Source: a virus (taxonomy: Duplodnaviria > Caudoviricetes). Taken from it: a stretch of 52,521 nt of DNA. The position numbers and the translations under genes were made by a program. Below are positions 1 through 52,521 of this stretch, in pieces; the stretch's first letter is position 1; each line of letters begins with the position of its first letter. Location of the stretch: the IMG/VR virus record IMGVR_UViG_3300020137_000002, positions 1 through 52,521 of that record. The stretch is one strand, 5' to 3'. A model generated the notes under the pieces. The model had not been told where the DNA came from. It did no database searches and saw only the letters and a list, made by a program, of their open reading frames with translations.

Positions 1-127
1 CCCTGGCCGTTGACAGTATCCGGGTTGGCATCCTCTTGCACGGTCCAGCCGGTGATATCACCGTTGGCGTCAACAAACGTAGGCACTGTTACTCAGCCTC
101 CACTAGCGTACACTCCACGGCCCGGAA
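1..127. repeat. 127-bp direct terminal repeat (copy at 52395-52521); circularisation overlap
   Basis: The two copies are identical. The gene ending at 89 is followed by a GTG at 86 (=52480), so gene order is continuous across the join. Confidence 0.97.
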
Positions 128-949
128 GGAGTTGATGCCGTTGGAAATGATTCCTCGGTCGGTGGGCATCTGGGTGAAGAACAGTGCGTCATGGCCCTGG
201 CCGGTGTGCCATTGGGTCAGCCCGCTTGAATACTGGTTCTTGCTCAGGCACGCCACTGCACCATAGAAATCAAGGTCACCGTCCACCTCACCGAACATGC
301 GGAATGTCACACCGTTGGGACCGGCGATACCGGAGTTGGTGATGCCATCCGTTTCCGTGTCGATAAGCACAATCTCCGTGGGGTCTTCGTCATCGTCAGC
401 CTGGTATTCGAAGCCAGCGGTTCCGTCTGTGAGGTTACCGTGGAATCCGAAGTGCAGGTAGAATCCCTCGGGGATAGGAATCCACACTTCCCGGAACGTT
501 TCAGTGCCATTCAGGTAGTAGTTGGCGTACTTAACCGGTAGCGCCTTGGTGTTATCCGGCGTGTCGTATACGGCAGGGCGAGTAGCATCCTTACCGGCGA
601 GGTTCTTACCGTCTAGTCCGGCCTTCCACGGGGACGCCCAGCAGTCAGGCATGATATTAGTTGCCGCCGCCCACGGGTCCACCCAGTAAATGCCGTCCGT
701 ACCGTAGTCGCCATTGGCGTAGGCGAAGATGATATCAATCTCCTCATCCCGCGCCAACCCCCACGACATTCCATACGACCGGGAGGTGCCTGCCGAACGC
801 TTTACACCCTTGGTACCGTTGAGGCGGTCTGACACGCTAGACCACCCAGCAGAACTGCGGTCAACGTCCCTGCCAGGTGCGGGAACCCATGACATGAGGT
901 TCTGGGTGCCGAAGTAAATCTTGCGGTCTTTGGTGAAATCCGTGGTCAT
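89..949 (-). CDS. minor tail protein (distal tail-like)
   Basis: 286 aa, immediately downstream of tape measure; call is positional. Confidence 0.7.
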   Translation of the reverse strand: MTTDFTKDRKIYFGTQNLMSWVPAPGRDVDRSSAGWSSVSDRLNGTKGVKRSAGTSRSYGMSWGLARDEEIDIIFAYANGDYGTDGIYWVDPWAAATNIMPDCWASPWKAGLDGKNLAGKDATRPAVYDTPDNTKALPVKYANYYLNGTETFREVWIPIPEGFYLHFGFHGNLTDGTAGFEYQADDDEDPTEIVLIDTETDGITNSGIAGPNGVTFRMFGEVDGDLDFYGAVACLSKNQYSSGLTQWHTGQGHDALFFTQMPTDRGIISNGINSFRAVECTLVEAE

Positions 950-951
950 AC

Positions 952-3900
952 TTAAGACCTTCCTACCGTGCTCACGTTACGATTATAGTTGTTCACTGAC
1001 GTGGCGATTTGGCGTCCGTCAAGGTTCAGTTCAACCACCATCATCTTAGCCAGGTTACGGAGCGTGTTAGGGCCAAGTTCGGTGTACCCAGGGCCACTCA
1101 CGAAACCCCCACCGGCGTAACTCGGGGCAGGTGCAGTGGTACCCCGTGACAGACGGTTCAGGGCGTCAGCATAGGGCAACCCGGTGGACTGATTCACGTC
1201 GCGGGCCGGGATAACATACTCACCACGGTGAACCTCACCCGCCGGTTCGTACTTTCCACCTCGACCCGTGAAGCCTCCGGTGGCATACCCGACAAGGGCC
1301 TTGCGCTTCTTCATTAGGGCGTCAATTTGAGGTTGAACATACTTCACCAGGTTAGGGTTATACTTACCCGCAACGAGGGATGCAATCAATGCGTTAATCT
1401 GAGACGTGTATTCGGCGGCTCGCTGGTACTTAGTATTACTCGGGGCCTGGTAGTTCGTCTTGATGTTTTGGGTTGTGGTAACTGACCGATTCTTGTTCTT
1501 GGCGAAGAACTGGTCTAGTGCCTTCTGTGCCGGGCTGGTGTCTGCGTCTGCCTTCACCGTGAGATTACGGGGCACCTTGCTGATGATGCTCTGGAAGTCC
1601 CCAAAGGCCGCCGTGTACTTCTTGATTTCCGCGTTGGTGTACCCCAGGCTGGTAAGTTGAGCCTGGAACTTCTGACGCAACGATTCCGCGTACCGGGCGA
1701 CTTCCTGCTGGGAGTGGCCTGCCGCCGCGTAGGCAACAATGAGGTCCTCGTAACTGCCCAGGAGTTCTAGAACCGAGTTACGCTGGTCGATAGCCGCCTC
1801 AGTGTTTCCGGTAAGGGTAGGCGTAGCGGCCTGCTGGGCCTTGGTGGCATCCTTCTGCTTCTTGGCAAGGTCAGACTGGGACTTAGCCAGGTCTGCGTTC
1901 TTGTCCGCCAGTTCGGCAACGATTTCCTGCTCGCGGAGGGTATCGCCGTACTCACGGGCAACCGTCAACTGGTATTCGAGGATGGCAATGGATGACTGCT
2001 GGCCCATGATGTCAGCCTGAAGTTGCTGAATCTCCAACCGGAGGTCCGCCAACTTGTCGCGTGCATCTGAAAGCGACTGAGCGAGGTCCTGGAACTTGGA
2101 CGTAGCATCATCTGCCGCCTCCTGAAGCCCGAACCGATACTCGAAAGCATCCTTCATCACCGACGACAGGTCGGACACGTAGTCCGCGAGGGTACGAATC
2201 TCCTTAGCGGCCTTACGGGCGTTCGAGGCGGCGCGCCCAGTGTTGTCAGCCACCGAACTCATACCGGTGGCAATCTGGCCGGTGAGTTGACTCTGGGCAA
2301 TCATCTGCGCCGTGGCGGAAGGGTTAGCAAGTCCGGCAAGTGCCGCCCGGATGGGGGCAAGTTGAGCCGCACCAGTCACACCAGCGCCCACCAACTGGTT
2401 GATGATTTCGTGGACGTAGGCTGAGAACAGGTCAGCATCGTCACCTGCAACCTTACCCACCGCTTCCAGGGTGGAGGTGAGTGCTCCCAGGTTTTCGCGC
2501 CCTGCCGCCGTCTGCTCGCTGAAGTCCAGCCCGTTGGTGGCAAGCGAAGCACCCAGGTCATAGGTGGACCCGATAAGTGCGTACTGGGCGTTCAGAAGGT
2601 CGAACATCCCATCCGTGAGGTCATTAAGGGAGTCCCCGTACTCGTTTGCAGACGCCGCTGATTGCTCCATCTCCACGCCTGCCGCCTTATAGGCATTCGC
2701 TTGGGTTTGGGCCAGTGCGATGGTGTCTTGAGTAGTATTGTTAAATAGGCCAACGGAGTCGAGAAGGTCTAAGGTGGCGTAGTTGGCGTCCAATGACCCC
2801 TGCGTGAAGTTCGCAAGAGAGTTTCCCGTAGCGTCAACATTAGCCGTCTCATCCAAAAGCGTTTGAGCAAAATTAGAAAGGGCGGCGGGTACGTTTCCAC
2901 TTTCGATACCCTGGACTATATCATTCATCGTCAGGCCAGTTTTACTGAGCACGTCGTTCCAGGTAGCCAGGTTACTAGCCGCCTTCGCGGGGTCATCCCC
3001 TAGAATAGCGTCCACAAGACCCTTACGGATGGCCTGGTCGGTTACGGCACCTAGGTTGATATACAGTTCGTCCAGGCTTGTATTGAGGTCATCCACCCCA
3101 TCCCTGGCCGTAACTGAACCATCCCCCACCCCTGCCAGCGCGTTAGCCATGTCGTACGCCTGGTTAGCAGAGTCAACAGCGGCATCCCCGGTGTCCTCAA
3201 TCGTAACCTTCAGCCTACGTATAGACGCATCTCCGTTTTGAGTATCCTGGGTAATGGCTTCCCGTAGTGAGGCTCCGAACTCATCGAACTGGTGCTTCGC
3301 CTCCGATGAGCGCTGAGTCAAAAGCGAGATAGCAGTTCCAATGGCTACGACAGCAGCACCGATACCTGTAGAGATGAGGGCCGTCTTGATGGTGCCGATG
3401 GCAATCCTAGCGGCAACTGCCGACCCAGTAAGCGTCTCGATTTCGCCCCGGAGGGTAGCCATGTTGAACCGGGCAATGTTCCCCGACACGGCAAGACCGT
3501 CAAGGGCGGTACGGAGTGCCAGAGTGGAGGCAACCCCAAGAGCCATTGCGCCGAGAATGAGACCCAGGGCACCTGCGACAGCCGTAGCACCCACCGCCAC
3601 TAGCGCAAGGACTTGACCGAACCCGGTGGAGAGGAAGTCGGTAGCCGCCTTAGCCATCCGCGTAAGCAGGTCTACGATAGCCGCAATGGGGCCGGTTGAC
3701 GACTCACCAATGGTACCCAGGAGGTTTTGGAGGTTGTTCTTAAGGACCGTAATCTTGGAGGCCACTGTTTCCGCAACCACGCCATACTGGTCAGCAAGCG
3801 CTGTGCCGTCCTGGAAGCCCTGGCTGGCGATACGCATCTGGTCGGTGAGAACTTCACTGTTCTGCGCCAACTTCAGGATGGTGGGGATGTCACGGGATGC

Positions 3901-4962
3901 GGTGATGCCAAGTTCCTGAAGCACCGAGATAGCCTTCGAGTCCTCAACCCCTCCCAGACCGGTCAGGAATTGCTCTAGGGCACCTGCCGCGTCGTCACCC
4001 CACGCGGTAGCGAACTCCTGGCTTGTGAGGCCCGAAACCTTTCCGAACAACTTCAAGCGGTCACTACCGTCAGACACCGCCGTACTGATGTTCGTGAACA
4101 GGCGGGTGATAACACCACGGGCAAGTTCAGGCTGAACGCCCAGGGACGCCATGGCCGACGACAGACCGATAACCTGGTCTGCCGTGAAGCCCGCGAACGA
4201 ACCCAGTGAGGCAATCTGCGAGGAGATATTGATAATCTGAGACTCAGTAGCCACCGACGACACACCCGTTGCCACGATGGCTGAACCCAGGTTTTCGTAC
4301 TTGGTTGCGGGGACATCAAGAAGTTGTGACAACCGACCAAACGCAGTAGCGGCAGTGTCTACAGAAACATCGGTAACCGTAGCGAACTCAGCCACCAACT
4401 TGGTGAACTCAGCAACGTTTTGCTTGGCGATACCCAACTGACCGGCAAGGGTTCCAATGCGGGTGAGGTCGTTCCACGACTGAGGGATGGAGGTGAACAG
4501 GTCCTCAAAGTCATCCCGAAGGTCGTTCGCCTCCTTGCCCGTCTTGTCCATGTACACGCCGGTGGTGCGTGCCACGTCCGCAAAACGCCGGTCCATGCTA
4601 ATGGCGGTTGCGGTAGATGCCGTGGACAACCCGAGGAGTGCGGCACCTGCAAGGTTCGCGGTCGTCGCAACATCGTACAGGGCATACCGGAGACGGGGTG
4701 CGGAGTTGGCAAACGAGTCTGTAGCGCTTGCCGCCTTCTTCGTGGCCTCCGTTGCCTTATTGGTGGCGTCCGTTGTTTTGGCGGAGGCTTGGCCCAGTTG
4801 CTCCATTGACCGGGCACCATTGGCGAGTTCCTTATCCGTGATGGTGCCCTGCTTGTATAGATTACGCAGGGTCCCCTCTAGTGACTCTACAGCCTTCCGA
4901 GAGTTTTCAGCACCAGTCGTAGTAATGACGAGATTAATCCGCCGGGTAACGTCGCCTGACAC
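952..4962 (-). CDS. tape measure protein
   Basis: 1336 aa, Ala-rich and helical; TP901-type core, hydrophobic segments, C-terminal YATGG...AGEVHRGEYVIPA motif; follows the tail chaperones. Confidence 0.97.
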   Translation of the reverse strand: MSGDVTRRINLVITTTGAENSRKAVESLEGTLRNLYKQGTITDKELANGARSMEQLGQASAKTTDATNKATEATKKAASATDSFANSAPRLRYALYDVATTANLAGAALLGLSTASTATAISMDRRFADVARTTGVYMDKTGKEANDLRDDFEDLFTSIPQSWNDLTRIGTLAGQLGIAKQNVAEFTKLVAEFATVTDVSVDTAATAFGRLSQLLDVPATKYENLGSAIVATGVSSVATESQIINISSQIASLGSFAGFTADQVIGLSSAMASLGVQPELARGVITRLFTNISTAVSDGSDRLKLFGKVSGLTSQEFATAWGDDAAGALEQFLTGLGGVEDSKAISVLQELGITASRDIPTILKLAQNSEVLTDQMRIASQGFQDGTALADQYGVVAETVASKITVLKNNLQNLLGTIGESSTGPIAAIVDLLTRMAKAATDFLSTGFGQVLALVAVGATAVAGALGLILGAMALGVASTLALRTALDGLAVSGNIARFNMATLRGEIETLTGSAVAARIAIGTIKTALISTGIGAAVVAIGTAISLLTQRSSEAKHQFDEFGASLREAITQDTQNGDASIRRLKVTIEDTGDAAVDSANQAYDMANALAGVGDGSVTARDGVDDLNTSLDELYINLGAVTDQAIRKGLVDAILGDDPAKAASNLATWNDVLSKTGLTMNDIVQGIESGNVPAALSNFAQTLLDETANVDATGNSLANFTQGSLDANYATLDLLDSVGLFNNTTQDTIALAQTQANAYKAAGVEMEQSAASANEYGDSLNDLTDGMFDLLNAQYALIGSTYDLGASLATNGLDFSEQTAAGRENLGALTSTLEAVGKVAGDDADLFSAYVHEIINQLVGAGVTGAAQLAPIRAALAGLANPSATAQMIAQSQLTGQIATGMSSVADNTGRAASNARKAAKEIRTLADYVSDLSSVMKDAFEYRFGLQEAADDATSKFQDLAQSLSDARDKLADLRLEIQQLQADIMGQQSSIAILEYQLTVAREYGDTLREQEIVAELADKNADLAKSQSDLAKKQKDATKAQQAATPTLTGNTEAAIDQRNSVLELLGSYEDLIVAYAAAGHSQQEVARYAESLRQKFQAQLTSLGYTNAEIKKYTAAFGDFQSIISKVPRNLTVKADADTSPAQKALDQFFAKNKNRSVTTTQNIKTNYQAPSNTKYQRAAEYTSQINALIASLVAGKYNPNLVKYVQPQIDALMKKRKALVGYATGGFTGRGGKYEPAGEVHRGEYVIPARDVNQSTGLPYADALNRLSRGTTAPAPSYAGGGFVSGPGYTELGPNTLRNLAKMMVVELNLDGRQIATSVNNYNRNVSTVGRS

Positions 4963-4990
4963 TGAAATCCTCCTGGGGTATTGTACCCTA

Positions 4991-5440
4991 CTATTCTACC
5001 AAACCCTCTTTTTCAGAGTTTACCCAGTCCTGATAGGTCCACAGGGTTTTATCAGTCCTCAAGGAGCGGATATCAGGTACGAAGTATTCACCGGGGGTGG
5101 GCTTGTATTTTGCCGAGCCGGTGATGGACTCAATGGATGCCTTAAACTGGTCAATTTTCCGCTTGGCCTCAATAGACGCCTTGGGGTCCTTCTTGGTCCA
5201 CTCGGGGATGCCATTATCGTCAGTGAACGCCTCAATTGTCTGGTCAGCCGCCGCCAGGGCGAAATCCCAGTCAATCCATTCGTCGCGGTCCCCCAACGGC
5301 TCACCCGTGAGGGGGTCCCTATGTCCGAACCATTCATCCCGCATGAGCATGGAGGAGGGGCGCTTGCCCCACACCCCCGCGCTTTGGATTACTGGTCGGT
5401 AGAATCGGGCTCCTCCGTCTGAGAGGGCTGTGACAAAAAA
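4991..5440 (-). CDS. tail assembly chaperone, -1 frameshift extension (gpGT-like)
   Basis: The -1 frame after GAT TTT TTG (5434-5440) reads FVTALSDGGARFYRPVIQSAGVWGKRP into ORF 4991..5374. Confidence 0.85.
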   Translation of the reverse strand, partial: FFVTALSDGGARFYRPVIQSAGVWGKRPSSMLMRDEWFGHRDPLTGEPLGDRDEWIDWDFALAAADQTIEAFTDDNGIPEWTKKDPKASIEAKRKIDQFKASIESITGSAKYKPTPGEYFVPDIRSLRTDKTLWTYQDWVNSEKEGLVE

Positions 5441-5982
5441 TCAAGGCCCTGCACCAACTGCTCGTAACCACGCTCCGCGTTGTCCCGTAGGGAGGCGATA
5501 GCACTTGCAACGGCGTGAATGCCGGAAGCGGGAAGAAGTTTGAGCATAGCGGCGATATCGTCAGGGGTGGGGACGACCTCGGAACCATCCGGGGACTTCA
5601 CCTTCACCACGTACAGTTCCCACTCCAACTGGGCAAAGTAGTCCTCGGCACCGGGGTCCTGGGTGGTCTCTCCGAAGGCCGACTTGGTAATGGGGTACTT
5701 AGCCAGTACCTTCTCGGTCAGCGTCTTCAAGATGTGACGGGGGACACCGCGAACAGTGAACTCGTAGATGTCGCCCTCAAGAGCCTTCTCCACCTGGACA
5801 CGGGCCTCTTCAAGTTCCTTCGATGCAGGGTTTTGGTACGCCAGGTCGGTAGCCTTCGCTAGGGCATACATACCGGCCTCGTCAAACACCACCCTCACGG
5901 TGTCCTGAGGGTAGGACCGCCCGGTAAGTGCGGCGATAAGGTCAAACGTCTTCGGGTTGTTCAGGTCATCGTGAGCAGTCAT
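5389..5982 (-). CDS. tail assembly chaperone (gpG-like)
   Basis: 197 aa, upstream of tape measure, slippery T TTT TTG near its 3' end. Confidence 0.85.
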   Translation of the reverse strand: MTAHDDLNNPKTFDLIAALTGRSYPQDTVRVVFDEAGMYALAKATDLAYQNPASKELEEARVQVEKALEGDIYEFTVRGVPRHILKTLTEKVLAKYPITKSAFGETTQDPGAEDYFAQLEWELYVVKVKSPDGSEVVPTPDDIAAMLKLLPASGIHAVASAIASLRDNAERGYEQLVQGLDFLSQPSQTEEPDSTDQ

Positions 5983-6050
5983 CCGGATAGCCCCTTCTAG
6001 TAGTTCCTCTTACCCGTACATTCTACCACGCCCCGTTTTTGGGGTACGAA

Positions 6051-6083
6051 AAGACCCGCCCACTGGTACGATGGGCGGGTTTC
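6051..6083 (-). terminator. intrinsic terminator
   Basis: ACCCGCCCA/TGGGCGGGT stem followed by a T-run on the minus strand. Confidence 0.75.
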
Positions 6084-6088
6084 GCGTG

Positions 6089-6307
6089 TCAGTCGGTAAG
6101 AATACCCGCCTGCACAAGGACGTCCACGAGGGACTGAAGGTCCGCCGCCACGTCACCGGCATCCGCAGGCTCGTCGTTGATAACAGGGGCCTCCGTGGGG
6201 GTGAAGTCAGCGCCGGGAATGTCACCCACCACAACAAACGGCTGGGGGGTGAGTCCCGTGTAGGACTCCTCAGAAACCTGAGTGAGGCTAATGGGCTTGG
6301 GGTCCAT
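6089..6307 (-). CDS. small virion protein, head-fibre-like
   Basis: 72 aa, SD AAGGAG; C-terminal ADLQSLVDVLVQAGIL resembles head-fibre C-terminal helices. Confidence 0.55.
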   Translation of the reverse strand: MDPKPISLTQVSEESYTGLTPQPFVVVGDIPGADFTPTEAPVINDEPADAGDVAADLQSLVDVLVQAGILTD

Positions 6308-6342
6308 TCTTTTTCTCCTTATGAAAGGTAAACGTCCTCACA

Positions 6343-7995
6343 CTAGTATACCACCTTGGAGTACCTAATCTTCCCGGCGTCGTATATCCGCTCCAAGCCG
6401 TTAAGTTCAGCCAATTGTCGCTCTGTCAACCCGTCCGCGTAGAGCAGGTGCGGGTCTTTTCGAAACCGAGCCTTGCGGTAATTGAACTTGTGTTCCCTAC
6501 GGTCCCCCGCCACATACCAGTAGTCAGGTGGGGTTTCCCCTGAGACGGTAAACCCAGCGGATTCGTACAGTCGTCCTGTAGAAACATCCCTAGCGGCAAA
6601 TGTCACCCACTCTTGCACATCTAGTTGCTTCTCTACATAGGCAAGGAGTTTAGTGAACCCGCCCCTCACTAGGGCGTTGGTGGCAAACCGTATAATCTCG
6701 TGGGGTCCCTTCTTACGGTGCTTCACCACCAGGACGGCACGGATATCCCCCTCGCTATCCCGAAGGGCGTAACTCTTACCGGCGGCGTACCCCTGAATGT
6801 GGTTCTCGTCAAGAAAAACGCGGGCCTCCTGGGATGTAACCGGGGCACACGTAAGGTCGCGGGCGTTTACCTTCATCTCGTCCGAAAGCCCAATCTTACG
6901 CAAGAGGGTCTTCTTCACCACATCCTTACGGTACTTCCAGTCATCCTCCCACACGTGGATAAGCGTCACCCCTGCTTCTTCGCAAGCCTGCGTCTTGGAG
7001 AGGTGCTTTGACCTCCCTACACGCTTCTCAGTGTGCCAGTACAGCCCGTTGAACTCAATAGCCACAGACCTCTCCGGGAGGTAGATATCCAACTCCATTG
7101 GGTGTATGAGGCTTCGGTTGCTTGTCTCCACCGTGGTGACCGTGGAGAGCCATTCTGCAAGTTCGGTTTCAGGGGTGGATACTCGGGGTGAGCATTTAGG
7201 GCAGTTGTACCCATCTGTCCTGTCGGCAAGGCGGGACTCCCATTCATGCCCAAACGCACACGTCCAACGCACCCGGTAGGAACTACTCTCGGTCACCTCA
7301 CTAGGCCCCCTATCGTTGTCAGGGTGCCACTGGGCGGCCAACTCCGGGTTGAGGGTCGCCAAGTCGTTAAACCCAGGGGACACAACGCGGCCTGAGCATA
7401 CAGCACACCCGGAGCCCTGCTTAGCCCGGTTCTGAACCTTAACAGCCCACTCATGTCCCTTAGAGCACACCCACCAGGCTCGATAATGACTCCCCGCCGT
7501 GACCTCTTGAGGTGTCTTCTCGTTGTCAGGATGCCATTCCGGCAGGAGTTCAGGGTTAGTGGTAGCAAGGTCGTTGAAGCCTGCCAGGACCCGCTTGCCG
7601 GTGCAGAACGGGCACCCCTGCCCGCCTATTGTCCGGTTGTAGACGGGGGACTCCCATTCGTGGCCGCAAGACCCAAGCCACCATGCCTTCTTGCCGGTTG
7701 CGCCCGTTACCTCCGAAGGGGTGATGGTGTTACGCGAGGGGTGCCACTGGGAGGCCACGTCTGGGTAGCGGGTGGCAAGGTCATTGAACCCAGAAAGAAC
7801 CTTCAGGGGGTTAGGGGCACAGTAAGGGCACCCTTGTGACCGGGACGCACGAGATTGCACCGTAGCGTGCCATGTATGGCCGCACGGTCCCACCCACTCC
7901 GCCTTGTACTGGGAGCCGTACGTCACATCCTCTGGGGTTCGGTCGTTACCGGGACCCCACTGTTCTGCCAGTTCAGGGTGTGTTGTTGCTAGCAC
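6343..7995 (-). CDS. Hef-like endonuclease with 4 zinc-ribbon (DUF4379-like) repeats and a C-terminal Mom/GNAT-like region
   Basis: GTG 7995 with SD GAGGAGG; four LAT..PEL...W..GH.W...R...CxxC repeats; ELDIYLPERSVAIEFNGLYWH nuclease motif; FLDENHIQG...RFA...GGFTKLL...LYESAGF tail. Confidence 0.8.
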   Translation of the reverse strand: MLATTHPELAEQWGPGNDRTPEDVTYGSQYKAEWVGPCGHTWHATVQSRASRSQGCPYCAPNPLKVLSGFNDLATRYPDVASQWHPSRNTITPSEVTGATGKKAWWLGSCGHEWESPVYNRTIGGQGCPFCTGKRVLAGFNDLATTNPELLPEWHPDNEKTPQEVTAGSHYRAWWVCSKGHEWAVKVQNRAKQGSGCAVCSGRVVSPGFNDLATLNPELAAQWHPDNDRGPSEVTESSSYRVRWTCAFGHEWESRLADRTDGYNCPKCSPRVSTPETELAEWLSTVTTVETSNRSLIHPMELDIYLPERSVAIEFNGLYWHTEKRVGRSKHLSKTQACEEAGVTLIHVWEDDWKYRKDVVKKTLLRKIGLSDEMKVNARDLTCAPVTSQEARVFLDENHIQGYAAGKSYALRDSEGDIRAVLVVKHRKKGPHEIIRFATNALVRGGFTKLLAYVEKQLDVQEWVTFAARDVSTGRLYESAGFTVSGETPPDYWYVAGDRREHKFNYRKARFRKDPHLLYADGLTERQLAELNGLERIYDAGKIRYSKVVY

Positions 7996-8025
7996 TCTGC
8001 CTCCTCTCAATCGCCCCAGTGTAGC

Positions 8026-8066
8026 ACAAAACCCCGGCCAGCCTGACTGAGTACCGGGGTTGTTGT
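8026..8066 (-). terminator. intrinsic terminator after the tail tube genes
   Basis: AACCCCGG/CCGGGGTT stem with T-run. Confidence 0.75.
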
Positions 8067-8074
8067 GGGTGAGG

Positions 8075-8869
8075 TTAGGAGACGGTAACTGCCACGGTGT
8101 CGTTGTCACCGGTTACCGGGTCGGTTACGGTGACCGTTGCAGTGTCAGTGGCCGTACCGGTCACCTTGTAGAAGCCACCGGGGTACACATCGATAACCGT
8201 TGCGTCGTCCGTGGTGAACTCAAGGTAGCAGGTAACATCGCGGCCCTGCTGGGCGGCGCGGATGCGGCCCGTAGAACCAGCGGCGAACGACGCCGGTTCG
8301 ATGGCCGTAACGGCGTGGTCACCGGCCACAACCACGTGGCTGAACTCAGTCTTGGGGATGAACGACGCGACATACCGCTTCGACTCGCCCGGCGTGAAGG
8401 GGTTGGTCTCACCCTCACGCTGAACACGGTAGACAGACACGAAGTCACCATCAGCCGCATCCTCGGACTGGTCCACATCACCGTCGATACGAGTGGCGAT
8501 ATCCACCTTTGAACCGGGGGTGTCAATCATATCGTACAGATTGGAGATGAGGTTCGAAGAGTCGTCGTACGCCTTGGGGTAGTACGGGCTGAACGAGCCA
8601 CCAAAGTTGGCAAGACCGAACGTCTCAGCGGTGGAGGCGTCAGCAAGCGAAGGCTCGTTGTTCGTCTCGGAAGCGTCCATACCGAACGACCAGTCGTTGA
8701 AGGAGATAGCCTCCGCAACGGAGAGCATACCCGACGCACCGCCGGTGTTGTTCAGTTCAACGGGAAGCGGCTCACCCACGTTGGTGACACCAAACGCGCC
8801 ACCAGTGGGGCCAATGAACACCGCGATGTTCTCGTTGGCAACCGCCTTCTCAATATCCTTGTATGCCAT
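8075..8869 (-). CDS. major tail (tube) protein paralogue 2 with C-terminal Ig-like domain
   Basis: GEPLPVELNN motif parallels SAPTDDELNA of the upstream tube gene; C-terminus FTTDDATVIDV...TATVTVT...VAVTVS is Ig (Big_2)-like. Confidence 0.75.
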   Translation of the reverse strand: MAYKDIEKAVANENIAVFIGPTGGAFGVTNVGEPLPVELNNTGGASGMLSVAEAISFNDWSFGMDASETNNEPSLADASTAETFGLANFGGSFSPYYPKAYDDSSNLISNLYDMIDTPGSKVDIATRIDGDVDQSEDAADGDFVSVYRVQREGETNPFTPGESKRYVASFIPKTEFSHVVVAGDHAVTAIEPASFAAGSTGRIRAAQQGRDVTCYLEFTTDDATVIDVYPGGFYKVTGTATDTATVTVTDPVTGDNDTVAVTVS

Positions 8870-8870
8870 G

Positions 8871-9443
8871 TTACGCAGCCTCCACTACTTCGACGTTCCA
8901 GGCGAGGTCCGTGCGCTTGGCGAACGTCTGAACCCACGTAATCGGCGCACCGGACGAAATGTTGGGAATCGCGTAGTCCGTGGCTACCTGTGCAATCTTC
9001 ACACGGTCACCAGCGGCAAACGCGGCGTCAGGGGCCTTCCCCACCGACATGATAGCCAGGTACTCCTGACCGCGCCACGCCAGCAACGAGTGGGTGAGGT
9101 TTGCAACGTTGTAACCGTCCGACTCACTGGTGCTCGTTGCGTCCGTCCAACGACGCTTGTCCATGAAGTATTCAAACACCACCGTAGCACTACGGGTAAG
9201 CACATCACCCGAACCGGCACGCTGGCAGAAGGACGTGGTGTCGTCCAACTCCGGGTCGTCCAGGTCGAAGGTCGTGCCGTCCGTGTTCAGCGCACACGTC
9301 ACGTTGAAAATCAGCGCAGAGGGGACGTTAGAGGAGTTGGCGTTCAACTCGTCGTCAGTGGGCGCGGAAATATCAGCGATGGCGAGTTTGTGCGCCAGCA
9401 TGAAGCGATACGAAAGGTCTTCGGTCAATCGCTCAAGGGCCAT
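8871..9443 (-). CDS. major tail (tube) protein paralogue 1
   Basis: IADISAPTDDELNA...NVTCAL and AFAAGDRVKI motifs typical of actinophage tail tube proteins. Confidence 0.8.
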   Translation of the reverse strand: MALERLTEDLSYRFMLAHKLAIADISAPTDDELNANSSNVPSALIFNVTCALNTDGTTFDLDDPELDDTTSFCQRAGSGDVLTRSATVVFEYFMDKRRWTDATSTSESDGYNVANLTHSLLAWRGQEYLAIMSVGKAPDAAFAAGDRVKIAQVATDYAIPNISSGAPITWVQTFAKRTDLAWNVEVVEAA

Positions 9444-9444
9444 A

Positions 9445-9702
9445 TTACTCTGTCACCTCATTCTCAGTTTCTACGGCCTCATCAGCCGGTTCCTCGGGAA
9501 CCTCAACCACCTTAGCGGGGTGCTGTTCCTTGAACTTCTTTGCGGAACGCGGCTTGAACGTGGCCGGTGCGTACGGCTTCTGCTCCTCGTCAACGCGAAC
9601 AAACGTGTCCTGGTTGAAGATGGCGGGGTTCTCGAAGAGGCGACGCTTAATAAAGCCGACCGCTCCGGTCTCCGTGTTCAGCACTTTAATCATTTCGCTC
9701 AT
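9445..9702 (-). CDS. hypothetical virion-module protein, probably leaderless
   Basis: 85 aa; ATG 7 nt after TGGTAAACT, no SD. Confidence 0.7.
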   Translation of the reverse strand: MSEMIKVLNTETGAVGFIKRRLFENPAIFNQDTFVRVDEEQKPYAPATFKPRSAKKFKEQHPAKVVEVPEEPADEAVETENEVTE

Positions 9703-9707
9703 GGTAT

Positions 9708-10202
9708 CTAGTTTACCACGGGTTCGGGGTCTTCATCAGGTTCAGGCTCCGGGTCGGGGTCGGGTATAAGCGCCACAACCACCATAAGCCCAAAAGACAC
9801 AGGAGCGATATACGCCTGCGTGGACCCGTCTGCTTGCTTCAACGGGAAGATAATCCCACCTGCACGCTTACGGATATTGCCCGCCCAGTCGAACTTGGCC
9901 CCAAGGAACTTCTCGATAGCCCGGTTAGAGCCAAGCCTGGCGATTTCGGGGGTGGGGGCCACTATTCGCAAGTACAGCGGGAGGGTGTAGTCGTCACCAC
10001 GCGGTCCTGCAAATGACGTAGCGCCCCATGCTTGGAGGTCACCAAACGTCAGGGACACGTACGGGTTAATCTGTCCTAGTGTGTTTGACTCCACCTTCAG
10101 TTCGTCGTCCAGGGCTTGCTCGATAACGTCCTGGTCCGGGTATACGGTGTCCCGCATGAAATCCAAAACGTCCTCCTGAATGGAGGTAATACTAAAACTC
10201 AT
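9708..10202 (-). CDS. tail terminator protein
   Basis: Position before tube genes; PYVSLTFG motif; ATG overlaps the upstream stop. Confidence 0.65.
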   Translation of the reverse strand: MSFSITSIQEDVLDFMRDTVYPDQDVIEQALDDELKVESNTLGQINPYVSLTFGDLQAWGATSFAGPRGDDYTLPLYLRIVAPTPEIARLGSNRAIEKFLGAKFDWAGNIRKRAGGIIFPLKQADGSTQAYIAPVSFGLMVVVALIPDPDPEPEPDEDPEPVVN

Positions 10203-10671
10203 GAAGAGCCACCCCAATCCTATCCTCGGCGTACTTTACCATGATGTCTTGGGTATCGTGGAAGATGAACATTCCCGGAATGTGACGCCGGGCAAACACA
10301 TGATAGAACCCGGCCTCCTGGTAACCAAAGTAGTCCTCGTAACGCTCCAACCATCCGAACGATGCGAACGCGGTCGTCTTACTGGCCCCGGTGGCGTGAG
10401 TGATGGCCTTCTTCATGTCACCGGTCCACTCCCTACCAGGGGAGGCGGCATCCTTGGCAGAACCGTCTGACTTAGAGTAAAACGTACGCGACCACCGACC
10501 TACACCTCCATAGGCTGAGTTGGCTGTACCTCGCGTAGAAATCATGTCCTGTAGGACCTGCTGGCCCTTCTCGGCCACATCCCTCATGGCGCTCTCTACG
10601 CTCCGGTCCAACTTATCCATCTGCCCGATGAACCACTGGTCCAACTTAGGCCCGGACTCGCTAATCGGCAT
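10192..10671 (-). CDS. neck/tail completion protein (HK97 gp10-like)
   Basis: ATG 10671 with SD GGAGG; TGDMKKAI and YFGYQEAG motifs; position. Confidence 0.65.
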   Translation of the reverse strand: MPISESGPKLDQWFIGQMDKLDRSVESAMRDVAEKGQQVLQDMISTRGTANSAYGGVGRWSRTFYSKSDGSAKDAASPGREWTGDMKKAITHATGASKTTAFASFGWLERYEDYFGYQEAGFYHVFARRHIPGMFIFHDTQDIMVKYAEDRIGVALHEF

Positions 10672-11125
10672 CTGGCACCTCCTCCACCTCAGGGACAGCG
10701 ATATCCCCGTCCACGGAGAACTCGAACGTCCTACTTGCCGCGTTGGAACCTTGGAGGTCACTGGTGAGGGTGAACAGGACAGACTCTAAGGCCGGGTTGT
10801 CATTGCACGATGGAACCACCATTTTCACACCCCGCTGAATGTGACCCACCGCATCCTTTGGCAGTTGAACCTGAACAGCGGTAATCGTGCTGGCGTTGGA
10901 CACGTCCTCGCCCTCGTGGTTGACACCCCACCGGATGGGAGTCACTCGCGCCTTGTCCTCGTAAAGGTACTCCTGGTCGCCCTCGTACGTCCACTCCCCT
11001 GTAGACCACGAATACGATGCACTCAACGCACTAGGCGAAAAGAGGGCCACCTCTGCGTTCTGGAACAGTTCAGAAACCTCTGCGATTTCATCCGTCCAGT
11101 TAGAAAATGAGAGGGCCACAGCCAC
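10661..11125 (-). CDS. head-to-tail stopper
   Basis: 154 aa; YLYEDKARVTP and VQVQLP motifs; position after adaptor. Confidence 0.6.
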   Translation of the reverse strand: MAVALSFSNWTDEIAEVSELFQNAEVALFSPSALSASYSWSTGEWTYEGDQEYLYEDKARVTPIRWGVNHEGEDVSNASTITAVQVQLPKDAVGHIQRGVKMVVPSCNDNPALESVLFTLTSDLQGSNAASRTFEFSVDGDIAVPEVEEVPDAD

Positions 11126-11537
11126 ACCTACCTACTGGGTAAGGTGCCGCCTCCAGGTCACACAAGCACCCCATCCCTGCAATCTCGAAAATGTCACCCT
11201 CACCGGCGGAATCAGCAATAGCGTCCCATCCTGCCGCCGCTTCCAGAAGATTACTTGCCCGCTTAGTAAGGTCGGCTGAGAGGTCGTGGTCCTTAACGGA
11301 GATACTCTTCTTGGCCGCATCTCCCGCAAGACGCCGGTAATATGTGGCAATGGCGCGAGGGACTGAACCGCTAGACAGTGAAAGGAACGTCTTAATCTCA
11401 ACGTCACTCAGTTCAGCATAATTACCTGACCCTTCTACTTCAGGGTCGAAAGGGGTAAACTCTGTATCCCCATAGGCCAGCCTGAATTGTCCCACCGGGG
11501 TGTCAGGGTTAAGTGGCGCAACGCCTACGTTTGACAT
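11100..11537 (-). CDS. head-to-tail adaptor
   Basis: VGQFRLAYGDT...LSDVEIKTFL motif; SD AGGAGG; follows the major capsid gene. Confidence 0.75.
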   Translation of the reverse strand: MSNVGVAPLNPDTPVGQFRLAYGDTEFTPFDPEVEGSGNYAELSDVEIKTFLSLSSGSVPRAIATYYRRLAGDAAKKSISVKDHDLSADLTKRASNLLEAAAGWDAIADSAGEGDIFEIAGMGCLCDLEAAPYPVGRCGCGPLIF

Positions 11538-11569
11538 GGTAAAACCTCCTGTGCCTATTCTACCGTATA

Positions 11570-11654
11570 GGGAAAGACCCCCGGAGCGGAGAGGGACGCT
11601 TCAACGGGGGCCTTTCGTGCAGGGAACCGGAGAAGGGGAATCCTGAAACCTGCT
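11570..11654 (-). ncRNA. candidate ~85-nt small RNA with two C/U-rich loops
   Basis: Own GGTAGAAT promoter-like element (11661-11668) after the capsid terminator; two hairpins, the second terminator-like; no ORF. Confidence 0.55.
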
Positions 11655-11686
11655 ATTCCTATTCTACCGTATGTTTTAGGGGATGG

Positions 11687-11722
11687 GAAAACCCCCGCCA
11701 GCATTAGCCAGCGGGGGTTTCC
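11687..11722 (-). terminator. intrinsic terminator after major capsid
   Basis: AAACCCCCGC/GCGGGGGTTT stem with T-run. Confidence 0.8.
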
Positions 11723-11732
11723 ACGAGTGGGT

Positions 11733-12872
11733 TTAGTTGCCGTCACCCTCGGAGTGGAGGCCGTACACGCCGCTCCACACGATACCGCCACACACGTAGC
11801 GCACGCGGTAGTCAATGGTGTCGTTGTCCCAGGAACCCTGGTTGAACGGAACCACGGCAGAGGAACCGAGGTACACGCCGGTGTTGCCATTGGCGCGCAG
11901 TTCGGGGGCCTCGTAGCCACGCAGGCGACCGAGTTCGATGAACGGACGGTTGAACGAGCCGGGCTTCGCCAGGATGTACCAGTTGGTACCGGTGATGTAC
12001 GGGGACTCGATGACGGTAACGCCGTTGAGGGCGGAACGGTCACCGGGGCCGAACGTAATCGAACCATCCTGAATCGAGATGATGGCCTGGTTCAGTGACC
12101 AGTCGATAAAGTCCTTCACGCCGACCGGCACGAGGACGTTGTAGCCACGGGGCGAACGACCCACCTTGCGACCGTTAACCGTCTTGTTAGACAGTTCGAT
12201 AATCGCCTGCCAGATGGCATTGGGGCTGATGGGGGCGTTAGCGACAACCGCAGTACCGTCAGGAAGGGTACCGCCCGCAAGAGTCGTGGTCACACCGCTG
12301 ATAACAGCCTGGTAGACCTCGCGCTCCTCGGTGTCCAGGGCCAGGTTAACGAGGTCGGAGGGGAGGTTTCCGTAGAAGCCCTCCACGTCGTTAATCTGCG
12401 ACTCCCACGTGAAGCCGAACTTCGCACCCTTCTTGGTCACCTTCGCGTAGAACGCCTCCTTACCGGAGATGGTGACGTAGGGGTACGGGGCCGCCTCGGG
12501 AACGTCCGGGAGACCACCGGTGAGGCCCTGAGCGTCAGCGCCCTCGGCAACACCCGCGCCCGAAAGGTCATTCAGAAGCGAGTAGAGTCGGACGTTGTTA
12601 AACGTGGACACAGTGCGGACATCCGCGATCTGGCTCCACGTGCGCTCAATCTGGTCAAACTGCGGGATAGCCGTAGCGGAGACCAGGTGAGCCAGCGCGA
12701 ACGGCAGGTCAGAGGTCGTGTGGACCTCAGCAAGTTGACCTGCCGCAATGCGGTCACCGCGAAGGGCGGCACTCAGGAGACGGTCGGCCTCTGCCACCTT
12801 GGAGCGGGTAACGCTGGGGTGAGCAGGCTTGAGACGACCATCAAGAGTGAACTGGTCCTTGAAGTCAGTCAT
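11733..12872 (-). CDS. major capsid protein
   Basis: 379 aa, strongly biased codons; EVHTTSDLP, KKGAKFGFTWESQIND and DTIDYRVR motifs of Mu gpT-like/HK97-fold capsids. Confidence 0.9.
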   Translation of the reverse strand: MTDFKDQFTLDGRLKPAHPSVTRSKVAEADRLLSAALRGDRIAAGQLAEVHTTSDLPFALAHLVSATAIPQFDQIERTWSQIADVRTVSTFNNVRLYSLLNDLSGAGVAEGADAQGLTGGLPDVPEAAPYPYVTISGKEAFYAKVTKKGAKFGFTWESQINDVEGFYGNLPSDLVNLALDTEEREVYQAVISGVTTTLAGGTLPDGTAVVANAPISPNAIWQAIIELSNKTVNGRKVGRSPRGYNVLVPVGVKDFIDWSLNQAIISIQDGSITFGPGDRSALNGVTVIESPYITGTNWYILAKPGSFNRPFIELGRLRGYEAPELRANGNTGVYLGSSAVVPFNQGSWDNDTIDYRVRYVCGGIVWSGVYGLHSEGDGN

Positions 12873-12875
12873 GGT

Positions 12876-13319
12876 TTACGCACCAATCCGAACCGGGACA
12901 TAGCCACGGGTCTTGTCGTAGTCGGGCGGGAAGTCAACGTAGCCCCAGGCCACGACGCCGGTGGTAACCGCAGTCGTGGTCAACTTGCCACTCGCTGACC
13001 GGAAGTTGATAGCCGTACCTTGGGCCACCGACGTGGGGTCAGGTGCGGTGTCATCGAAGTCGGACGCCAGGAACTCCCAGGTGCCATCGAAGGCCAGGGT
13101 GACCTGCTTGCCGGTGAGGCCAGCACCACCTGCCGGGATGCCCGAGAGGGTACCCACGCCGGAGATGGTCTCCGAAACGGTGTAGTCGCCCGAGCCGGTA
13201 ACGGTAACCGCCGGAAGGCCCGCCTTGGAGGTAACGGGAACGCCGGGGCCGTAAGTGGCGGCCAGCGTCTCGACTCGGTTCTGCGAGTCAGTGTTGCGGT
13301 AAACGAGGTTGGTAGCCAT
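12876..13319 (-). CDS. capsid decoration/cement protein (DUF2190-like)
   Basis: 147 aa between scaffold and capsid; VTLAFDGTWEF and VPVRIG motifs. Confidence 0.7.
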   Translation of the reverse strand: MATNLVYRNTDSQNRVETLAATYGPGVPVTSKAGLPAVTVTGSGDYTVSETISGVGTLSGIPAGGAGLTGKQVTLAFDGTWEFLASDFDDTAPDPTSVAQGTAINFRSASGKLTTTAVTTGVVAWGYVDFPPDYDKTRGYVPVRIGA

Positions 13320-14260
13320 TAGTTCCACGCTCCATACTTGGTTTCCTTGGTAGCGCCCTTGATAACTCCGGTATCGGCGGACTCCACCAGGTGGGCGTCC
13401 TCGCGCAACTCGTCAGCAAGAGTCTTGGCCTGCTCAATGAGCGCGGTCATGTCCGCCGCGTTCTTCGCCTCGGCAAGCAGGTGCTTCACCTGCGACGGAA
13501 GAAGAGACTCACGAACCGACTCGATGGCCGCAAGGTTCGCTTCGTACGTGGCGATGCGCTCCTCAACAACCTTCTCGTCAGCCTCAACCTGAGCGGCTTC
13601 CTCGGCCTTGGTCTTTGCGGCAGTCACAAGAGTCTCAACGGACGAAGCGAGAGCAGTAACCTGAGCGGTCAGGGCCTCAATCTTCTCATCCATCTTGTGT
13701 TCCTTTCCATCCGGTGCCGAGGCTTCGACTCCGGTCTTATCACTCTCAGCACGGCGCTGAGCGTAAATCTGTTGCATCTGGGACTCCTCGAAACGGCCTC
13801 CACGCCCCGCCGCGATAACAACGTCAACGCTACGGAATGCGTCTTCCCCGTTCAGGAAATCCACCACATATTCGCCATCCTCGTTGATGTGACCATCGCC
13901 CTCAATGTAAATGGACAGTCCCAGATTATCCTTGTAGCGGGCGAGTCGCTCCCGGTGCTCCGGGTCGGGGTCCCAGTTGGCGTAGATACCAACCTTCCCC
14001 CGCTCGTCCTTGTCAATCCACGTTTCACCTTGGACGCGACCCACAATCTGCGTGAAATTACGCGACTCTGGGCCGTCCATCCAACCGGGGTGGTTTTCGA
14101 AAGACAAAACGTTATTGAACGCCGAGTGGTACTTTTCCAGCATCTCCGGGGGGTAAATGCCGGAGGAGCCCTTACCCTCTGAGATAAGGCGCACCTTCCA
14201 CGTGCCGGACTGAGGGGACTCAACCAGCGTGGCGGATTCCAATAGGTTCTTGGTCGTCAT
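13319..14260 (-). CDS. capsid maturation protease/scaffold protein, probably leaderless
   Basis: RLISEGKGSSGIY, ENHP, GLSIY, SVDVVIAAGRGG, then an acidic coiled coil; ATG 7 nt after TGGTAAACT. Confidence 0.8.
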   Translation of the reverse strand: MTTKNLLESATLVESPQSGTWKVRLISEGKGSSGIYPPEMLEKYHSAFNNVLSFENHPGWMDGPESRNFTQIVGRVQGETWIDKDERGKVGIYANWDPDPEHRERLARYKDNLGLSIYIEGDGHINEDGEYVVDFLNGEDAFRSVDVVIAAGRGGRFEESQMQQIYAQRRAESDKTGVEASAPDGKEHKMDEKIEALTAQVTALASSVETLVTAAKTKAEEAAQVEADEKVVEERIATYEANLAAIESVRESLLPSQVKHLLAEAKNAADMTALIEQAKTLADELREDAHLVESADTGVIKGATKETKYGAWN

Positions 14261-14286
14261 AATGGATAGTTTACCACACTCCACGA

Positions 14287-14322
14287 CTAAACCCCCTCGG
14301 GCGTTAACCGGAGGGGGCTTAG
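14287..14322 (-). terminator. terminator after the lysis cassette
   Basis: CTAAACCCCCTC/GAGGGGGCTTAG inverted repeat. Confidence 0.65.
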
Positions 14323-14397
14323 CGAGATTCAGAACCTCCTATCGCTTATGTGGGATTGGGTTCTGCTCCTTTCTTGTCGGGTTAGGGCAAGTTTGTA

Positions 14398-14742
14398 CTA
14401 GTCCGTGGTCTCAATCTCATCTTCCACTGGGTCACCCTCTTCAGGTTCCACAACCTCCGGGGTGAGCGTGCCTACGGCCACATCAATGGCCTTCGATGCC
14501 TCCGCATCATTCCGAGTCGGGTACACGGGGGCGTTGGGCGAGCCGATTAGCCAGCCAATCTTCGGCCACTTCTTCTCTAGCGCCTTGACGATGACGTAGT
14601 AGGCGGTGCCTACGATGAACGAGACGGCCGCTATCAGCATGGTTTTGAACTCGTCGCTCACCTCAATCTTTAGTGATGCGAGGAGTGCGACGATGAGGCC
14701 AACGAGGTAGCCGGTGACGGTACGGACAACTGCGGTCTGCAT
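14398..14742 (-). CDS. holin
   Basis: Two hydrophobic segments, KALEKKWPKIGWLIG motif, SD AAGGA, directly after the endolysin. Confidence 0.8.
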   Translation of the reverse strand: MQTAVVRTVTGYLVGLIVALLASLKIEVSDEFKTMLIAAVSFIVGTAYYVIVKALEKKWPKIGWLIGSPNAPVYPTRNDAEASKAIDVAVGTLTPEVVEPEEGDPVEDEIETTD

Positions 14743-14752
14743 GGGGTATTCC

Positions 14753-15700
14753 TTACTTCTCAGTCCATTGGTTGGCACTCGTGCGGGCGGCGGTTACCTT
14801 CACCCCGGAGGTGAACACCTTGGCTTCCAGGCGGAGGCGGCGAGACCTACCAGCAGTCGGCGTGGTCAGACCCGAGCCGGTCCACGAGCCACCTAGGAAC
14901 GTAGACCCGGCAGTGCCGATGCCCTCGATAGCGGGGTATGCCTTCTTGCGCACGCCACTCGTGCCGTCCGTCTTGCAGTCCACCTCGAACACGCGCCACT
15001 GGATTTGCGCGCCCACGGGCAGGCCGGTCACGGTCAGGTTGGCGTCCACACTCCACACGTCGCAATCCTTCGCAAACGAGGTAGCGTCCGTATTGGAAAT
15101 CTTAATCGTCACCCACGCATCCTTCTTCAGCGCGGTGGGCTTCGTGCGGGCAAACGTCGAGTTCTTCAACACGGGTTCCTCCAAAGTGGTAGTGGACGAT
15201 TCGCCACCGCCATCGTACTTGTGCTTGTCTAATTTTTCATTGTATACCCAGTGCCACGGCTCGTTGACGGCTCGCCCCTCGGTGTTGCTCCACCCGTGTT
15301 CTGCCGCGACCTTGGCGAACGCCTTCCAGGTGCTTGACGTGTAGCCCCCCAGGTTCTGGAAGTCTACCGCCACGCCGTAACCGTGATTTGAGGTACCGGG
15401 GATGGCGGCGGTAACCCTGCCGGGCTTCCGATACCACGTCTTACCGTTCCAATACTTAATTCCGCCATTGGCTACAGTATTGCCGGAAGCGCCCTGCGAT
15501 TTTACCGTGGTGTAGTTATATTCGAGCGTATCAATTTGCTCGTCGTAACTACGGTATGCCTCGTTGGAATGTTCCGTGCCAGTGGTGCCTGTTGCCTTCT
15601 TAAGGCGTTCGTACGACTTAGCGCTCGCAGACGTAAGCCGCCCAGGCGTAGACAGGTACGCGAGGTTGGAGGCGGGGATACGTCCGTTGATTACTGACAT
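14753..15700 (-). CDS. endolysin, M15-family zinc peptidase
   Basis: AYRSYDEQ, AAIPGTSNHGYGVAVD (SxHxxGxAxD), EPWHW; C-terminal domain not recognised. Confidence 0.9.
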   Translation of the reverse strand: MSVINGRIPASNLAYLSTPGRLTSASAKSYERLKKATGTTGTEHSNEAYRSYDEQIDTLEYNYTTVKSQGASGNTVANGGIKYWNGKTWYRKPGRVTAAIPGTSNHGYGVAVDFQNLGGYTSSTWKAFAKVAAEHGWSNTEGRAVNEPWHWVYNEKLDKHKYDGGGESSTTTLEEPVLKNSTFARTKPTALKKDAWVTIKISNTDATSFAKDCDVWSVDANLTVTGLPVGAQIQWRVFEVDCKTDGTSGVRKKAYPAIEGIGTAGSTFLGGSWTGSGLTTPTAGRSRRLRLEAKVFTSGVKVTAARTSANQWTEK

Positions 15701-15804
15701 GAGTCACACTGGGTCAGGTCGGCGGGGTCTGTGGGGCAGGCGTTGGTGTCCGGGTCATCCAGTACGATATGTCCGTTTTCATCGAACGTGATTCGGGCGG
15801 TCAT
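15691..15804 (-). CDS. 37-aa acidic peptide ending CPTDPADLTQCDSCQ
   Basis: Hand-translated MTARITFDENGHIVLDDPDTNACPTDPADLTQCDSCQ; SD GAAGGAG; GGTAGAAT element at 15828-15835. Confidence 0.75.
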   Translation of the reverse strand: MTARITFDENGHIVLDDPDTNACPTDPADLTQCDSCQ

Positions 15805-15835
15805 TTCTCTCCTTCGGGTAGATACCTATTCTACC

Positions 15836-17362
15836 CTAAGATGCCACGAGGTCATCCCGCATGTCGTTACCCAGCGTACTGCCTGCACCCCCGTCATTAC
15901 CCGTTCCGTCCGGGGAGGGTGCTGTGGGGTCTGAGGCGGCAGGGCCGTCCTTGGGGTCAATGTCTGACCTCTCCCATGAATCCTCGTTGTTGGGTAGGAG
16001 GACACCTTCAGGGGCCTCGTTCTGCTTCGGGGTAATGCCTGCCACGTACAGGAACTCGGGGCGGGCCTCTTCTGCATGAACAAGGCCGGAGTTCCAGGAC
16101 ATGTTAACCATCTGTGCCCGGCGGTACGGGTCCACTTCCTCAATACTGGCCGGGGTGATTTGGATACGCTCTCCCGTACCCCACACGATAACCCGCTCCA
16201 TCCACGCCGCAATCTGCGACCGGCGAGCCTCGATACCACGTCGCACAGACGGCTGAAGGGACTGCGCAGAACCATACGAGGAACCGGATGCCGCCGGGGA
16301 GGCCAGCAGGTCCACCACTGACACTCCTGCCGCCGCCGCATACATACCTGCAATGTCCCGCAGGCCCGCAAAGTCATAGGCACTACGGGATGACGTGAGC
16401 ACGCCCATCTCGTTGCCTTCACCAAGAACCGCAGTAGCCCCAGCACGGCCCGGCTTGTTGACCTTCACGCTCATCTTGTCAGCACCGGCCTGGCTCTTCG
16501 CCTTGATGGTCAGGGCAAACCGTGCCAACGCCGCAGACACTTCCTCACCGTGACTCATCATGGTGATGTACTTCCGGTTCCACACGTGCCCAGCAAGGAG
16601 GTCAGGGGAACCGAACGTCCACCCCACCTGCTGGTTCACCACAAAGTCAAGCATCGTCTTAGATGTGTCCACGGGGGCCGTCTCCGAACCTCCCGGAGTC
16701 GGAAGGGATGTGGCGCGGGTGCCGGTGAATCGGTCGGTGTAGTACCACGCCTTCTTGGTAACGAACTGGCCCTTGCCGTCGGGTGCCTCCCACTCCCGCA
16801 GGTACGCCCAAACCTCACCGGGGAAATCCGGGTTGCACCACACCGCCGTGATATCGAACAGCGGGACTGGCCGCAGGGTCCGCGTCGTGTCATCACCCAG
16901 CGCCAAATACACCGAGTCCGTGGAGCACGCCGTAGAGATGAGTTCCTGGGCCTCCTTGCCGAAGATGTACCGCTGGTTCGTCTCGTTGTTGTAGAACTCG
17001 TTAAGACGCGGCAGTTTCGGCTTCTTGCCCCGTACCGGCTCCACGGTACCCGTCATCGTCCCCGGAATGATGAACGGCTGGGAGAACGTGTACGAATACC
17101 GCAAGGCGTTAGCCTGCTTGGGAAGAGGAGAGCCTGTCACGGCCTCCCGCAACTTCTGGGACCATTCCTTCAGGTTGTCAAGCGTCAGCCCCTCATTGTC
17201 CTCAAGCCCACCGTTAAGTCGAAGCCACCCCAGGTCCTCCGCCCGGAGTGCCGCCATTTGCGCGTCAACGTTCTTCAACTCCTCCGAGAGGCGGGAGAGT
17301 TCCTCACGGTACTCCGCGCCAAAAGACTCTTTGAGTTGGGAAATAAGTTCTTCGGTGTCCAT
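15836..17362 (-). CDS. portal protein
   Basis: ~508 aa directly after the large terminase; EDLGW and GWTFGSPDL motifs. Confidence 0.85.
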   Translation of the reverse strand: MDTEELISQLKESFGAEYREELSRLSEELKNVDAQMAALRAEDLGWLRLNGGLEDNEGLTLDNLKEWSQKLREAVTGSPLPKQANALRYSYTFSQPFIIPGTMTGTVEPVRGKKPKLPRLNEFYNNETNQRYIFGKEAQELISTACSTDSVYLALGDDTTRTLRPVPLFDITAVWCNPDFPGEVWAYLREWEAPDGKGQFVTKKAWYYTDRFTGTRATSLPTPGGSETAPVDTSKTMLDFVVNQQVGWTFGSPDLLAGHVWNRKYITMMSHGEEVSAALARFALTIKAKSQAGADKMSVKVNKPGRAGATAVLGEGNEMGVLTSSRSAYDFAGLRDIAGMYAAAAGVSVVDLLASPAASGSSYGSAQSLQPSVRRGIEARRSQIAAWMERVIVWGTGERIQITPASIEEVDPYRRAQMVNMSWNSGLVHAEEARPEFLYVAGITPKQNEAPEGVLLPNNEDSWERSDIDPKDGPAASDPTAPSPDGTGNDGGAGSTLGNDMRDDLVAS

Positions 17363-17379
17363 AAGCACTTATTTTACCA

Positions 17380-18960
17380 CTAGAAGTAGATGGAATCCTC
17401 GTAGAAAGGGTCACCTGCCACCCACGGGGCAATGGCATCCGGCTCGATAGGCACCTTAGCGCCCGGTCGGTACCCGTCTGCGTGCTCCACCCACGGGCTG
17501 AGGTCCACCGCCGCCAGGATAACCGCGTCCATCCGGTCGGGCGACCCACCCAACTCTGTCTTCAACTTCGCCTTGGGGGTAATCTGGACGCCACCGCGCT
17601 CCTTGAACCGATAGGTGATGATTTGAAGTTCATCTTGAAGTTCCTCATCCTCCAAGTCCAAGTCGATAAGCCCCTCCATCATCTGAGTACGCAACGAGTC
17701 GTGGGCATATGCCCTCCGGTTGGCCCATCGTGACAAGTCAGGGGAGGCCATGCCGTTATCCCACCCCACTATGTCGTAATCTGCGTCGGCAAACTCCTCC
17801 TGCCGGGTCAGCATGTCATACACACCTGCGCCCACACCGCCAGAGTCAAGTCGGACCTCTACTGCGCCACACGACTTAGCGTACTGGTGAATGCGTCGTG
17901 CAGAATCAACCGTATCTGACTTGCCCCACGTGTCCACCACCCGAATGCGACCCCCACGGTTTTCCGCAATAACGGATTCATCAACACCCATGCGTGCAAT
18001 ATCCACGCCCAGAATAACGGGGGTATCGTCTGTGGGTTTAATGTCGGTGTCGATGGCCTTGTTAATGGCTGATTGCGGGAAAAACCCAAACCCGCCGTCC
18101 TTGGGAAACTCGCCAAGCACCTTAGACAGGTACCGCGCATCATTTTCACCCCACACCCGCTTTTTATGCTCCACCCACGACACTTGGGTAAGGGACTCCA
18201 TAATGCGCTTTTGCATTTCCGGGTCGTCCGGGTAGACAACCTCACCGGTAAATGTCGGCAAGTCAAAACTAGACAACGTGAAGCGGTTAAACTCGTTTTC
18301 GTACTTCTTATCTGTGAAGATGCGGTACCACTCAGCCCCAGGGTCATCCGGGTTGCCAATGGCGTTGAGTCGAGCATCCGAACCCGTGAGTACGGCCTCC
18401 GCCGCCGTCCACATGCCCCGTGATAGCCCGCCTGCCTCGTCAAAGAACACAAACGTCTTACCGAACTCCGAGCGGACACCCTGAAAGGTGGCAACCTCTT
18501 GACCTGCGGCAGGCTTACGCCCGTACACCAACGGGATTTTACCTTCCGGCCCCTGCACGCTATATTCCAGCGTCTCCGAAATATGACCCGGCAAGTCAAA
18601 GCCCCGCTCTTTAGCGCGAGCCTTAAACGACTTCATATACCGGAAGGTAACCTTTTCCACCTGGGGCAATGAGGGGGCTGACACAATACCAATGGCCTCC
18701 CCCACGTCAAATACGGAACCCACCCACAAACACATCGCGGCTACCAAATACGACTTTGCCGTACCGTTACTCGACTTAATGGCAGTGCGGGGAATCTCAC
18801 CAAACAATGCAGTATTGGCAATCTCTTGCATCTTCTTGTACGTGCGAATCCCAAGAACGTCTGCCTGCCACGCCAGGAAGTCATGTTGGTACAAGTGCTG
18901 TAGCCGCTTGTTGCTAATCTCCGTCAAAGCGTTAGCGGTGACAGTGATGAGGTCAGACAC
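17380..18960 (-). CDS. terL: terminase large subunit
   Basis: Walker A-like SSNGTAKS, Walker B FFDEA, IGNP, nuclease ILGVDIARMGVDES, SPDRMDA. Confidence 0.95.
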   Translation of the reverse strand: MSDLITVTANALTEISNKRLQHLYQHDFLAWQADVLGIRTYKKMQEIANTALFGEIPRTAIKSSNGTAKSYLVAAMCLWVGSVFDVGEAIGIVSAPSLPQVEKVTFRYMKSFKARAKERGFDLPGHISETLEYSVQGPEGKIPLVYGRKPAAGQEVATFQGVRSEFGKTFVFFDEAGGLSRGMWTAAEAVLTGSDARLNAIGNPDDPGAEWYRIFTDKKYENEFNRFTLSSFDLPTFTGEVVYPDDPEMQKRIMESLTQVSWVEHKKRVWGENDARYLSKVLGEFPKDGGFGFFPQSAINKAIDTDIKPTDDTPVILGVDIARMGVDESVIAENRGGRIRVVDTWGKSDTVDSARRIHQYAKSCGAVEVRLDSGGVGAGVYDMLTRQEEFADADYDIVGWDNGMASPDLSRWANRRAYAHDSLRTQMMEGLIDLDLEDEELQDELQIITYRFKERGGVQITPKAKLKTELGGSPDRMDAVILAAVDLSPWVEHADGYRPGAKVPIEPDAIAPWVAGDPFYEDSIYF

Positions 18961-19486
18961 GGTTCTCGTTCCGCCTGTCCATTTCCATCGCCGCCGTAGA
19001 CAACATGCCCATAAACTCGTCTGTAGCCTCGTCCGCGTCGATTCCCTGTGCAGTTAGCCAAGGCAAGAACGCCTCGAAGGCATCAGAGAACACCTGGACG
19101 ATTTCACGTTGACGAAGCATGTTAATTGACTGGATTTCTGAACCAGCCGCCCGTTGCTCCATCTTGTCCAACTGCTGAAGAGTGGTCTTGATGGCACTCA
19201 CCGATGCACTCAACAACGGAGCCTGGGACCGGGAGTCTGACGTGGTTTCCGCCAACATTCGCGCCCTGTCGCTCAGTTCTTGGAGGTCAATCAGCAACTT
19301 GGTACGACGCTGGTCTATCGTCAACGCATCCACCGACTCCAACTGCTCGTTGCGGATGCGGATAACCTCTTCAACCGTCAGTCCGGTTTCCTCTGCCAGT
19401 TCACGAGCACCCTTTGAGGTCATACCCCGCCAAATAGTGCGAACGTGGCGCGGGTCATCCTGAACAACGGCAAGGTCCTGTGTCAT
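18953..19486 (-). CDS. terminase small subunit
   Basis: HTH-like ARELAEETGLTVEEV; overlaps the TerL start; SD GAAGGAGG. Confidence 0.7.
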   Translation of the reverse strand: MTQDLAVVQDDPRHVRTIWRGMTSKGARELAEETGLTVEEVIRIRNEQLESVDALTIDQRRTKLLIDLQELSDRARMLAETTSDSRSQAPLLSASVSAIKTTLQQLDKMEQRAAGSEIQSINMLRQREIVQVFSDAFEAFLPWLTAQGIDADEATDEFMGMLSTAAMEMDRRNENRV

Positions 19487-19521
19487 GGCTCCTCCTTCCC
19501 CACCATTCTACCGTATACGAC

Positions 19522-19550
19522 AAAACCCCCGGCCACGTAGACCAGGGGGT
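19522..19550 (-). terminator. intrinsic terminator
   Basis: ACCCCC/GGGGGT stem with T-run on the minus strand. Confidence 0.6.
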
Positions 19551-19607
19551 GATGCCGTGTGACTAATTAGGACAGGCTGTCCTCACGGGTGTCTATGTCT
19601 CGAATAC

Positions 19608-19754
19608 TCATTTCCTTACCCCCCTTAGAACCAGTTCTAGTGCTTCCTCAATCTGGCGGACCCTGCCAGTCAGGAAATCCGGCCATTCATGCATGACCAC
19701 CGTAGGGCGGCCCTCGTACCACTCCACCACAAAGGAGTAATACTCACCGCCCAT
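19608..19754 (-). CDS. hypothetical protein (48 aa)
   Basis: ATG with SD GAAGGA, overlaps the upstream gene. Confidence 0.5.
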   Translation of the reverse strand: MGGEYYSFVVEWYEGRPTVVMHEWPDFLTGRVRQIEEALELVLRGVRK

Positions 19755-19917
19755 CACGCACTTCCTTCGCGTACAGACCATCTGCAATACGCCACAACTG
19801 CGCCAGCCTGCCCACCTCCTTAGGGGTAACCCCCGGTGCCTGACGAGCAAACCACCGGTAGTACGCCGCAATCTCGGCCTCCACCTCACTCAGCGTCATC
19901 GCCACGCCCTTAACCAT
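19744..19917 (-). CDS. hypothetical protein (57 aa)
   Basis: Hand-translated MVKGVAMTLSEVEAEIAAYYRWFARQ...; fills the operon gap with overlapping ends. Confidence 0.6.
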   Translation of the reverse strand: MVKGVAMTLSEVEAEIAAYYRWFARQAPGVTPKEVGRLAQLWRIADGLYAKEVRDGR

Positions 19918-20197
19918 GCTTCCTCACCTTCGCTAGCCTATCCGCCCGTTCCTGTCGCTGTTCCGGGGTTAACGTCCGCTTCGACCGAACCCCCCGCGCC
20001 GGGTCGTACCTGTCTACCGGGATGGTGAACGATGCCCACGGCTGACCCTCCACCACCCCTGAGGCCACCTCCACCACATCAGCCTTCTTACGGAAAGCGT
20101 TAATGTGCTTCGGGATGTTCGACCACACCCGCACCACGGAATCCGCCGCACACAAGTTCACGGTAGTTTCCCGCTCCTCATTCGTCCACTTGCTCAT
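19910..20197 (-). CDS. hypothetical phage protein
   Basis: EERETTV...KRTLTPEQRQERADRL; ATGA overlap; SD AAGGA. Confidence 0.7.
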   Translation of the reverse strand: MSKWTNEERETTVNLCAADSVVRVWSNIPKHINAFRKKADVVEVASGVVEGQPWASFTIPVDRYDPARGVRSKRTLTPEQRQERADRLAKVRKHG

Positions 20198-20406
20198 GCC
20201 ACATCCTTTCCCATCCACGGCGGCGGAGTGAGCGTATGCACTTCAAACTGCTCATCCCCCACCATCCATATCAACACGTTCCGGTCCGAGTCGTAACACA
20301 CCCGTGTAGCCTCTGACGGCAGGCCGTGTTGCTTGTTCCACGCATTCGCCAAAAACACATGAGGCGACGGCGCAATGTAGTTCACCGGCTTGAAATGAAT
20401 CACCAC
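20194..20406 (-). CDS. hypothetical protein
   Basis: 70 aa, overlaps both neighbours. Confidence 0.6.
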   Translation of the reverse strand: MVIHFKPVNYIAPSPHVFLANAWNKQHGLPSEATRVCYDSDRNVLIWMVGDEQFEVHTLTPPPWMGKDVA

Positions 20407-20927
20407 GTCACCTTCACCTTGTGCGACGGAGGACCCGTGAACACGTCAAACATGGATGCCACGGCAACGGCTTGGTCTGCTGACGCCCCGCAGGCCAATG
20501 CCCCCAATGCGTACGGAGCACCTGACCCCACAGCCCAGAACGGCTCCCCCACCCCCGTAACCGCAAAGTCCGAGCCGATGTACCCGGCAAGACCACTCAC
20601 CGAGAACAGCAGATGACTCTCACTCGTCTCCTGGGACTCCGAAACGTTCAGGTTCCCGCCGTCCCCTAGAACCTTCTGAATGGCCGGAATCACCTTCCCC
20701 ACCATCCACGCATACGGGTTTGCCTCGTCCGCCTTGGTCTGCTTCGGCATCTTCAACACGTACTGAAGCAGATTCAAGTCCCGAACTGACCCGGCAAGAC
20801 CAAACACCACCGGGCCGTTCTCAAACACCTTCACCACCCCCGGAATCGCCCGCGTCCCCCACGTTGCCTGCCCGTCTGACGCAAACGTCACCCCTCGCTT
20901 CGTCCGCTTCGCCACCACTGTCGTCAC
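20400..20927 (-). CDS. HslV/proteasome beta-subunit-like Ntn threonine peptidase
   Basis: GTG 20927 (SD GAAGGGAG) gives M-T1-T; D17, K32, GLAGS and AVGSGAPYALGAL motifs. Confidence 0.85.
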   Translation of the reverse strand: MTTVVAKRTKRGVTFASDGQATWGTRAIPGVVKVFENGPVVFGLAGSVRDLNLLQYVLKMPKQTKADEANPYAWMVGKVIPAIQKVLGDGGNLNVSESQETSESHLLFSVSGLAGYIGSDFAVTGVGEPFWAVGSGAPYALGALACGASADQAVAVASMFDVFTGPPSHKVKVTW

Positions 20928-20993
20928 TCCAACTCCCTTCACTCGGTAGACGACAAGACTATCCCCCTTTTAGGGCAAGAAGTCGTAAAGAAG

Positions 20994-21009
20994 GTAACGA
21001 TTCGGTAAC
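20994..21009 (-). promoter_or_regulatory. GTTAC-N6-GTTAC box upstream of -10 TAGTCT (20956-20961)
   Basis: Direct repeat with the same geometry as at the early promoters. Confidence 0.5.
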
Positions 21010-21011
21010 GG

Positions 21012-21320
21012 TTACTTGAGGGTGAGCAAGACGTACAAGCCCCCCAGGCCACCCACCACACCGGTGATAGACGACACCACCTGATACCACGGGCTACGGT
21101 GAGAGGACACCTCGGCCTTAAACTGATTCAACTCCCGGCCCAAAGACCCCACCCGGCTATCCACCGCCAGGTTCCGTTGCTCCCACTCATTACGACTCAC
21201 GGTGTCCTTGTGAAAGCCCTTCACCTCTTCCCGCAGTTCCTTCAACTGGTCCACCACGTTAGTCAATGTGGTCTCCACTCGGGTAAGGGTAATCCGGTCT
21301 TCGTCCATTAGGGGTTCCAT
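21012..21320 (-). CDS. coiled-coil protein with C-terminal membrane anchor
   Basis: Heptad pattern followed by a hydrophobic C-terminus. Confidence 0.65.
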   Translation of the reverse strand: MEPLMDEDRITLTRVETTLTNVVDQLKELREEVKGFHKDTVSRNEWEQRNLAVDSRVGSLGRELNQFKAEVSSHRSPWYQVVSSITGVVGGLGGLYVLLTLK

Positions 21321-21420
21321 GTGTCGTCTCAGCCAGGGGATAGATATGACGTTATTCTATCACGGCGGTTGGAGGGGCCTCTAGGGTTTTTGGCGAGTGA
21401 AAAATAATTTTTGGTCCAGG

Positions 21421-21460
21421 CTCTTGGCTTTGTGGTTTCCGACTCTTGGCTTTGTGGTTT
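21421..21460. repeat. 18-bp direct repeat CTCTTGGCTTTGTGGTTT x2
   Basis: Copies at 21421-21438 and 21443-21460. Confidence 0.9.
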
Positions 21461-21629
21461 GGTGTGATATTGATGCGGGTCCGCCGGAGGCCACTTTACC
21501 AACTCTTTACCAAAAAACGGGAATGTCTTTAACCTCCCCAATTCCTACCGAATTGCTAGGCATTCCGCCGCTCGCCCCGTGCGCGCGCCGCGCCGCTGTG
21601 AGCGCTCCCGACTTACCACGTGGTAGGTG

Positions 21630-21742
21630 CCTAACCAATCGTTCGGTTAGGGAACGCCGCTACCACTGAGCCGCGCGTATGCGCTCGCCTGTATGACCAT
21701 GCACGCCGCCACCTAACTAAACGTTCGGTTAGGGAACGCCGC
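21630..21742. repeat. 31-bp direct repeat with internal dyad CCTAAC...GTTAGG
   Basis: Copies at 21630-21660 and 21712-21742, 2 mismatches. Confidence 0.9.
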
Positions 21743-21997
21743 GAGCCTAACTGCTCGCCCGTGAGCCGCCGCCACGTATGCCCATGGGAGCCGCTGTACG
21801 GCCGTCTAAGCGCCTCAACCCCCGTTCTGGGGTCATCATCCATGGCCACGCGCGTTCGTGCGTTAGGGACGTTTGCCCTGGTATCTGGCCTAGTTACCAT
21901 GCGGTAATTATTACGATTCTGTAACGTTGTCAAGCTGTTCGGCGTGTCGGTTTGACGTGGCACTGGTGCGCGTACTCTCGCCCGCACGTCACGGACC

Positions 21998-22062
21998 GTT
22001 ACCGAACCGTGACCTAATCCGCCCGCTTTCGCGTTGACTTTCGCGGCCCATGCGCGTAGCAT
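21998..22062 (+). promoter_or_regulatory. sigmaA-type early promoter with upstream GTTAC-N6-GTGAC box
   Basis: TTGACT(22034)-17-TAGCAT(22057); ATG 6 nt later (leaderless). Confidence 0.75.
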
Positions 22063-22068
22063 GGCTCC

Positions 22069-22314
22069 ATGCTTACCGTTACGTTTGATAGTGAGGCGAC
22101 TGCCTCGCCCGACGCTGACCCAGACGAGCGGCGGATTCTCAACCGCGAGGAGCCCGCCTACATGGTGCGGCTGTGGCACGAGTCCGACGGAGTGCCCATC
22201 TACGGCGCCACGAACGCGGGCGGAACACGTATCTACGCAAGCCGCGCCGCAGCCGACCGCGCTGTCCGCATTCACAACGTCCTGGGAGGGTTCACGGAGG
22301 AGGCCGAACTGTGA
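22069..22314 (+). CDS. hypothetical early protein (leaderless)
   Basis: 81 aa directly after the promoter. Confidence 0.7.
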   Translation: MLTVTFDSEATASPDADPDERRILNREEPAYMVRLWHESDGVPIYGATNAGGTRIYASRAAADRAVRIHNVLGGFTEEAEL

Positions 22315-22610
22315 ACGCCGCACAACTTGAATACGCTCCCCCCGGTACAGTCATTCCTGTAAGGTGTGGGCCGAACGTGGAGGACTACGCGCTAGGCATC
22401 GATGGCGTGATGGCTGTCATCATTGACGATGAGGGTTACGGCTATGAGGTCATGTACGCCGATTCTGACCCGGAGTTTGTCACCAACTACGCCACGCAAG
22501 GTCCAGCGGTAGTGCTTGACTGGGAGGATGAGCAGGAACCCCGGACTATCGCCATTCTCCGACACGAGCGCGAACTGTACGCAGACTGTTTTGGGAGCGT
22601 CCCCAACTAG
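22311..22610 (+). CDS. hypothetical acidic protein
   Basis: GTGA overlap, SD GGAGG. Confidence 0.7.
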   Translation: MNAAQLEYAPPGTVIPVRCGPNVEDYALGIDGVMAVIIDDEGYGYEVMYADSDPEFVTNYATQGPAVVLDWEDEQEPRTIAILRHERELYADCFGSVPN

Positions 22611-22639
22611 CACCAACCTACAACCGAAAGGGATTCACC

Positions 22640-22792
22640 ATGGCAAAGTACACCACTCGCAAGACCGGCAGGGACGCAAAGCGCGCCACGATGGAGCTCG
22701 CCACCATCCGCCGCACCAAGCGCCAGGAGGCTCCTAGCCTCACCGACACGGCGCGCGCTATCGGCCTCAACGTGACGAGTGTGAGCGCATGA
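22640..22792 (+). CDS. small basic protein (50 aa)
   Basis: Hand-translated MAKYTTRKTGRDAKRATMELATIRRTKRQ...; SD GAAAGGG. Confidence 0.65.
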   Translation: MAKYTTRKTGRDAKRATMELATIRRTKRQEAPSLTDTARAIGLNVTSVSA

Positions 22793-22989
22793 GCACTCTC
22801 TACAGCGCTGTTGGCTTCACGTTAACGTTGAGGCTCGGCAATGACGCCATGCTGGATGCAATGGATGTCGCGGATGCTTTGCGTAGCGCTGCTGGCTGGC
22901 TGGAGGAGTACGCGGTTATGTCTCCCGGCGAGAGTGGCTCGCTTCTGGACCAGAACGGCAACCGTGTTGGCGGGTGGACTGTGTACTAG
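22789..22989 (+). CDS. hypothetical protein
   Basis: ATGA overlap; C-terminal LLDQNGNRVGGW motif. Confidence 0.7.
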   Translation: MSTLYSAVGFTLTLRLGNDAMLDAMDVADALRSAAGWLEEYAVMSPGESGSLLDQNGNRVGGWTVY

Positions 22990-22999
22990 TGCTAGTCCC

Positions 23000-23037
23000 C
23001 AACAGCCCTCCTGGTTCACGCACTGGGAGGGCTGTTG
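23000..23037 (+). terminator. strong hairpin, probable terminator
   Basis: CAACAGCCCTCC/GGAGGGCTGTTG 12-bp stem. Confidence 0.6.
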
Positions 23038-23078
23038 CCATGCCCATGCCGTTTCGACGTTCGAAAGGAGGGCACACC

Positions 23079-23159
23079 ATGCCTAGCGGCTTTCCACTGC
23101 TCCTAGCGGCGCTCGCTGTCGTGTTTGTGGCGCTTGCCTACGCTCATTCACGACACTGA
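23079..23159 (+). CDS. 26-aa single-pass membrane peptide
   Basis: MPSGFPLLLAALAVVFVALAYAHSRH; SD GAAAGGAGG. Confidence 0.5.
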   Translation: MPSGFPLLLAALAVVFVALAYAHSRH

Positions 23160-23384
23160 AAAACGCGTTCTAACGCGTCGAAAAAGGGGGAGGGTATCTA
23201 CCCTACCCGACCGGCTCAAAAGTCCGCCTATGACCCCTCCTAGGGCCTGTGGGGGCACTTTGAGGGTTAGGACTGGGAAGCACGCCACCTACCGGTTAGG
23301 GTTGAGCCTCAGATTACGGCTCCCGACTAAAGGGGCCAAAGACAGCCCTCCCAGCCCCTCAGACTTACCAGATTGACGACTCAC

Positions 23385-23643
23385 GTCAGAATCCTAAGAG
23401 ACACCCCCTCTATACATAACATGACAATAATAGAAAAGAAACATAATAATCATTATATTAGGTTGAATCACGTATAGGGGGTACCCCAACGCCGAAACTA
23501 AAACCCCTGGTAGATTGATTTTGACTCTTAGGATTTTGACCGGGACCCCGGATTTTTCTACAATGTCAACATGAGTATGACCCCGTTATCATTCCCATGT
23601 TGCAATCCGTTAACGAAACGTTTCGCAGTCAAAATGCTAAGAA
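23385..23643. other. candidate replication origin
   Basis: AT-rich core ~23411-23470 flanked by inverted 16-mers (23385-23400, 23525-23540) and a third copy (23628-23643); non-coding. Confidence 0.55.
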
Positions 23644-23717
23644 TCGGCCCTCTCCCAATTCTACGAGTGCAACCCCTCCTTTTGACCGGTCAGTACCGCC
23701 TAGGAGCCACCGCCACC

Positions 23718-23772
23718 GTTACCAAACCGTTACCATTGAGGGCTTGCATCCACGGGGCTAGGGGAGTACCGT
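23718..23772 (+). promoter_or_regulatory. early promoter with GTTAC-N6-GTTAC box
   Basis: TTGCAT(23744)-17-TACCGT(23767). Confidence 0.65.
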
Positions 23773-23808
23773 AGGGGTAGAAAGCAACCGAACGAAAGGA
23801 GCGTTACC

Positions 23809-24021
23809 ATGACCAACCCGGATGAATTGATGACCCGTGCGGACTCGCTGAGCGCGGGGGCTCGCGTGTACACTCACGGCGGTGAGGCGGCGGCCCTGTT
23901 TAGGCAGGCGGCCTCTCTCTACCGGGAGCGCGCTGTGACCACGGGCAACACGGTGGATGCCTACCGCGCCACGGTTGCCGAAGAGCGGGCAAACTGGGCT
24001 GAGGGGGAGGCCCGCTCGTGA
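23809..24021 (+). CDS. hypothetical protein
   Basis: SD GAAAGGAG, 70 aa. Confidence 0.7.
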   Translation: MTNPDELMTRADSLSAGARVYTHGGEAAALFRQAASLYRERAVTTGNTVDAYRATVAEERANWAEGEARS

Positions 24022-24317
24022 GCGCCGAAAATCTGACCCTGGCAGAGTTCAGCGCGTTTGACGTGGCCTGGGCCGCTGAGCCGCTCAAAATCCTCAATCG
24101 GGTGTGGGATGAGATTCACGCCCAAAATCCGTTTCGGGGAGAAGCCCCAACCCGGCTCACGGACGCGGGGGAGGCGTGGTTGGCTGACGTGGTGGAGCGG
24201 ATGCGCTCCTGGGAAAATTGGGAGGCTGAGGCGGCGGCCCGCGAGTTTGTTAAGGAGATGGGCCTGCTGACCGTCACGTACGCCGGTAGGCTTGCACGAA
24301 AGGAGGTGGCGCGGTGA
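24018..24317 (+). CDS. hypothetical protein
   Basis: GTGA overlap, SD GGAGG. Confidence 0.7.
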   Translation: MSAENLTLAEFSAFDVAWAAEPLKILNRVWDEIHAQNPFRGEAPTRLTDAGEAWLADVVERMRSWENWEAEAAAREFVKEMGLLTVTYAGRLARKEVAR

Positions 24318-24484
24318 ACCGGAGGATGCTGGGGCGCGGGTGCCCTGTTGGGCCGGGGGGTCGGGATTGTGTGTGCTGTGGACAGCCGCCGGGGGTGGCG
24401 CGTCGGGAGGCGCGGCGGGTTGCGAAGCGCCGCGACCGTCGGGGGTGGATGCGTGAGGCTGAGACTCAGAGGCAGGAGGGTTGA
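24314..24484 (+). CDS. small Cys/Arg-rich protein (56 aa)
   Basis: Hand-translated MNRRMLGRGCPVGPGGRDCVCCGQPPG...; SD AAGGAGG. Confidence 0.65.
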   Translation: MNRRMLGRGCPVGPGGRDCVCCGQPPGVARREARRVAKRRDRRGWMREAETQRQEG

Positions 24485-24485
24485 C

Positions 24486-24872
24486 ATGAAAAACCCAATT
24501 GTGGAGGTGGCGCGCTGGTGCGGGGAACCGGCAGAGGTGCTGTTCCAACTAGGGCGGCTGTGGACGGAGCATCAGAGTCCACTGAGCGGCTCATTCCCGA
24601 TGGAGTTCCAGGATTCGGGAGGGCCGCTGAGTTTGACCGATGCACTGACCACGGGGGAGGACAGCGCGTACTGGGACATGGTGCTCGCGTTGTGGGCGTC
24701 CCAGGCCGGGGCGGAATGGGGTGACCCGGACAGCGAGCAGGTGCAAGCCATGGCCGTTCGGTGGCAGGAGGGGGACTGCCCTCCGTGGTATGACCCGTGG
24801 CAGGCCATGGAGCACATTCGATTTGCCACCCGCGTGGTGGAGCGCTGGTACCGTAACCAAAATGTGACTTAG
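24486..24872 (+). CDS. hypothetical protein
   Basis: ATG 24486 with SD AGGAGG. Confidence 0.7.
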   Translation: MKNPIVEVARWCGEPAEVLFQLGRLWTEHQSPLSGSFPMEFQDSGGPLSLTDALTTGEDSAYWDMVLALWASQAGAEWGDPDSEQVQAMAVRWQEGDCPPWYDPWQAMEHIRFATRVVERWYRNQNVT

Positions 24873-24906
24873 ACGGGTTGACACAGCCGGGGGGAGGGGG
24901 CATAAT
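24853..24906 (+). promoter_or_regulatory. near-consensus sigmaA promoter with GTAAC-N6-GTGAC box
   Basis: TTGACA(24878)-17-CATAAT(24901). Confidence 0.85.
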
Positions 24907-24944
24907 GGATTCATCAGCGGGGGATACGAGAGAGGAGTTCACAC

Positions 24945-25508
24945 ATGATTTTGAGCGACGCACTTAAGGCCGTGGCACCGCACCTGGCACCGGCAAAGAG
25001 CCTCACTTCGGTGCTCACAGGGGTGCTCATCCGTGACGGGTACGCATGGGCCACTGACCGGTTCACGGTGGCGCGGGCACGTATCGATTCTGGGCTGACC
25101 GTCCCCGAGGGGGTGGAGGTGTGGCTGTCTCCCGAGGACGTGAAGGCCGGAGTGGCAAGCATCACCCACAGCGAGCGGGCCGGATTTGACCTTACACTGG
25201 TAAACGGCGGTGTGAAGACAGTGACCGGCGTGTCTGACGACGGGAGCACGTACCCGGCGGTGGAAAACCTGTTCTCCCGGTTTGTGCCTGCCGAAGAGGG
25301 GCACGCGCCGAACATCGTCCGCTTTAACCCGGAGTTGCTGGCACGTTTCGCGGCCTCGCACTTCCCTGGTGGCAAGCGGATTCACGGCTCGCAGTCCATG
25401 GTGTTGGAGTTTCAGTCAGACCCTCACAAGTCCGTTAGGGTGACGCGCGGCGGCATTAAGGCTGACGAGTTCGCGGCGCTGGTCATGCCAATGAAGGAGG
25501 TGAACTGA
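24945..25508 (+). CDS. truncated beta sliding clamp (DnaN)-like protein
   Basis: LTGVLI...ATDRF, YPAVENLF, FNPELL and ALVMPMK motifs; 187 aa. Confidence 0.7.
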   Translation: MILSDALKAVAPHLAPAKSLTSVLTGVLIRDGYAWATDRFTVARARIDSGLTVPEGVEVWLSPEDVKAGVASITHSERAGFDLTLVNGGVKTVTGVSDDGSTYPAVENLFSRFVPAEEGHAPNIVRFNPELLARFAASHFPGGKRIHGSQSMVLEFQSDPHKSVRVTRGGIKADEFAALVMPMKEVN

Positions 25509-26293
25509 TGATTAAGGGGATGACTGCTCAGAGCCTGGGACAGGGGGATAAGGTGCGGCTTGCGGGGGACGAATACGGGGACTTCACGGGGGACGTGGTG
25601 ACGGTGGCAAGCGTTACCCCCAGTAGCGGTTTTGTGAACTTCATCACCAATTCGGGTTACAGCATTTCCTCCTCGTTTGAGGAACTGCAAAAAGACGGCT
25701 ACCGGGTTGTGCCGGTGGTGATTGCGGGGAAAAACGTGGCGGATGTTGCGTATCATGAGCGCGGCAACATCGTGGTGCGCTTCGAGGATGGGGAAGAGTG
25801 GCTGTGGCGTTTGGATACCGCAGGCTACCCGGAGGGGAAGTGGGAGCGGGGACGTACTCGCCTCACGTCGGATGATTTCTACCGGCGGTTGGATTCCAGG
25901 GGGCGGCACTGGGAGGCCAAAATCGACAGCGGCGTGAACCCCCTGCTGACAAAGTATCTCACCCTGTACTCATACGTGAGCCGGGACGGGAACAGCGTGC
26001 TCAACCTGGATTCGGACGCGGAAAACATCACGACGTTTACCGTGGTGGAGGGCGTTGTGGTCACGGAGCAGGTTAACGGCGTGGAATGGGAAGAGGTTGT
26101 TAACCCGGTACAGCGGTTGCGTGACGTGCTGAAAGAGCAGGGGAACGCCACGGCACGGTACCTGCTGGACGCACCGGAGGACGTTTTTGAGGCCGCGTTT
26201 GAGGAGCAACTGTTCGACCTGGGAGGAGGGAATACTGCCGTGATTCCAGGGTTCCTCACCGCATCCCACACACCGGTAGAGGTGTCAGTGTGA
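25508..26293 (+). CDS. hypothetical protein
   Basis: 261 aa, SD AAGGAGG, TGATG coupling. Confidence 0.75.
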   Translation: MIKGMTAQSLGQGDKVRLAGDEYGDFTGDVVTVASVTPSSGFVNFITNSGYSISSSFEELQKDGYRVVPVVIAGKNVADVAYHERGNIVVRFEDGEEWLWRLDTAGYPEGKWERGRTRLTSDDFYRRLDSRGRHWEAKIDSGVNPLLTKYLTLYSYVSRDGNSVLNLDSDAENITTFTVVEGVVVTEQVNGVEWEEVVNPVQRLRDVLKEQGNATARYLLDAPEDVFEAAFEEQLFDLGGGNTAVIPGFLTASHTPVEVSV

Positions 26294-26487
26294 TGCTTCA
26301 CGATGCATCGAACCCGCGTCAGGGGCTGAACCTCCTACCTGGTGCCCCTGTGATGCTTCCCGGTGTCACCCCCCCGCCGGTGAGGGTTGACACATGCGAA
26401 TGTGGGGCTAGACTGAGCAGGTACAATCCGGGGGGCGTGTGTGGGCCGTGCGAACGCAAGAGAAGGGAGTTGCTGTGCAAGAGGTGA
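26290..26487 (+). CDS. small zinc-finger-like protein
   Basis: CECGARLSRYNPGGVCGPC. Confidence 0.6.
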   Translation: MMLHDASNPRQGLNLLPGAPVMLPGVTPPPVRVDTCECGARLSRYNPGGVCGPCERKRRELLCKR

Positions 26488-26708
26488 TGAATCGGTGCTC
26501 GTGTGGCGGGCCGATGGTGGGGTACCCGAATGGCAAGGGGGAGCGGTGCTACCACTGTGATGTGGCGGTGAGCGTCCCTACCGGGGTGTTCCTGCCTAAC
26601 GGGGAGGAACTGTGCGAAACGGCGTGTGGTGCCGGTGTAGTCAACGGCTCCACAACCGGTGAGTGCGAGATGTGTGTAGCGCTCATGGCTGAGGACAGGG
26701 GGGCGTGA
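26487..26708 (+). CDS. small Cys-rich protein
   Basis: Four Cys pairs; SD GAGG. Confidence 0.6.
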   Translation: MNRCSCGGPMVGYPNGKGERCYHCDVAVSVPTGVFLPNGEELCETACGAGVVNGSTTGECEMCVALMAEDRGA

Positions 26709-26709
26709 C

Positions 26710-26937
26710 GTGGCAGGGGCAGTAGAATGGCGAAACGGCCTGGGACAGTCACAGTGGCAACCCATCCTTAACAATGGCAAGCGGATGTACATCACTTCCC
26801 TGGGCGGTATCGTGTGGGTGGAGGGGCTTTTGTCAGAAGCACACAAGCCCGCCCTCCTAGACGGGAAGAGCGGGGCGGTGGCGATTGCCCAGGAGTGGGA
26901 AAATCATCTGCTCCACGTGTTTCATGAGGTGATGTGA
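26710..26937 (+). CDS. hypothetical protein
   Basis: Tight operon packing. Confidence 0.6.
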   Translation: MAGAVEWRNGLGQSQWQPILNNGKRMYITSLGGIVWVEGLLSEAHKPALLDGKSGAVAIAQEWENHLLHVFHEVM

Positions 26938-27188
26938 TGCAGTACGGGTTCCCGCCATCAGATGAGGAGTGCGAGGAATACCCCGCGCCCGACAATCTGA
27001 TTCTGGGGACGCGGCGGGTGATTCCACCTAACGCACCGGGGATGCATGAGTACTTGGATAAGCCTGCGAGTGTGTGGGCAGTGGTGAGGCAACTTAACCA
27101 ACGGATTACGGAGAGGCCGGTGAAGGTACATGTTCCCGGTTACGGGCAGTTCAGACTAGGAAAGGAGGGGTGGGCATATGATGCTTAA
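26934..27188 (+). CDS. hypothetical protein
   Basis: SD GAGGTG, overlap. Confidence 0.6.
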   Translation: MMQYGFPPSDEECEEYPAPDNLILGTRRVIPPNAPGMHEYLDKPASVWAVVRQLNQRITERPVKVHVPGYGQFRLGKEGWAYDA

Positions 27189-27678
27189 CCATGATGAGCG
27201 GGAGGCCGCACGGGAGCAGATTACCGCCGCGTATGACCGTTTGCAGGCGGTGCTGGTGGCAAAGCGTGCCGAGGTGAAGGCGCGTGTGGAGGAGATGGTG
27301 GATGCGGAAACTCAGGAGGAGCGTGCCGAGTTCGCACGGTTGCTCCATCGGTACCATGAGTCAGGGTTGCCAAAAAACATCATCAGGCAGGCCACCCGAA
27401 AGGCGGGGAATGCCCCCGGATTCGATAAGTTGTGGTTTGCGGCACCGCCCCCTGACGTGGACTTGCGTCGGGCCGTGCAGGTGGAGGCCACCCCGGAGCG
27501 GGAGTACGAAATCCTCAGTGAGAACAGTATCTACATCCCGGCGTTCGATAAGACACTGACCGGTATCGACCGTGACGATGTAGCCGTGTGGTGGGATGGG
27601 GACACGGACGTGGAGGGTGAGTACACCGCCCTGGTGGGCATCGTGCAGGCATTCCTGAAAGAGAGGGATTCTGCGTGA
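27178..27678 (+). CDS. hypothetical protein
   Basis: 166 aa, SD AAGGAGG. Confidence 0.7.
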   Translation: MMLNHDEREAAREQITAAYDRLQAVLVAKRAEVKARVEEMVDAETQEERAEFARLLHRYHESGLPKNIIRQATRKAGNAPGFDKLWFAAPPPDVDLRRAVQVEATPEREYEILSENSIYIPAFDKTLTGIDRDDVAVWWDGDTDVEGEYTALVGIVQAFLKERDSA

Positions 27679-27869
27679 ATGAGTGGACTTTCCGGGTGAA
27701 GGACGGTAGGCTGACAGCGTACAAAAACGATGAGAAGTATGCTACGGTTGCGTTGGACGCCAACCCGGAGACGGCGTACCTGGTGTACGAACGGCTGTTT
27801 GAGAGGACAGGGTTTGAGTGGTGGGGGGCGCTCATGGACTACTACAAGAAGGAGGCAACACATGTTTAA
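27675..27869 (+). CDS. hypothetical protein
   Basis: GTGA overlap. Confidence 0.6.
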   Translation: MNEWTFRVKDGRLTAYKNDEKYATVALDANPETAYLVYERLFERTGFEWWGALMDYYKKEATHV

Positions 27870-28356
27870 GAAGGTTTCAGTGGTGATTGTGGCAACGGTT
27901 CTGCTGGTGGCAGGGCTGGCGGTGGGGGGTTCTGCATCCGGTCACGAGCAGAAGGTCTGGGTGTGTAAGTTCGTGGGCACCCCCGGCGTGGATGAGGTGC
28001 TGAAGAAGGGCAATGACGGCCTGATTGAAGTGTCCCCGAACTCGCTTAACCCGCACGGCCCCGTTGCGGTGGGGGATGAGTTCCCTGACAAGCACGGTCG
28101 TAGTGTGGTGGTGCAGATTGGTGGCACTAAGCCTGATGCCTCGGTGTGTACGCCTACGCCTACGCCCGAACCGGAGCCTACCGTGACGCCTGAACCCCAG
28201 CCGGAGCCGGAGTGCCCCGAGGGTATGGTTCCCGGCGCTCCGAATGAGGACGGGGTGTTCGCGTGCCAGAACAATGATGCACTGTCCCCGAACGACAACA
28301 CCCCCCAGGCCCCGAAGCCTGCGGCGGTTCCCGCCAACCCAACGTTTACCGGTTAG
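27862..28356 (+). CDS. secreted Pro/Thr/Glu-rich protein
   Basis: Signal peptide MFKKVSVVIVATVLLVAGLAVGGSASG; PT/PE linker; C-terminus PANPTFTG. Confidence 0.75.
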   Translation: MFKKVSVVIVATVLLVAGLAVGGSASGHEQKVWVCKFVGTPGVDEVLKKGNDGLIEVSPNSLNPHGPVAVGDEFPDKHGRSVVVQIGGTKPDASVCTPTPTPEPEPTVTPEPQPEPECPEGMVPGAPNEDGVFACQNNDALSPNDNTPQAPKPAAVPANPTFTG

Positions 28357-28366
28357 GAGTAACAGC

Positions 28367-28761
28367 ATGATTGCACAGGACAAGTACGGGGCTATTTACA
28401 TCGACCTTACAAACGGGTCACACGTAGTCCTTTACCCCGAGTCCCCATCGCAGGCGGTGCTGTACTCGTGGAGCGTACAGGAGCACATGGACACATATCT
28501 GCGCGATAGCCTTAAGGAGGTGAAGGGAATTACGGCAGTTCACGACCCCCTAACGACGTTGGAGGTGGATAACCTGGTGGCCTACCGCGATGAGGATGGT
28601 TTCGTTGTGGTGGTCTTCCCCCGATTGGCCCCCTTGTCCCCGAAGATTCTATCCGTTTCGCAAATGAGGTGGAGGCGTTGGATTATGTTGGGGTCGAATA
28701 TGACCCTGCGGGATACGCCGCACTCGTGTTTTTCCAAGAGGAAGGATATATCAGTGACTGA
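28367..28761 (+). pseudogene. hypothetical gene with apparent +1 frameshift in a C5 tract (28618-28622)
   Basis: Removing one C gives an acidic FPDWPLVPEDSIRFANEVEALDY...ISD* ending over the next start; as read it fuses to the next gene. Confidence 0.55.
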
Positions 28762-29143
28762 CGACACCATCACCGTGACGCTGCCCATCGAATACGACGA
28801 CGACGCTTGGTACGTGGGTGCATGGGGATTCAACGAAGTGGGTTGGCGAGATGTCGCCCTTAACGTGAACCACCCCGACCACCCCATCGCCCAAGCCGTC
28901 GTCGCTCACATCGACGCCGTGGAGAAGCGCGAGGCTGAGGCGTGGCGTGCCGCCAAGCCAGGTGAGGGCTGGATTCTCACCGTGGACGGCGTGGAGGGGC
29001 GGTACTGGGTTCGGGATGTCGTGGAGGGGATTGTCTTCGCAACACCAGTTTTCAGTGGCGACACGCTGGAGCCGTTCTCCAACCAGCACGACGCCGCCAG
29101 CATCACCGCCGCACGCCTCGCCTGGCCCCTGGACGGTGAGTGA
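28754..29143 (+). CDS. hypothetical protein (AWRxAKPG family)
   Basis: GTG with SD GAGGAAGG; shares a motif with 30286..30699. Confidence 0.65.
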   Translation: MTDDTITVTLPIEYDDDAWYVGAWGFNEVGWRDVALNVNHPDHPIAQAVVAHIDAVEKREAEAWRAAKPGEGWILTVDGVEGRYWVRDVVEGIVFATPVFSGDTLEPFSNQHDAASITAARLAWPLDGE

Positions 29144-29439
29144 TGGAGAAGGTTGTGCGTGACGGCATGGTGGCCGTTGTCTACTCACCCGGTTTTGGGG
29201 CGGGGTGGTCTACGTGGAGCGAGCCGGAACTCGCGTTTGACCCTGTGGTTGTCGCGTGGATTGAGGACGGTAAGCCCTCCCCCGTGCCGTATGAGGATGA
29301 CCCCGACGGGCCGTACACTGGCGGTCTTGAGAAGGCTATCATTGAGTGGATTCCCGAGGGCACGCAGTTCCGCATTGACGAGTATGACGGCAGTGAGTCA
29401 CTCGTGCTGGCGAGCGAGTCTACTTGGCAGGTAGCATGA
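29140..29439 (+). CDS. hypothetical phage protein
   Basis: VAVVYSPGFGAGWSTW...FRIDEYDGSES. Confidence 0.75.
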   Translation: MMEKVVRDGMVAVVYSPGFGAGWSTWSEPELAFDPVVVAWIEDGKPSPVPYEDDPDGPYTGGLEKAIIEWIPEGTQFRIDEYDGSESLVLASESTWQVA

Positions 29440-30086
29440 GCATTTACTATCAGGACGATAAGGTGACCCTGTACTGGGGGGACTGCCTCACCGAGCATCG
29501 GGAATGGTTGGACGCTGACGCCCTGATTACCGACCCGCCATACGGTGTGGGGTTTCGGAGCGCCAGGCGCTCCGAAACCGAGAGGTTCGAAAAAATCTCA
29601 GGTGACGACACCACCGAACTGAGGGATGAAGCCCTGCGGGAATGGGGGAAAAGCCCGCACTCGTGTTCGGCACATGGAGGGCACCACGACCTAAGAACGT
29701 TCGCCAGCGCCTCATTTGGGTTAAGGGAGACGACCCCGGCCTGGGCGACCTGTCGATGCCCTGGGGGTACGGAGATGAGGAAATATACGCGATGGGAACC
29801 GGCTGGGTTGGCCCCCGCCAAACGAACGTCTACCGTATCCCGAAGGTTCATCATACTAACAACCCCGGACACCCCACACCGAAACCAGTGCCCCTTATGG
29901 AGGCGCTAATCACCCACACCCCCCCCCCATTGGGTGCTGGCTGACCCGTTCGCAGGCTCAGGGGCGACCCTCATCGCGGCGAGAAGTCTTGGCCGGAAGG
30001 TGATAGGTGTGGAGTTGGAGGAAAAATACTGTGAGGTTATCGCTCAGCGTCTTTCACAGGGCATACTGGATATAGAGGAGGTATGA
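29436..30086 (+). pseudogene. N6A/N4C DNA methyltransferase (beta class) split by two homopolymer frameshifts
   Basis: GDCL and DPPY in frame A; HPTPKPV in frame B after G5 (29644-29648); DPFAGSG...GVELEEKYC back in frame A after C10 (29919-29928). Confidence 0.88.
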
Positions 30087-30289
30087 TGAAGGAGATTCGG
30101 GTGTTTAAGCCCCGCGAGAAGCGTGTTAGACCCAAACCGTTCCTGGTGCAGTATCGTTGGACGAGTTGGCACACGTTTCGGACGTACCGGTTCCGTTGGG
30201 TCGCCTTGACAGCGGCGTGGGCAGAGGTTAGACTGTACCGAAGTGCATACGAACACCGAGTAATTGACATGAGAGAGGAGACACCATGA
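30083..30289 (+). CDS. small basic protein
   Basis: SD GAGGAGG, ATGA overlaps. Confidence 0.6.
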   Translation: MMKEIRVFKPREKRVRPKPFLVQYRWTSWHTFRTYRFRWVALTAAWAEVRLYRSAYEHRVIDMREETP

Positions 30290-30699
30290 CCACCACAGCA
30301 ACGATTGACGTGACGTTCCAAGTGACCGTCGAAGGGCCGGACGAGGCCGGGCGGTATGAGGCCCTCGGCACAGGCTGGCTTCCCCGCACCCTGGGCGAAT
30401 GGCGCGAAATGGCCGCAAACGAGAACCTTGACTTTGCGAACCGAGCCCTCGCCGCCGCTGTCGTCAAGCACATCGAGGCGACGCTGGCGGCGTGGCGTGA
30501 CGCCAAGCCAGGCGATGTCATCGACGTGCGCATCGACGGCGGCAAGTGGGAGCGCACGGTCGTCAAGATGGACAGCGACGGCGACTGGTACTGCCACCTG
30601 GTGGGCACTATGTGGTTCCCCTGGCTGCTCCTCGACAACGCCGAGAGCATCACCGACTCCCGCATCGTCCTGCGCGCAGGGGAGGTGCCCGGTGAGTGA
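30286..30699 (+). CDS. hypothetical protein (AWRxAKPG family)
   Basis: SD GAGGAG. Confidence 0.7.
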   Translation: MTTTATIDVTFQVTVEGPDEAGRYEALGTGWLPRTLGEWREMAANENLDFANRALAAAVVKHIEATLAAWRDAKPGDVIDVRIDGGKWERTVVKMDSDGDWYCHLVGTMWFPWLLLDNAESITDSRIVLRAGEVPGE

Positions 30700-30967
30700 G
30701 CACACGCCGACGACGGACGAGGTGCGGGCCATGTACGGCGCTGACGAGTTCGGAGTGCCCGCCCCCTTGGGACAGCCAGTCCCCGACTTCGACCGCTGGC
30801 TCGCGGGCCACGACCGCAAGGTGGCGGCGCGGGCGTTTGAGGATGCGGCGGATTTTCTGCTGACAGACCCCACGGCGGGACCTGGGACAACGAAGAGGCT
30901 CCGACACCGCATCTATGCCGCGTGGCTCCGTGAACGTGCCAAGAACATCCGCGAGGCCCAGTCATGA
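30692..30967 (+). CDS. hypothetical protein (TPTTDEV/FxRWLAxHD family)
   Basis: Paralogue of 31179..31448. Confidence 0.7.
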   Translation: MSEHTPTTDEVRAMYGADEFGVPAPLGQPVPDFDRWLAGHDRKVAARAFEDAADFLLTDPTAGPGTTKRLRHRIYAAWLRERAKNIREAQS

Positions 30968-31003
30968 CCGCCCAGACGTTGGTGGAGGTGCTGGAGGTTC
31001 CCG

Positions 31004-31186
31004 GTGAGTGAGCGCATCGACCACGTGGAGGATGCGCGGTACTACCTGGCCCACGTTGCCGATTCGGGCGACGCGGACGTGTCTCCCGCCGAGCAACAGG
31101 CGTGGGACGGGCTCGGGGTTCGTGGCATTGGAACGCTCCGCCCCGACATTGCCGCCGCTCTCGGATTGGGGGTGCCCGGTGAGTGA
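31004..31186 (+). CDS. hypothetical protein
   Basis: Bounded by junction repeats. Confidence 0.6.
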   Translation: MSERIDHVEDARYYLAHVADSGDADVSPAEQQAWDGLGVRGIGTLRPDIAAALGLGVPGE

Positions 31187-31448
31187 CTACACGCCGACGA
31201 CGGACGAGGTCAAGAACGCTTGGGCGGGCTTGCAGGTGGCCGTGAACGGTAAGCCCTACGAGGTTGCGGATGCGGAGTTCTACCGCTGGCTCGCTGACCA
31301 CGACGCCGAGGTGGCCGCGAGGGCGTGGGAAGAAGGAGCGAAGGCAGAGGGCCGGTACCTAATGCGTGCCGAGGACGCCGACGCGGCAGGGCAGGGCGTC
31401 ATGGTCTACCGCGAGGAGAACCCCTACCGGACGGAGGCCCAGGCATGA
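31179..31448 (+). CDS. hypothetical protein (TPTTDEV/FxRWLAxHD family)
   Basis: Paralogue of 30692..30967; ends NPYRTEAQA. Confidence 0.7.
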   Translation: MSDYTPTTDEVKNAWAGLQVAVNGKPYEVADAEFYRWLADHDAEVAARAWEEGAKAEGRYLMRAEDADAAGQGVMVYREENPYRTEAQA

Positions 31449-31693
31449 GTAACTACGAGGTTCATGGGTCTGTGTCCACAGAGGCTGAGGTGTTCACCCG
31501 GAGAAACACAGGGCTGCTCAACCTGGGTCACCTGCGGACGCTCGTGGCCGAGGCCAACCGTCTGGGAATTGCGGACAACGCAACCGTGACCGTCAGTGGC
31601 GTTCACAAGAGTTACATCTACGTGAATATGTCCACCGTCAGTGAGATTCGTGTCCGAGGTGCCATCGAGTCGAAGGGGGCCGGGAATGAGTGA
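31445..31693 (+). CDS. hypothetical protein
   Basis: ATGA overlap, SD GGAGG. Confidence 0.65.
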   Translation: MSNYEVHGSVSTEAEVFTRRNTGLLNLGHLRTLVAEANRLGIADNATVTVSGVHKSYIYVNMSTVSEIRVRGAIESKGAGNE

Positions 31694-32186
31694 CTACACG
31701 ACTGACGAGCAGTACCGAGCCGCCAAGGGGGAGATATCTAACGCGCTGGCGGCGCTAGACAGGATGAGCCTCACACAGGCAATCACGTATCTAAAGAACC
31801 GGCTGATGAGGCTGAACGACCAGCAGGGTGCCCGTGCGCAGGTCATGACCGGCGCGACCTTTAATGATGCCACTCAACGCCTCGTGACCCATATTCACAA
31901 AGCGATTGCGCCACAGTGTATGACCCTCTTCCCTGCTTTGGGTAGCACGCAGGATGCCTACGAGAGGTTCCTATCCCGTCTTGTTGATGCGGTTGCTGAA
32001 TGGGCGCTCGCACCGGAGCAGGTGGAGTTGGGGGCGCGCGGAATGTATGAGCGCCGCCGTGACCCTGGGTACCTGTGGGGGTACCTGCCCTACGGAGTCG
32101 AGCAGGAGTACCGACGTGACTACGAGACCGCCATCCGCGCCCTGGTCGGGGAGGTGGAGGCGTGCCATCGAGGCGAAACTCATTAG
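31686..32186 (+). CDS. hypothetical protein
   Basis: ATG 31686, SD GAAGGGG. Confidence 0.6.
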   Translation: MSDYTTDEQYRAAKGEISNALAALDRMSLTQAITYLKNRLMRLNDQQGARAQVMTGATFNDATQRLVTHIHKAIAPQCMTLFPALGSTQDAYERFLSRLVDAVAEWALAPEQVELGARGMYERRRDPGYLWGYLPYGVEQEYRRDYETAIRALVGEVEACHRGETH

Positions 32187-32204
32187 CGAGCAGGAGGTGG
32201 AGTC

Positions 32205-32459
32205 GTGAGTGTACGCCTGACGTGTACTGAGCGTGACGCGGTTCTGCTCGACCCTGCCACTGGCCGCGTGTGGAAGTCGGCGCAGGTGGTCTCATCCCTG
32301 ACCGACATGGATGGCTGGTTAGGGGAACCACGTATCGAGACAACATGGGAACTAGAAAACGGAGACCTCTACCGAGACGTGCGTCACCCCGGACGTGACG
32401 GAGCGCCGGACGTGAGGCCCTGTGAACACTGGAAGGAGGAGAGCAATGACCCTCGCTGA
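32205..32459 (+). CDS. hypothetical protein
   Basis: SD AGGAGG. Confidence 0.65.
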   Translation: MSVRLTCTERDAVLLDPATGRVWKSAQVVSSLTDMDGWLGEPRIETTWELENGDLYRDVRHPGRDGAPDVRPCEHWKEESNDPR

Positions 32460-32673
32460 CGAACTGACCGCACTGCGGGAGGCCGCGACACCGGGCAAGT
32501 GGGATTGTTACCGACCGCGCGCTTCATTCGCCCAATATCACGTCTTCTCCGAAGACCAGGAGACGCTGGCAGTGACCCCTGGGCACAAAGCACCTGCAAA
32601 CGCCAACCTCATCGTCGCGCTGGTCAACAACCTGCCGGAGATTGTGGATGCGCTGAGGGCCGTATCTCAGTAG
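32446..32673 (+). CDS. Ead/Ea22-like N-terminal domain protein
   Basis: LREAATPGKW...ANANLIVALVNNLPEIV. Confidence 0.6.
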   Translation: MTLADELTALREAATPGKWDCYRPRASFAQYHVFSEDQETLAVTPGHKAPANANLIVALVNNLPEIVDALRAVSQ

Positions 32674-32708
32674 GCAAACGTTCAGGTGAGGACTAGGCAA
32701 CTGGAAAG

Positions 32709-32737
32709 TTGCGCGAACCCGCCGAACCGGGTAGGAT
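32709..32737 (+). promoter_or_regulatory. sigmaA-type promoter
   Basis: TTGCGC-17-TAGGAT; ATG 7 nt downstream. Confidence 0.7.
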
Positions 32738-32744
32738 GGGAGAC

Positions 32745-32930
32745 ATGATGGATTTTTACAACATTGACAGGGACACAGACGGTACGTGGTTCATCACGGG
32801 TCACCGGGTGCTCTCGCAAGCGTTCTACGGTGACAACGACTCGATTGACGAGGTGGAGAGCGTCATCATCGAGGGCGGGTTTGCATCGTTTGACGAGGCT
32901 GAAACCTACATGTATGGACTTGGGATGTAG
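32745..32930 (+). CDS. small acidic protein, probably leaderless
   Basis: 61 aa right after the promoter. Confidence 0.65.
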   Translation: MMDFYNIDRDTDGTWFITGHRVLSQAFYGDNDSIDEVESVIIEGGFASFDEAETYMYGLGM

Positions 32931-32932
32931 CC

Positions 32933-33250
32933 ATGAGCGACATTACAGCGTACGAGATGCGTAACTGGCGACTCATCTACACGACAAGCGAATTGGTGTG
33001 GGGTGATTGGCTGGCGTGCCTAGACGGTAACACCGTCAGCATAGAGCCAAGCGCGACGACGCTATGGTTTAGCGAAAACTACGGCAGGCGTCTCCCGGCT
33101 AACGCAATGACAGCGGATGTGGTGAACGGTGAGATTACGTCCGTTTGGGTGTCCAGTGATTTTGAGGAGGACGTGGAGAAGGTGCGGGATGAACTTAACG
33201 CAGTCCTCCTTGCGGTGGCACAGACCATGACTGAGGTGTGTGGTGGCTGA
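32933..33250 (+). CDS. hypothetical protein
   Basis: 105 aa in operon. Confidence 0.65.
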   Translation: MSDITAYEMRNWRLIYTTSELVWGDWLACLDGNTVSIEPSATTLWFSENYGRRLPANAMTADVVNGEITSVWVSSDFEEDVEKVRDELNAVLLAVAQTMTEVCGG

Positions 33251-33473
33251 ACCAGTAAAGGCGGTTAATGGCCTCGGGAAGGTGAGGTGGATTCCGCAAT
33301 TGCGAGACGGGTCGCTACTCACGTATAGGTACCATAGTTATGGCCAGATGTGGAGTACGGTGTACATCAATTACGTGAACTACCGCTGGTATTGGCTTGC
33401 GAAGGCCAAGGGTGACCGGAAGGATAAGCGCGATGCTAAGCGACAACTTCACATCGTGAGGTACGGGAGGTAA
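33240..33473 (+). CDS. hypothetical basic protein
   Basis: SD GAGG, overlap. Confidence 0.55.
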   Translation: MVAEPVKAVNGLGKVRWIPQLRDGSLLTYRYHSYGQMWSTVYINYVNYRWYWLAKAKGDRKDKRDAKRQLHIVRYGR

Positions 33474-33577
33474 GGAGGAAGGGCAGTGGATATCGTGAAG
33501 GTGACAACCAAGGTGGACCTGGATGCCATGACGAGGGTCCTGAAGGAGTTGGAGGAGTTGAGGAAGGGGGGTAAGAA

Positions 33578-33739
33578 GTGACGGATGTGACGATGGGCAT
33601 TACCGAGTTCACCAACGTAATGAGGGGCATCCTGTTGGTTCTAGATTCACTGGATGCACGTATTGATGACCTCTCCCAGCGCGTTCAGGCGATAGAGGAA
33701 GCCTGGGACCCGCACTGGAGGGACTCGGACGACGAGTAA
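33578..33739 (+). CDS. small coiled-coil protein (53 aa)
   Basis: Hand-translated; TAATG coupling to the helicase. Confidence 0.55.
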   Translation: MTDVTMGITEFTNVMRGILLVLDSLDARIDDLSQRVQAIEEAWDPHWRDSDDE

Positions 33740-35229
33740 TGCCTCTTTACGACTGGCAGGAAGAAGACCTATCCACCCTGCGCGACAACAAGTACACTGC
33801 ACTTCTAGCAATCGAGACCGGAGGCGGAAAATCCCCGTTGGCGGCGAGTGCTATCAAGGACTCAGGTGCCCGCACGACGCTCGTTATCGCCCCCGGTAGT
33901 ACCCTCTCATCCCCTGACCGTAACTGGCCGGTGGCGGTGGGGGTGTGGGCTGACCAGGAGATGCGGTTGTTGAGTAATGGTACGAAGGCGGGGCGACAAG
34001 CCATCACGGATTTCGAGTTGGGCTACCCCGGAGTGTATGCGTGTACGCCACAACTCCTGGCCCGCAAAAGCACAGACGTGAGCCAGTGGAGGGGTGACTT
34101 GCTTATCGTAGATGAGGTTCACCAGTTGAGTTCGGCGCGTACGAGTGGACAGCGCAGGCTCTCCGGGTATAACCCGCAGGACGACCCGGTTAGTACGCAT
34201 TTTGAGTCCCGTCTTGCGCTGTCGGGGACGTATTTCCGTCAGTCGTTTGATAATGCGTGGGCTACGATGCGTTTGTTGTGGCCGGAGTTGGATGGTCGGG
34301 GCGAGATTGCGGACATGTCCTATTACTTGTGGTGTACTGACCGCATGACAAGTGAGGACGTGTATACGAGCCGACGGGACCGTGATGGGCGACCTGTGAA
34401 AGTGAAAAACTTCTTGGCGGAACGTGAGCCGGGAAAATTGCTTTCGGAAATGCCGTGTGTCATTCAGCATAAGCGCCGGGAGAAGTGCTGTGAGTACCAT
34501 CCGAATGGGTTCCTCACGGTGGATAAGCCACAGGAGTTGTACCGTGTGGTGGATTTGACCCCGAAGCAACGCCGTGCTATCTGTGAATTGGAAGAGCACT
34601 ACATGACGTATCTTGACGATAACCCGCTGGTGGTGGATTTGACGCTTACGCAAAAACAACGCATTCGTCAATTGTGTCTGGGGGAGGCGAATGTGGAGTA
34701 TTACACGGGGGTAAATAAGGACGGCGAGGAGGTAATGAAGAGCCGTTTGGAGTTCGACCCGGAATGCGTGTCACCGTTTGCTGATGAACTTCTATCGCTG
34801 TTGGACGACGACCTCCCCACCGGAGAGCCAGTGGTGGTGTATATGGATAGTCAGCGTTTTGCGTCCGTGCTTGTGGCAAAACTGAATGCACGAGGCATCA
34901 CGGCCCAGGAGTATTCTGGGGTGACGAAAGCGGATTTGTCGAAGTTCGGCACCGAGTTCCAGGTGCTCGTGGGGGTTACGTCCTCGGTGGGCACGGGTAC
35001 GGATGGGTTGCAGGACGTGTGCAGTACGGAAGTGTGGATGGAGGTTCCGGTGAGCCTCACAGCGGAAACGCAGTCTGCCGCCCGTATCGACCGGATGGGT
35101 GCGAAGAAGCAGGTGCAGAGGTACTACATCCAGGACTCGGATGGATGGGCGCAGGGGCGACTGTCGGACAACGTGACCAAGAGATTGGCTATCAACAAGA
35201 GCATGAGGAGGACCAATGGCGTTAAGTAG
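33739..35229 (+). CDS. SF2 (SNF2-like) DNA helicase
   Basis: Q motif LYDWQ, ETGGGKS, DEVH, LSGT, GTGTDGLQ, QSAARIDRMG. Confidence 0.92.
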   Translation: MPLYDWQEEDLSTLRDNKYTALLAIETGGGKSPLAASAIKDSGARTTLVIAPGSTLSSPDRNWPVAVGVWADQEMRLLSNGTKAGRQAITDFELGYPGVYACTPQLLARKSTDVSQWRGDLLIVDEVHQLSSARTSGQRRLSGYNPQDDPVSTHFESRLALSGTYFRQSFDNAWATMRLLWPELDGRGEIADMSYYLWCTDRMTSEDVYTSRRDRDGRPVKVKNFLAEREPGKLLSEMPCVIQHKRREKCCEYHPNGFLTVDKPQELYRVVDLTPKQRRAICELEEHYMTYLDDNPLVVDLTLTQKQRIRQLCLGEANVEYYTGVNKDGEEVMKSRLEFDPECVSPFADELLSLLDDDLPTGEPVVVYMDSQRFASVLVAKLNARGITAQEYSGVTKADLSKFGTEFQVLVGVTSSVGTGTDGLQDVCSTEVWMEVPVSLTAETQSAARIDRMGAKKQVQRYYIQDSDGWAQGRLSDNVTKRLAINKSMRRTNGVK

Positions 35230-35497
35230 AGCGGGGCGTATCGCGTGGGAGCGCATGGCGGCGGCGATGGCGGAACGTGGAGCGAACTGCAAGGACACAC
35301 CGGAACCATGGACCGGGTATGTAGATGAACAGGGTGTAGAGTGGCTTCCGACCCCGAAGGAGGCACGGGACTTGTGTGCAGGTTGCCCCCTGCTTGACAA
35401 GGAGTGCTTGGAGTGGAAGAGTAAGGGGGACACCACCTACGGGGTTCTGAACGCTGAGGTTATCGACAAGTGGAAGGAGAGTGGTAGGCGTGACTAG
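35216..35497 (+). CDS. WhiB-family (Fe-S) transcription factor, divergent
   Basis: ANC...EARDLCAGCPLLDKECLEW...YGVLNA (four Cys; GVWGG turn altered). Confidence 0.75.
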   Translation: MALSRAGRIAWERMAAAMAERGANCKDTPEPWTGYVDEQGVEWLPTPKEARDLCAGCPLLDKECLEWKSKGDTTYGVLNAEVIDKWKESGRRD

Positions 35498-36593
35498 TTT
35501 GCGGGATATATTTGATGTGGACGCGTTGAGTCGTTCGATTGGAGAGGGCTGGGTTACGCATAGGACTCACCCCACGGCGACACTGGCAATCCTCAATTAC
35601 ACGGACAAGGCAACGTACACGAACCACTGGGATGACATCACCCTGAACTGCCGGGGGCTGATTTACGATGAGAACACCCTAGAGGTTGTTGCACGGGGGA
35701 TGCCGAAGTTCTTTAACTACGGACAGCCCGGCGCGCCGGAGTTCTCAATTGAGGATGAAGTGTATCTCGCGGATAAGATGGACGGGTCGCTTGCGATATT
35801 CTACCGTCACCCGAGCGGGCAATGGCGGATTGCCACCCGAGGTAGATTTGTGTCGGAGCAGGCACTTCACGCGAACACGCTCCTGGATTCCAAGGATGAG
35901 GATGAGCGCCAGGTTCTGTATGGATGGCTCGACCTTCACGCCAATGAGGGCAATACGGTAGTGGGTGAGATTATCTACCCGGAAAACCGCATCGTGGTGG
36001 ACTACGGCGACCTAGACACGATACTCACCCTTGGCACGGTAGATAACGTTACGGGTCGATTCACCCCGGTACCGAACACCCCGGTGTCCACGTTTGGGGA
36101 GGTCATGGCCCTTCCGCCTCGTGAAAACGCGGAGGGCTGGGTGCTCACCCGCGTGGATGATGGTGCTATGGCGAAGGTGAAGTACCCGGAGTATCTGGCG
36201 CTCCACCGCATCGTCACCGGGTTGTCAGCACGTACGCTATGGCAGTACCATGTGGAGGGCGTTGATGTGGACCAGTACATCGCGTCCCTGCCTGACGAGT
36301 TCCAGGAGTGGGCAAAGGGAGTCATGGACAACTTGGAGTTTGAGGTTGACTCACTGTATGACCACCTGTGCTTTGAGTATGACCGGCTTCTCACGGATGT
36401 GGAGCGCATCTACGGTACCGAGTTCGAGCGTGGGGATTTCGCACGTGAGGTGACAATCCGGTATGGTGGGGATTCACTGAAGAGGTCGGCCATGTTCCTG
36501 CTGTTTGACAGCAAGGACATCCTTCCGGTACTGTGGAAGCATGTGAAGCCAGAGGCAACGATGGCACGACCTAGTAGAGAGGGGTTGGAGTAG
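35490..36593 (+). CDS. RNA ligase (T4 Rnl1-like)
   Basis: CRGLI, PKFFN, KMDGS (motif I), ATRG, EIIYPENRIVVDY, EGWV, KVKY. Confidence 0.93.
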   Translation: MTSLRDIFDVDALSRSIGEGWVTHRTHPTATLAILNYTDKATYTNHWDDITLNCRGLIYDENTLEVVARGMPKFFNYGQPGAPEFSIEDEVYLADKMDGSLAIFYRHPSGQWRIATRGRFVSEQALHANTLLDSKDEDERQVLYGWLDLHANEGNTVVGEIIYPENRIVVDYGDLDTILTLGTVDNVTGRFTPVPNTPVSTFGEVMALPPRENAEGWVLTRVDDGAMAKVKYPEYLALHRIVTGLSARTLWQYHVEGVDVDQYIASLPDEFQEWAKGVMDNLEFEVDSLYDHLCFEYDRLLTDVERIYGTEFERGDFAREVTIRYGGDSLKRSAMFLLFDSKDILPVLWKHVKPEATMARPSREGLE

Positions 36594-37519
36594 TGGCACG
36601 TCTTATCGTCTTGCGCGGCCTTCCAGGTAGCGGGAAGAGCACGTGGGCTAAGGAGTGGGTGGAGTCCCGAGAGGGTCACGCTGTCGAGGTGAACCGGGAT
36701 AACACGCGACGGGTGCTGTTCGGGTCTGCAAACCAGGACTACTACGAGGCTCCTGATGTGAAAGACCGGGAGGCCCTGGTGACGACGATGTGTCACGCAG
36801 AGATTGAGGCGGCGCTGAAGGCAGGCTTTGACGTGGTGGTGTCGGACACGAACCTCCCGGCTAAGCGGTGCAGGGAACTAGCCCGACTGGGTGTGGGATG
36901 CGGTGCAGAGGTGGAGAGTATCACTTTTGATACACCTCTTGATGAGTGCCTGCGGCGAAATGCGGAGCGCACGGACAAAGAGCCAGTCCCCGAGGATGTC
37001 ATTCGGTCCATGCACCGTCGGTTCTTCAACCCGACCCTCGCTGGGTTTGAGGTGGAGGTTCCGGCCCCCGTGCGAAGGGCTGCTGAGTACGACCCCCAAC
37101 TGAAGGATGCCATCATTGTGGACACGGATGGTACGGTGGCAGACCACCGCCCTCACCGTGGTCCGTACGAGACGGATAAGTACGACCAGGACCAGGGCAT
37201 TGCCGACGTGGTGAGGGTCGTGTCTGCCCTCCGAAAGGAGTACGATATTATCGGCGTCTCTGGTCGTTCCGAGGAGTTCCGCAAGGTCACGGAGGACTGG
37301 TGGAGTCGGGAAGTGGGGTTCATCCCCGACGCTTTCTACATGCGCCCGGCAGGGGATAAGCGCAAGGACACAGTAATCAAGGATGAGGTGTACGAGACGC
37401 ACATCAGGGGGTGGTACAACATCATCGGTGTGATTGACGACCGGCCTAGCGTGTGCCGCATGTGGAGGGCTAAGGGGCTTACTACGTTTCAGGTGGGCGA
37501 CCCCCACATCGAGTTCTAA
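36593..37519 (+). CDS. polynucleotide 5'-kinase/3'-phosphatase (T4 PseT-like)
   Basis: GLPGSGKS P-loop, NRD, HAD motif DTDGT, SGR, DDRPSV. Confidence 0.95.
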   Translation: MARLIVLRGLPGSGKSTWAKEWVESREGHAVEVNRDNTRRVLFGSANQDYYEAPDVKDREALVTTMCHAEIEAALKAGFDVVVSDTNLPAKRCRELARLGVGCGAEVESITFDTPLDECLRRNAERTDKEPVPEDVIRSMHRRFFNPTLAGFEVEVPAPVRRAAEYDPQLKDAIIVDTDGTVADHRPHRGPYETDKYDQDQGIADVVRVVSALRKEYDIIGVSGRSEEFRKVTEDWWSREVGFIPDAFYMRPAGDKRKDTVIKDEVYETHIRGWYNIIGVIDDRPSVCRMWRAKGLTTFQVGDPHIEF

Positions 37520-37525
37520 GGAGGA

Positions 37526-37864
37526 GTGATGAGCGTAACAATTGTTGAGTTTGTGAACCAGTCCACGGGTGACACGGTGGAGACGGTGTATCACGTGGGT
37601 GACGACCGGTCGATGTGGGAGGCGGCAGGGCTGAACCTCCACGACCCGTACATGGTCAGCGGGGAGGACCTGCTTCGAGAAGTGTGGTACGCTCTGGATG
37701 AGTTCAACCGCAACCGGGAGTACCTGCTTCTGTATGAACGTGTAAACCCGGAAGCCACCACTGTCCAGAACGTGCTAGACTTCCTGAACACGTTGGAGGA
37801 AGTGGCCTACGACAACACCACAGCGAGGGTTGTGGTGACGAGTGAGAGGAGTGAGGAAGCATGA
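37526..37864 (+). CDS. hypothetical protein
   Basis: SD AAGGAGG. Confidence 0.7.
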   Translation: MMSVTIVEFVNQSTGDTVETVYHVGDDRSMWEAAGLNLHDPYMVSGEDLLREVWYALDEFNRNREYLLLYERVNPEATTVQNVLDFLNTLEEVAYDNTTARVVVTSERSEEA

Positions 37865-38376
37865 ATCGGTTTAAGGGGAAGCAACACATAACCTCGTTGG
37901 AACTTCAGGACGAGCCTTGGTTATTCTACCTGGTTACGGTGGAGCGTGACGAGGAGGGGTTCTACCTTGCCACCGACTCTGGGTGCTCGTGCCCTACCCC
38001 GTTTGAGAACCACACGAATGATGACCTCACCGGGCCGCTGACTCTTGACGGGGCCGTGGAGGAGGTTGTCAGTCTGTGGACTGCCGCAGGACGCAAGGTC
38101 CCTATGGGTATCGTGCTTGATGTGCTTAATGACATGCTGGTATCGTCCCTTGAGGAGCTTGATACCCGATGGATTATTGCAGACCGGTTCGACTTGCCTC
38201 TCGCGGAGGACGCATCCCGCCGTGACCTGTACGTGGTGGACGCCACAGGGGAGCGGTACAACCCGCATTATGACGACGACAAGGGTTGGTATGAGTGGGC
38301 GTCCGCAACGGTTGAGGACCACAACGAGGGCACCATCGTCTACCCCGCAGAATTAATCGAGAACGAGAAGATGTAG
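37861..38376 (+). CDS. hypothetical acidic protein
   Basis: FYLATDSGCSCPTPFE motif. Confidence 0.7.
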   Translation: MNRFKGKQHITSLELQDEPWLFYLVTVERDEEGFYLATDSGCSCPTPFENHTNDDLTGPLTLDGAVEEVVSLWTAAGRKVPMGIVLDVLNDMLVSSLEELDTRWIIADRFDLPLAEDASRRDLYVVDATGERYNPHYDDDKGWYEWASATVEDHNEGTIVYPAELIENEKM

Positions 38377-38412
38377 TGCAGGGCTTTGCGGAAAGCATGA
38401 TACACTGGTCCT

Positions 38413-38898
38413 ATGGGTAAAAGAGTAGACACGAGTAAGAGGTGTACCATTGATGGGTGTGACAGGGTATATCTGTGCTTGGGGGTTTGTAGATTGCACT
38501 ACAACCGCATCCGAAGCAACGGCGACCCCCACCGGGTGAAGGTTATGAAACCTGCTACGTTCTCCGACGAGGAACGCCTGCTATCCCATATAACTAAAGA
38601 GGGTGGATGGCCTGACTTCTCGGATTCCCGCGTGAGGGTGACCCCAGACGATGGCCAGTGCTGGACGGTGGATTTTACCCCGGTGGGGCTACGCAAGCAG
38701 TATACGCAGTTCTCAGTGGGGGGACGACCCCAATATACCCACCGTGTTGCGTATGAGATGTGGTCAGGCCCCATACCTAACGGGTTATACATTGACCACT
38801 TATGTCGAAATACAATATGCGTCAACCCCCGACACTTAGAGCCAGTGACGGCACGGGAGAACAGGCGTAGGATGAACCTGATTAAGGAGGAAGAATAA
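38413..38898 (+). CDS. HNH homing endonuclease, probably leaderless
   Basis: HRVAYEMWSGPIP...IDHLCRNTICVNPRHLEPVTAREN; N-terminal CxxxxC..LCxxHY; TGATACACT 6 nt before ATG. Confidence 0.93.
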   Translation: MGKRVDTSKRCTIDGCDRVYLCLGVCRLHYNRIRSNGDPHRVKVMKPATFSDEERLLSHITKEGGWPDFSDSRVRVTPDDGQCWTVDFTPVGLRKQYTQFSVGGRPQYTHRVAYEMWSGPIPNGLYIDHLCRNTICVNPRHLEPVTARENRRRMNLIKEEE

Positions 38899-39611
38899 TG
38901 GTATCAACGAAAGACACCCGGAACATTTATCAGCGGGTTGCGGCAGTTCGAGCAGAAGTCCCCCCGCTGACTAAGGACGGGTCACTAGAGGTTAACGGGA
39001 AGACCGTTTACAAGTTCCTGGCAATTGACGACATCCTGCGTGCCGTCAAGCCTCTCGAAGTGAAGCATGGAATCATCTCGGTGCTCGAAAGCGCGGAGAC
39101 AAACTACCGAGTGGCTACGGGAGCACAACCGAGTGATGGCAGAGTGCCTCGTTCGTCCACATCCGGCACGGGAACCTTTACCTTCCGGTACATCAATGTT
39201 GAAGCGGAAAACCCCGTGGAGGACTCCATTCTGGTGGTTGTGCCTACGGAAGCCGCCGATACAAGCGATAAGACTGCACGCAAACTAGTTACCCAGGCGC
39301 AGAAGATTGCGAACATCACGCTGTACAACATCATCACCGGCGAACCCGACCCGGACTCGCAGAACGGTGGAGCCGACAACCAGGAGACCACCCCGGCACC
39401 TGTGGCGAAGGCCAAGGCAACTTCGAAGCCCCGCACGGTTACGGGTAAGAGCGCTGACATCATCCGACAGAAGTTCATCGACCCGGTGACGGACCCGAAG
39501 GAGTTGGAGGAGGCCAAGAAGCGAGTAAACGGACTCGTGGACGTGGTGAAGGGCGAGGGCCTGACGGGTGAGGCGCTGTACGCGGAAGTCCTTAAGCGCT
39601 TGGAGGCATGA
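38898..39611 (+). CDS. ERF-family ssDNA annealing protein
   Basis: NIYQRVAAVRAEV..LTKDG..YKF...DDIL; DTSDKTARKLVTQAQK; DPD. Confidence 0.8.
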   Translation: MVSTKDTRNIYQRVAAVRAEVPPLTKDGSLEVNGKTVYKFLAIDDILRAVKPLEVKHGIISVLESAETNYRVATGAQPSDGRVPRSSTSGTGTFTFRYINVEAENPVEDSILVVVPTEAADTSDKTARKLVTQAQKIANITLYNIITGEPDPDSQNGGADNQETTPAPVAKAKATSKPRTVTGKSADIIRQKFIDPVTDPKELEEAKKRVNGLVDVVKGEGLTGEALYAEVLKRLEA

Positions 39612-39838
39612 TGGCGACGACCGTTATCCGGCGGACGTTTAAGGGTCAATCTGTTGCGGAGGTCTTGGAGCAGGTTGCCGAGTTCCGAGCCGTCTGCAAC
39701 GAGTTTTTCCTTACCCTGAATGAGGACGAAGTGTACATCGTTGCCTATGATGAGGCGGACGACACCATCGATGAGGCAGGGGGTCTTGTTCCGGTCGGGT
39801 ACATCGGAAACCTCTCTATGTCAGGGGAGGGCGCGTGA
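39608..39838 (+). CDS. hypothetical protein
   Basis: ATGA overlap. Confidence 0.65.
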   Translation: MMATTVIRRTFKGQSVAEVLEQVAEFRAVCNEFFLTLNEDEVYIVAYDEADDTIDEAGGLVPVGYIGNLSMSGEGA

Positions 39839-39993
39839 CTATCCTAGAATGGTGTGACCGCTTGCAGGACCTTCTCTCCGAGGCCGGAATGGAGGACGTT
39901 CCGGTCTACGTGGGGGGTCACCTGCTGACGGAGGATGCTCTTCAGTTGAATGAGGATTCGGACGGCCTGTACGTGGAGGTGAACCTGCTGTGA
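39835..39993 (+). CDS. small acidic protein (52 aa)
   Basis: Hand-translated; GTGA overlaps at both ends. Confidence 0.6.
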   Translation: MTILEWCDRLQDLLSEAGMEDVPVYVGGHLLTEDALQLNEDSDGLYVEVNLL

Positions 39994-40865
39994 CTCAACC
40001 CAGACTTGCGGTGAGGGCTTCCGGGTTCGGGGGTCGCGGATACAAGGCTATCTTCGAACCCGGACAGCCGGTGGTGCCTTCTGTCACGACGATTCTCGGG
40101 GCGTTGGATAAGCCGGGCGTGGTCCAATGGGCGGTGGATAACACTGCCGCCTATGCGGTGGCTAATGTTGATGAACTTCTCGACCGGACGGAGGAGCAGG
40201 GGTACGGGTTCCTCCGGTGGTACCACAAGCGCAAGCCTGATTTTGATGACCCGGATGTGAATCTCACCAACTACCATGTTGGGGTGCTTGACGACCTGGC
40301 GGAGTTGGGGACGCTTGTCCACGAGTGGATTGAGGCGGACCTGAACGGGTGGATTGAGCCGGAGATTACACGCCGCGAGCAGGAGGAGATGATTGAGCAG
40401 TACCTCCTGTGGAAGGTGGACCAGGACATCACGGTACACGCCACGGAGGCCACACTGTTCGGCAACGGGTACGCGGGTACGGCTGACACGTTCTGGACTG
40501 TCAACGGAGTGAAGTATCTCAACGACAACAAGACCAGCCGTCTGGCACGGGATGAGCACTTTGCTCAACTTGGGGCACTGGGGGCGTGTCACACGATGGC
40601 GGTGGAGGCACTGAAGGATGCACCGGAGGCGGTGGAGGCGGCGGGTACGTGGTGGACCCCGACCCCCCTGCCTTCTTTCGAGGCGTACTCCATCCTCCAC
40701 CTCCGTCCTGACACGGAGGAGGGACCCGCGTTCTGCGAACTCATCGAAGTTCCCCTGCCTGTGGTAGACTCGGCGTTCGAGTTGTTCAGAGGTGCGTTGG
40801 CGGTGCGTCACGCACAGAAGAGGCTCAAGGATACGAAGAAGGAGGTGGCGTTTGATGGAGGATGA
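39990..40865 (+). CDS. PD-(D/E)XK (Cas4/RecB-like) exonuclease
   Basis: PSVTTIL, GTLVHEWIE, YAGTAD, DNKTS, QLGAL. Confidence 0.85.
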   Translation: MTQPRLAVRASGFGGRGYKAIFEPGQPVVPSVTTILGALDKPGVVQWAVDNTAAYAVANVDELLDRTEEQGYGFLRWYHKRKPDFDDPDVNLTNYHVGVLDDLAELGTLVHEWIEADLNGWIEPEITRREQEEMIEQYLLWKVDQDITVHATEATLFGNGYAGTADTFWTVNGVKYLNDNKTSRLARDEHFAQLGALGACHTMAVEALKDAPEAVEAAGTWWTPTPLPSFEAYSILHLRPDTEEGPAFCELIEVPLPVVDSAFELFRGALAVRHAQKRLKDTKKEVAFDGG

Positions 40866-41016
40866 GGACCCGAACAGGGTGCTAGTATTGGTTGCACTGC
40901 AACTGTTGAAGAAGCACGTGTACGCAGGTACGGTGCCGGAGAAGGAGATTGCTCGAAGGCGGGCAAAGAACAAGGTGGCTCGTAAGAGTCGTAGCGTCAA
41001 CCGAAGGAGGAAGTAG
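40855..41016 (+). CDS. small basic protein
   Basis: VYAGTV...RRRAKNKVARKSRSVNR; SD AAGGAGG. Confidence 0.7.
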   Translation: MEDEDPNRVLVLVALQLLKKHVYAGTVPEKEIARRRAKNKVARKSRSVNRRRK

Positions 41017-41203
41017 ATGCGTCGTATGCTGGTACAGGCGGGCCTGATATGGCTGTCGGCGTGGCTGCTTATGCTGGCGGTTGACCCAATCACGGGTGGG
41101 GCAGTCACGGTCTCGTACCCGGATGCGGTTCTCATGGCGTGTGTCGTCACCCTGATTGTAAAACTCGATATTGGTGAGACGAACTAGGAGAAGGAGGAAG
41201 TAA

Positions 41204-41587
41204 ATGAGTGCAGAACAGAACCCTCAGAACTACACCGGAGTCACGGCAACGGTGATTGGCCGTACGGCTGGACCTGCCGAGAACCCGGCGTATGACAAGC
41301 AGGGTGCGAGGGGGTACCAGCAGGTCCGTATCGCTGTTGACCAGGGGTACAAGGACTCGTCCGGCCAGTGGGTGGAGACCGGTACCCTGTGGGTGACCCA
41401 CACCGCCCCCGCTGACATCCTTGCCAGCGTGGGTAAGGGTGACAAGGTGCGCATCGATGATGCACGCCTCGAAGCCCGCGAGTTCACCCGCAAGGACGGC
41501 ACGACCGGCCAGGCATTTGAGACCCGGTTTGGTGACTTCACCATTCTTGAGTCGAAGGCGGGCGATACCGAGGAAGCGCCGTTCTAA
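41204..41587 (+). CDS. ssb: single-stranded DNA-binding protein
   Basis: OB-fold motifs GQWVETGTLW, KGDKVRI, REFTRKDG; acidic tail EEAPF. Confidence 0.9.
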   Translation: MSAEQNPQNYTGVTATVIGRTAGPAENPAYDKQGARGYQQVRIAVDQGYKDSSGQWVETGTLWVTHTAPADILASVGKGDKVRIDDARLEAREFTRKDGTTGQAFETRFGDFTILESKAGDTEEAPF

Positions 41588-41820
41588 TGGCTACCGTGAC
41601 CGCTGAGTTCACCCCAGACGAGCAGGATGCCCTGCTGGGTGCCACGCTGAGGTTGTTCAACCTCACCAATGAGTTTCTCCACGCCGTGGAGGGACAGGAG
41701 AAGGCGGAGACGCTGATTTCTCAGTTCACCGGTATGGTTGATGCGTGGGAGAGAGTGGGCGATTCCCTCATCGGAACCAACCCCATCCGCGCTATGATGG
41801 TTCTCGTAGCGAACGAGTAA
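41587..41820 (+). CDS. hypothetical protein
   Basis: TAATG coupling to ssb. Confidence 0.7.
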   Translation: MATVTAEFTPDEQDALLGATLRLFNLTNEFLHAVEGQEKAETLISQFTGMVDAWERVGDSLIGTNPIRAMMVLVANE

Positions 41821-41857
41821 CCATCCGGCCTGGACATGCCGGTAAACTGTCCACTAC

Positions 41858-41935
41858 GGGGGTGATATGGTATCGACGTTGGGTAAAGCCGCACGCGGTC
41901 CCCGGCGGACTCGGGTTCGAATCCCGACACCTCCA
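41858..41935 (+). ncRNA. miniature tmRNA: tRNA-like domain only, no tag reading frame
   Basis: Acceptor GGGGGTG/CACCTCC with G3.U70 and discriminator A; stemless D-loop ATATGGTATCGA; helix CGTTGGG/CCCGGCG; GAC linker; T-arm TCGGG-TTCGAAT-CCCGA; GGTAAACT at 41841-41848. Confidence 0.88.
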
Positions 41936-41977
41936 CTATCGGATAGCAATGAGAATCGAGAGAAAGGGGATTTGACT

Positions 41978-44332
41978 TTGACCACCCTCCACACCGCGCT
42001 GGCTCTCGCTGAACTAGGTTTGCATGTCTTCCCCTGCCGCGCCACGAGTGAAGTAATAGGAGGGGTAACCTACGGGCCTAAGTCACCGTACCCTGCGGAT
42101 GGGTTCTACTCAGCATCCACCGACCCGGACACTGTTAAGGGGCTGTGGCGTGACCACCCGGATGCGCTAGTGGGCGTTGCCACTGGTGTTAGTGGCCTTA
42201 TCGTGCTGGATATCGACGTTAAGGACGGTGTGGACGGGTACGAGTCCATCATGGAGGCGTGGGTTGCCATCCCTGAGACGTTCCAGTACGAAAGCACTAA
42301 CGGCAAGGGTGCTCACTACGTGTACACGGCCCCGGAGGGGCACTTCCCGCCCGCTCACCCCTACCGGAAGATGAAGGGCGTTGACCGACAGTCTGGCGGC
42401 TCGTATGTCGTGTGGGCCGGGGGTGTGCCGTCCAGCCGTGAGGAGTTCGCGGAGGCACCCCAGTGGTTGTGTGACGCTGGGGAGGTCCGTAGCGCTTCCG
42501 CTTTTGAGGGTACGGTGCGGGACTGGTACGAGTCGTTGGAGCCGGGAGAGCCGAACATCCTGGTGCGTCGTGCCATCGCCCGCGTGAACGACGACATGGG
42601 CCACGGTGACATGGTGAAGGCCCAGTATGAGGCTATCCGACTGGGTGCAGAGGGTAACCCTGGTGTTCCTGAATTGTTGGAGCGTCTGGAAGAAGCGTGG
42701 TTGAACCGTCCCGGTGAGAACCACACAACCCCGGAGTCGGAGTGGGAGTACAAGTTTGCCGAGGCCCTGGCGTCCGGTATCGAGGAGTACGGCGGCACCA
42801 TCCAACTGAGGGCGGACTTGCCGGATTACCACTTGGACCTCATTCCCAACGGGGCACCGGCGCAATTGTTCACCGCGTCGGAGGACAAGCCGACGTGGAC
42901 GGAGATGCTACGTGCGCTCCTGGTTCTCATCCCGGATGATATGGACCTCCTGTCGGTGATGTGGTCTGCGCCTGCCACAAAGCACCTGTCTCGTGAGTGG
43001 GGCTTGCAGTTCGTGATGAACCGCATTGCCCAGGGACGCACCACGCCACCCCCACCGGAAGGCAACCCCATTCTTTCGGAGCGCAAGGTGGACAACAGCC
43101 GGATTAGCCTATTGACCCCTGAAGAGAAGGAGTTCGTACGGGCACACCCTACGTTCATTGACCTCTACTTGGATGCGGCGTCCCAGAAGGGTTTCTTGAA
43201 CCCGCACTACGATATTCCAGCGGCGTGGACACTGTTAAGCATGGCGTTTGGGACGCGGGCGATTATCCCTCACGGTAAGCCGTACGGCGTCAACCTGTGG
43301 TTTCTCACGTTGGGTGAGTCAGGTACCGGTAAGACGAGCAGTTACGACCTTCTGCGTCAATCCCTGGACCTCATGTTTAAGGACGGTGAGACGTTCTACA
43401 ACCTGGGTGCTAATTCCAGCCCCGAGGGTATGCATGAGGCGTTGCTGAACCGTGATGGTAAGCCGTCTATGATTCTCCATGACGAGGCGAGCGACTTCTT
43501 CAGTGCCCTCACTAAGAAGGATTGGCTTTCCGGCCTGAAGGACCAACTGGCCCGGTGGTATGAAGGGATTGTGGACCCGTCCAGTAAACTCCGATTGAAG
43601 GAGTTGAAGGGTAAGAGCGCCAAGACCTCGTTTGATATCAACTTCATGGCAACTCCTGACCGGTTGCTGGGTCTCATCAACACTGACATGTTCGAGACCG
43701 GATTCCTTGCTCGGTTCAACTTTGGGTGGGCTGACGACCCGGTGGATGACGACCGCAAGTACAAGGTCACCCGCCGTCATGTCACGGACACGGGAGCACC
43801 CCCGGAGGCGTATGCTTTGGTGGCTGACCTGTTCTTTGCGCTGAAGGGGTTACCCCCGCTGGTTCTCATGGACTGGACCCAGGAGGCAGAGGATTGGCTG
43901 TTCGAGGCCCACAAGCAGTTTGACGGCATTGCCAAGAAGCGGGACCACTACGAGGCTACCGGCCCGGCAATCACTCGACTGAAGGAGACCATGTGGAAGT
44001 GCGCGGCGCTCCTGGCCTTGTGGCGCGGTGACCGGGTTATTAACGAGGTTGACGCCATGACGGCAATCATGTACGCTGAGGAGTGGCACAACAACATCTA
44101 CCGGGTGGTGGAGGCGGCAGGTAACGGCCAGTTCAACCAGGACTGCGATAAGGTGGAGGCTCACGTCCTCGCCAATCCCGGTATCACCCACGCGGCGCTG
44201 ACGACACGATTCCGGGGAATGATTGACAAGTCCCCCCGTGAGTTGGAGGACCGCATTCAGGCGTTGGTGACTCAGGGGAGAATCACATCAACGCATAAGG
44301 ATGGTAAGGTCCGGTTCTACCCGAACGTTTGA
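41978..44332 (+). CDS. bifunctional primase-polymerase fused to a P-loop (DUF3987-like) helicase domain
   Basis: VFPC, GFYSASTD, VGVATG, VLDID, GAHYVY; GESGTGKT, HDEA, GFLARF; TTG 41978 with SD AAGGGG. Confidence 0.9.
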   Translation: MTTLHTALALAELGLHVFPCRATSEVIGGVTYGPKSPYPADGFYSASTDPDTVKGLWRDHPDALVGVATGVSGLIVLDIDVKDGVDGYESIMEAWVAIPETFQYESTNGKGAHYVYTAPEGHFPPAHPYRKMKGVDRQSGGSYVVWAGGVPSSREEFAEAPQWLCDAGEVRSASAFEGTVRDWYESLEPGEPNILVRRAIARVNDDMGHGDMVKAQYEAIRLGAEGNPGVPELLERLEEAWLNRPGENHTTPESEWEYKFAEALASGIEEYGGTIQLRADLPDYHLDLIPNGAPAQLFTASEDKPTWTEMLRALLVLIPDDMDLLSVMWSAPATKHLSREWGLQFVMNRIAQGRTTPPPPEGNPILSERKVDNSRISLLTPEEKEFVRAHPTFIDLYLDAASQKGFLNPHYDIPAAWTLLSMAFGTRAIIPHGKPYGVNLWFLTLGESGTGKTSSYDLLRQSLDLMFKDGETFYNLGANSSPEGMHEALLNRDGKPSMILHDEASDFFSALTKKDWLSGLKDQLARWYEGIVDPSSKLRLKELKGKSAKTSFDINFMATPDRLLGLINTDMFETGFLARFNFGWADDPVDDDRKYKVTRRHVTDTGAPPEAYALVADLFFALKGLPPLVLMDWTQEAEDWLFEAHKQFDGIAKKRDHYEATGPAITRLKETMWKCAALLALWRGDRVINEVDAMTAIMYAEEWHNNIYRVVEAAGNGQFNQDCDKVEAHVLANPGITHAALTTRFRGMIDKSPRELEDRIQALVTQGRITSTHKDGKVRFYPNV

Positions 44333-44346
44333 GAGGAGGATATATC

Positions 44347-45000
44347 GTGAATGAGATGTGTAGTAAGCACCCCGACCGACCCGTTAGGGCAAGGGGGCTG
44401 TGTGGCTCCTGTTACGTCATGGCTACCCGCAACCGGGAGTTGGAGCCTAGCGAGAAGCGGTATGTTGATGCCCTCATCGAGGAACTAGAGTTCATGCCGC
44501 GTACGTGGGACCAGTTGGAGGGAGACTTTGGTCGCACCCGGCAACAGATGAGCGCGGCGTTGTATCGTCGTGGCCGGAAGGACCTCATCAGGTCTGTTCA
44601 AGCGAAGACGTACGGGGTTATTGGCCGCTCTGCTATTAACAGCGTGATGCGTAAGGGTAAGCCAGTAGCATCCTCTTGTATCTCGCAGTTGGTTGACTAC
44701 TTGGAGTACTGGACAGACGCCACCTGGGATGATGTGTCACGGGAGTTTGACGGTCGTACCCGAAACACCATATGGAAGACGTTGCGCCTCCACCGACGAA
44801 AAGACCTCATTCTGCGGCTGAATGAAAACTCGGGCGTACGCGCCTACCACCGATACGCAGACGAGATGTTTGAGTTTGTGGAGAACACGCCAAACGTTAC
44901 CCGCCGTCTGTTGGAGCAACGGTATAACCGCCCGTGGAAAGCACTTTACTCTGCGTTTTACGCTCATGACCGCAGGGACCTGTTGGAGCGTGTATCGTGA
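44347..45000 (+). CDS. zinc-finger plus triple-repeat HTH-like protein
   Basis: CSKH..RARGLCGSCY then three ~47-aa repeats ending R(K/R)DL; SD GAGGAGG. Confidence 0.65.
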   Translation: MNEMCSKHPDRPVRARGLCGSCYVMATRNRELEPSEKRYVDALIEELEFMPRTWDQLEGDFGRTRQQMSAALYRRGRKDLIRSVQAKTYGVIGRSAINSVMRKGKPVASSCISQLVDYLEYWTDATWDDVSREFDGRTRNTIWKTLRLHRRKDLILRLNENSGVRAYHRYADEMFEFVENTPNVTRRLLEQRYNRPWKALYSAFYAHDRRDLLERVS

Positions 45001-46832
45001 CCGGAAAGTATTTGTTCTGGGACCTCGAAACCCATAACGCAGGTCGGCAGTACGAGATGACCCCGCGTGAGTTCGTGCGAACCATGCAGTATGCGTGGGA
45101 CGGCGGACCGGTAAGCATCACCACTGACTACGATGAGATGGTGGAGTTGGTGCGGTCGGCCCCGTATAACGTGACGCACAACGGGCTATCCTACGACATC
45201 CCCGTGCTCTTTGGAGCGGACTCCTTGGAGCCGTTGCAGATGGCGCTTAACCACAGGTGTATTGACACGTTTGCAATGGCGGCACTTGTTACCCCGGCCC
45301 CCTACTCATATACTGACGCATCGGGCCACACGTTCTATGACGCTTCCAAGCCAGAGGCCGCTAAGAAGTGGCTGAGTCTGGCGAACCTGTGCCACCAGTT
45401 CAACCTCCCCGGTAAGTTGGGGGACATGAAGAGTCTTGCCAAGCCCTACCAACCGGCCAAGACTCGTGTGGCCGACTATGACTATGGGCTTATCCCCCTG
45501 GATGACCCAGACTTCCTGGCTTACGCCGAGCAGGATGTAGTGGCCGTTCGTGGCCTGTTCCGGCACCTCCTGGGGGTGATGCAGGATATTGAGTATTCCG
45601 GCGAGTACATGTGGCGGGAGATGATTGTCACCGCCCTCAACGCCCGTATTAGTTGCAACGGCGTGCTGGTGGACCAGAAGGAGGCCCAGGCACGGGTTAA
45701 TGAACTGCTAGAAGCCCGCAACAAGACAATGGATTGGCTCGTGGAGGAGTTCGACTTCCCCACCGCTGGTAAGCAACCGTGGAAGTCTAACGCAGGTAAG
45801 GATGCCATTCTCCGAGCGTTGGAGTCGTTCGGCATCACCCCCGCCACAACCCCGAACTGGACCCCCACGGCTTCTGGCGCTCCGTCGTTCTCAGGTGAAA
45901 CAATGATTGCCATTACGGAGGGGACTGACGCAGAGGAACTAGGGCGTGCCCTTGCCTCACTTCAGGGACTCCGGTCACTTGCACAACTTGCACTGGACTC
46001 CACCTACCCGGACGGGCGAATCCACCCGGATATTACGTGCTTGCAACGTTCAGGACGCACTTCGGTGCAGAAGCCAGGACTTACTGTGTGGACTGCACGC
46101 GGCCCAGGGGCGGTGGAGAAGCGTTACTTCATTGCCGACCCCGGAACGTACATGGTGGAGTTTGACTATAGTGCGGCTGACGCCCGTGCTGTTGCCGCCG
46201 TGTCAGGGGATGAAGCCTATGCTGAACGGTTCGCACCCGGAGCAGACGCCCACGAGATTACTGGACGTATCTTCTACGGAGACAAGTATGATGAGGACCC
46301 CGCGTACTACCGCACTCGAACAAAGCCGGGAACGCACGGCATGTCCTACCGTATTGGTTCAAAGAAGTTGGCGGCAACCTTGGGGGTCACGGTTGCTGAA
46401 GCCGCCGGGTTCCTCCAAGCCTACCGTGATGCGTATCCGTGGGTGGCGCTGTGGCAGGACCGTGTGACGGCAGAGGGTGAGAACGGGTACGTGACCAACA
46501 CATGGGGTCGGCGTATGCCTGTGGACGCTAACCGGTCGTTCACTCAATCCTCCGCCCTCATTGGACAGTCATCAACCCGCGAGATTCTCTTTGACGGCCT
46601 CATCCGTATCGCGGTAGACGACATTGAGAAAACCCGGTGGATTCGTATGACGGTCCACGATGCGGTGGTGTTCTGCCTTCCAGCGGGGGATATCGAGAAG
46701 CATGTGGCGTATGTGGAGGAGAAGATGAGCATGGTATTCGACCCTGGCACCCCGGTGAGTCAGCCCATCCCCTTCGTGATGAGCCATGGGCCTATCAACG
46801 CAACCAACTGGTACAGTGCTAGCCACGAGTAG
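44997..46832 (+). CDS. polA: DNA polymerase family A with 3'-5' exonuclease
   Basis: DLETH, HNGLSYD, YAEQDV; QRSGRTS, DYSAADAR, RTRTKPGTHGMSY, VHD. Confidence 0.93.
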   Translation: MTGKYLFWDLETHNAGRQYEMTPREFVRTMQYAWDGGPVSITTDYDEMVELVRSAPYNVTHNGLSYDIPVLFGADSLEPLQMALNHRCIDTFAMAALVTPAPYSYTDASGHTFYDASKPEAAKKWLSLANLCHQFNLPGKLGDMKSLAKPYQPAKTRVADYDYGLIPLDDPDFLAYAEQDVVAVRGLFRHLLGVMQDIEYSGEYMWREMIVTALNARISCNGVLVDQKEAQARVNELLEARNKTMDWLVEEFDFPTAGKQPWKSNAGKDAILRALESFGITPATTPNWTPTASGAPSFSGETMIAITEGTDAEELGRALASLQGLRSLAQLALDSTYPDGRIHPDITCLQRSGRTSVQKPGLTVWTARGPGAVEKRYFIADPGTYMVEFDYSAADARAVAAVSGDEAYAERFAPGADAHEITGRIFYGDKYDEDPAYYRTRTKPGTHGMSYRIGSKKLAATLGVTVAEAAGFLQAYRDAYPWVALWQDRVTAEGENGYVTNTWGRRMPVDANRSFTQSSALIGQSSTREILFDGLIRIAVDDIEKTRWIRMTVHDAVVFCLPAGDIEKHVAYVEEKMSMVFDPGTPVSQPIPFVMSHGPINATNWYSASHE

Positions 46833-46844
46833 AAGGGAGGGGGC

Positions 46845-47423
46845 ATGAGCACCTATATCCTGAGTTTCGACCCCGGAAAGTCGAGCGGTATCGCGTATGG
46901 CAAGGTGGGGGTTGGTACACCGTATGAACTTATTGAGCGGTGGCAGTTCTCAGGGGGGTTGAGTGGCCTGCTGGGGTGGATGGACAGGTATCCTGATGTC
47001 TTCGACTATCCGCTATGTCCGCCTGCTGATGAGGATGACCACGTTATCATCTCTGAGAAGTTCGTACCACTCCAAGGCAAGGGTTTTGCCCAAACGCTAG
47101 ACTCTACGGAGCCGTTGCGGTGTGAGGGTGCGCTTGTCGCCCGGTACTACATGCCGGACTACCCGGACCCGCGATGGAGGCGACCTGCCGAGATGTACTT
47201 GTATGGTGGGTCTGACCTGACTGAGAAGAAGAAGCGTGCTAGGATGTTTCTGAAAGACCACGGCATCCTCACGACCGGGAAGAATGTAGGCCAGCCGGAC
47301 GGGGACGACGCCAACAGTGCCATCTGGCACGGTATCAGTTACGCGGCGCGGGTGTTGAAGCACCGGCCCACGTTTGAGTGGATAGCGGATTGGAGTAGGG
47401 AGGTGGGTAATGGAGGGTCCTGA
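46845..47423 (+). CDS. RuvC-like Holliday junction resolvase
   Basis: ILSFDPGKSSGIA, IISEKF, DDANSAIWH. Confidence 0.75.
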   Translation: MSTYILSFDPGKSSGIAYGKVGVGTPYELIERWQFSGGLSGLLGWMDRYPDVFDYPLCPPADEDDHVIISEKFVPLQGKGFAQTLDSTEPLRCEGALVARYYMPDYPDPRWRRPAEMYLYGGSDLTEKKKRARMFLKDHGILTTGKNVGQPDGDDANSAIWHGISYAARVLKHRPTFEWIADWSREVGNGGS

Positions 47424-47865
47424 TGTTCGAGTGTACTACGACGAGGTAACCATTGTCAACGAGGACGAGGAGCCGTATACGCTTAACCACGTACATCTTA
47501 ACGGAACCTGCGGGGGTGAGAACTGCGTGATTCACAACCCTTCGCAACACTCCCTGCAGGGGTGCCCCTTGTACTGGCACCTTGACGGGTTCTTCTACCG
47601 GGACGTGTTGGGGCTGTGGCTTGTTGACCCTGACCAGGAGTCGTTTTGGGAGAGCGTGGGGGACGAGCGTGCAACGGTGTGGAGCCGTCGCATGGAGGGG
47701 GCGGGCCGTATCATTGTCCCGCGCAATCGGGCGCGTTGTACCGCATGTGGTACCATCATCGAGTCCCCCGGTCGGCATGTGATGGTGGAGTGCCCGTGTG
47801 GGGCGTCGTTTGTCGATGGGGGCACCGCGTACCGGCGTCTTGGAGGGCAGGCACTTCCGATATGA
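47410..47865 (+). CDS. hypothetical protein with C-terminal zinc ribbon
   Basis: NRARCTACGTIIES..RH..VECPCGASFVDGG. Confidence 0.7.
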   Translation: MEGPDVRVYYDEVTIVNEDEEPYTLNHVHLNGTCGGENCVIHNPSQHSLQGCPLYWHLDGFFYRDVLGLWLVDPDQESFWESVGDERATVWSRRMEGAGRIIVPRNRARCTACGTIIESPGRHVMVECPCGASFVDGGTAYRRLGGQALPI

Positions 47866-48122
47866 TAAGAGTTATCTCTAATTATAAGCCCACTGTTTCA
47901 GGGGCGGCGACCGTTTTTGAGGATTGCACGGTCTACAGTGCTACCACGAGGACAAGGACCTCTACCTATACTGTCCCCCTCGGGGAGGACCGTAGGTTGT
48001 TTGAGGAACTCACCCGCCGCCAGGATAATGTTCCCGATTTCGTACGGTACCAAGGCCCCTACACTAATGAGTGGGGGTCCCAGTGGTACCGGGCAACGTG
48101 GTGGGAGGTTGACGTTGATTGA
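47862..48122 (+). CDS. hypothetical protein
   Basis: ATGA overlap. Confidence 0.55.
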   Translation: MIRVISNYKPTVSGAATVFEDCTVYSATTRTRTSTYTVPLGEDRRLFEELTRRQDNVPDFVRYQGPYTNEWGSQWYRATWWEVDVD

Positions 48123-48462
48123 CGCTGAAACCGAATGGCTCTTGGACATGTGGTACCGGTATGTTTCGATGGACCATCACAAGGAGAGGGACTGCCACTG
48201 GTACGTCTCTACCGACTTCCGCTATGGGCACGAGACTAAGTACACGGTATATCACGACGGGTATATCTGCGATGAGTCTGTCTACTTCGAGTGCTCGTCC
48301 TACAAGGAGGCCCTTGCGAAACTAAAGGATGCGGTGCTGGCGGCATTCCGCAGTCAACTAGAGTGGTCACGCCACGTTATCGCACACCCGGATGAATACG
48401 ATGGGGTTCAATACGAGCAAGCAAGCCTCGTCATTGATGTACTGAGGGGCTATAATGCATGA
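48115..48462 (+). CDS. hypothetical protein
   Basis: TTG with SD GGAGG; WYRYVSMDHHKERDCHWY. Confidence 0.65.
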   Translation: MIDAETEWLLDMWYRYVSMDHHKERDCHWYVSTDFRYGHETKYTVYHDGYICDESVYFECSSYKEALAKLKDAVLAAFRSQLEWSRHVIAHPDEYDGVQYEQASLVIDVLRGYNA

Positions 48463-48582
48463 ATGCTCCCGATGGGTGGAGTACGAAGTGCGTAACTGTG
48501 GCATGTGGCACATGGTTTGCACTGTCTGCTACCCCGGGGATGAGTGTCCAACTGGTAAACTGTATGGAGAACAGGAGGGTCT

Positions 48583-49722
48583 ATGAATCACGAACTTCAA
48601 TGCTTGGTGTGCCAGTATGGTCCGAGTGGAATTGACTGGGGGGCTAGCAACTGCGCCATCGGTGCGCAGGTAGGGTGCTCTGAAGCATCCGTACGCCGCC
48701 ACCGGAAATGGGCTGACGCCCTGGGCATCGGACCCGGTGACGAGGTGGATGTCGCTGTGTCCGAACCGGACGGTGGCACGTGGCGTCCCCGTCGGAAGTG
48801 GCAAAGCGCTTCGGGGGAGGTCATGTACTCGTGGGAGAACGTGGCGCAGGAGACACCTGCCGAGGTTCACCTGGATAACGAGCGTATCGACCTGCTTATC
48901 CGTGACTGGCCGACCGTCCCCGCCACGGGCCTTCTCGGTGCGGCGGAGTTCGCCTTTCCGGCAGACCTGCAACTTGGCAAGTCTGAGGGTGGTTCTGGCA
49001 CGGATGACACCATCCGCAAGTTCAAGGAGTCCATCGAGCGGGTAGCAGAGCGGTGGGCCGTCAAGCGCCCTAACGAGGGCTATTTGTGCGACATGGGCGA
49101 CCTGGTGGAGAACCTGTATTCGACACGGGGGCAGGTGTCCACGAACGACCGCACGTTGCCTGAGCAGTTGGAGGACGCAGTAGCACTGTACATGAACGCC
49201 ATTGGCCGGTTGCGACCGCTGTGTGGCGTGCTCACGTTCGCTACCGTGACCTCCAACCACGGCGAGGCGCGTAACGACCAGAAGAACAACCCGTACGACT
49301 CCGAGAACGACTGGGGCCTGTACATTCAGCGCATCATCCAGTCTCGGTGCGAGGACCGGGGGTGGCACGTGGAGTTCGCCCGCCCCGAGAAGTACCACGA
49401 CACAACAGTGGTGACGACTAAGGATGGCTCTGTTGTAGCGCTCACGCACGGCCACCACTCCGGCACGCCTGCCCGCATGAAAGAGTGGGTGAAGAACCAG
49501 ATTGTCGGCAACATGCCCGGCAAGGACGCTACCCTGTGGGTACACGGTCACTACCACCACCAAAGCAGTGATACCCTGGGGGATGACATCACCATTTTCG
49601 GAACCCCCTCCCTCGACCCCGGTTCGGCGTGGTTCACTAAGAAGTCCGGGGACCGCGCCCGGCAGGGCATCGTAGCCCTCACAGTGGCCGGGGGGAAGTG
49701 GTTCGACTACTCAATCCTCTAG
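48583..49722 (+). CDS. calcineurin-like (Mre11-type) metallophosphoesterase/exonuclease
   Basis: ADLQLGK, GDLVE, SNHGE, THGH, GHYHH; own TGGTAAACT element at 48553-48561. Confidence 0.85.
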   Translation: MNHELQCLVCQYGPSGIDWGASNCAIGAQVGCSEASVRRHRKWADALGIGPGDEVDVAVSEPDGGTWRPRRKWQSASGEVMYSWENVAQETPAEVHLDNERIDLLIRDWPTVPATGLLGAAEFAFPADLQLGKSEGGSGTDDTIRKFKESIERVAERWAVKRPNEGYLCDMGDLVENLYSTRGQVSTNDRTLPEQLEDAVALYMNAIGRLRPLCGVLTFATVTSNHGEARNDQKNNPYDSENDWGLYIQRIIQSRCEDRGWHVEFARPEKYHDTTVVTTKDGSVVALTHGHHSGTPARMKEWVKNQIVGNMPGKDATLWVHGHYHHQSSDTLGDDITIFGTPSLDPGSAWFTKKSGDRARQGIVALTVAGGKWFDYSIL

Positions 49723-49744
49723 GCTAGATTCCCCCGAATCAAGG

Positions 49745-49784
49745 CAAAACCCCCGCCAGGTGTAGGTGACTGGCGGGGGTTTTG
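49745..49784. terminator. bidirectional terminator between the convergent arms
   Basis: CAAAACCCCCGCCAG/CTGGCGGGGGTTTTG 15-bp inverted repeat. Confidence 0.9.
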
Positions 49785-49798
49785 TTGCGTGGCGTTGG

Positions 49799-50443
49799 CT
49801 AGCCAACGACCCAGGACACGCCGCCGAGGAACACACCAGCCGTGGAGGTCGCCTGCTGAGGGAGGACGGTAAGCGAGCCATCGACCTGCGGGGTGACGCG
49901 GAACGTGGCACCCACAGATGAGCCGATTGCAATCTGGGCTGCCACGTATCCCGACACGGGCCGCATGTCGGCGGGGATGCCACCCGACGCAACGATGGTG
50001 CTGTTTGTACCAGCCGCGCCCCAGTTTGTTGACGGCGTGACAACGCCACGCATCCACACGGCCATGCCGATGCGGCGTATCTGAAACACCTGAGTGGCAG
50101 TGAACCCGCTCGCAAGCGTCAACGTCACCCACCCGGTATCTTGTAGGGGCTGTGACAAGGGTACCCAGTTCACCCCGTCAACGGTGAACTCGATGTATCG
50201 GTTAGCGGAATTGTTTCCGCGCCACACCACGCACGGGTTTGCGGCGGTGGGGGTCCCCCCGACGCTCGCCACGAAGTCTGATAGGTAAGAGTCGCGTTCG
50301 GATGTATTCGCAACCCGTTGAATATGTACACCTGACGCCAAGACGTTAGACACGGACGCCATCCCCAGGTTAAGTGCTTCCGGGGAATATGGTGGGTCGT
50401 CCAGATCGTACTCCCACACGCCGTTTGCATCAAGTTGACCCAT
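49799..50443 (-). CDS. minor tail protein (receptor-binding-like)
   Basis: ATG 50443, SD GAGGA; DTGWVTLTL...QIRRIG..VWMRG...IPADMRP motifs. Confidence 0.75.
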   Translation of the reverse strand: MGQLDANGVWEYDLDDPPYSPEALNLGMASVSNVLASGVHIQRVANTSERDSYLSDFVASVGGTPTAANPCVVWRGNNSANRYIEFTVDGVNWVPLSQPLQDTGWVTLTLASGFTATQVFQIRRIGMAVWMRGVVTPSTNWGAAGTNSTIVASGGIPADMRPVSGYVAAQIAIGSSVGATFRVTPQVDGSLTVLPQQATSTAGVFLGGVSWVVG

Positions 50444-50462
50444 GATTACATTCCTCCTTATT

Positions 50463-51065
50463 TTAACTTCCGGTGTTAAGCCAGAACACGGTGACTCCCA
50501 GCCCGACACGAACAGTGCCCGCAGGGATGGGGAACGATATGTCTTCGAGCCAACTATAGATGATAACCGTGCGGTCCTCTGGGGCAATGGACTTAAAGTC
50601 GATAAACCGTGCTTGTGTGCCCTTCCCGAATACCGGCTCGACGGTATCCTCGCTGATGTCATACTGAGCAATCCAGTCCGGACCCGGAACCGCCCAGAAC
50701 GACTGGCCGAAAGCATAGGTAGTAAGTGACATCTGGGTCGAATCCGTATACCCCGATACATACCCCACAGACCCGATAACGAGCGCCGCATTGGCCCACT
50801 CAGGTGCCGTAAACGACATGTCTAGGTCTGGAACCCCACCCGTGAACGCGGCTGAAACATCTGCCTGCTTGGAGTCGCTCACCATCTGCGTTGTCAGGTG
50901 TCGAGTCACCGTACCCACTTGCTGGAAGCCCGCCGCCTGCTGGTTGGTGAGATTAAGCAGGTTATTCTCTAGCGCGGTGAGTCGGGCCTCGTGGTCGGCG
51001 TCCACCTTGTCCTTGAGGTTACCCCACGGAGCACTTTGGGCACTTAGCCCGTGTCGAATAGCCAT
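50463..51065 (-). CDS. minor tail protein
   Basis: 200 aa, N-terminal coiled coil, TAATG coupling. Confidence 0.65.
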   Translation of the reverse strand: MAIRHGLSAQSAPWGNLKDKVDADHEARLTALENNLLNLTNQQAAGFQQVGTVTRHLTTQMVSDSKQADVSAAFTGGVPDLDMSFTAPEWANAALVIGSVGYVSGYTDSTQMSLTTYAFGQSFWAVPGPDWIAQYDISEDTVEPVFGKGTQARFIDFKSIAPEDRTVIIYSWLEDISFPIPAGTVRVGLGVTVFWLNTGS

Positions 51066-52480
51066 TACGCATCCCTCTTCAATGGCTGTACCATCATATC
51101 AATCATTCGCTTCCCTTCCCACTGAGCAACCTGCGTAGCCATTGTCGTTTGGTCGCTCCACGCCTCTACTTGAGCCGCCATTGTCTTACGGGGGGTGGCA
51201 TCCACGCTTACCCCGGTGGGACTAAACGAGGCAGACGACACCCGCCATTCACAGTCATTATACACGAACACCTGAGATGCAGTAGAGCGGAAATTGGAAT
51301 CCACGTCGTCCATGTTCAGCGACAGGGTGTGCGTTACCCCGTTAGTGCGGGATGCAACCGCCGCGCCAGCCCGCAAGGCATCCGCATACGACGACACAAA
51401 CGGCACTTCAATGGTCTCACCGATTTCCTCGGTGGTGATACTCGCGGGGGCACCGGTGGGGAACAAGATAGACTTCGGGGTAGACCGCACACCGTCACCG
51501 GTAATACGCAACGAGTTGTAGGCGTTACCAGAGGACATGGCGACGCGGTACGGGGCATAGTCGGTACTGCTCGCTCCGTGAATGGTGACATTCAAGTACT
51601 TCGGGTCGTCATCGATTTCTACGTCAATGTAGCCCCCCTCAGCGTTCCACCGGGCCGCTGGAAAGGGGAGGTTGTCATTACCAATAATTGAGTACGCGCC
51701 ATCTGTGCCGTCGTAATAATCGGGGTCGGCCTCCACCCAGTCCACGCACTCGGGTTGGTTCACTGAGTACAACCACCCCCGAGACTCCACTCGGACTGTA
51801 ATGGTCTCACCGGCCTCCACCTGGTACACGGTGGCGTCAGCGTTGTTGATGGGGTACATCTCCCCCTGCACCGCCGACTCGTTGTTGTAGTAGTGAATCT
51901 CGTTGTATCGAGCCGGGTTGTACTGGTCAAGTGATTGGGAACGCCCGGTGACACGACCGAGGGAGAGCGTATCGGCGTCCTCCATGTGCTTGAGGGCATA
52001 CGTACCGTTCTCAAACACAAGGTCCATCCGTGCCACAGCCAGCAGGTTGCGAATCCATTCCCACATGTTCCCATAAAAGCCAGGGAGCACCCAAATCGCC
52101 GTCTCGTCATCGGGAACCGTGATGTAATACGGGTCGCCTGGATGAATCAACCCAACGTCGATGCACCAACCCCGCAGGTGGTCTTTTAGCATACGCGCAC
52201 CGGGGTACACACGGCGCACTACGTTGAACGCATTCAGCGGGCCGGTAAGCGTGACATTTGCGCTAGTCTCCGTCTCACTCCACGACGTAACCCTACCCAC
52301 AATCTCACCGTGCAGGTCATCCGTGAACACCTGCTCAGTACCGTACACCGAAACATCCACCTCATCGGCGGTGTACGTGACGGTTTCAATACCTCCCTGG
52401 CCGTTGACAGTATCCGGGTTGGCATCCTCTTGCACGGTCCAGCCGGTGATATCACCGTTGGCGTCAACAAACGTAGGCAC
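51065..52480 (-). CDS. minor tail protein (tail tip/hub)
   Basis: 471 aa; follows gene 89..949 across the circular join. Confidence 0.75.
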   Translation of the reverse strand: MPTFVDANGDITGWTVQEDANPDTVNGQGGIETVTYTADEVDVSVYGTEQVFTDDLHGEIVGRVTSWSETETSANVTLTGPLNAFNVVRRVYPGARMLKDHLRGWCIDVGLIHPGDPYYITVPDDETAIWVLPGFYGNMWEWIRNLLAVARMDLVFENGTYALKHMEDADTLSLGRVTGRSQSLDQYNPARYNEIHYYNNESAVQGEMYPINNADATVYQVEAGETITVRVESRGWLYSVNQPECVDWVEADPDYYDGTDGAYSIIGNDNLPFPAARWNAEGGYIDVEIDDDPKYLNVTIHGASSTDYAPYRVAMSSGNAYNSLRITGDGVRSTPKSILFPTGAPASITTEEIGETIEVPFVSSYADALRAGAAVASRTNGVTHTLSLNMDDVDSNFRSTASQVFVYNDCEWRVSSASFSPTGVSVDATPRKTMAAQVEAWSDQTTMATQVAQWEGKRMIDMMVQPLKRDA

Positions 52481-52521
52481 TGTTACTCAGCCTCCACTAG
52501 CGTACACTCCACGGCCCGGAA

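Follow-up and report, generated by a model that had tools for sequence, protein, structure and literature searches.

The window considered here (the entire analysed stretch, a viral record of 52,521 bp that has direct terminal repeats and looks complete) carries its structural genes on the minus strand, from ~1 to 21 kb, and its replication and other genes in a plus-strand block from ~24 to 49 kb. The structural block contains a gene for the major capsid protein, an assignment that relies on tblastn matches, at 28-30% identity, to 66 phage records whose annotation is major capsid, and also on matches to PHROG head families. An earlier note on this DNA had described a particular minus-strand order downstream of that gene: the capsid stop codon, a terminator, a 15-mer, an insert devoid of open reading frames, an identical copy of the 15-mer, and then the next gene. 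That order is readily seen in the sequence (Table 1). The capsid terminator consists, in a fold of positions 11735..11540, of a 15-pair stem followed by UUUU, and a similar hairpin follows the capsid stop codon in related phages.

Table 1. Features of the minus-strand region between the capsid gene and the gene that follows it (window coordinates).
Feature	Position	Strand	Description
Major capsid protein gene, 379 aa	11733..12872	-	From the ORF list; stop codon TAA (11735..11733) precedes the unit
Intrinsic-terminator-like GC-rich hairpin and U run, after the capsid gene	~11687..11720	-	From sequence and fold
Promoter-like 15-mer ATACGGTAGAATAGG, first copy	11658..11672	-	-10 TAGAAT at 11666..11661, 7 nt before the base of hairpin 1
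ORF-less insert, 89 nt	11569..11657	-	Between the two identical 15-mers
Predicted small RNA, ~83-86 nt	11572..11654	-	Predicted 5' end A11654 or G11653; predicted 3' end in the UCUUUCCCU run
Hairpin 1	11619..11653	-	Stem GCAGG/CCUGC, inner GGA/UCC; loop exposes UUCCCCUUCUCC (11640..11629)
Hairpin 2	11572..11616	-	Terminator-like 12-pair outer stem, UU bulge, inner stem; apical loop UCCCUCUC (11596..11589)
Promoter-like 15-mer, second copy	11554..11568	-	-10 at 11562..11557, 19 nt before the ATG
First post-capsid gene, 145 aa	11100..11537	-	ATG at 11537; Shine-Dalgarno AGGAGG at 11550..11545

The insert folds to -36.7 kcal/mol, compared to -25.8 +/- 3.1 kcal/mol for shuffled versions of itself (z -3.53; a single one of 200 shuffles did equally well), and its first hairpin begins one to two bases past the predicted 5' end of the RNA. 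Both predicted apical loops are unpaired, and each contains UCCC. The proposals that this is an ORF-less unit with a -10 element and a terminator-like end of its own, and that it forms two hairpins exposing C/U-rich loops, are therefore both upheld by the sequence and the fold. A coding reading was also considered and rejected: in the Microbacterium phage PhillyPhilly an ATG is found 6 nt past the corresponding -10 element, but there is none in Wolfstar, Hortus1 or Jacko, and the insert in the window contains no ATG, no GTG and a single TTG. Searches with structural descriptors were of limited discriminating power. With a loose descriptor, which asked for a hairpin enclosing a pyrimidine run, 280 kb yielded 16 hits as compared to 8.2 in shuffles, and a strict one (promoter, hairpin and T-tailed terminator) missed true members because an A run pairs with their U run. 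Since a pyrimidine-run hairpin alone is not rare, the weight of the argument must come from position, promoter and conservation.

The 15-mer that flanks the insert has five matches at three or fewer mismatches, where 0.57 would be expected, and none of 100 shuffles reached five; the first copy was also picked up by a sigma-70-like promoter scan. Its core, GGTAGAAT, occurs at six positions between genes on the strand of the structural genes (19512, 15835, 11668, 11564, 6027 and 5000), five of which would serve protein-coding genes, all five with leaders of ~16-37 nt that contain a Shine-Dalgarno (SD) sequence; the sixth precedes the ORF-less insert. Because the same word of 12-15 nt stands before other late operons, it is best regarded as a promoter consensus of the structural operons, rather than as the scar of a duplication. 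A search of IMG/VR for the exact 15-mer returned 15 single matches in unrelated contigs, which were taken as chance. The promoters, and likewise the predicted start and end of the RNA, are putative assignments made by consensus.

No DNA is shared between GenBank phages and either the capsid region of the window or (by blastn) the unit itself. Relatives were instead recognized through their proteins: capsid homologues with 44-79% identity in IMG/VR and JGI metagenomes (by a protein-guided search), and homologues of the first post-capsid gene in IMG/VR (by a three-protein alignment) and in 33 GenBank records, comprising 32 of Microbacterium phages (with ISF9 present twice) and that of Pan2. Ten distinct uncultured contigs have DNA upstream of the post-capsid gene homologue, and in seven of them (L024, L026, L027, L038, L028, L032 and L041) the unit lies directly before that gene's promoter, as an all-pyrimidine-loop hairpin followed by a GC-rich, terminator-like hairpin. 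L042 harbors a three-loop version, L040 has a pyrimidine-loop hairpin without a complete unit, and L044/L045 display no unit upstream of the gene. Nine GenBank phages were inspected, and eight contain the unit (PhillyPhilly, Wolfstar, Hortus1, Jacko, ISF9, Fork, Yuma and Pan2); it is absent from Cassita, four further Cassita-like phages lying outside the nine. By blastn the PhillyPhilly type of the unit is found in 14 records and the Fork type in 11. By our reading, at least 25 cultured and freely available Microbacterium phages carry the unit.

In 15 of the 16 family sequences the unit is directly upstream of the promoter of the post-capsid gene, and in the remaining one (L042) it is one ORF away. 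Cargo is inserted between the capsid gene and the RNA, never between the RNA and the post-capsid gene; even in the ED1 phages, where the capsid gene and the RNA lie several genes apart, the latter is still joined to the homologue of PhillyPhilly gp38 (PMC7302621). In 14 of the 16 sequences the first stem is preceded, at a distance of 5-9 nt, by a TAnnnT hexamer (the null expectation being 5%), although the 16 represent only ~12 lineages and a binomial value for this placement overstates their independence. The exceptions are L027 and L038, in which a -10-like hexamer abuts the stem; in these two the RNA may correspond to a 3' UTR, that is, to the 3' end of the message of a small upstream ORF. 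A search of sequencing runs for the stretch turned up two DNA runs and no RNA run containing it. A near-identical phage from the second DNA run has a base change and one inserted base at 11657, which increases the spacing between the -10 element and the predicted start from 7 to 8 nt, and has an identical RNA body, an identity that is uninformative with regard to constraint since the two sequences differ by only ~8 positions per 1800 nt.

All 13 of the members that were folded form stable structures (z -3.5 to -7.2) in which the pyrimidine run is unpaired in an apical loop; each has at least one apical loop with eight or more consecutive pyrimidines, followed by a GC-rich, terminator-like stem. 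Folding across relatives had been put forward in the earlier note as a check on the idea, and the outcome is that the members fold well and their loops stay pyrimidine-rich. The stems of hairpin 1 are unrelated in sequence between lineages, each being fully complementary nonetheless; a word in hairpin 2, GUUGA(A)GCG...CGCUCC, is common to the window, L042, L026 and L024. Two forms can be distinguished, one with two hairpins (the window, L024, L026 and L042) and the other with a single long hairpin (Cluster ED and ISF9), and these are linked only by position, by design and by the intermediates L041, L042 and Pan2. Because family-wide alignment with MAFFT failed on hairpin 1 and shifted the registers in hairpin 2, covariation was counted on the Cluster ED/ISF9 group only. 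In that alignment base-paired cells make up 89.2% (a level reached by 0 of 500 shuffles), both partners have changed in 5 of 21 pairs (17 of 500 shuffles), and the covariation score is 0.232 versus 0.136 (2 of 500 shuffles, with slid controls at or below 0.102).

Pan2 (L054) is a Pseudanabaena phage recorded on a cyanobacterium. Its positions 240..400 contain the same promoter word (GCGGTAGAATGG) together with a pyrimidine-loop unit of three hairpins that resembles those of actinophages, and its homologue of the post-capsid gene is 34% identical (E 2e-4).

The slot behind the capsid gene is variable in its other contents. In L039 (the same as L021) 33 tRNA genes lie in a row in the slot after the capsid terminator (5238..8608), and in L003 at least four tRNA genes follow the capsid terminator (4393..4933) before the end of the contig is reached; the slot has thus been used for RNA genes in the lineage of the capsid relatives. 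L039 itself, which is 29,697 bp long and has a phage capsid gene in addition to the 33 tRNAs, is binned as Candidatus Omnitrophota, and looks like a phage contig that was placed in a bacterial bin. Other cargo is found in the slot downstream of the capsid gene in L020, L023, L024 and L038. The N-terminus of a cargo ORF in this slot appears to resemble GIY-YIG homing endonucleases, and an ORF with collagen-like G-x-y repeats occupies positions 3673..4224 of L004.

The gene that follows the unit in the window encodes a protein 37% identical to PhillyPhilly gp38 (E 1e-24). Its sole PHROG match is phrog_18316, for which no function is known, and it gave no Pfam hit; in Cassita the next gene is annotated as a head-to-tail stopper, and the 145-aa product can be termed a putative head-to-tail adaptor by position only. 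In 10 of the 16 family sequences this gene looks leaderless (a TAnnnT element, 6-7 nt and then the start codon), and in the other six (the window, L026, L024, L027, L038 and L042) it is led by an SD sequence. The late genes of the window phage have weaker SD sequences than its early genes (P 0.0004, with heuristic gene calls), as do those of PhillyPhilly in comparison to its early and non-structural genes combined (P 0.009, with curated starts). Leaderless-looking starts occur in 5 of 27 late genes of PhillyPhilly and in 1 of its 45 others (23 rightward early and 22 leftward non-structural genes), the five being three that were flagged as leaderless-like together with gp38 and gp45 (TAGAAT, 7 nt, in-frame ATG).

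The earlier note had suggested that late messages, being leaderless, would escape from an RNA that silences SD-led messages. For the window phage itself this fails, in that the leaders at all five of its protein-coding late promoters contain SD sequences; the relatives are more accommodating, with their leaderless-looking post-capsid genes and the weaker late SD sequences, and there is some support for a lower SD dependence of late messages across the family. Some individual starts in PhillyPhilly (L055) deserve mention in their own right. The annotated ATG codons of gp38 and gp45 (at 17903 and 22605) lie inside the TAGAAT of the promoter-like words TGTAGAAT and GATAGAAT, and an in-frame ATG four codons downstream would make each message leaderless; for gp32, gp34 and gp35 a TGnTAnnAT word is separated from the start codon by 6 nt.

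The anti-SD sequence of the ribosome has CCUCC as its core. This core is found in an apical loop in 13 of the 16 family sequences, extended to CCUCCUU in several, and is repeated just 3' of the stem in the Cluster ED phages. The window, L026 and L024, which are three of the six sequences with an SD-led downstream gene, lack CCUCC and have loops with CCCCUU, CUUCC or CCCUCU words in its place. Pairing of the window loops was assessed against a heuristic list of 81 starts (including 44 on the plus strand, designated 'early', and 27 late), in which the choice of starts favours SD sequences. Loop 1 pairs with late and early ribosome-binding regions at -14.4 and -16.9 kcal/mol, respectively, as compared to -11.6 kcal/mol for intragenic windows, and the corresponding values for loop 2 are -9.4 and -11.0 as compared to -7.7 kcal/mol. 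Pairing with early regions is better than with late ones for both loops (P 0.013 for loop 1 and P 0.023 for loop 2), a difference that tracks the strength of the SD sequences themselves. Shuffled loops of the same composition pair as well in 50 of 100 cases for loop 1 and in 22 of 100 for loop 2: the pairing potential is an effect of composition.

Two individual targets had been named for the RNA in the earlier note. Both sites exist as described: GAGAGGGA, complementary to loop 2, is found at 27661..27668, 6 nt before the GTG of a 64-codon ORF, and AAGGGGA, the proposed partner of loop 1, precedes the TTG at 41978 of the Prim-Pol ORF. However, the former 8-mer is present three times in the window where 1.94 are expected (26 of 100 shuffles reach three), the Prim-Pol site is fifth in the pairing ranking among many similar sites, and shuffled loops pair equally well, so that neither site can be singled out as a target. 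The 64-codon ORF (27675..27869, plus strand) has a GTG that overlaps the stop codon of the preceding gene (GTGA), and is absent from the heuristic gene list. The loop words do not co-vary with the SD words of each phage: GGAGG is found in 33 of 81 ribosome-binding regions of the window, whose loops are without CCUCC, and in 15 of 80 in PhillyPhilly, whose loops have it. Judged by eye, complementarity between the loops and the SD sequence of the downstream gene itself follows no consistent pattern, and the SD sequences carried by late genes of the window phage would pair with the loops as well.

Taken as a whole, the comparative evidence makes it very likely that the unit encodes a real, independently transcribed and structured small RNA (sRNA). 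The further reading, that the insert is an sRNA gene of an uncatalogued actinophage family whose product acts in trans on purine-rich ribosome-binding regions, stands at about even chances. According to that reading, a lineage of actinobacterial siphophages would have kept, immediately before the promoter that serves the first post-capsid gene, a non-coding RNA of ~85 nt, which would be transcribed from an extended -10 promoter of the host type (in the window phage, from a word identical to that of the structural operons), with the transcript starting at the base of hairpin 1 and ending at hairpin 2. The apical loops, of which there are one to three, would present tracts consisting solely of pyrimidines, with the CCUCC anti-SD core in most relatives; these would pair in trans with purine-rich ribosome-binding regions of host messages, early phage messages or both, and would lower the translation or the stability of those targets, while messages less dependent on a strong SD sequence would be spared. 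The sequences themselves show the anatomy of the unit, its conservation, the covariation of its structure and its potential for pairing, and transcription and its timing, pairing in vivo and targets are what we infer from them; by analogy, the most economical mechanism would be that of the C-rich and CU-rich-loop sRNAs of Gram-positive bacteria. A bolder extension, which we consider unlikely, is a takeover of translation in lytic actinophages by RNA only, whereby an abundant RNA made together with the structural genes would present copies of the docking sequence of the ribosome, mask SD sequences throughout the cell, and divert ribosomes to late messages that are leaderless, translationally coupled or weak in their SD sequence.

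Several other explanations of the unit must be weighed against a trans-acting sRNA. One is a cis-acting insulator, in which a long GC-rich hairpin stops transcription of the capsid gene or cargo before it enters the promoter of the next operon, the RNA is a by-product, and the C-rich loops reflect no more than a habit of actinobacterial terminators. The unit does always abut the downstream promoter, the Cluster ED RNA consists of a single long hairpin with a weak U run behind it, and the next gene is so often leaderless-looking that read-through would leave it untranslatable in those 10 sequences; moreover, the paper on the 6C sRNA quotes a hypothesis that C-rich stem-loops serve as alternative terminators (PMC6486639). 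However, a separate promoter would be superfluous for an insulator, and a -10 element precedes the first stem at 5-9 nt in 14 of 16 sequences; the window already has a capsid terminator upstream, and the extra hairpins that have a pyrimidine loop as their sole conserved feature (hairpin 1 in the window, and two in L042) are unneeded for termination. This explanation is improbable. An attenuator or leader, with transcription stopping at hairpin 2 or reading through according to a factor bound to the pyrimidine loops, would match the classical layout of promoter, structured leader, terminator and gene, and the SD sequence retained by the downstream gene of the window would make read-through RNA translatable. 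Against it are a full second promoter-like element, which in every one of the 16 sequences separates the terminator from the gene, the lack of an SD sequence before the gene in 10 of the 16 (such that read-through RNA would go untranslated), and folds in which no competing antiterminator appears and in which the outer stem of the ED form encloses everything; its probability is accordingly very low.

The RNA might also serve as a decoy which, by mimicking the 3' tail of 16S rRNA, soaks up a pyrimidine-tract protein (a host defence toxin of the MazF kind, or ribosomal protein S1) and does not act on mRNAs at all. RNA-cleaving toxins of the MazF kind cut C/U words. The prevalence of CCUCC in apical loops (13 of 16), its extension to CCUCCUU in several and its repetition 3' of the stem in the ED phages would all suit a decoy, as would the absence of any specificity of the loops for the phage's own ribosome-binding regions; the Cluster ED phages additionally encode an RNA ligase and a polynucleotide kinase, which their describers tied to RNA-cleaving defences (PMC7302621). 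Yet the three closest members (the window, L026 and L024) have no CCUCC, and no candidate partner protein is encoded beside the unit, and a decoy can be given only a small probability. The fallback offered in the earlier note, of a non-functional remnant left by a duplicated terminator-promoter or a deleted gene, could appeal to the two identical 15-mers on either side of the insert, and to the use of the post-capsid slot as a cargo site in relatives (for tRNA arrays and for endonuclease-like and collagen-like ORFs). It is contradicted by the comparative data and retains next to no probability: conservation of the unit at the same place in relatives excludes it, the unit is kept across lineages whose proteins are only 37-60% identical, the stems covary and the loops are conserved, and the 15-mer is a late-operon promoter consensus rather than a scar.

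The trans-acting sRNA that we favour has recognizable counterparts, none of them a homologue. A search with all 4227 models of Rfam 15 gave no match at the locus, either at gathering scores or at E up to 10 on 11500..11760; eight relatives likewise matched no Rfam 15 family, and did not match 6C at E up to 5. The 6C sRNA (B11) of Actinomycetota, which are high-GC Gram-positives, is also a small stem-loop RNA, probably from the same phylum as the host of this phage, and the runs of six conserved cytosines in its C-rich loops bind G-rich ribosome-binding sites and repress translation without a chaperone (PMC6486639). The window RNA is unlike 6C in that its loops, UUCCCCUUCUCC and UCCCUCUC, are mixed C/U tracts with a longest C run of 4, in having neither a covariance-model match nor shared sequence, and in being borne by a phage and tied to a structural operon. 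In Bacillota, LhrC presents its hairpin loop, linker and terminator loop as redundant CU-rich sites that bind the SD region without a chaperone (PMC4132741), and the UCCC or CU-rich motifs in both a hairpin loop and a terminator loop of the window RNA resemble LhrC and also RsaE, RNAIII and FsrA in design rather than by homology. The action proposed for the window RNA, occlusion of the SD sequence, would likewise be of the LhrC type; however, LhrC-type RNAs belong to a different phylum and show no homology to the window RNA (no Rfam match), and they are chromosomal, stress-induced and have validated targets, in contrast to a phage-borne prediction (PMC4132741).

Among viral RNAs, the sRNAs DicF, AsxR, c4 and svsR of enterobacterial phages and prophages similarly base-pair with host or phage mRNAs (c4 near a ribosome-binding site), but they do so with specific seeds and mostly depend upon Hfq, whereas the window loops are generic anti-SD-like tracts (PMC12197685). 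That review of phage sRNAs gives no example from actinophages, and the terms 'mycobacteriophage', 'Actinobacteri-' and 'Gram-positive' do not occur in it (PMC12197685). Actinophages are nonetheless able to produce abundant RNAs from gaps between genes: highly transcribed intergenic non-coding RNAs have been described in Rhodococcus phage WC1 (nc_1-3, by RNA-seq) and in mycobacteriophages D29 and Kampy, at the ends and in the middle of the genome and with no pyrimidine loops described, unlike the unit behind the capsid gene (PMC10986025). The description of Cluster ED mentions neither the unit nor any promoter, stem-loop or terminator in its main text, although its supplementary genome maps might mark the gap (PMC7302621).

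C-rich and CU-rich-loop sRNAs that act by base-pairing are thus known from bacterial chromosomes, and most known phage sRNAs come from prophages of enterobacteria; neither the literature searched nor Rfam 15 yielded a conserved sRNA linked to structural operons in lytic actinophages. The family described here would be an uncatalogued one, with a mechanism that is plausible on present sequence evidence. The closest functional analogue of its proposed role is RegB of phage T4, an endoribonuclease that inactivates early messages at the GGAG of their SD sequence and shifts expression to later genes, but which is a protein nuclease, unrelated in sequence or mechanism. If the RNA does mask ribosome-binding sites, it would constitute an RNA counterpart of such protein-based shut-off of early messages, and would tie leaderless late genes to a selective advantage. 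Because the unit is present in cultured Microbacterium phages with laboratory hosts, the idea is directly testable.

One further RNA-like feature was encountered on the plus strand of the window, in the gap before the Prim-Pol gene. At 41858..41938 there is an 81-nt match to the tmRNA family of Rfam (RF00023; 70.8 bits, E 1.3e-25), which was not called by ARAGORN and in which the 5' end of the model is connected directly to its 3' end, with the middle skipped, so that it comprises the tRNA-like domain only, with no tag-coding part. It could be part of the host's ssrA gene that has been retained as an attachment site, or else a tRNA-like RNA of minimal size.

What the first reader, a model, noticed from the sequence alone, without database searches (positions are those of the whole stretch)
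41841..41938. Phage-encoded mini-tmRNA: intact alanine tRNA-like domain with the whole tag/mRNA domain absent
Seen: GGGGGUG AUAUGGUAUCGA CGUUGGG UAAAG CCG CACG CGG UC CCCGGCG GAC UCGGG UUCGAAU CCCGA CACCUCC A. It has a 7-bp acceptor stem with G3.U70 and discriminator A, a stemless D-loop with GG..UCGA, a helix-2a equivalent, the GAC linker and a canonical T-arm. A 17-nt capped stem-loop sits where ~270 nt of pseudoknots and tag ORF should be. A GGTAAACT element lies 9 nt upstream, and CCA is not encoded (ACUA). Established: these are the AlaRS, EF-Tu and SmpB determinants of the tmRNA TLD, and MLD-less tmRNAs are known from some mitochondria. I do not know of a described TLD-only phage RNA, but could not search. 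Inference: it is (a) an SmpB decoy that blocks host trans-translation and ssrA tagging, or (b) a tag-free rescue RNA that accepts stalled peptides, relevant when host anticodon nucleases or mRNA toxins stall ribosomes.
Basis: partly seen in the sequence, partly recalled or inferred. Interest (0 to 1): 0.95.

Follow-up and report, generated by a model that had tools for sequence, protein, structure and literature searches.

The report
Phage tmRNA lacking its message part
This phage carries a real 81-base gene for only the tRNA-like end of the bacterial ribosome-rescue RNA (tmRNA), a kind first noted in mycobacteriophage DS6A in 2009 and here found to be widespread among phages, so it is a new member of a known kind.

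Summary
Window 41858-41938 (+) matches Rfam tmRNA end to end (70.8 bits, threshold 47, E 1.3e-25) with 306 internal model positions replaced by 13 nt. ARAGORN finds no tRNA or tmRNA.

It is not a one-off. A pattern scan of viral contigs plus filtering gave 62 unique sequences with the same about 80-nt architecture. All 62 have G3:U70 and discriminator A, and covariation is strong. Members lie unannotated in Streptomyces phages LuckySocke, GiJojo and pSt2308, often inside tRNA arrays, and in actinobacterial genomes.

The kind is already in print. Mycobacteriophage DS6A is listed as 'TLD only', and a similar molecule is cited as inhibiting tmRNA in E. coli (PMC4131195 and PMC11915505, passages read). 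DS6A's element shares the window's inner hairpin and 3' end.

Best reading: a tRNA-like RNA that host AlaRS charges and host SmpB binds, competing with host tmRNA. No SmpB is encoded by the window phage or by 18 near-complete carrier genomes. Whether it is a pure decoy or a tag-free rescuer is open. The invariant alanine identity set suggests the charged form matters.

An assembly artefact is excluded. Interest is moderate.

The parts
41858..41938 (+). TLD-only tmRNA gene. The mature RNA probably runs 41858-41935 with CCA added after transcription.
   Evidence: Rfam RF00023 at 70.8 bits over model positions 1-374 with the internal 306 positions deleted. Top hit of family model R1 at 87.5 bits, though it was in the training set.
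41858..41864 (+). Acceptor stem, 5' strand (GGGGGUG), with G3 of the G3:U70 pair.
   Evidence: G3:U70 is present in 62 of 62 unique family members. Acceptor positions 4-7 covary.
41865..41876 (+). D-loop analogue without a stem (AUAUGGUAUCGA). Its G-A, with the GA of GAC at 41908-41909, corresponds to the tandem non-canonical pairs in the Rfam consensus.
   Evidence: Alignment to the Rfam consensus.
41877..41883 (+). Helix 2a, 5' strand.
   Evidence: Predicted fold. Helix 2 is 91.2% paired with 6 of 7 pairs covarying, and it was not a selection criterion.
41884..41900 (+). 17-nt replacement for the mRNA-like domain: purine bulge UAAA plus mini-hairpin GCCG-CACG-CGGU and a C.
   Evidence: The core CCGCAYGCGG occurs in 20 of 63 family sequences, with 7 near variants, and in DS6A.
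41901..41907 (+). Helix 2a, 3' strand.
41908..41910 (+). GAC linker.
   Evidence: alignment.
41911..41927 (+). T arm (UCGGG UUCGAAU CCCGA).
   Evidence: The first two T-stem pairs covary (41 and 42 double changes among 65 sequences).
41928..41935 (+). Acceptor stem, 3' strand (CACCUCC), plus discriminator A.
   Evidence: discriminator A in 62 of 62.
41843..41848 (+). TAAACT, a possible -10-like hexamer ending 10 nt before the RNA's 5' end. Weak evidence.
   Evidence: A TANNNT hexamer ends 5-13 nt upstream in 13 of 62 members against a 7.3% background; several of the 13 are relatives. Not called by the sigma-70 scan. That TANNNT is the actinobacterial -10 consensus is recalled, not taken from a call.

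Best explanation
The element is a functional gene for a DS6A-type, TLD-only tmRNA, carried by a lytic-looking actinobacteriophage. It has the tRNA-like domain of tmRNA plus helix 2a, closed by a small hairpin, with no resume codon, tag reading frame or pseudoknots.

Inferred steps: it is cut out of a transcript like a tRNA, receives CCA from the host enzyme, is charged with alanine by host AlaRS through G3:U70 and A73, and binds host SmpB. It thereby competes with the host's full-length tmRNA for SmpB, and probably for EF-Tu and stalled ribosomes. As a result, products of stalled ribosomes in the infected cell are no longer given the ssrA degradation tag.

Shown here: the sequence, the structure, its conservation and its distribution. 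Shown by others for a similar molecule, and known to me only through citing papers: inhibition of tmRNA in E. coli. Inferred: processing, charging, SmpB binding and the benefit to the phage.
For: Identity:
- Rfam tmRNA matches at 70.8 bits with the MLD deleted.
- The same architecture scores 57 bits in LuckySocke and GiJojo and 43.2 bits in DS6A at 28478-28560.
- DS6A shares CCGCACGCGG and the CCACUA 3' end with the window.

Family under selection:
- 89 loci give 62 unique sequences, all 62 with G3:U70 and all 62 with discriminator A. Neither feature was in the search pattern.
- Five members found without the pattern (DS6A, pSt2308, L266, L267, L268) also keep both features.
- On 65 sequences, 90.0% of cells are paired against 67.9% in shuffles; there are 340 double-change cells against 116; the covariation score is 0.505 against 0.113; slid registers give at most 0.074.

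Treated like a tRNA gene:
- The element is embedded in or abuts tRNA arrays in about 9 of 30 loci examined and in LuckySocke, GiJojo and pSt2308.
- WaterT, the closest cultured relative by primase (43.7% identity), has a true tRNA in the matching slot.

Depends on host factors: no SmpB in the window or in 0 of 18 near-complete carriers.

Lack of encoded CCA is normal here: 13 of 62 members encode it, and the full-length tmRNAs of host genomes G001 and G005 do not.

Not an artefact: a second sample's 5036-nt contig bridges the region with 11 substitutions, no indel, and no change inside the RNA.

Against: - There are no expression data for this RNA. No RNA run holds the region.
- No consensus promoter or terminator lies beside it.
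- The fold energy is not better than that of shuffles (z -0.74).
- The acceptor and T-stem pairing percentages are partly circular, because I selected members for 7/7 and 5/5 pairing. TCGACG, GGAC and GGGTTCGA were fixed by the search pattern, so their invariance in the 62 says nothing.
- If titrating SmpB were the whole mechanism, chargeability would be dispensable according to the cited experiment. Yet the alanine identity set is invariant, which fits a ribosome-level role at least as well as a simple sponge.
- The cited inhibition was measured on an over-expressed construct in E. coli, not during a phage infection, and I could not read the primary paper.
Confidence: 0.55

Rival explanations
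1. Tag-free rescue RNA. The charged TLD with SmpB and EF-Tu enters ribosomes stalled on broken mRNAs and accepts the nascent chain on its alanine. Because it has no reading frame, the peptidyl-RNA is then released or hydrolysed by host factors. This frees ribosomes for phage translation without marking the products for proteolysis. It would help when host nucleases cut mRNAs or tRNAs.
For: The alanine identity set is invariant: 62 of 62 members, the window, and 5 of 5 pattern-independent members. The cited experiment found inhibition 'whether or not chargeable' (PMC4131195), so selection seems to act on the charged form. In the current model of trans-translation, the steps up to peptidyl transfer and translocation use only Ala-TLD and SmpB (PMC3929946, passages read). 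Members sit among tRNA genes that sustain phage translation. Five of 18 near-complete carriers have 22-33 tRNA matches. The window phage has an Rnl1 ligase plus PNKP, the T4-type tRNA repair pair. DS6A has an RtcB-like ligase, and the LuckySocke group has an RNA ligase beside the array. Mitochondrial and some plastid tmRNAs also lack a tag frame yet are retained together with SmpB (PMC11915505, passage read).
Against: No known step releases a ribosome from a peptidyl-TLD that has no stop codon, so a further factor must be assumed. The RNA-repair link is not general: Rnl1 occurs in 2 of 62 family records (2 of 18 near-complete) and RtcB in 1 of 18. The only experiment cited shows inhibition, not rescue.
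Confidence: 0.3
2. Decaying remnant: a non-functional leftover of a full-length phage tmRNA, or of host ssrA picked up by imprecise excision, or simply the ssrA-derived core of an attP site.
For: Phages do carry full-length tmRNAs (Kumao 407 nt, BillNye 296 nt). tmRNA genes are common integration sites (PMC10865867, passages read). The host P2 region has GAAGC on the 5' side and CGCACGGAG on the 3' side, which when joined resemble the family core. This fits an origin by internal deletion (inference).
Against: There are 62 unique variants of nearly the same length (67-82 nt before the tail) with compensatory changes in three helices. That is purifying selection on the short form. An attP core needs only the 3' part, whereas here the 5' acceptor strand and the 5' strand of helix 2a are kept and covary. 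The window has no tyrosine or serine recombinase, and only 2 of 18 near-complete carriers have a tyrosine integrase. Short forms differ in their stems from the full-length tmRNA of the genome they sit in.
Confidence: 0.04
3. A charged alanine carrier kept out of decoding: an Ala-RNA with no anticodon that feeds a process outside the ribosome or sequesters AlaRS or EF-Tu.
For: Only the invariant AlaRS identity set and the lack of any anticodon arm. That some bacteria use dedicated aminoacyl-tRNAs outside translation is recalled, not taken from a call.
Against: The elements that distinguish tmRNA from tRNA are kept: a stemless D-loop with UCGAC, GAC before the T arm, and helix 2a. This points to SmpB as the partner. 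No transferase gene was seen beside the element in the window.
Confidence: 0.03
4. An aberrant tRNA-Ala gene or tRNA pseudogene, not a tmRNA relative.
For: It lies in a slot where a relative has a tRNA, and it shares its acceptor and T arm with tRNA.
Against: ARAGORN finds no tRNA. In Rfam's clan competition the tmRNA model is the one kept, at 70.8 bits. The tRNA model gives a family member (the G033 element, which is L059 1015-1096) 26.5 bits, below its threshold of 29. There is no D stem and no anticodon arm.
Confidence: 0.02

Closest known systems
Mycobacteriophage DS6A 'TLD only' tmRNA (tmRNA Website tmID 11587; Phage__Mycobacterium.9)
   Same: Phage-borne, about 80 nt. It has a 7-bp acceptor with G3:U70 and A73, a stemless D-loop, helix 2a, the inner hairpin CCGCACGCGG, a T arm and a CCACUA 3' end. 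It is intergenic, just upstream of a replication gene (DNA pol III gp34 in DS6A, primase in the window), and unannotated in the record.
   Different: The stems differ, and the conserved linkers read GUCGACC and GGCAC in DS6A. blastn does not connect the two. DS6A scores 43.2 bits, below Rfam's threshold, against 70.8 for the window. DS6A is temperate (tyrosine integrase gp56), whereas the window phage has no integrase.
Bacterial full-length tmRNA (Rfam RF00023) with SmpB
   Same: The whole tRNA-like domain and helix 2a, including the AlaRS identity elements. It presumably uses the same host partners.
   Different: No resume codon, tag frame, stop codon or pseudoknots: 306 model positions are replaced by 13 nt. 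It cannot template a tag.
Full-length phage tmRNAs (for example mycobacteriophage Kumao, Streptomyces phage BillNye, cluster C mycobacteriophages)
   Same: Phage-encoded, often within tRNA arrays.
   Different: These are 296-407 nt, are found by ARAGORN and are annotated as tmRNA. The short form is missed by ARAGORN in 0 of 34 loci called and in the window.
Tag-less organellar tmRNAs (jakobid and oomycete mitochondria; about 65-bp forms in Mallomonadaceae plastids)
   Same: Reduced to little more than the TLD, and retained together with SmpB (PMC11915505, passage read).
   Different: These are organellar lineages reduced independently, and they serve the genome's own translation system instead of an invader's. 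I made no sequence comparison.

Membership tests
tmRNA (Rfam RF00023), tRNA-like domain | Score at or above the curated gathering threshold, with both ends of the model matched | tested here: met
   70.8 bits against 47; model positions 1-374; E 1.3e-25
tmRNA (Rfam RF00023), tRNA-like domain | 7-bp acceptor stem with G3:U70 and discriminator A (AlaRS identity) | tested here: met
   kept in 62 of 62 unique relatives
tmRNA (Rfam RF00023), tRNA-like domain | Stemless D-loop analogue (GG..UCGAC), GAC linker closing helix 2a, and a canonical T arm | tested here: met
   Alignment to the consensus; predicted fold
tmRNA (Rfam RF00023), complete molecule | mRNA-like domain: resume codon, tag reading frame with a stop, and pseudoknots | tested here: not met
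   306 model positions are replaced by 13 nt; only 17 nt lie between the helix 2a strands
tmRNA (Rfam RF00023), complete molecule | Alanylation by AlaRS, SmpB binding, EF-Tu delivery | not testable with these tools
   Needs biochemistry; only the sequence determinants are seen
DS6A-type TLD-only phage tmRNA | About 80-nt RNA gene: TLD plus helix 2a closed by a short hairpin, in a phage genome | tested here: met
   Family model R1 matches both DS6A (69.8 bits) and the window (87.5 bits), but both were in its training alignment
DS6A-type TLD-only phage tmRNA | Conservation of the short architecture with compensatory changes among relatives | tested here: met
   covariation 0.505 against 0.113 in shuffles; helix 2 has 6 of 7 pairs with double changes
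DS6A-type TLD-only phage tmRNA | Inhibits host tmRNA function in vivo | not testable with these tools
   Known only from citations of Mao et al. 2009; the primary paper is not held
Canonical tRNA (tRNA-Ala) | D stem, and an anticodon stem-loop with an anticodon | tested here: not met
   ARAGORN finds 0 genes. The tmRNA model wins the clan competition. A family member scores 26.5 bits, below 29, with the tRNA model
attP core derived from ssrA | Only the 3' part of ssrA, next to or together with an integrase | tested here: not met
   Both halves are present and covary; the window has no Phage_integrase or Resolvase match

The most novel reading that the evidence does not exclude
The short tmRNA is not a passive SmpB sponge. 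It is a widespread phage tool that must be charged with alanine and acts on the ribosome. It takes over stalled host ribosomes, caps the nascent chain with alanine without a degradation tag, and so keeps phage translation going when host defences cut mRNAs or tRNAs. The sequence-conserved inner hairpin CCGCAYGCGG would then be a contact for a partner not yet known.
Probability: 0.3. Interest if true: 0.8.

Novelty: new member of a known kind. Interest (0 to 1): 0.5.

Why it matters
Trans-translation is the main ribosome-rescue route in bacteria and a drug target, and a natural minimal competitor of tmRNA has been known from one phage only.

This work shows the form is common. There are at least 62 distinct sequences in viral contigs. 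It is present but unannotated in cultured Streptomyces phages that can be handled in harmless laboratory hosts. It also occurs in actinobacterial genomes alongside the host's own tmRNA. Standard annotation misses it (ARAGORN) or covers it with a hypothetical protein call.

The invariant alanine identity set and the conserved inner hairpin give two clear, testable handles on whether phages block rescue or hijack it.

Tried and rejected
- **Assembly collapse of an internal MLD:** rejected. A 52,424-nt contig (possibly the source of this record) and an independent 5,036-nt contig from another sample and study both carry the short form with no indel.
- **Expression evidence:** no RNA holder was listed for the region, so nothing can be said about expression.
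- **Family-wide link to RNA repair:** rejected. Rfam-independent Pfam searches found RNA_lig_T4_1 in 2 of 62 family records and 0 of 24 chance-match control records (L031 was not held), and RtcB in 1 of 18 near-complete carriers. tblastn with the window's ligase hit only 4 loci, all from the LuckySocke group.
- **Phage-encoded SmpB:** none in the window and none in 18 near-complete carriers.
- **Bacterial genome scan:** the 25-base pattern returned 120 stretches, but about 105 were 3' parts of ordinary full-length host tmRNAs. Only 5 were clear short forms (L139, L192, L214, L227, L236), plus L156 with a 6/7 acceptor; L167 is doubtful.
- **ARAGORN 'tmRNA' in L040:** an artefact that joins the short form's 3' half to unrelated upstream sequence.
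- **MAFFT alignment A1:** it put the 5' acceptor strand out of register. It was replaced by the model-based alignment A3. Alignment A2 was discarded because it contained weak tRNA hits.
- **Prophage context of the Pseudonocardia copies:** only an HNH endonuclease and two weak tail-protein hits among 10 ORFs. Suggestive only.
- **SSB identity of the upstream gene:** not supported.
- **Literature:** 'mini-tmRNA' gave 0 papers. 'TLD only' with tmRNA gave only PMC4131195. The terms 'phage tmRNA', 'viral tmRNA', 'phage-encoded tmRNA' and 'tmRNA-like' gave 6 papers, none describing a family of short forms. Mao et al. 2009 and Jacob et al. 2004 are not held. Supplementary tables of the tmRNA database papers, which may list more tag-less phage entries, could not be seen.

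Full report

Yes. Rfam's tmRNA model (RF00023) matches them from model position 1 to 374 at 70.8 bits (gathering score 47, E 1.3e-25). The central 306 model positions are replaced by 13 nt.

Every upper-case consensus position of the tRNA-like domain (TLD) is present except the terminal CCA, which reads CUA. The predicted minimum-energy fold is the expected one: a 7-bp acceptor, a 7-bp helix 2a, a 4-bp mini-hairpin and a 5-bp T stem. Its energy is ordinary for this composition (z -0.74; 38 of 200 shuffles fold as well), so thermodynamics alone would not have flagged it.

ARAGORN finds no tRNA or tmRNA anywhere in the window. GGTAAACT lies at 41841-41848, 9 nt upstream, as stated.

**2. The setting**

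The window is a whole IMG/VR virus record of 52,521 bp with direct terminal repeats. CheckV completeness is 79%.

The RNA lies in a 151-nt gap on the + strand:
- Upstream are genes for an HNH endonuclease, an Erf-like annealing protein, an exonuclease and two small proteins with no family match.
- Downstream are a primase/polymerase (probable TTG start at 41972, after GAAAGGGG), an unknown gene and DNA polymerase I.
- The structural genes are on the other strand.

I could not confirm that the upstream gene is an ssb.

The best matches to the primase are Microbacterium phages such as WaterT (43.7% identity over 95% of the protein). All 66 matching records are below 60% identity, and most are phages of actinobacteria. 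A weak WhiB-like hit fits an actinobacterial host. No tyrosine or serine recombinase is found.

In WaterT the matching position, between the ssDNA-binding genes and the primase, holds a genuine tRNA gene. This slot therefore holds small-RNA genes in the lineage.

**3. It is a member of a large family**

blastn against 50,697 phage records found two partial matches, in Streptomyces phages LuckySocke and GiJojo. In both, Rfam calls the same deleted-tmRNA architecture at 57 bits. It lies inside a tRNA array between tRNA-Val and tRNA-Ser. It is unannotated in LuckySocke and lies under a 'hypothetical protein' in GiJojo.

A pattern of 18 fixed bases can match by chance in a collection of this size, so I tested each match for a 7/7 acceptor in the register fixed by the T arm and for a 5/5 T stem.
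- Of 122 matches examined, 89 loci passed and 33 were rejected.
- The 89 loci reduce to 62 unique sequences, 67-82 nt long before the 3-nt tail. That set includes LuckySocke and DS6A but not the window.
- All 62 have G3:U70 and all 62 have discriminator A. The pattern required neither.
- Only 13 of 62 encode CCA.

**4. Covariation**

MAFFT misplaced the 5' strand. I therefore built a covariance model on the window's structure (R1) and realigned 65 sequences to it. These were the window, the 62 unique sequences and two members with 6/7 acceptors.

On that alignment:
- 90.0% of cells form standard pairs, against 67.9% in shuffles.
- 340 cells have changes on both sides, against 116 in shuffles.
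- The covariation score is 0.505, against 0.113 in shuffles.
- Sliding the 3' partners by 1-3 columns gives at most 0.074.

Caveats:
- The pairing percentages of the acceptor and T stem are partly circular, because I selected for them.
- The alignment is fitted to the model.
- The motifs fixed by the pattern cannot be counted as conserved.

Helix 2a was never selected for. It is 91.2% paired, and 6 of its 7 pairs show double changes. Five members found without the pattern (DS6A; pSt2308 by blastn; L266, L267 and L268 by model search) also keep G3:U70 and A73, while their TCGAC, GGAC or T-stem letters vary.

**5. Distribution**

- **tRNA arrays.** Among 30 loci scanned with ARAGORN, the short form was never called. 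In about 9 of them it sits in or against a tRNA array: between tRNA-Phe and tRNA-Tyr in L236 and L112, between two tRNA-Leu genes in L117, and abutting tRNA-Lys in L093.
- **tRNA content of carriers.** Among 18 carrier genomes at least 90% complete, 12 have tRNA matches over threshold and five have 22-33 matches. Three have none, like the window.
- **Lifestyle.** Two of the 18 have a tyrosine integrase.
- **Bacterial genomes.** A stricter pattern mostly recovered 3' ends of ordinary host tmRNAs. It also found five clear short forms, one of them in a Pseudonocardia isolate.
- **Co-occurrence with host tmRNA.** That Pseudonocardia genome has its own 397-nt tmRNA plus two different short forms. 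Another genome has a 387-nt tmRNA plus a short form in a 20-tRNA array.
- **Prevalence.** A model search of 150 further genomes of the same class found 2 with a short form. This is a lower bound, because only 30 candidates per genome were scored.

**6. It is already a known kind**

I could.
- Hudson, Lau and Williams 2014 (PMC4131195, passages read) list 'Mycobacterium phage DS6A (TLD only)'. [quoted passage not shown] It also reports about 65-bp tag-less forms in some plastids.
- Mao et al. 2009 itself is not held.

I located the DS6A element at 28478-28560, between gp33 and the DNA pol III gene. It scores 43.2 bits, which is below Rfam's threshold, and it is unannotated in the record. It shares the window's inner hairpin CCGCACGCGG and its CCACUA 3' end.

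I found no paper describing more than this one phage example:
- 'mini-tmRNA': 0 papers.
- 'TLD only' or 'TLD-only' with tmRNA: 1 paper.
- Four phage-tmRNA phrases: 6 papers.
- A survey that found tmRNAs in 402 of 18,146 phage genomes used ARAGORN, which does not see this form (PMC9004378, passage read).

Supplementary tables were closed and may list more.

**7. Internal anatomy and origin**

Between the strands of helix 2a the family has a purine-rich bulge (GAAAG or UAAGA types), a 3-4-bp hairpin, and one to four bases on the 3' side.

In 20 of 63 sequences the hairpin is the exact motif CCGCAYGCGG, and 7 more are near variants. These include the window, DS6A, the Streptomyces phages and the Pseudonocardia copies. 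Another 17 have CCY-NNNN-RGG hairpins, and 19 have other caps.

This sequence-level conservation, next to a freely covarying helix, is unexplained. The full-length tmRNAs of two actinobacterial genomes carry GAAGC on the 5' side and CGCACGGAG or CGCTCGGAG on the 3' side of their P2 region. Joined, these resemble the family core. This suggests, by inference only, an old internal deletion of an actinobacterial-type tmRNA, and not repeated recent deletions. The short forms differ in all their stems from the tmRNA of the genome they reside in.

**8. How it most likely works**

Shown here:
- The RNA keeps every sequence determinant of the TLD.
- The short architecture is under purifying selection.
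- It is placed like a tRNA gene.
- Neither the window phage nor any of 18 near-complete carriers encodes SmpB, so any SmpB partner must be the host's.

Cited from others: a similar RNA inhibits tmRNA in E. coli.

Inferred: the RNA is processed, CCA-tailed and alanylated, binds SmpB, and competes with host tmRNA, which removes ssrA tagging in the infected cell.

A missing encoded CCA is no obstacle, because the host tmRNA genes seen here lack it too. A -10-like TAAACT ends 10 nt before the 5' end. Such TANNNT hexamers occur at that distance in 13 of 62 members against a 7.3% background, but several of the 13 are relatives, and the sigma-70 scan finds nothing.

**9. Decoy or rescuer?**

The cited experiment says chargeability is dispensable for inhibition. 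Yet G3:U70 and A73 never vary, while the neighbouring acceptor pairs change freely. That argues the charged form is what selection sees. It implies EF-Tu binding and entry into the ribosome, either as a stronger competitor or as a tag-free acceptor of the nascent chain. In the current model, the steps up to translocation involve only Ala-TLD and SmpB (PMC3929946, passages read).

The window phage's Rnl1 ligase plus PNKP, DS6A's RtcB-like ligase and the ligase beside the LuckySocke-type arrays suggested a link to defence by RNA cutting. The link does not hold family-wide: Rnl1 occurs in 2 of 62 family records and 0 of 24 controls, and RtcB in 1 of 18.

My odds are about 0.55 for competitor of tagging and 0.3 for tag-free rescue. 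The remainder goes to remnant, non-ribosomal and tRNA readings.

**10. Artefact checks**

Two public runs hold the region as contigs. One contig of 52,424 nt is identical and may be the source of this record. The other, 5,036 nt from another sample and study, bridges all 1,001 bases laid with 11 substitutions, no indel, and no change within the RNA. With only about 0.9 substitutions expected in 81 nt, the absence of change inside the RNA is not itself significant. No RNA run was listed, so expression is untested.

**11. Verdict**

The identification as a TLD-only tmRNA is correct. The claim of novelty is not, because the kind was described in DS6A, with a functional test of a similar molecule.

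What is new here:
- The breadth of the family and its frequent place in tRNA arrays.
- The invariant alanine identity set and the conserved inner hairpin.
- Unannotated copies in cultured Streptomyces phages that make experiments easy.

I file it as a new member of a known kind, with moderate interest.

Noticed in passing
window 35481-36593 (+) and 36593-37519 (+): Adjacent genes for an Rnl1-type RNA ligase (phrog_562; Pfam RNA_lig_T4_1 at 52 bits) and a polynucleotide kinase-phosphatase (phrog_505; Pfam HAD_PNKP plus AAA_33). This is the T4-style pair that repairs tRNAs cut by host anticodon nucleases.
   Followed up: partly
L003 3989-4231 (GiJojo gp44); L002 3991-4071; L253 3001-3081; L123 28478-28560: In GiJojo a 'hypothetical protein' CDS is called over the short tmRNA. 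In LuckySocke, pSt2308 and DS6A the RNA is unannotated. These are probably annotation gaps in public records.
   Followed up: partly
L250 8610-8685 (Microbacterium phage WaterT): The closest cultured relative by primase has a true tRNA (ARAGORN: Leu-CAA; Rfam tRNA 49.5 bits) at the same place between the ssDNA-binding genes and the primase, where the window has the short tmRNA.
   Followed up: yes
L040 5905-6228 (-): ARAGORN reports a 324-nt 'tmRNA' with a tag peptide that is built on the 3' half of an 83-nt short form plus unrelated upstream sequence. This is a likely false positive of a kind that could enter phage annotations.
   Followed up: partly
G001: L264 (C30:36375-36457), L260/L268 (C99:7886-7968), L255 (C40:3492-3888): One Pseudonocardia genome holds two different short forms on separate contigs besides its own 397-nt tmRNA. 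Each differs from the host TLD in its stems.
   Followed up: partly
window 6343-8109 (-): A 588-aa HNH/homing endonuclease gene sits inside the structural gene block. A second HNH gene lies at 38413-38898.
   Followed up: no
window 41907-41939, run X2: A 579-nt contig of the second run matches only the T arm and 3' acceptor strand and continues with unlike sequence on both sides. This is probably another organism's tmRNA 3' end, not a variant of the phage.
   Followed up: no
L139 6053-6134: A one-piece short form with a perfect acceptor sits in a metagenome-assembled genome labelled Aquaspirillum. No full-length RF00023 match was found in that genome. That this bacterial group has permuted two-piece tmRNAs is recalled from the Melnitz paper's text (PMC9004378).
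   Followed up: no
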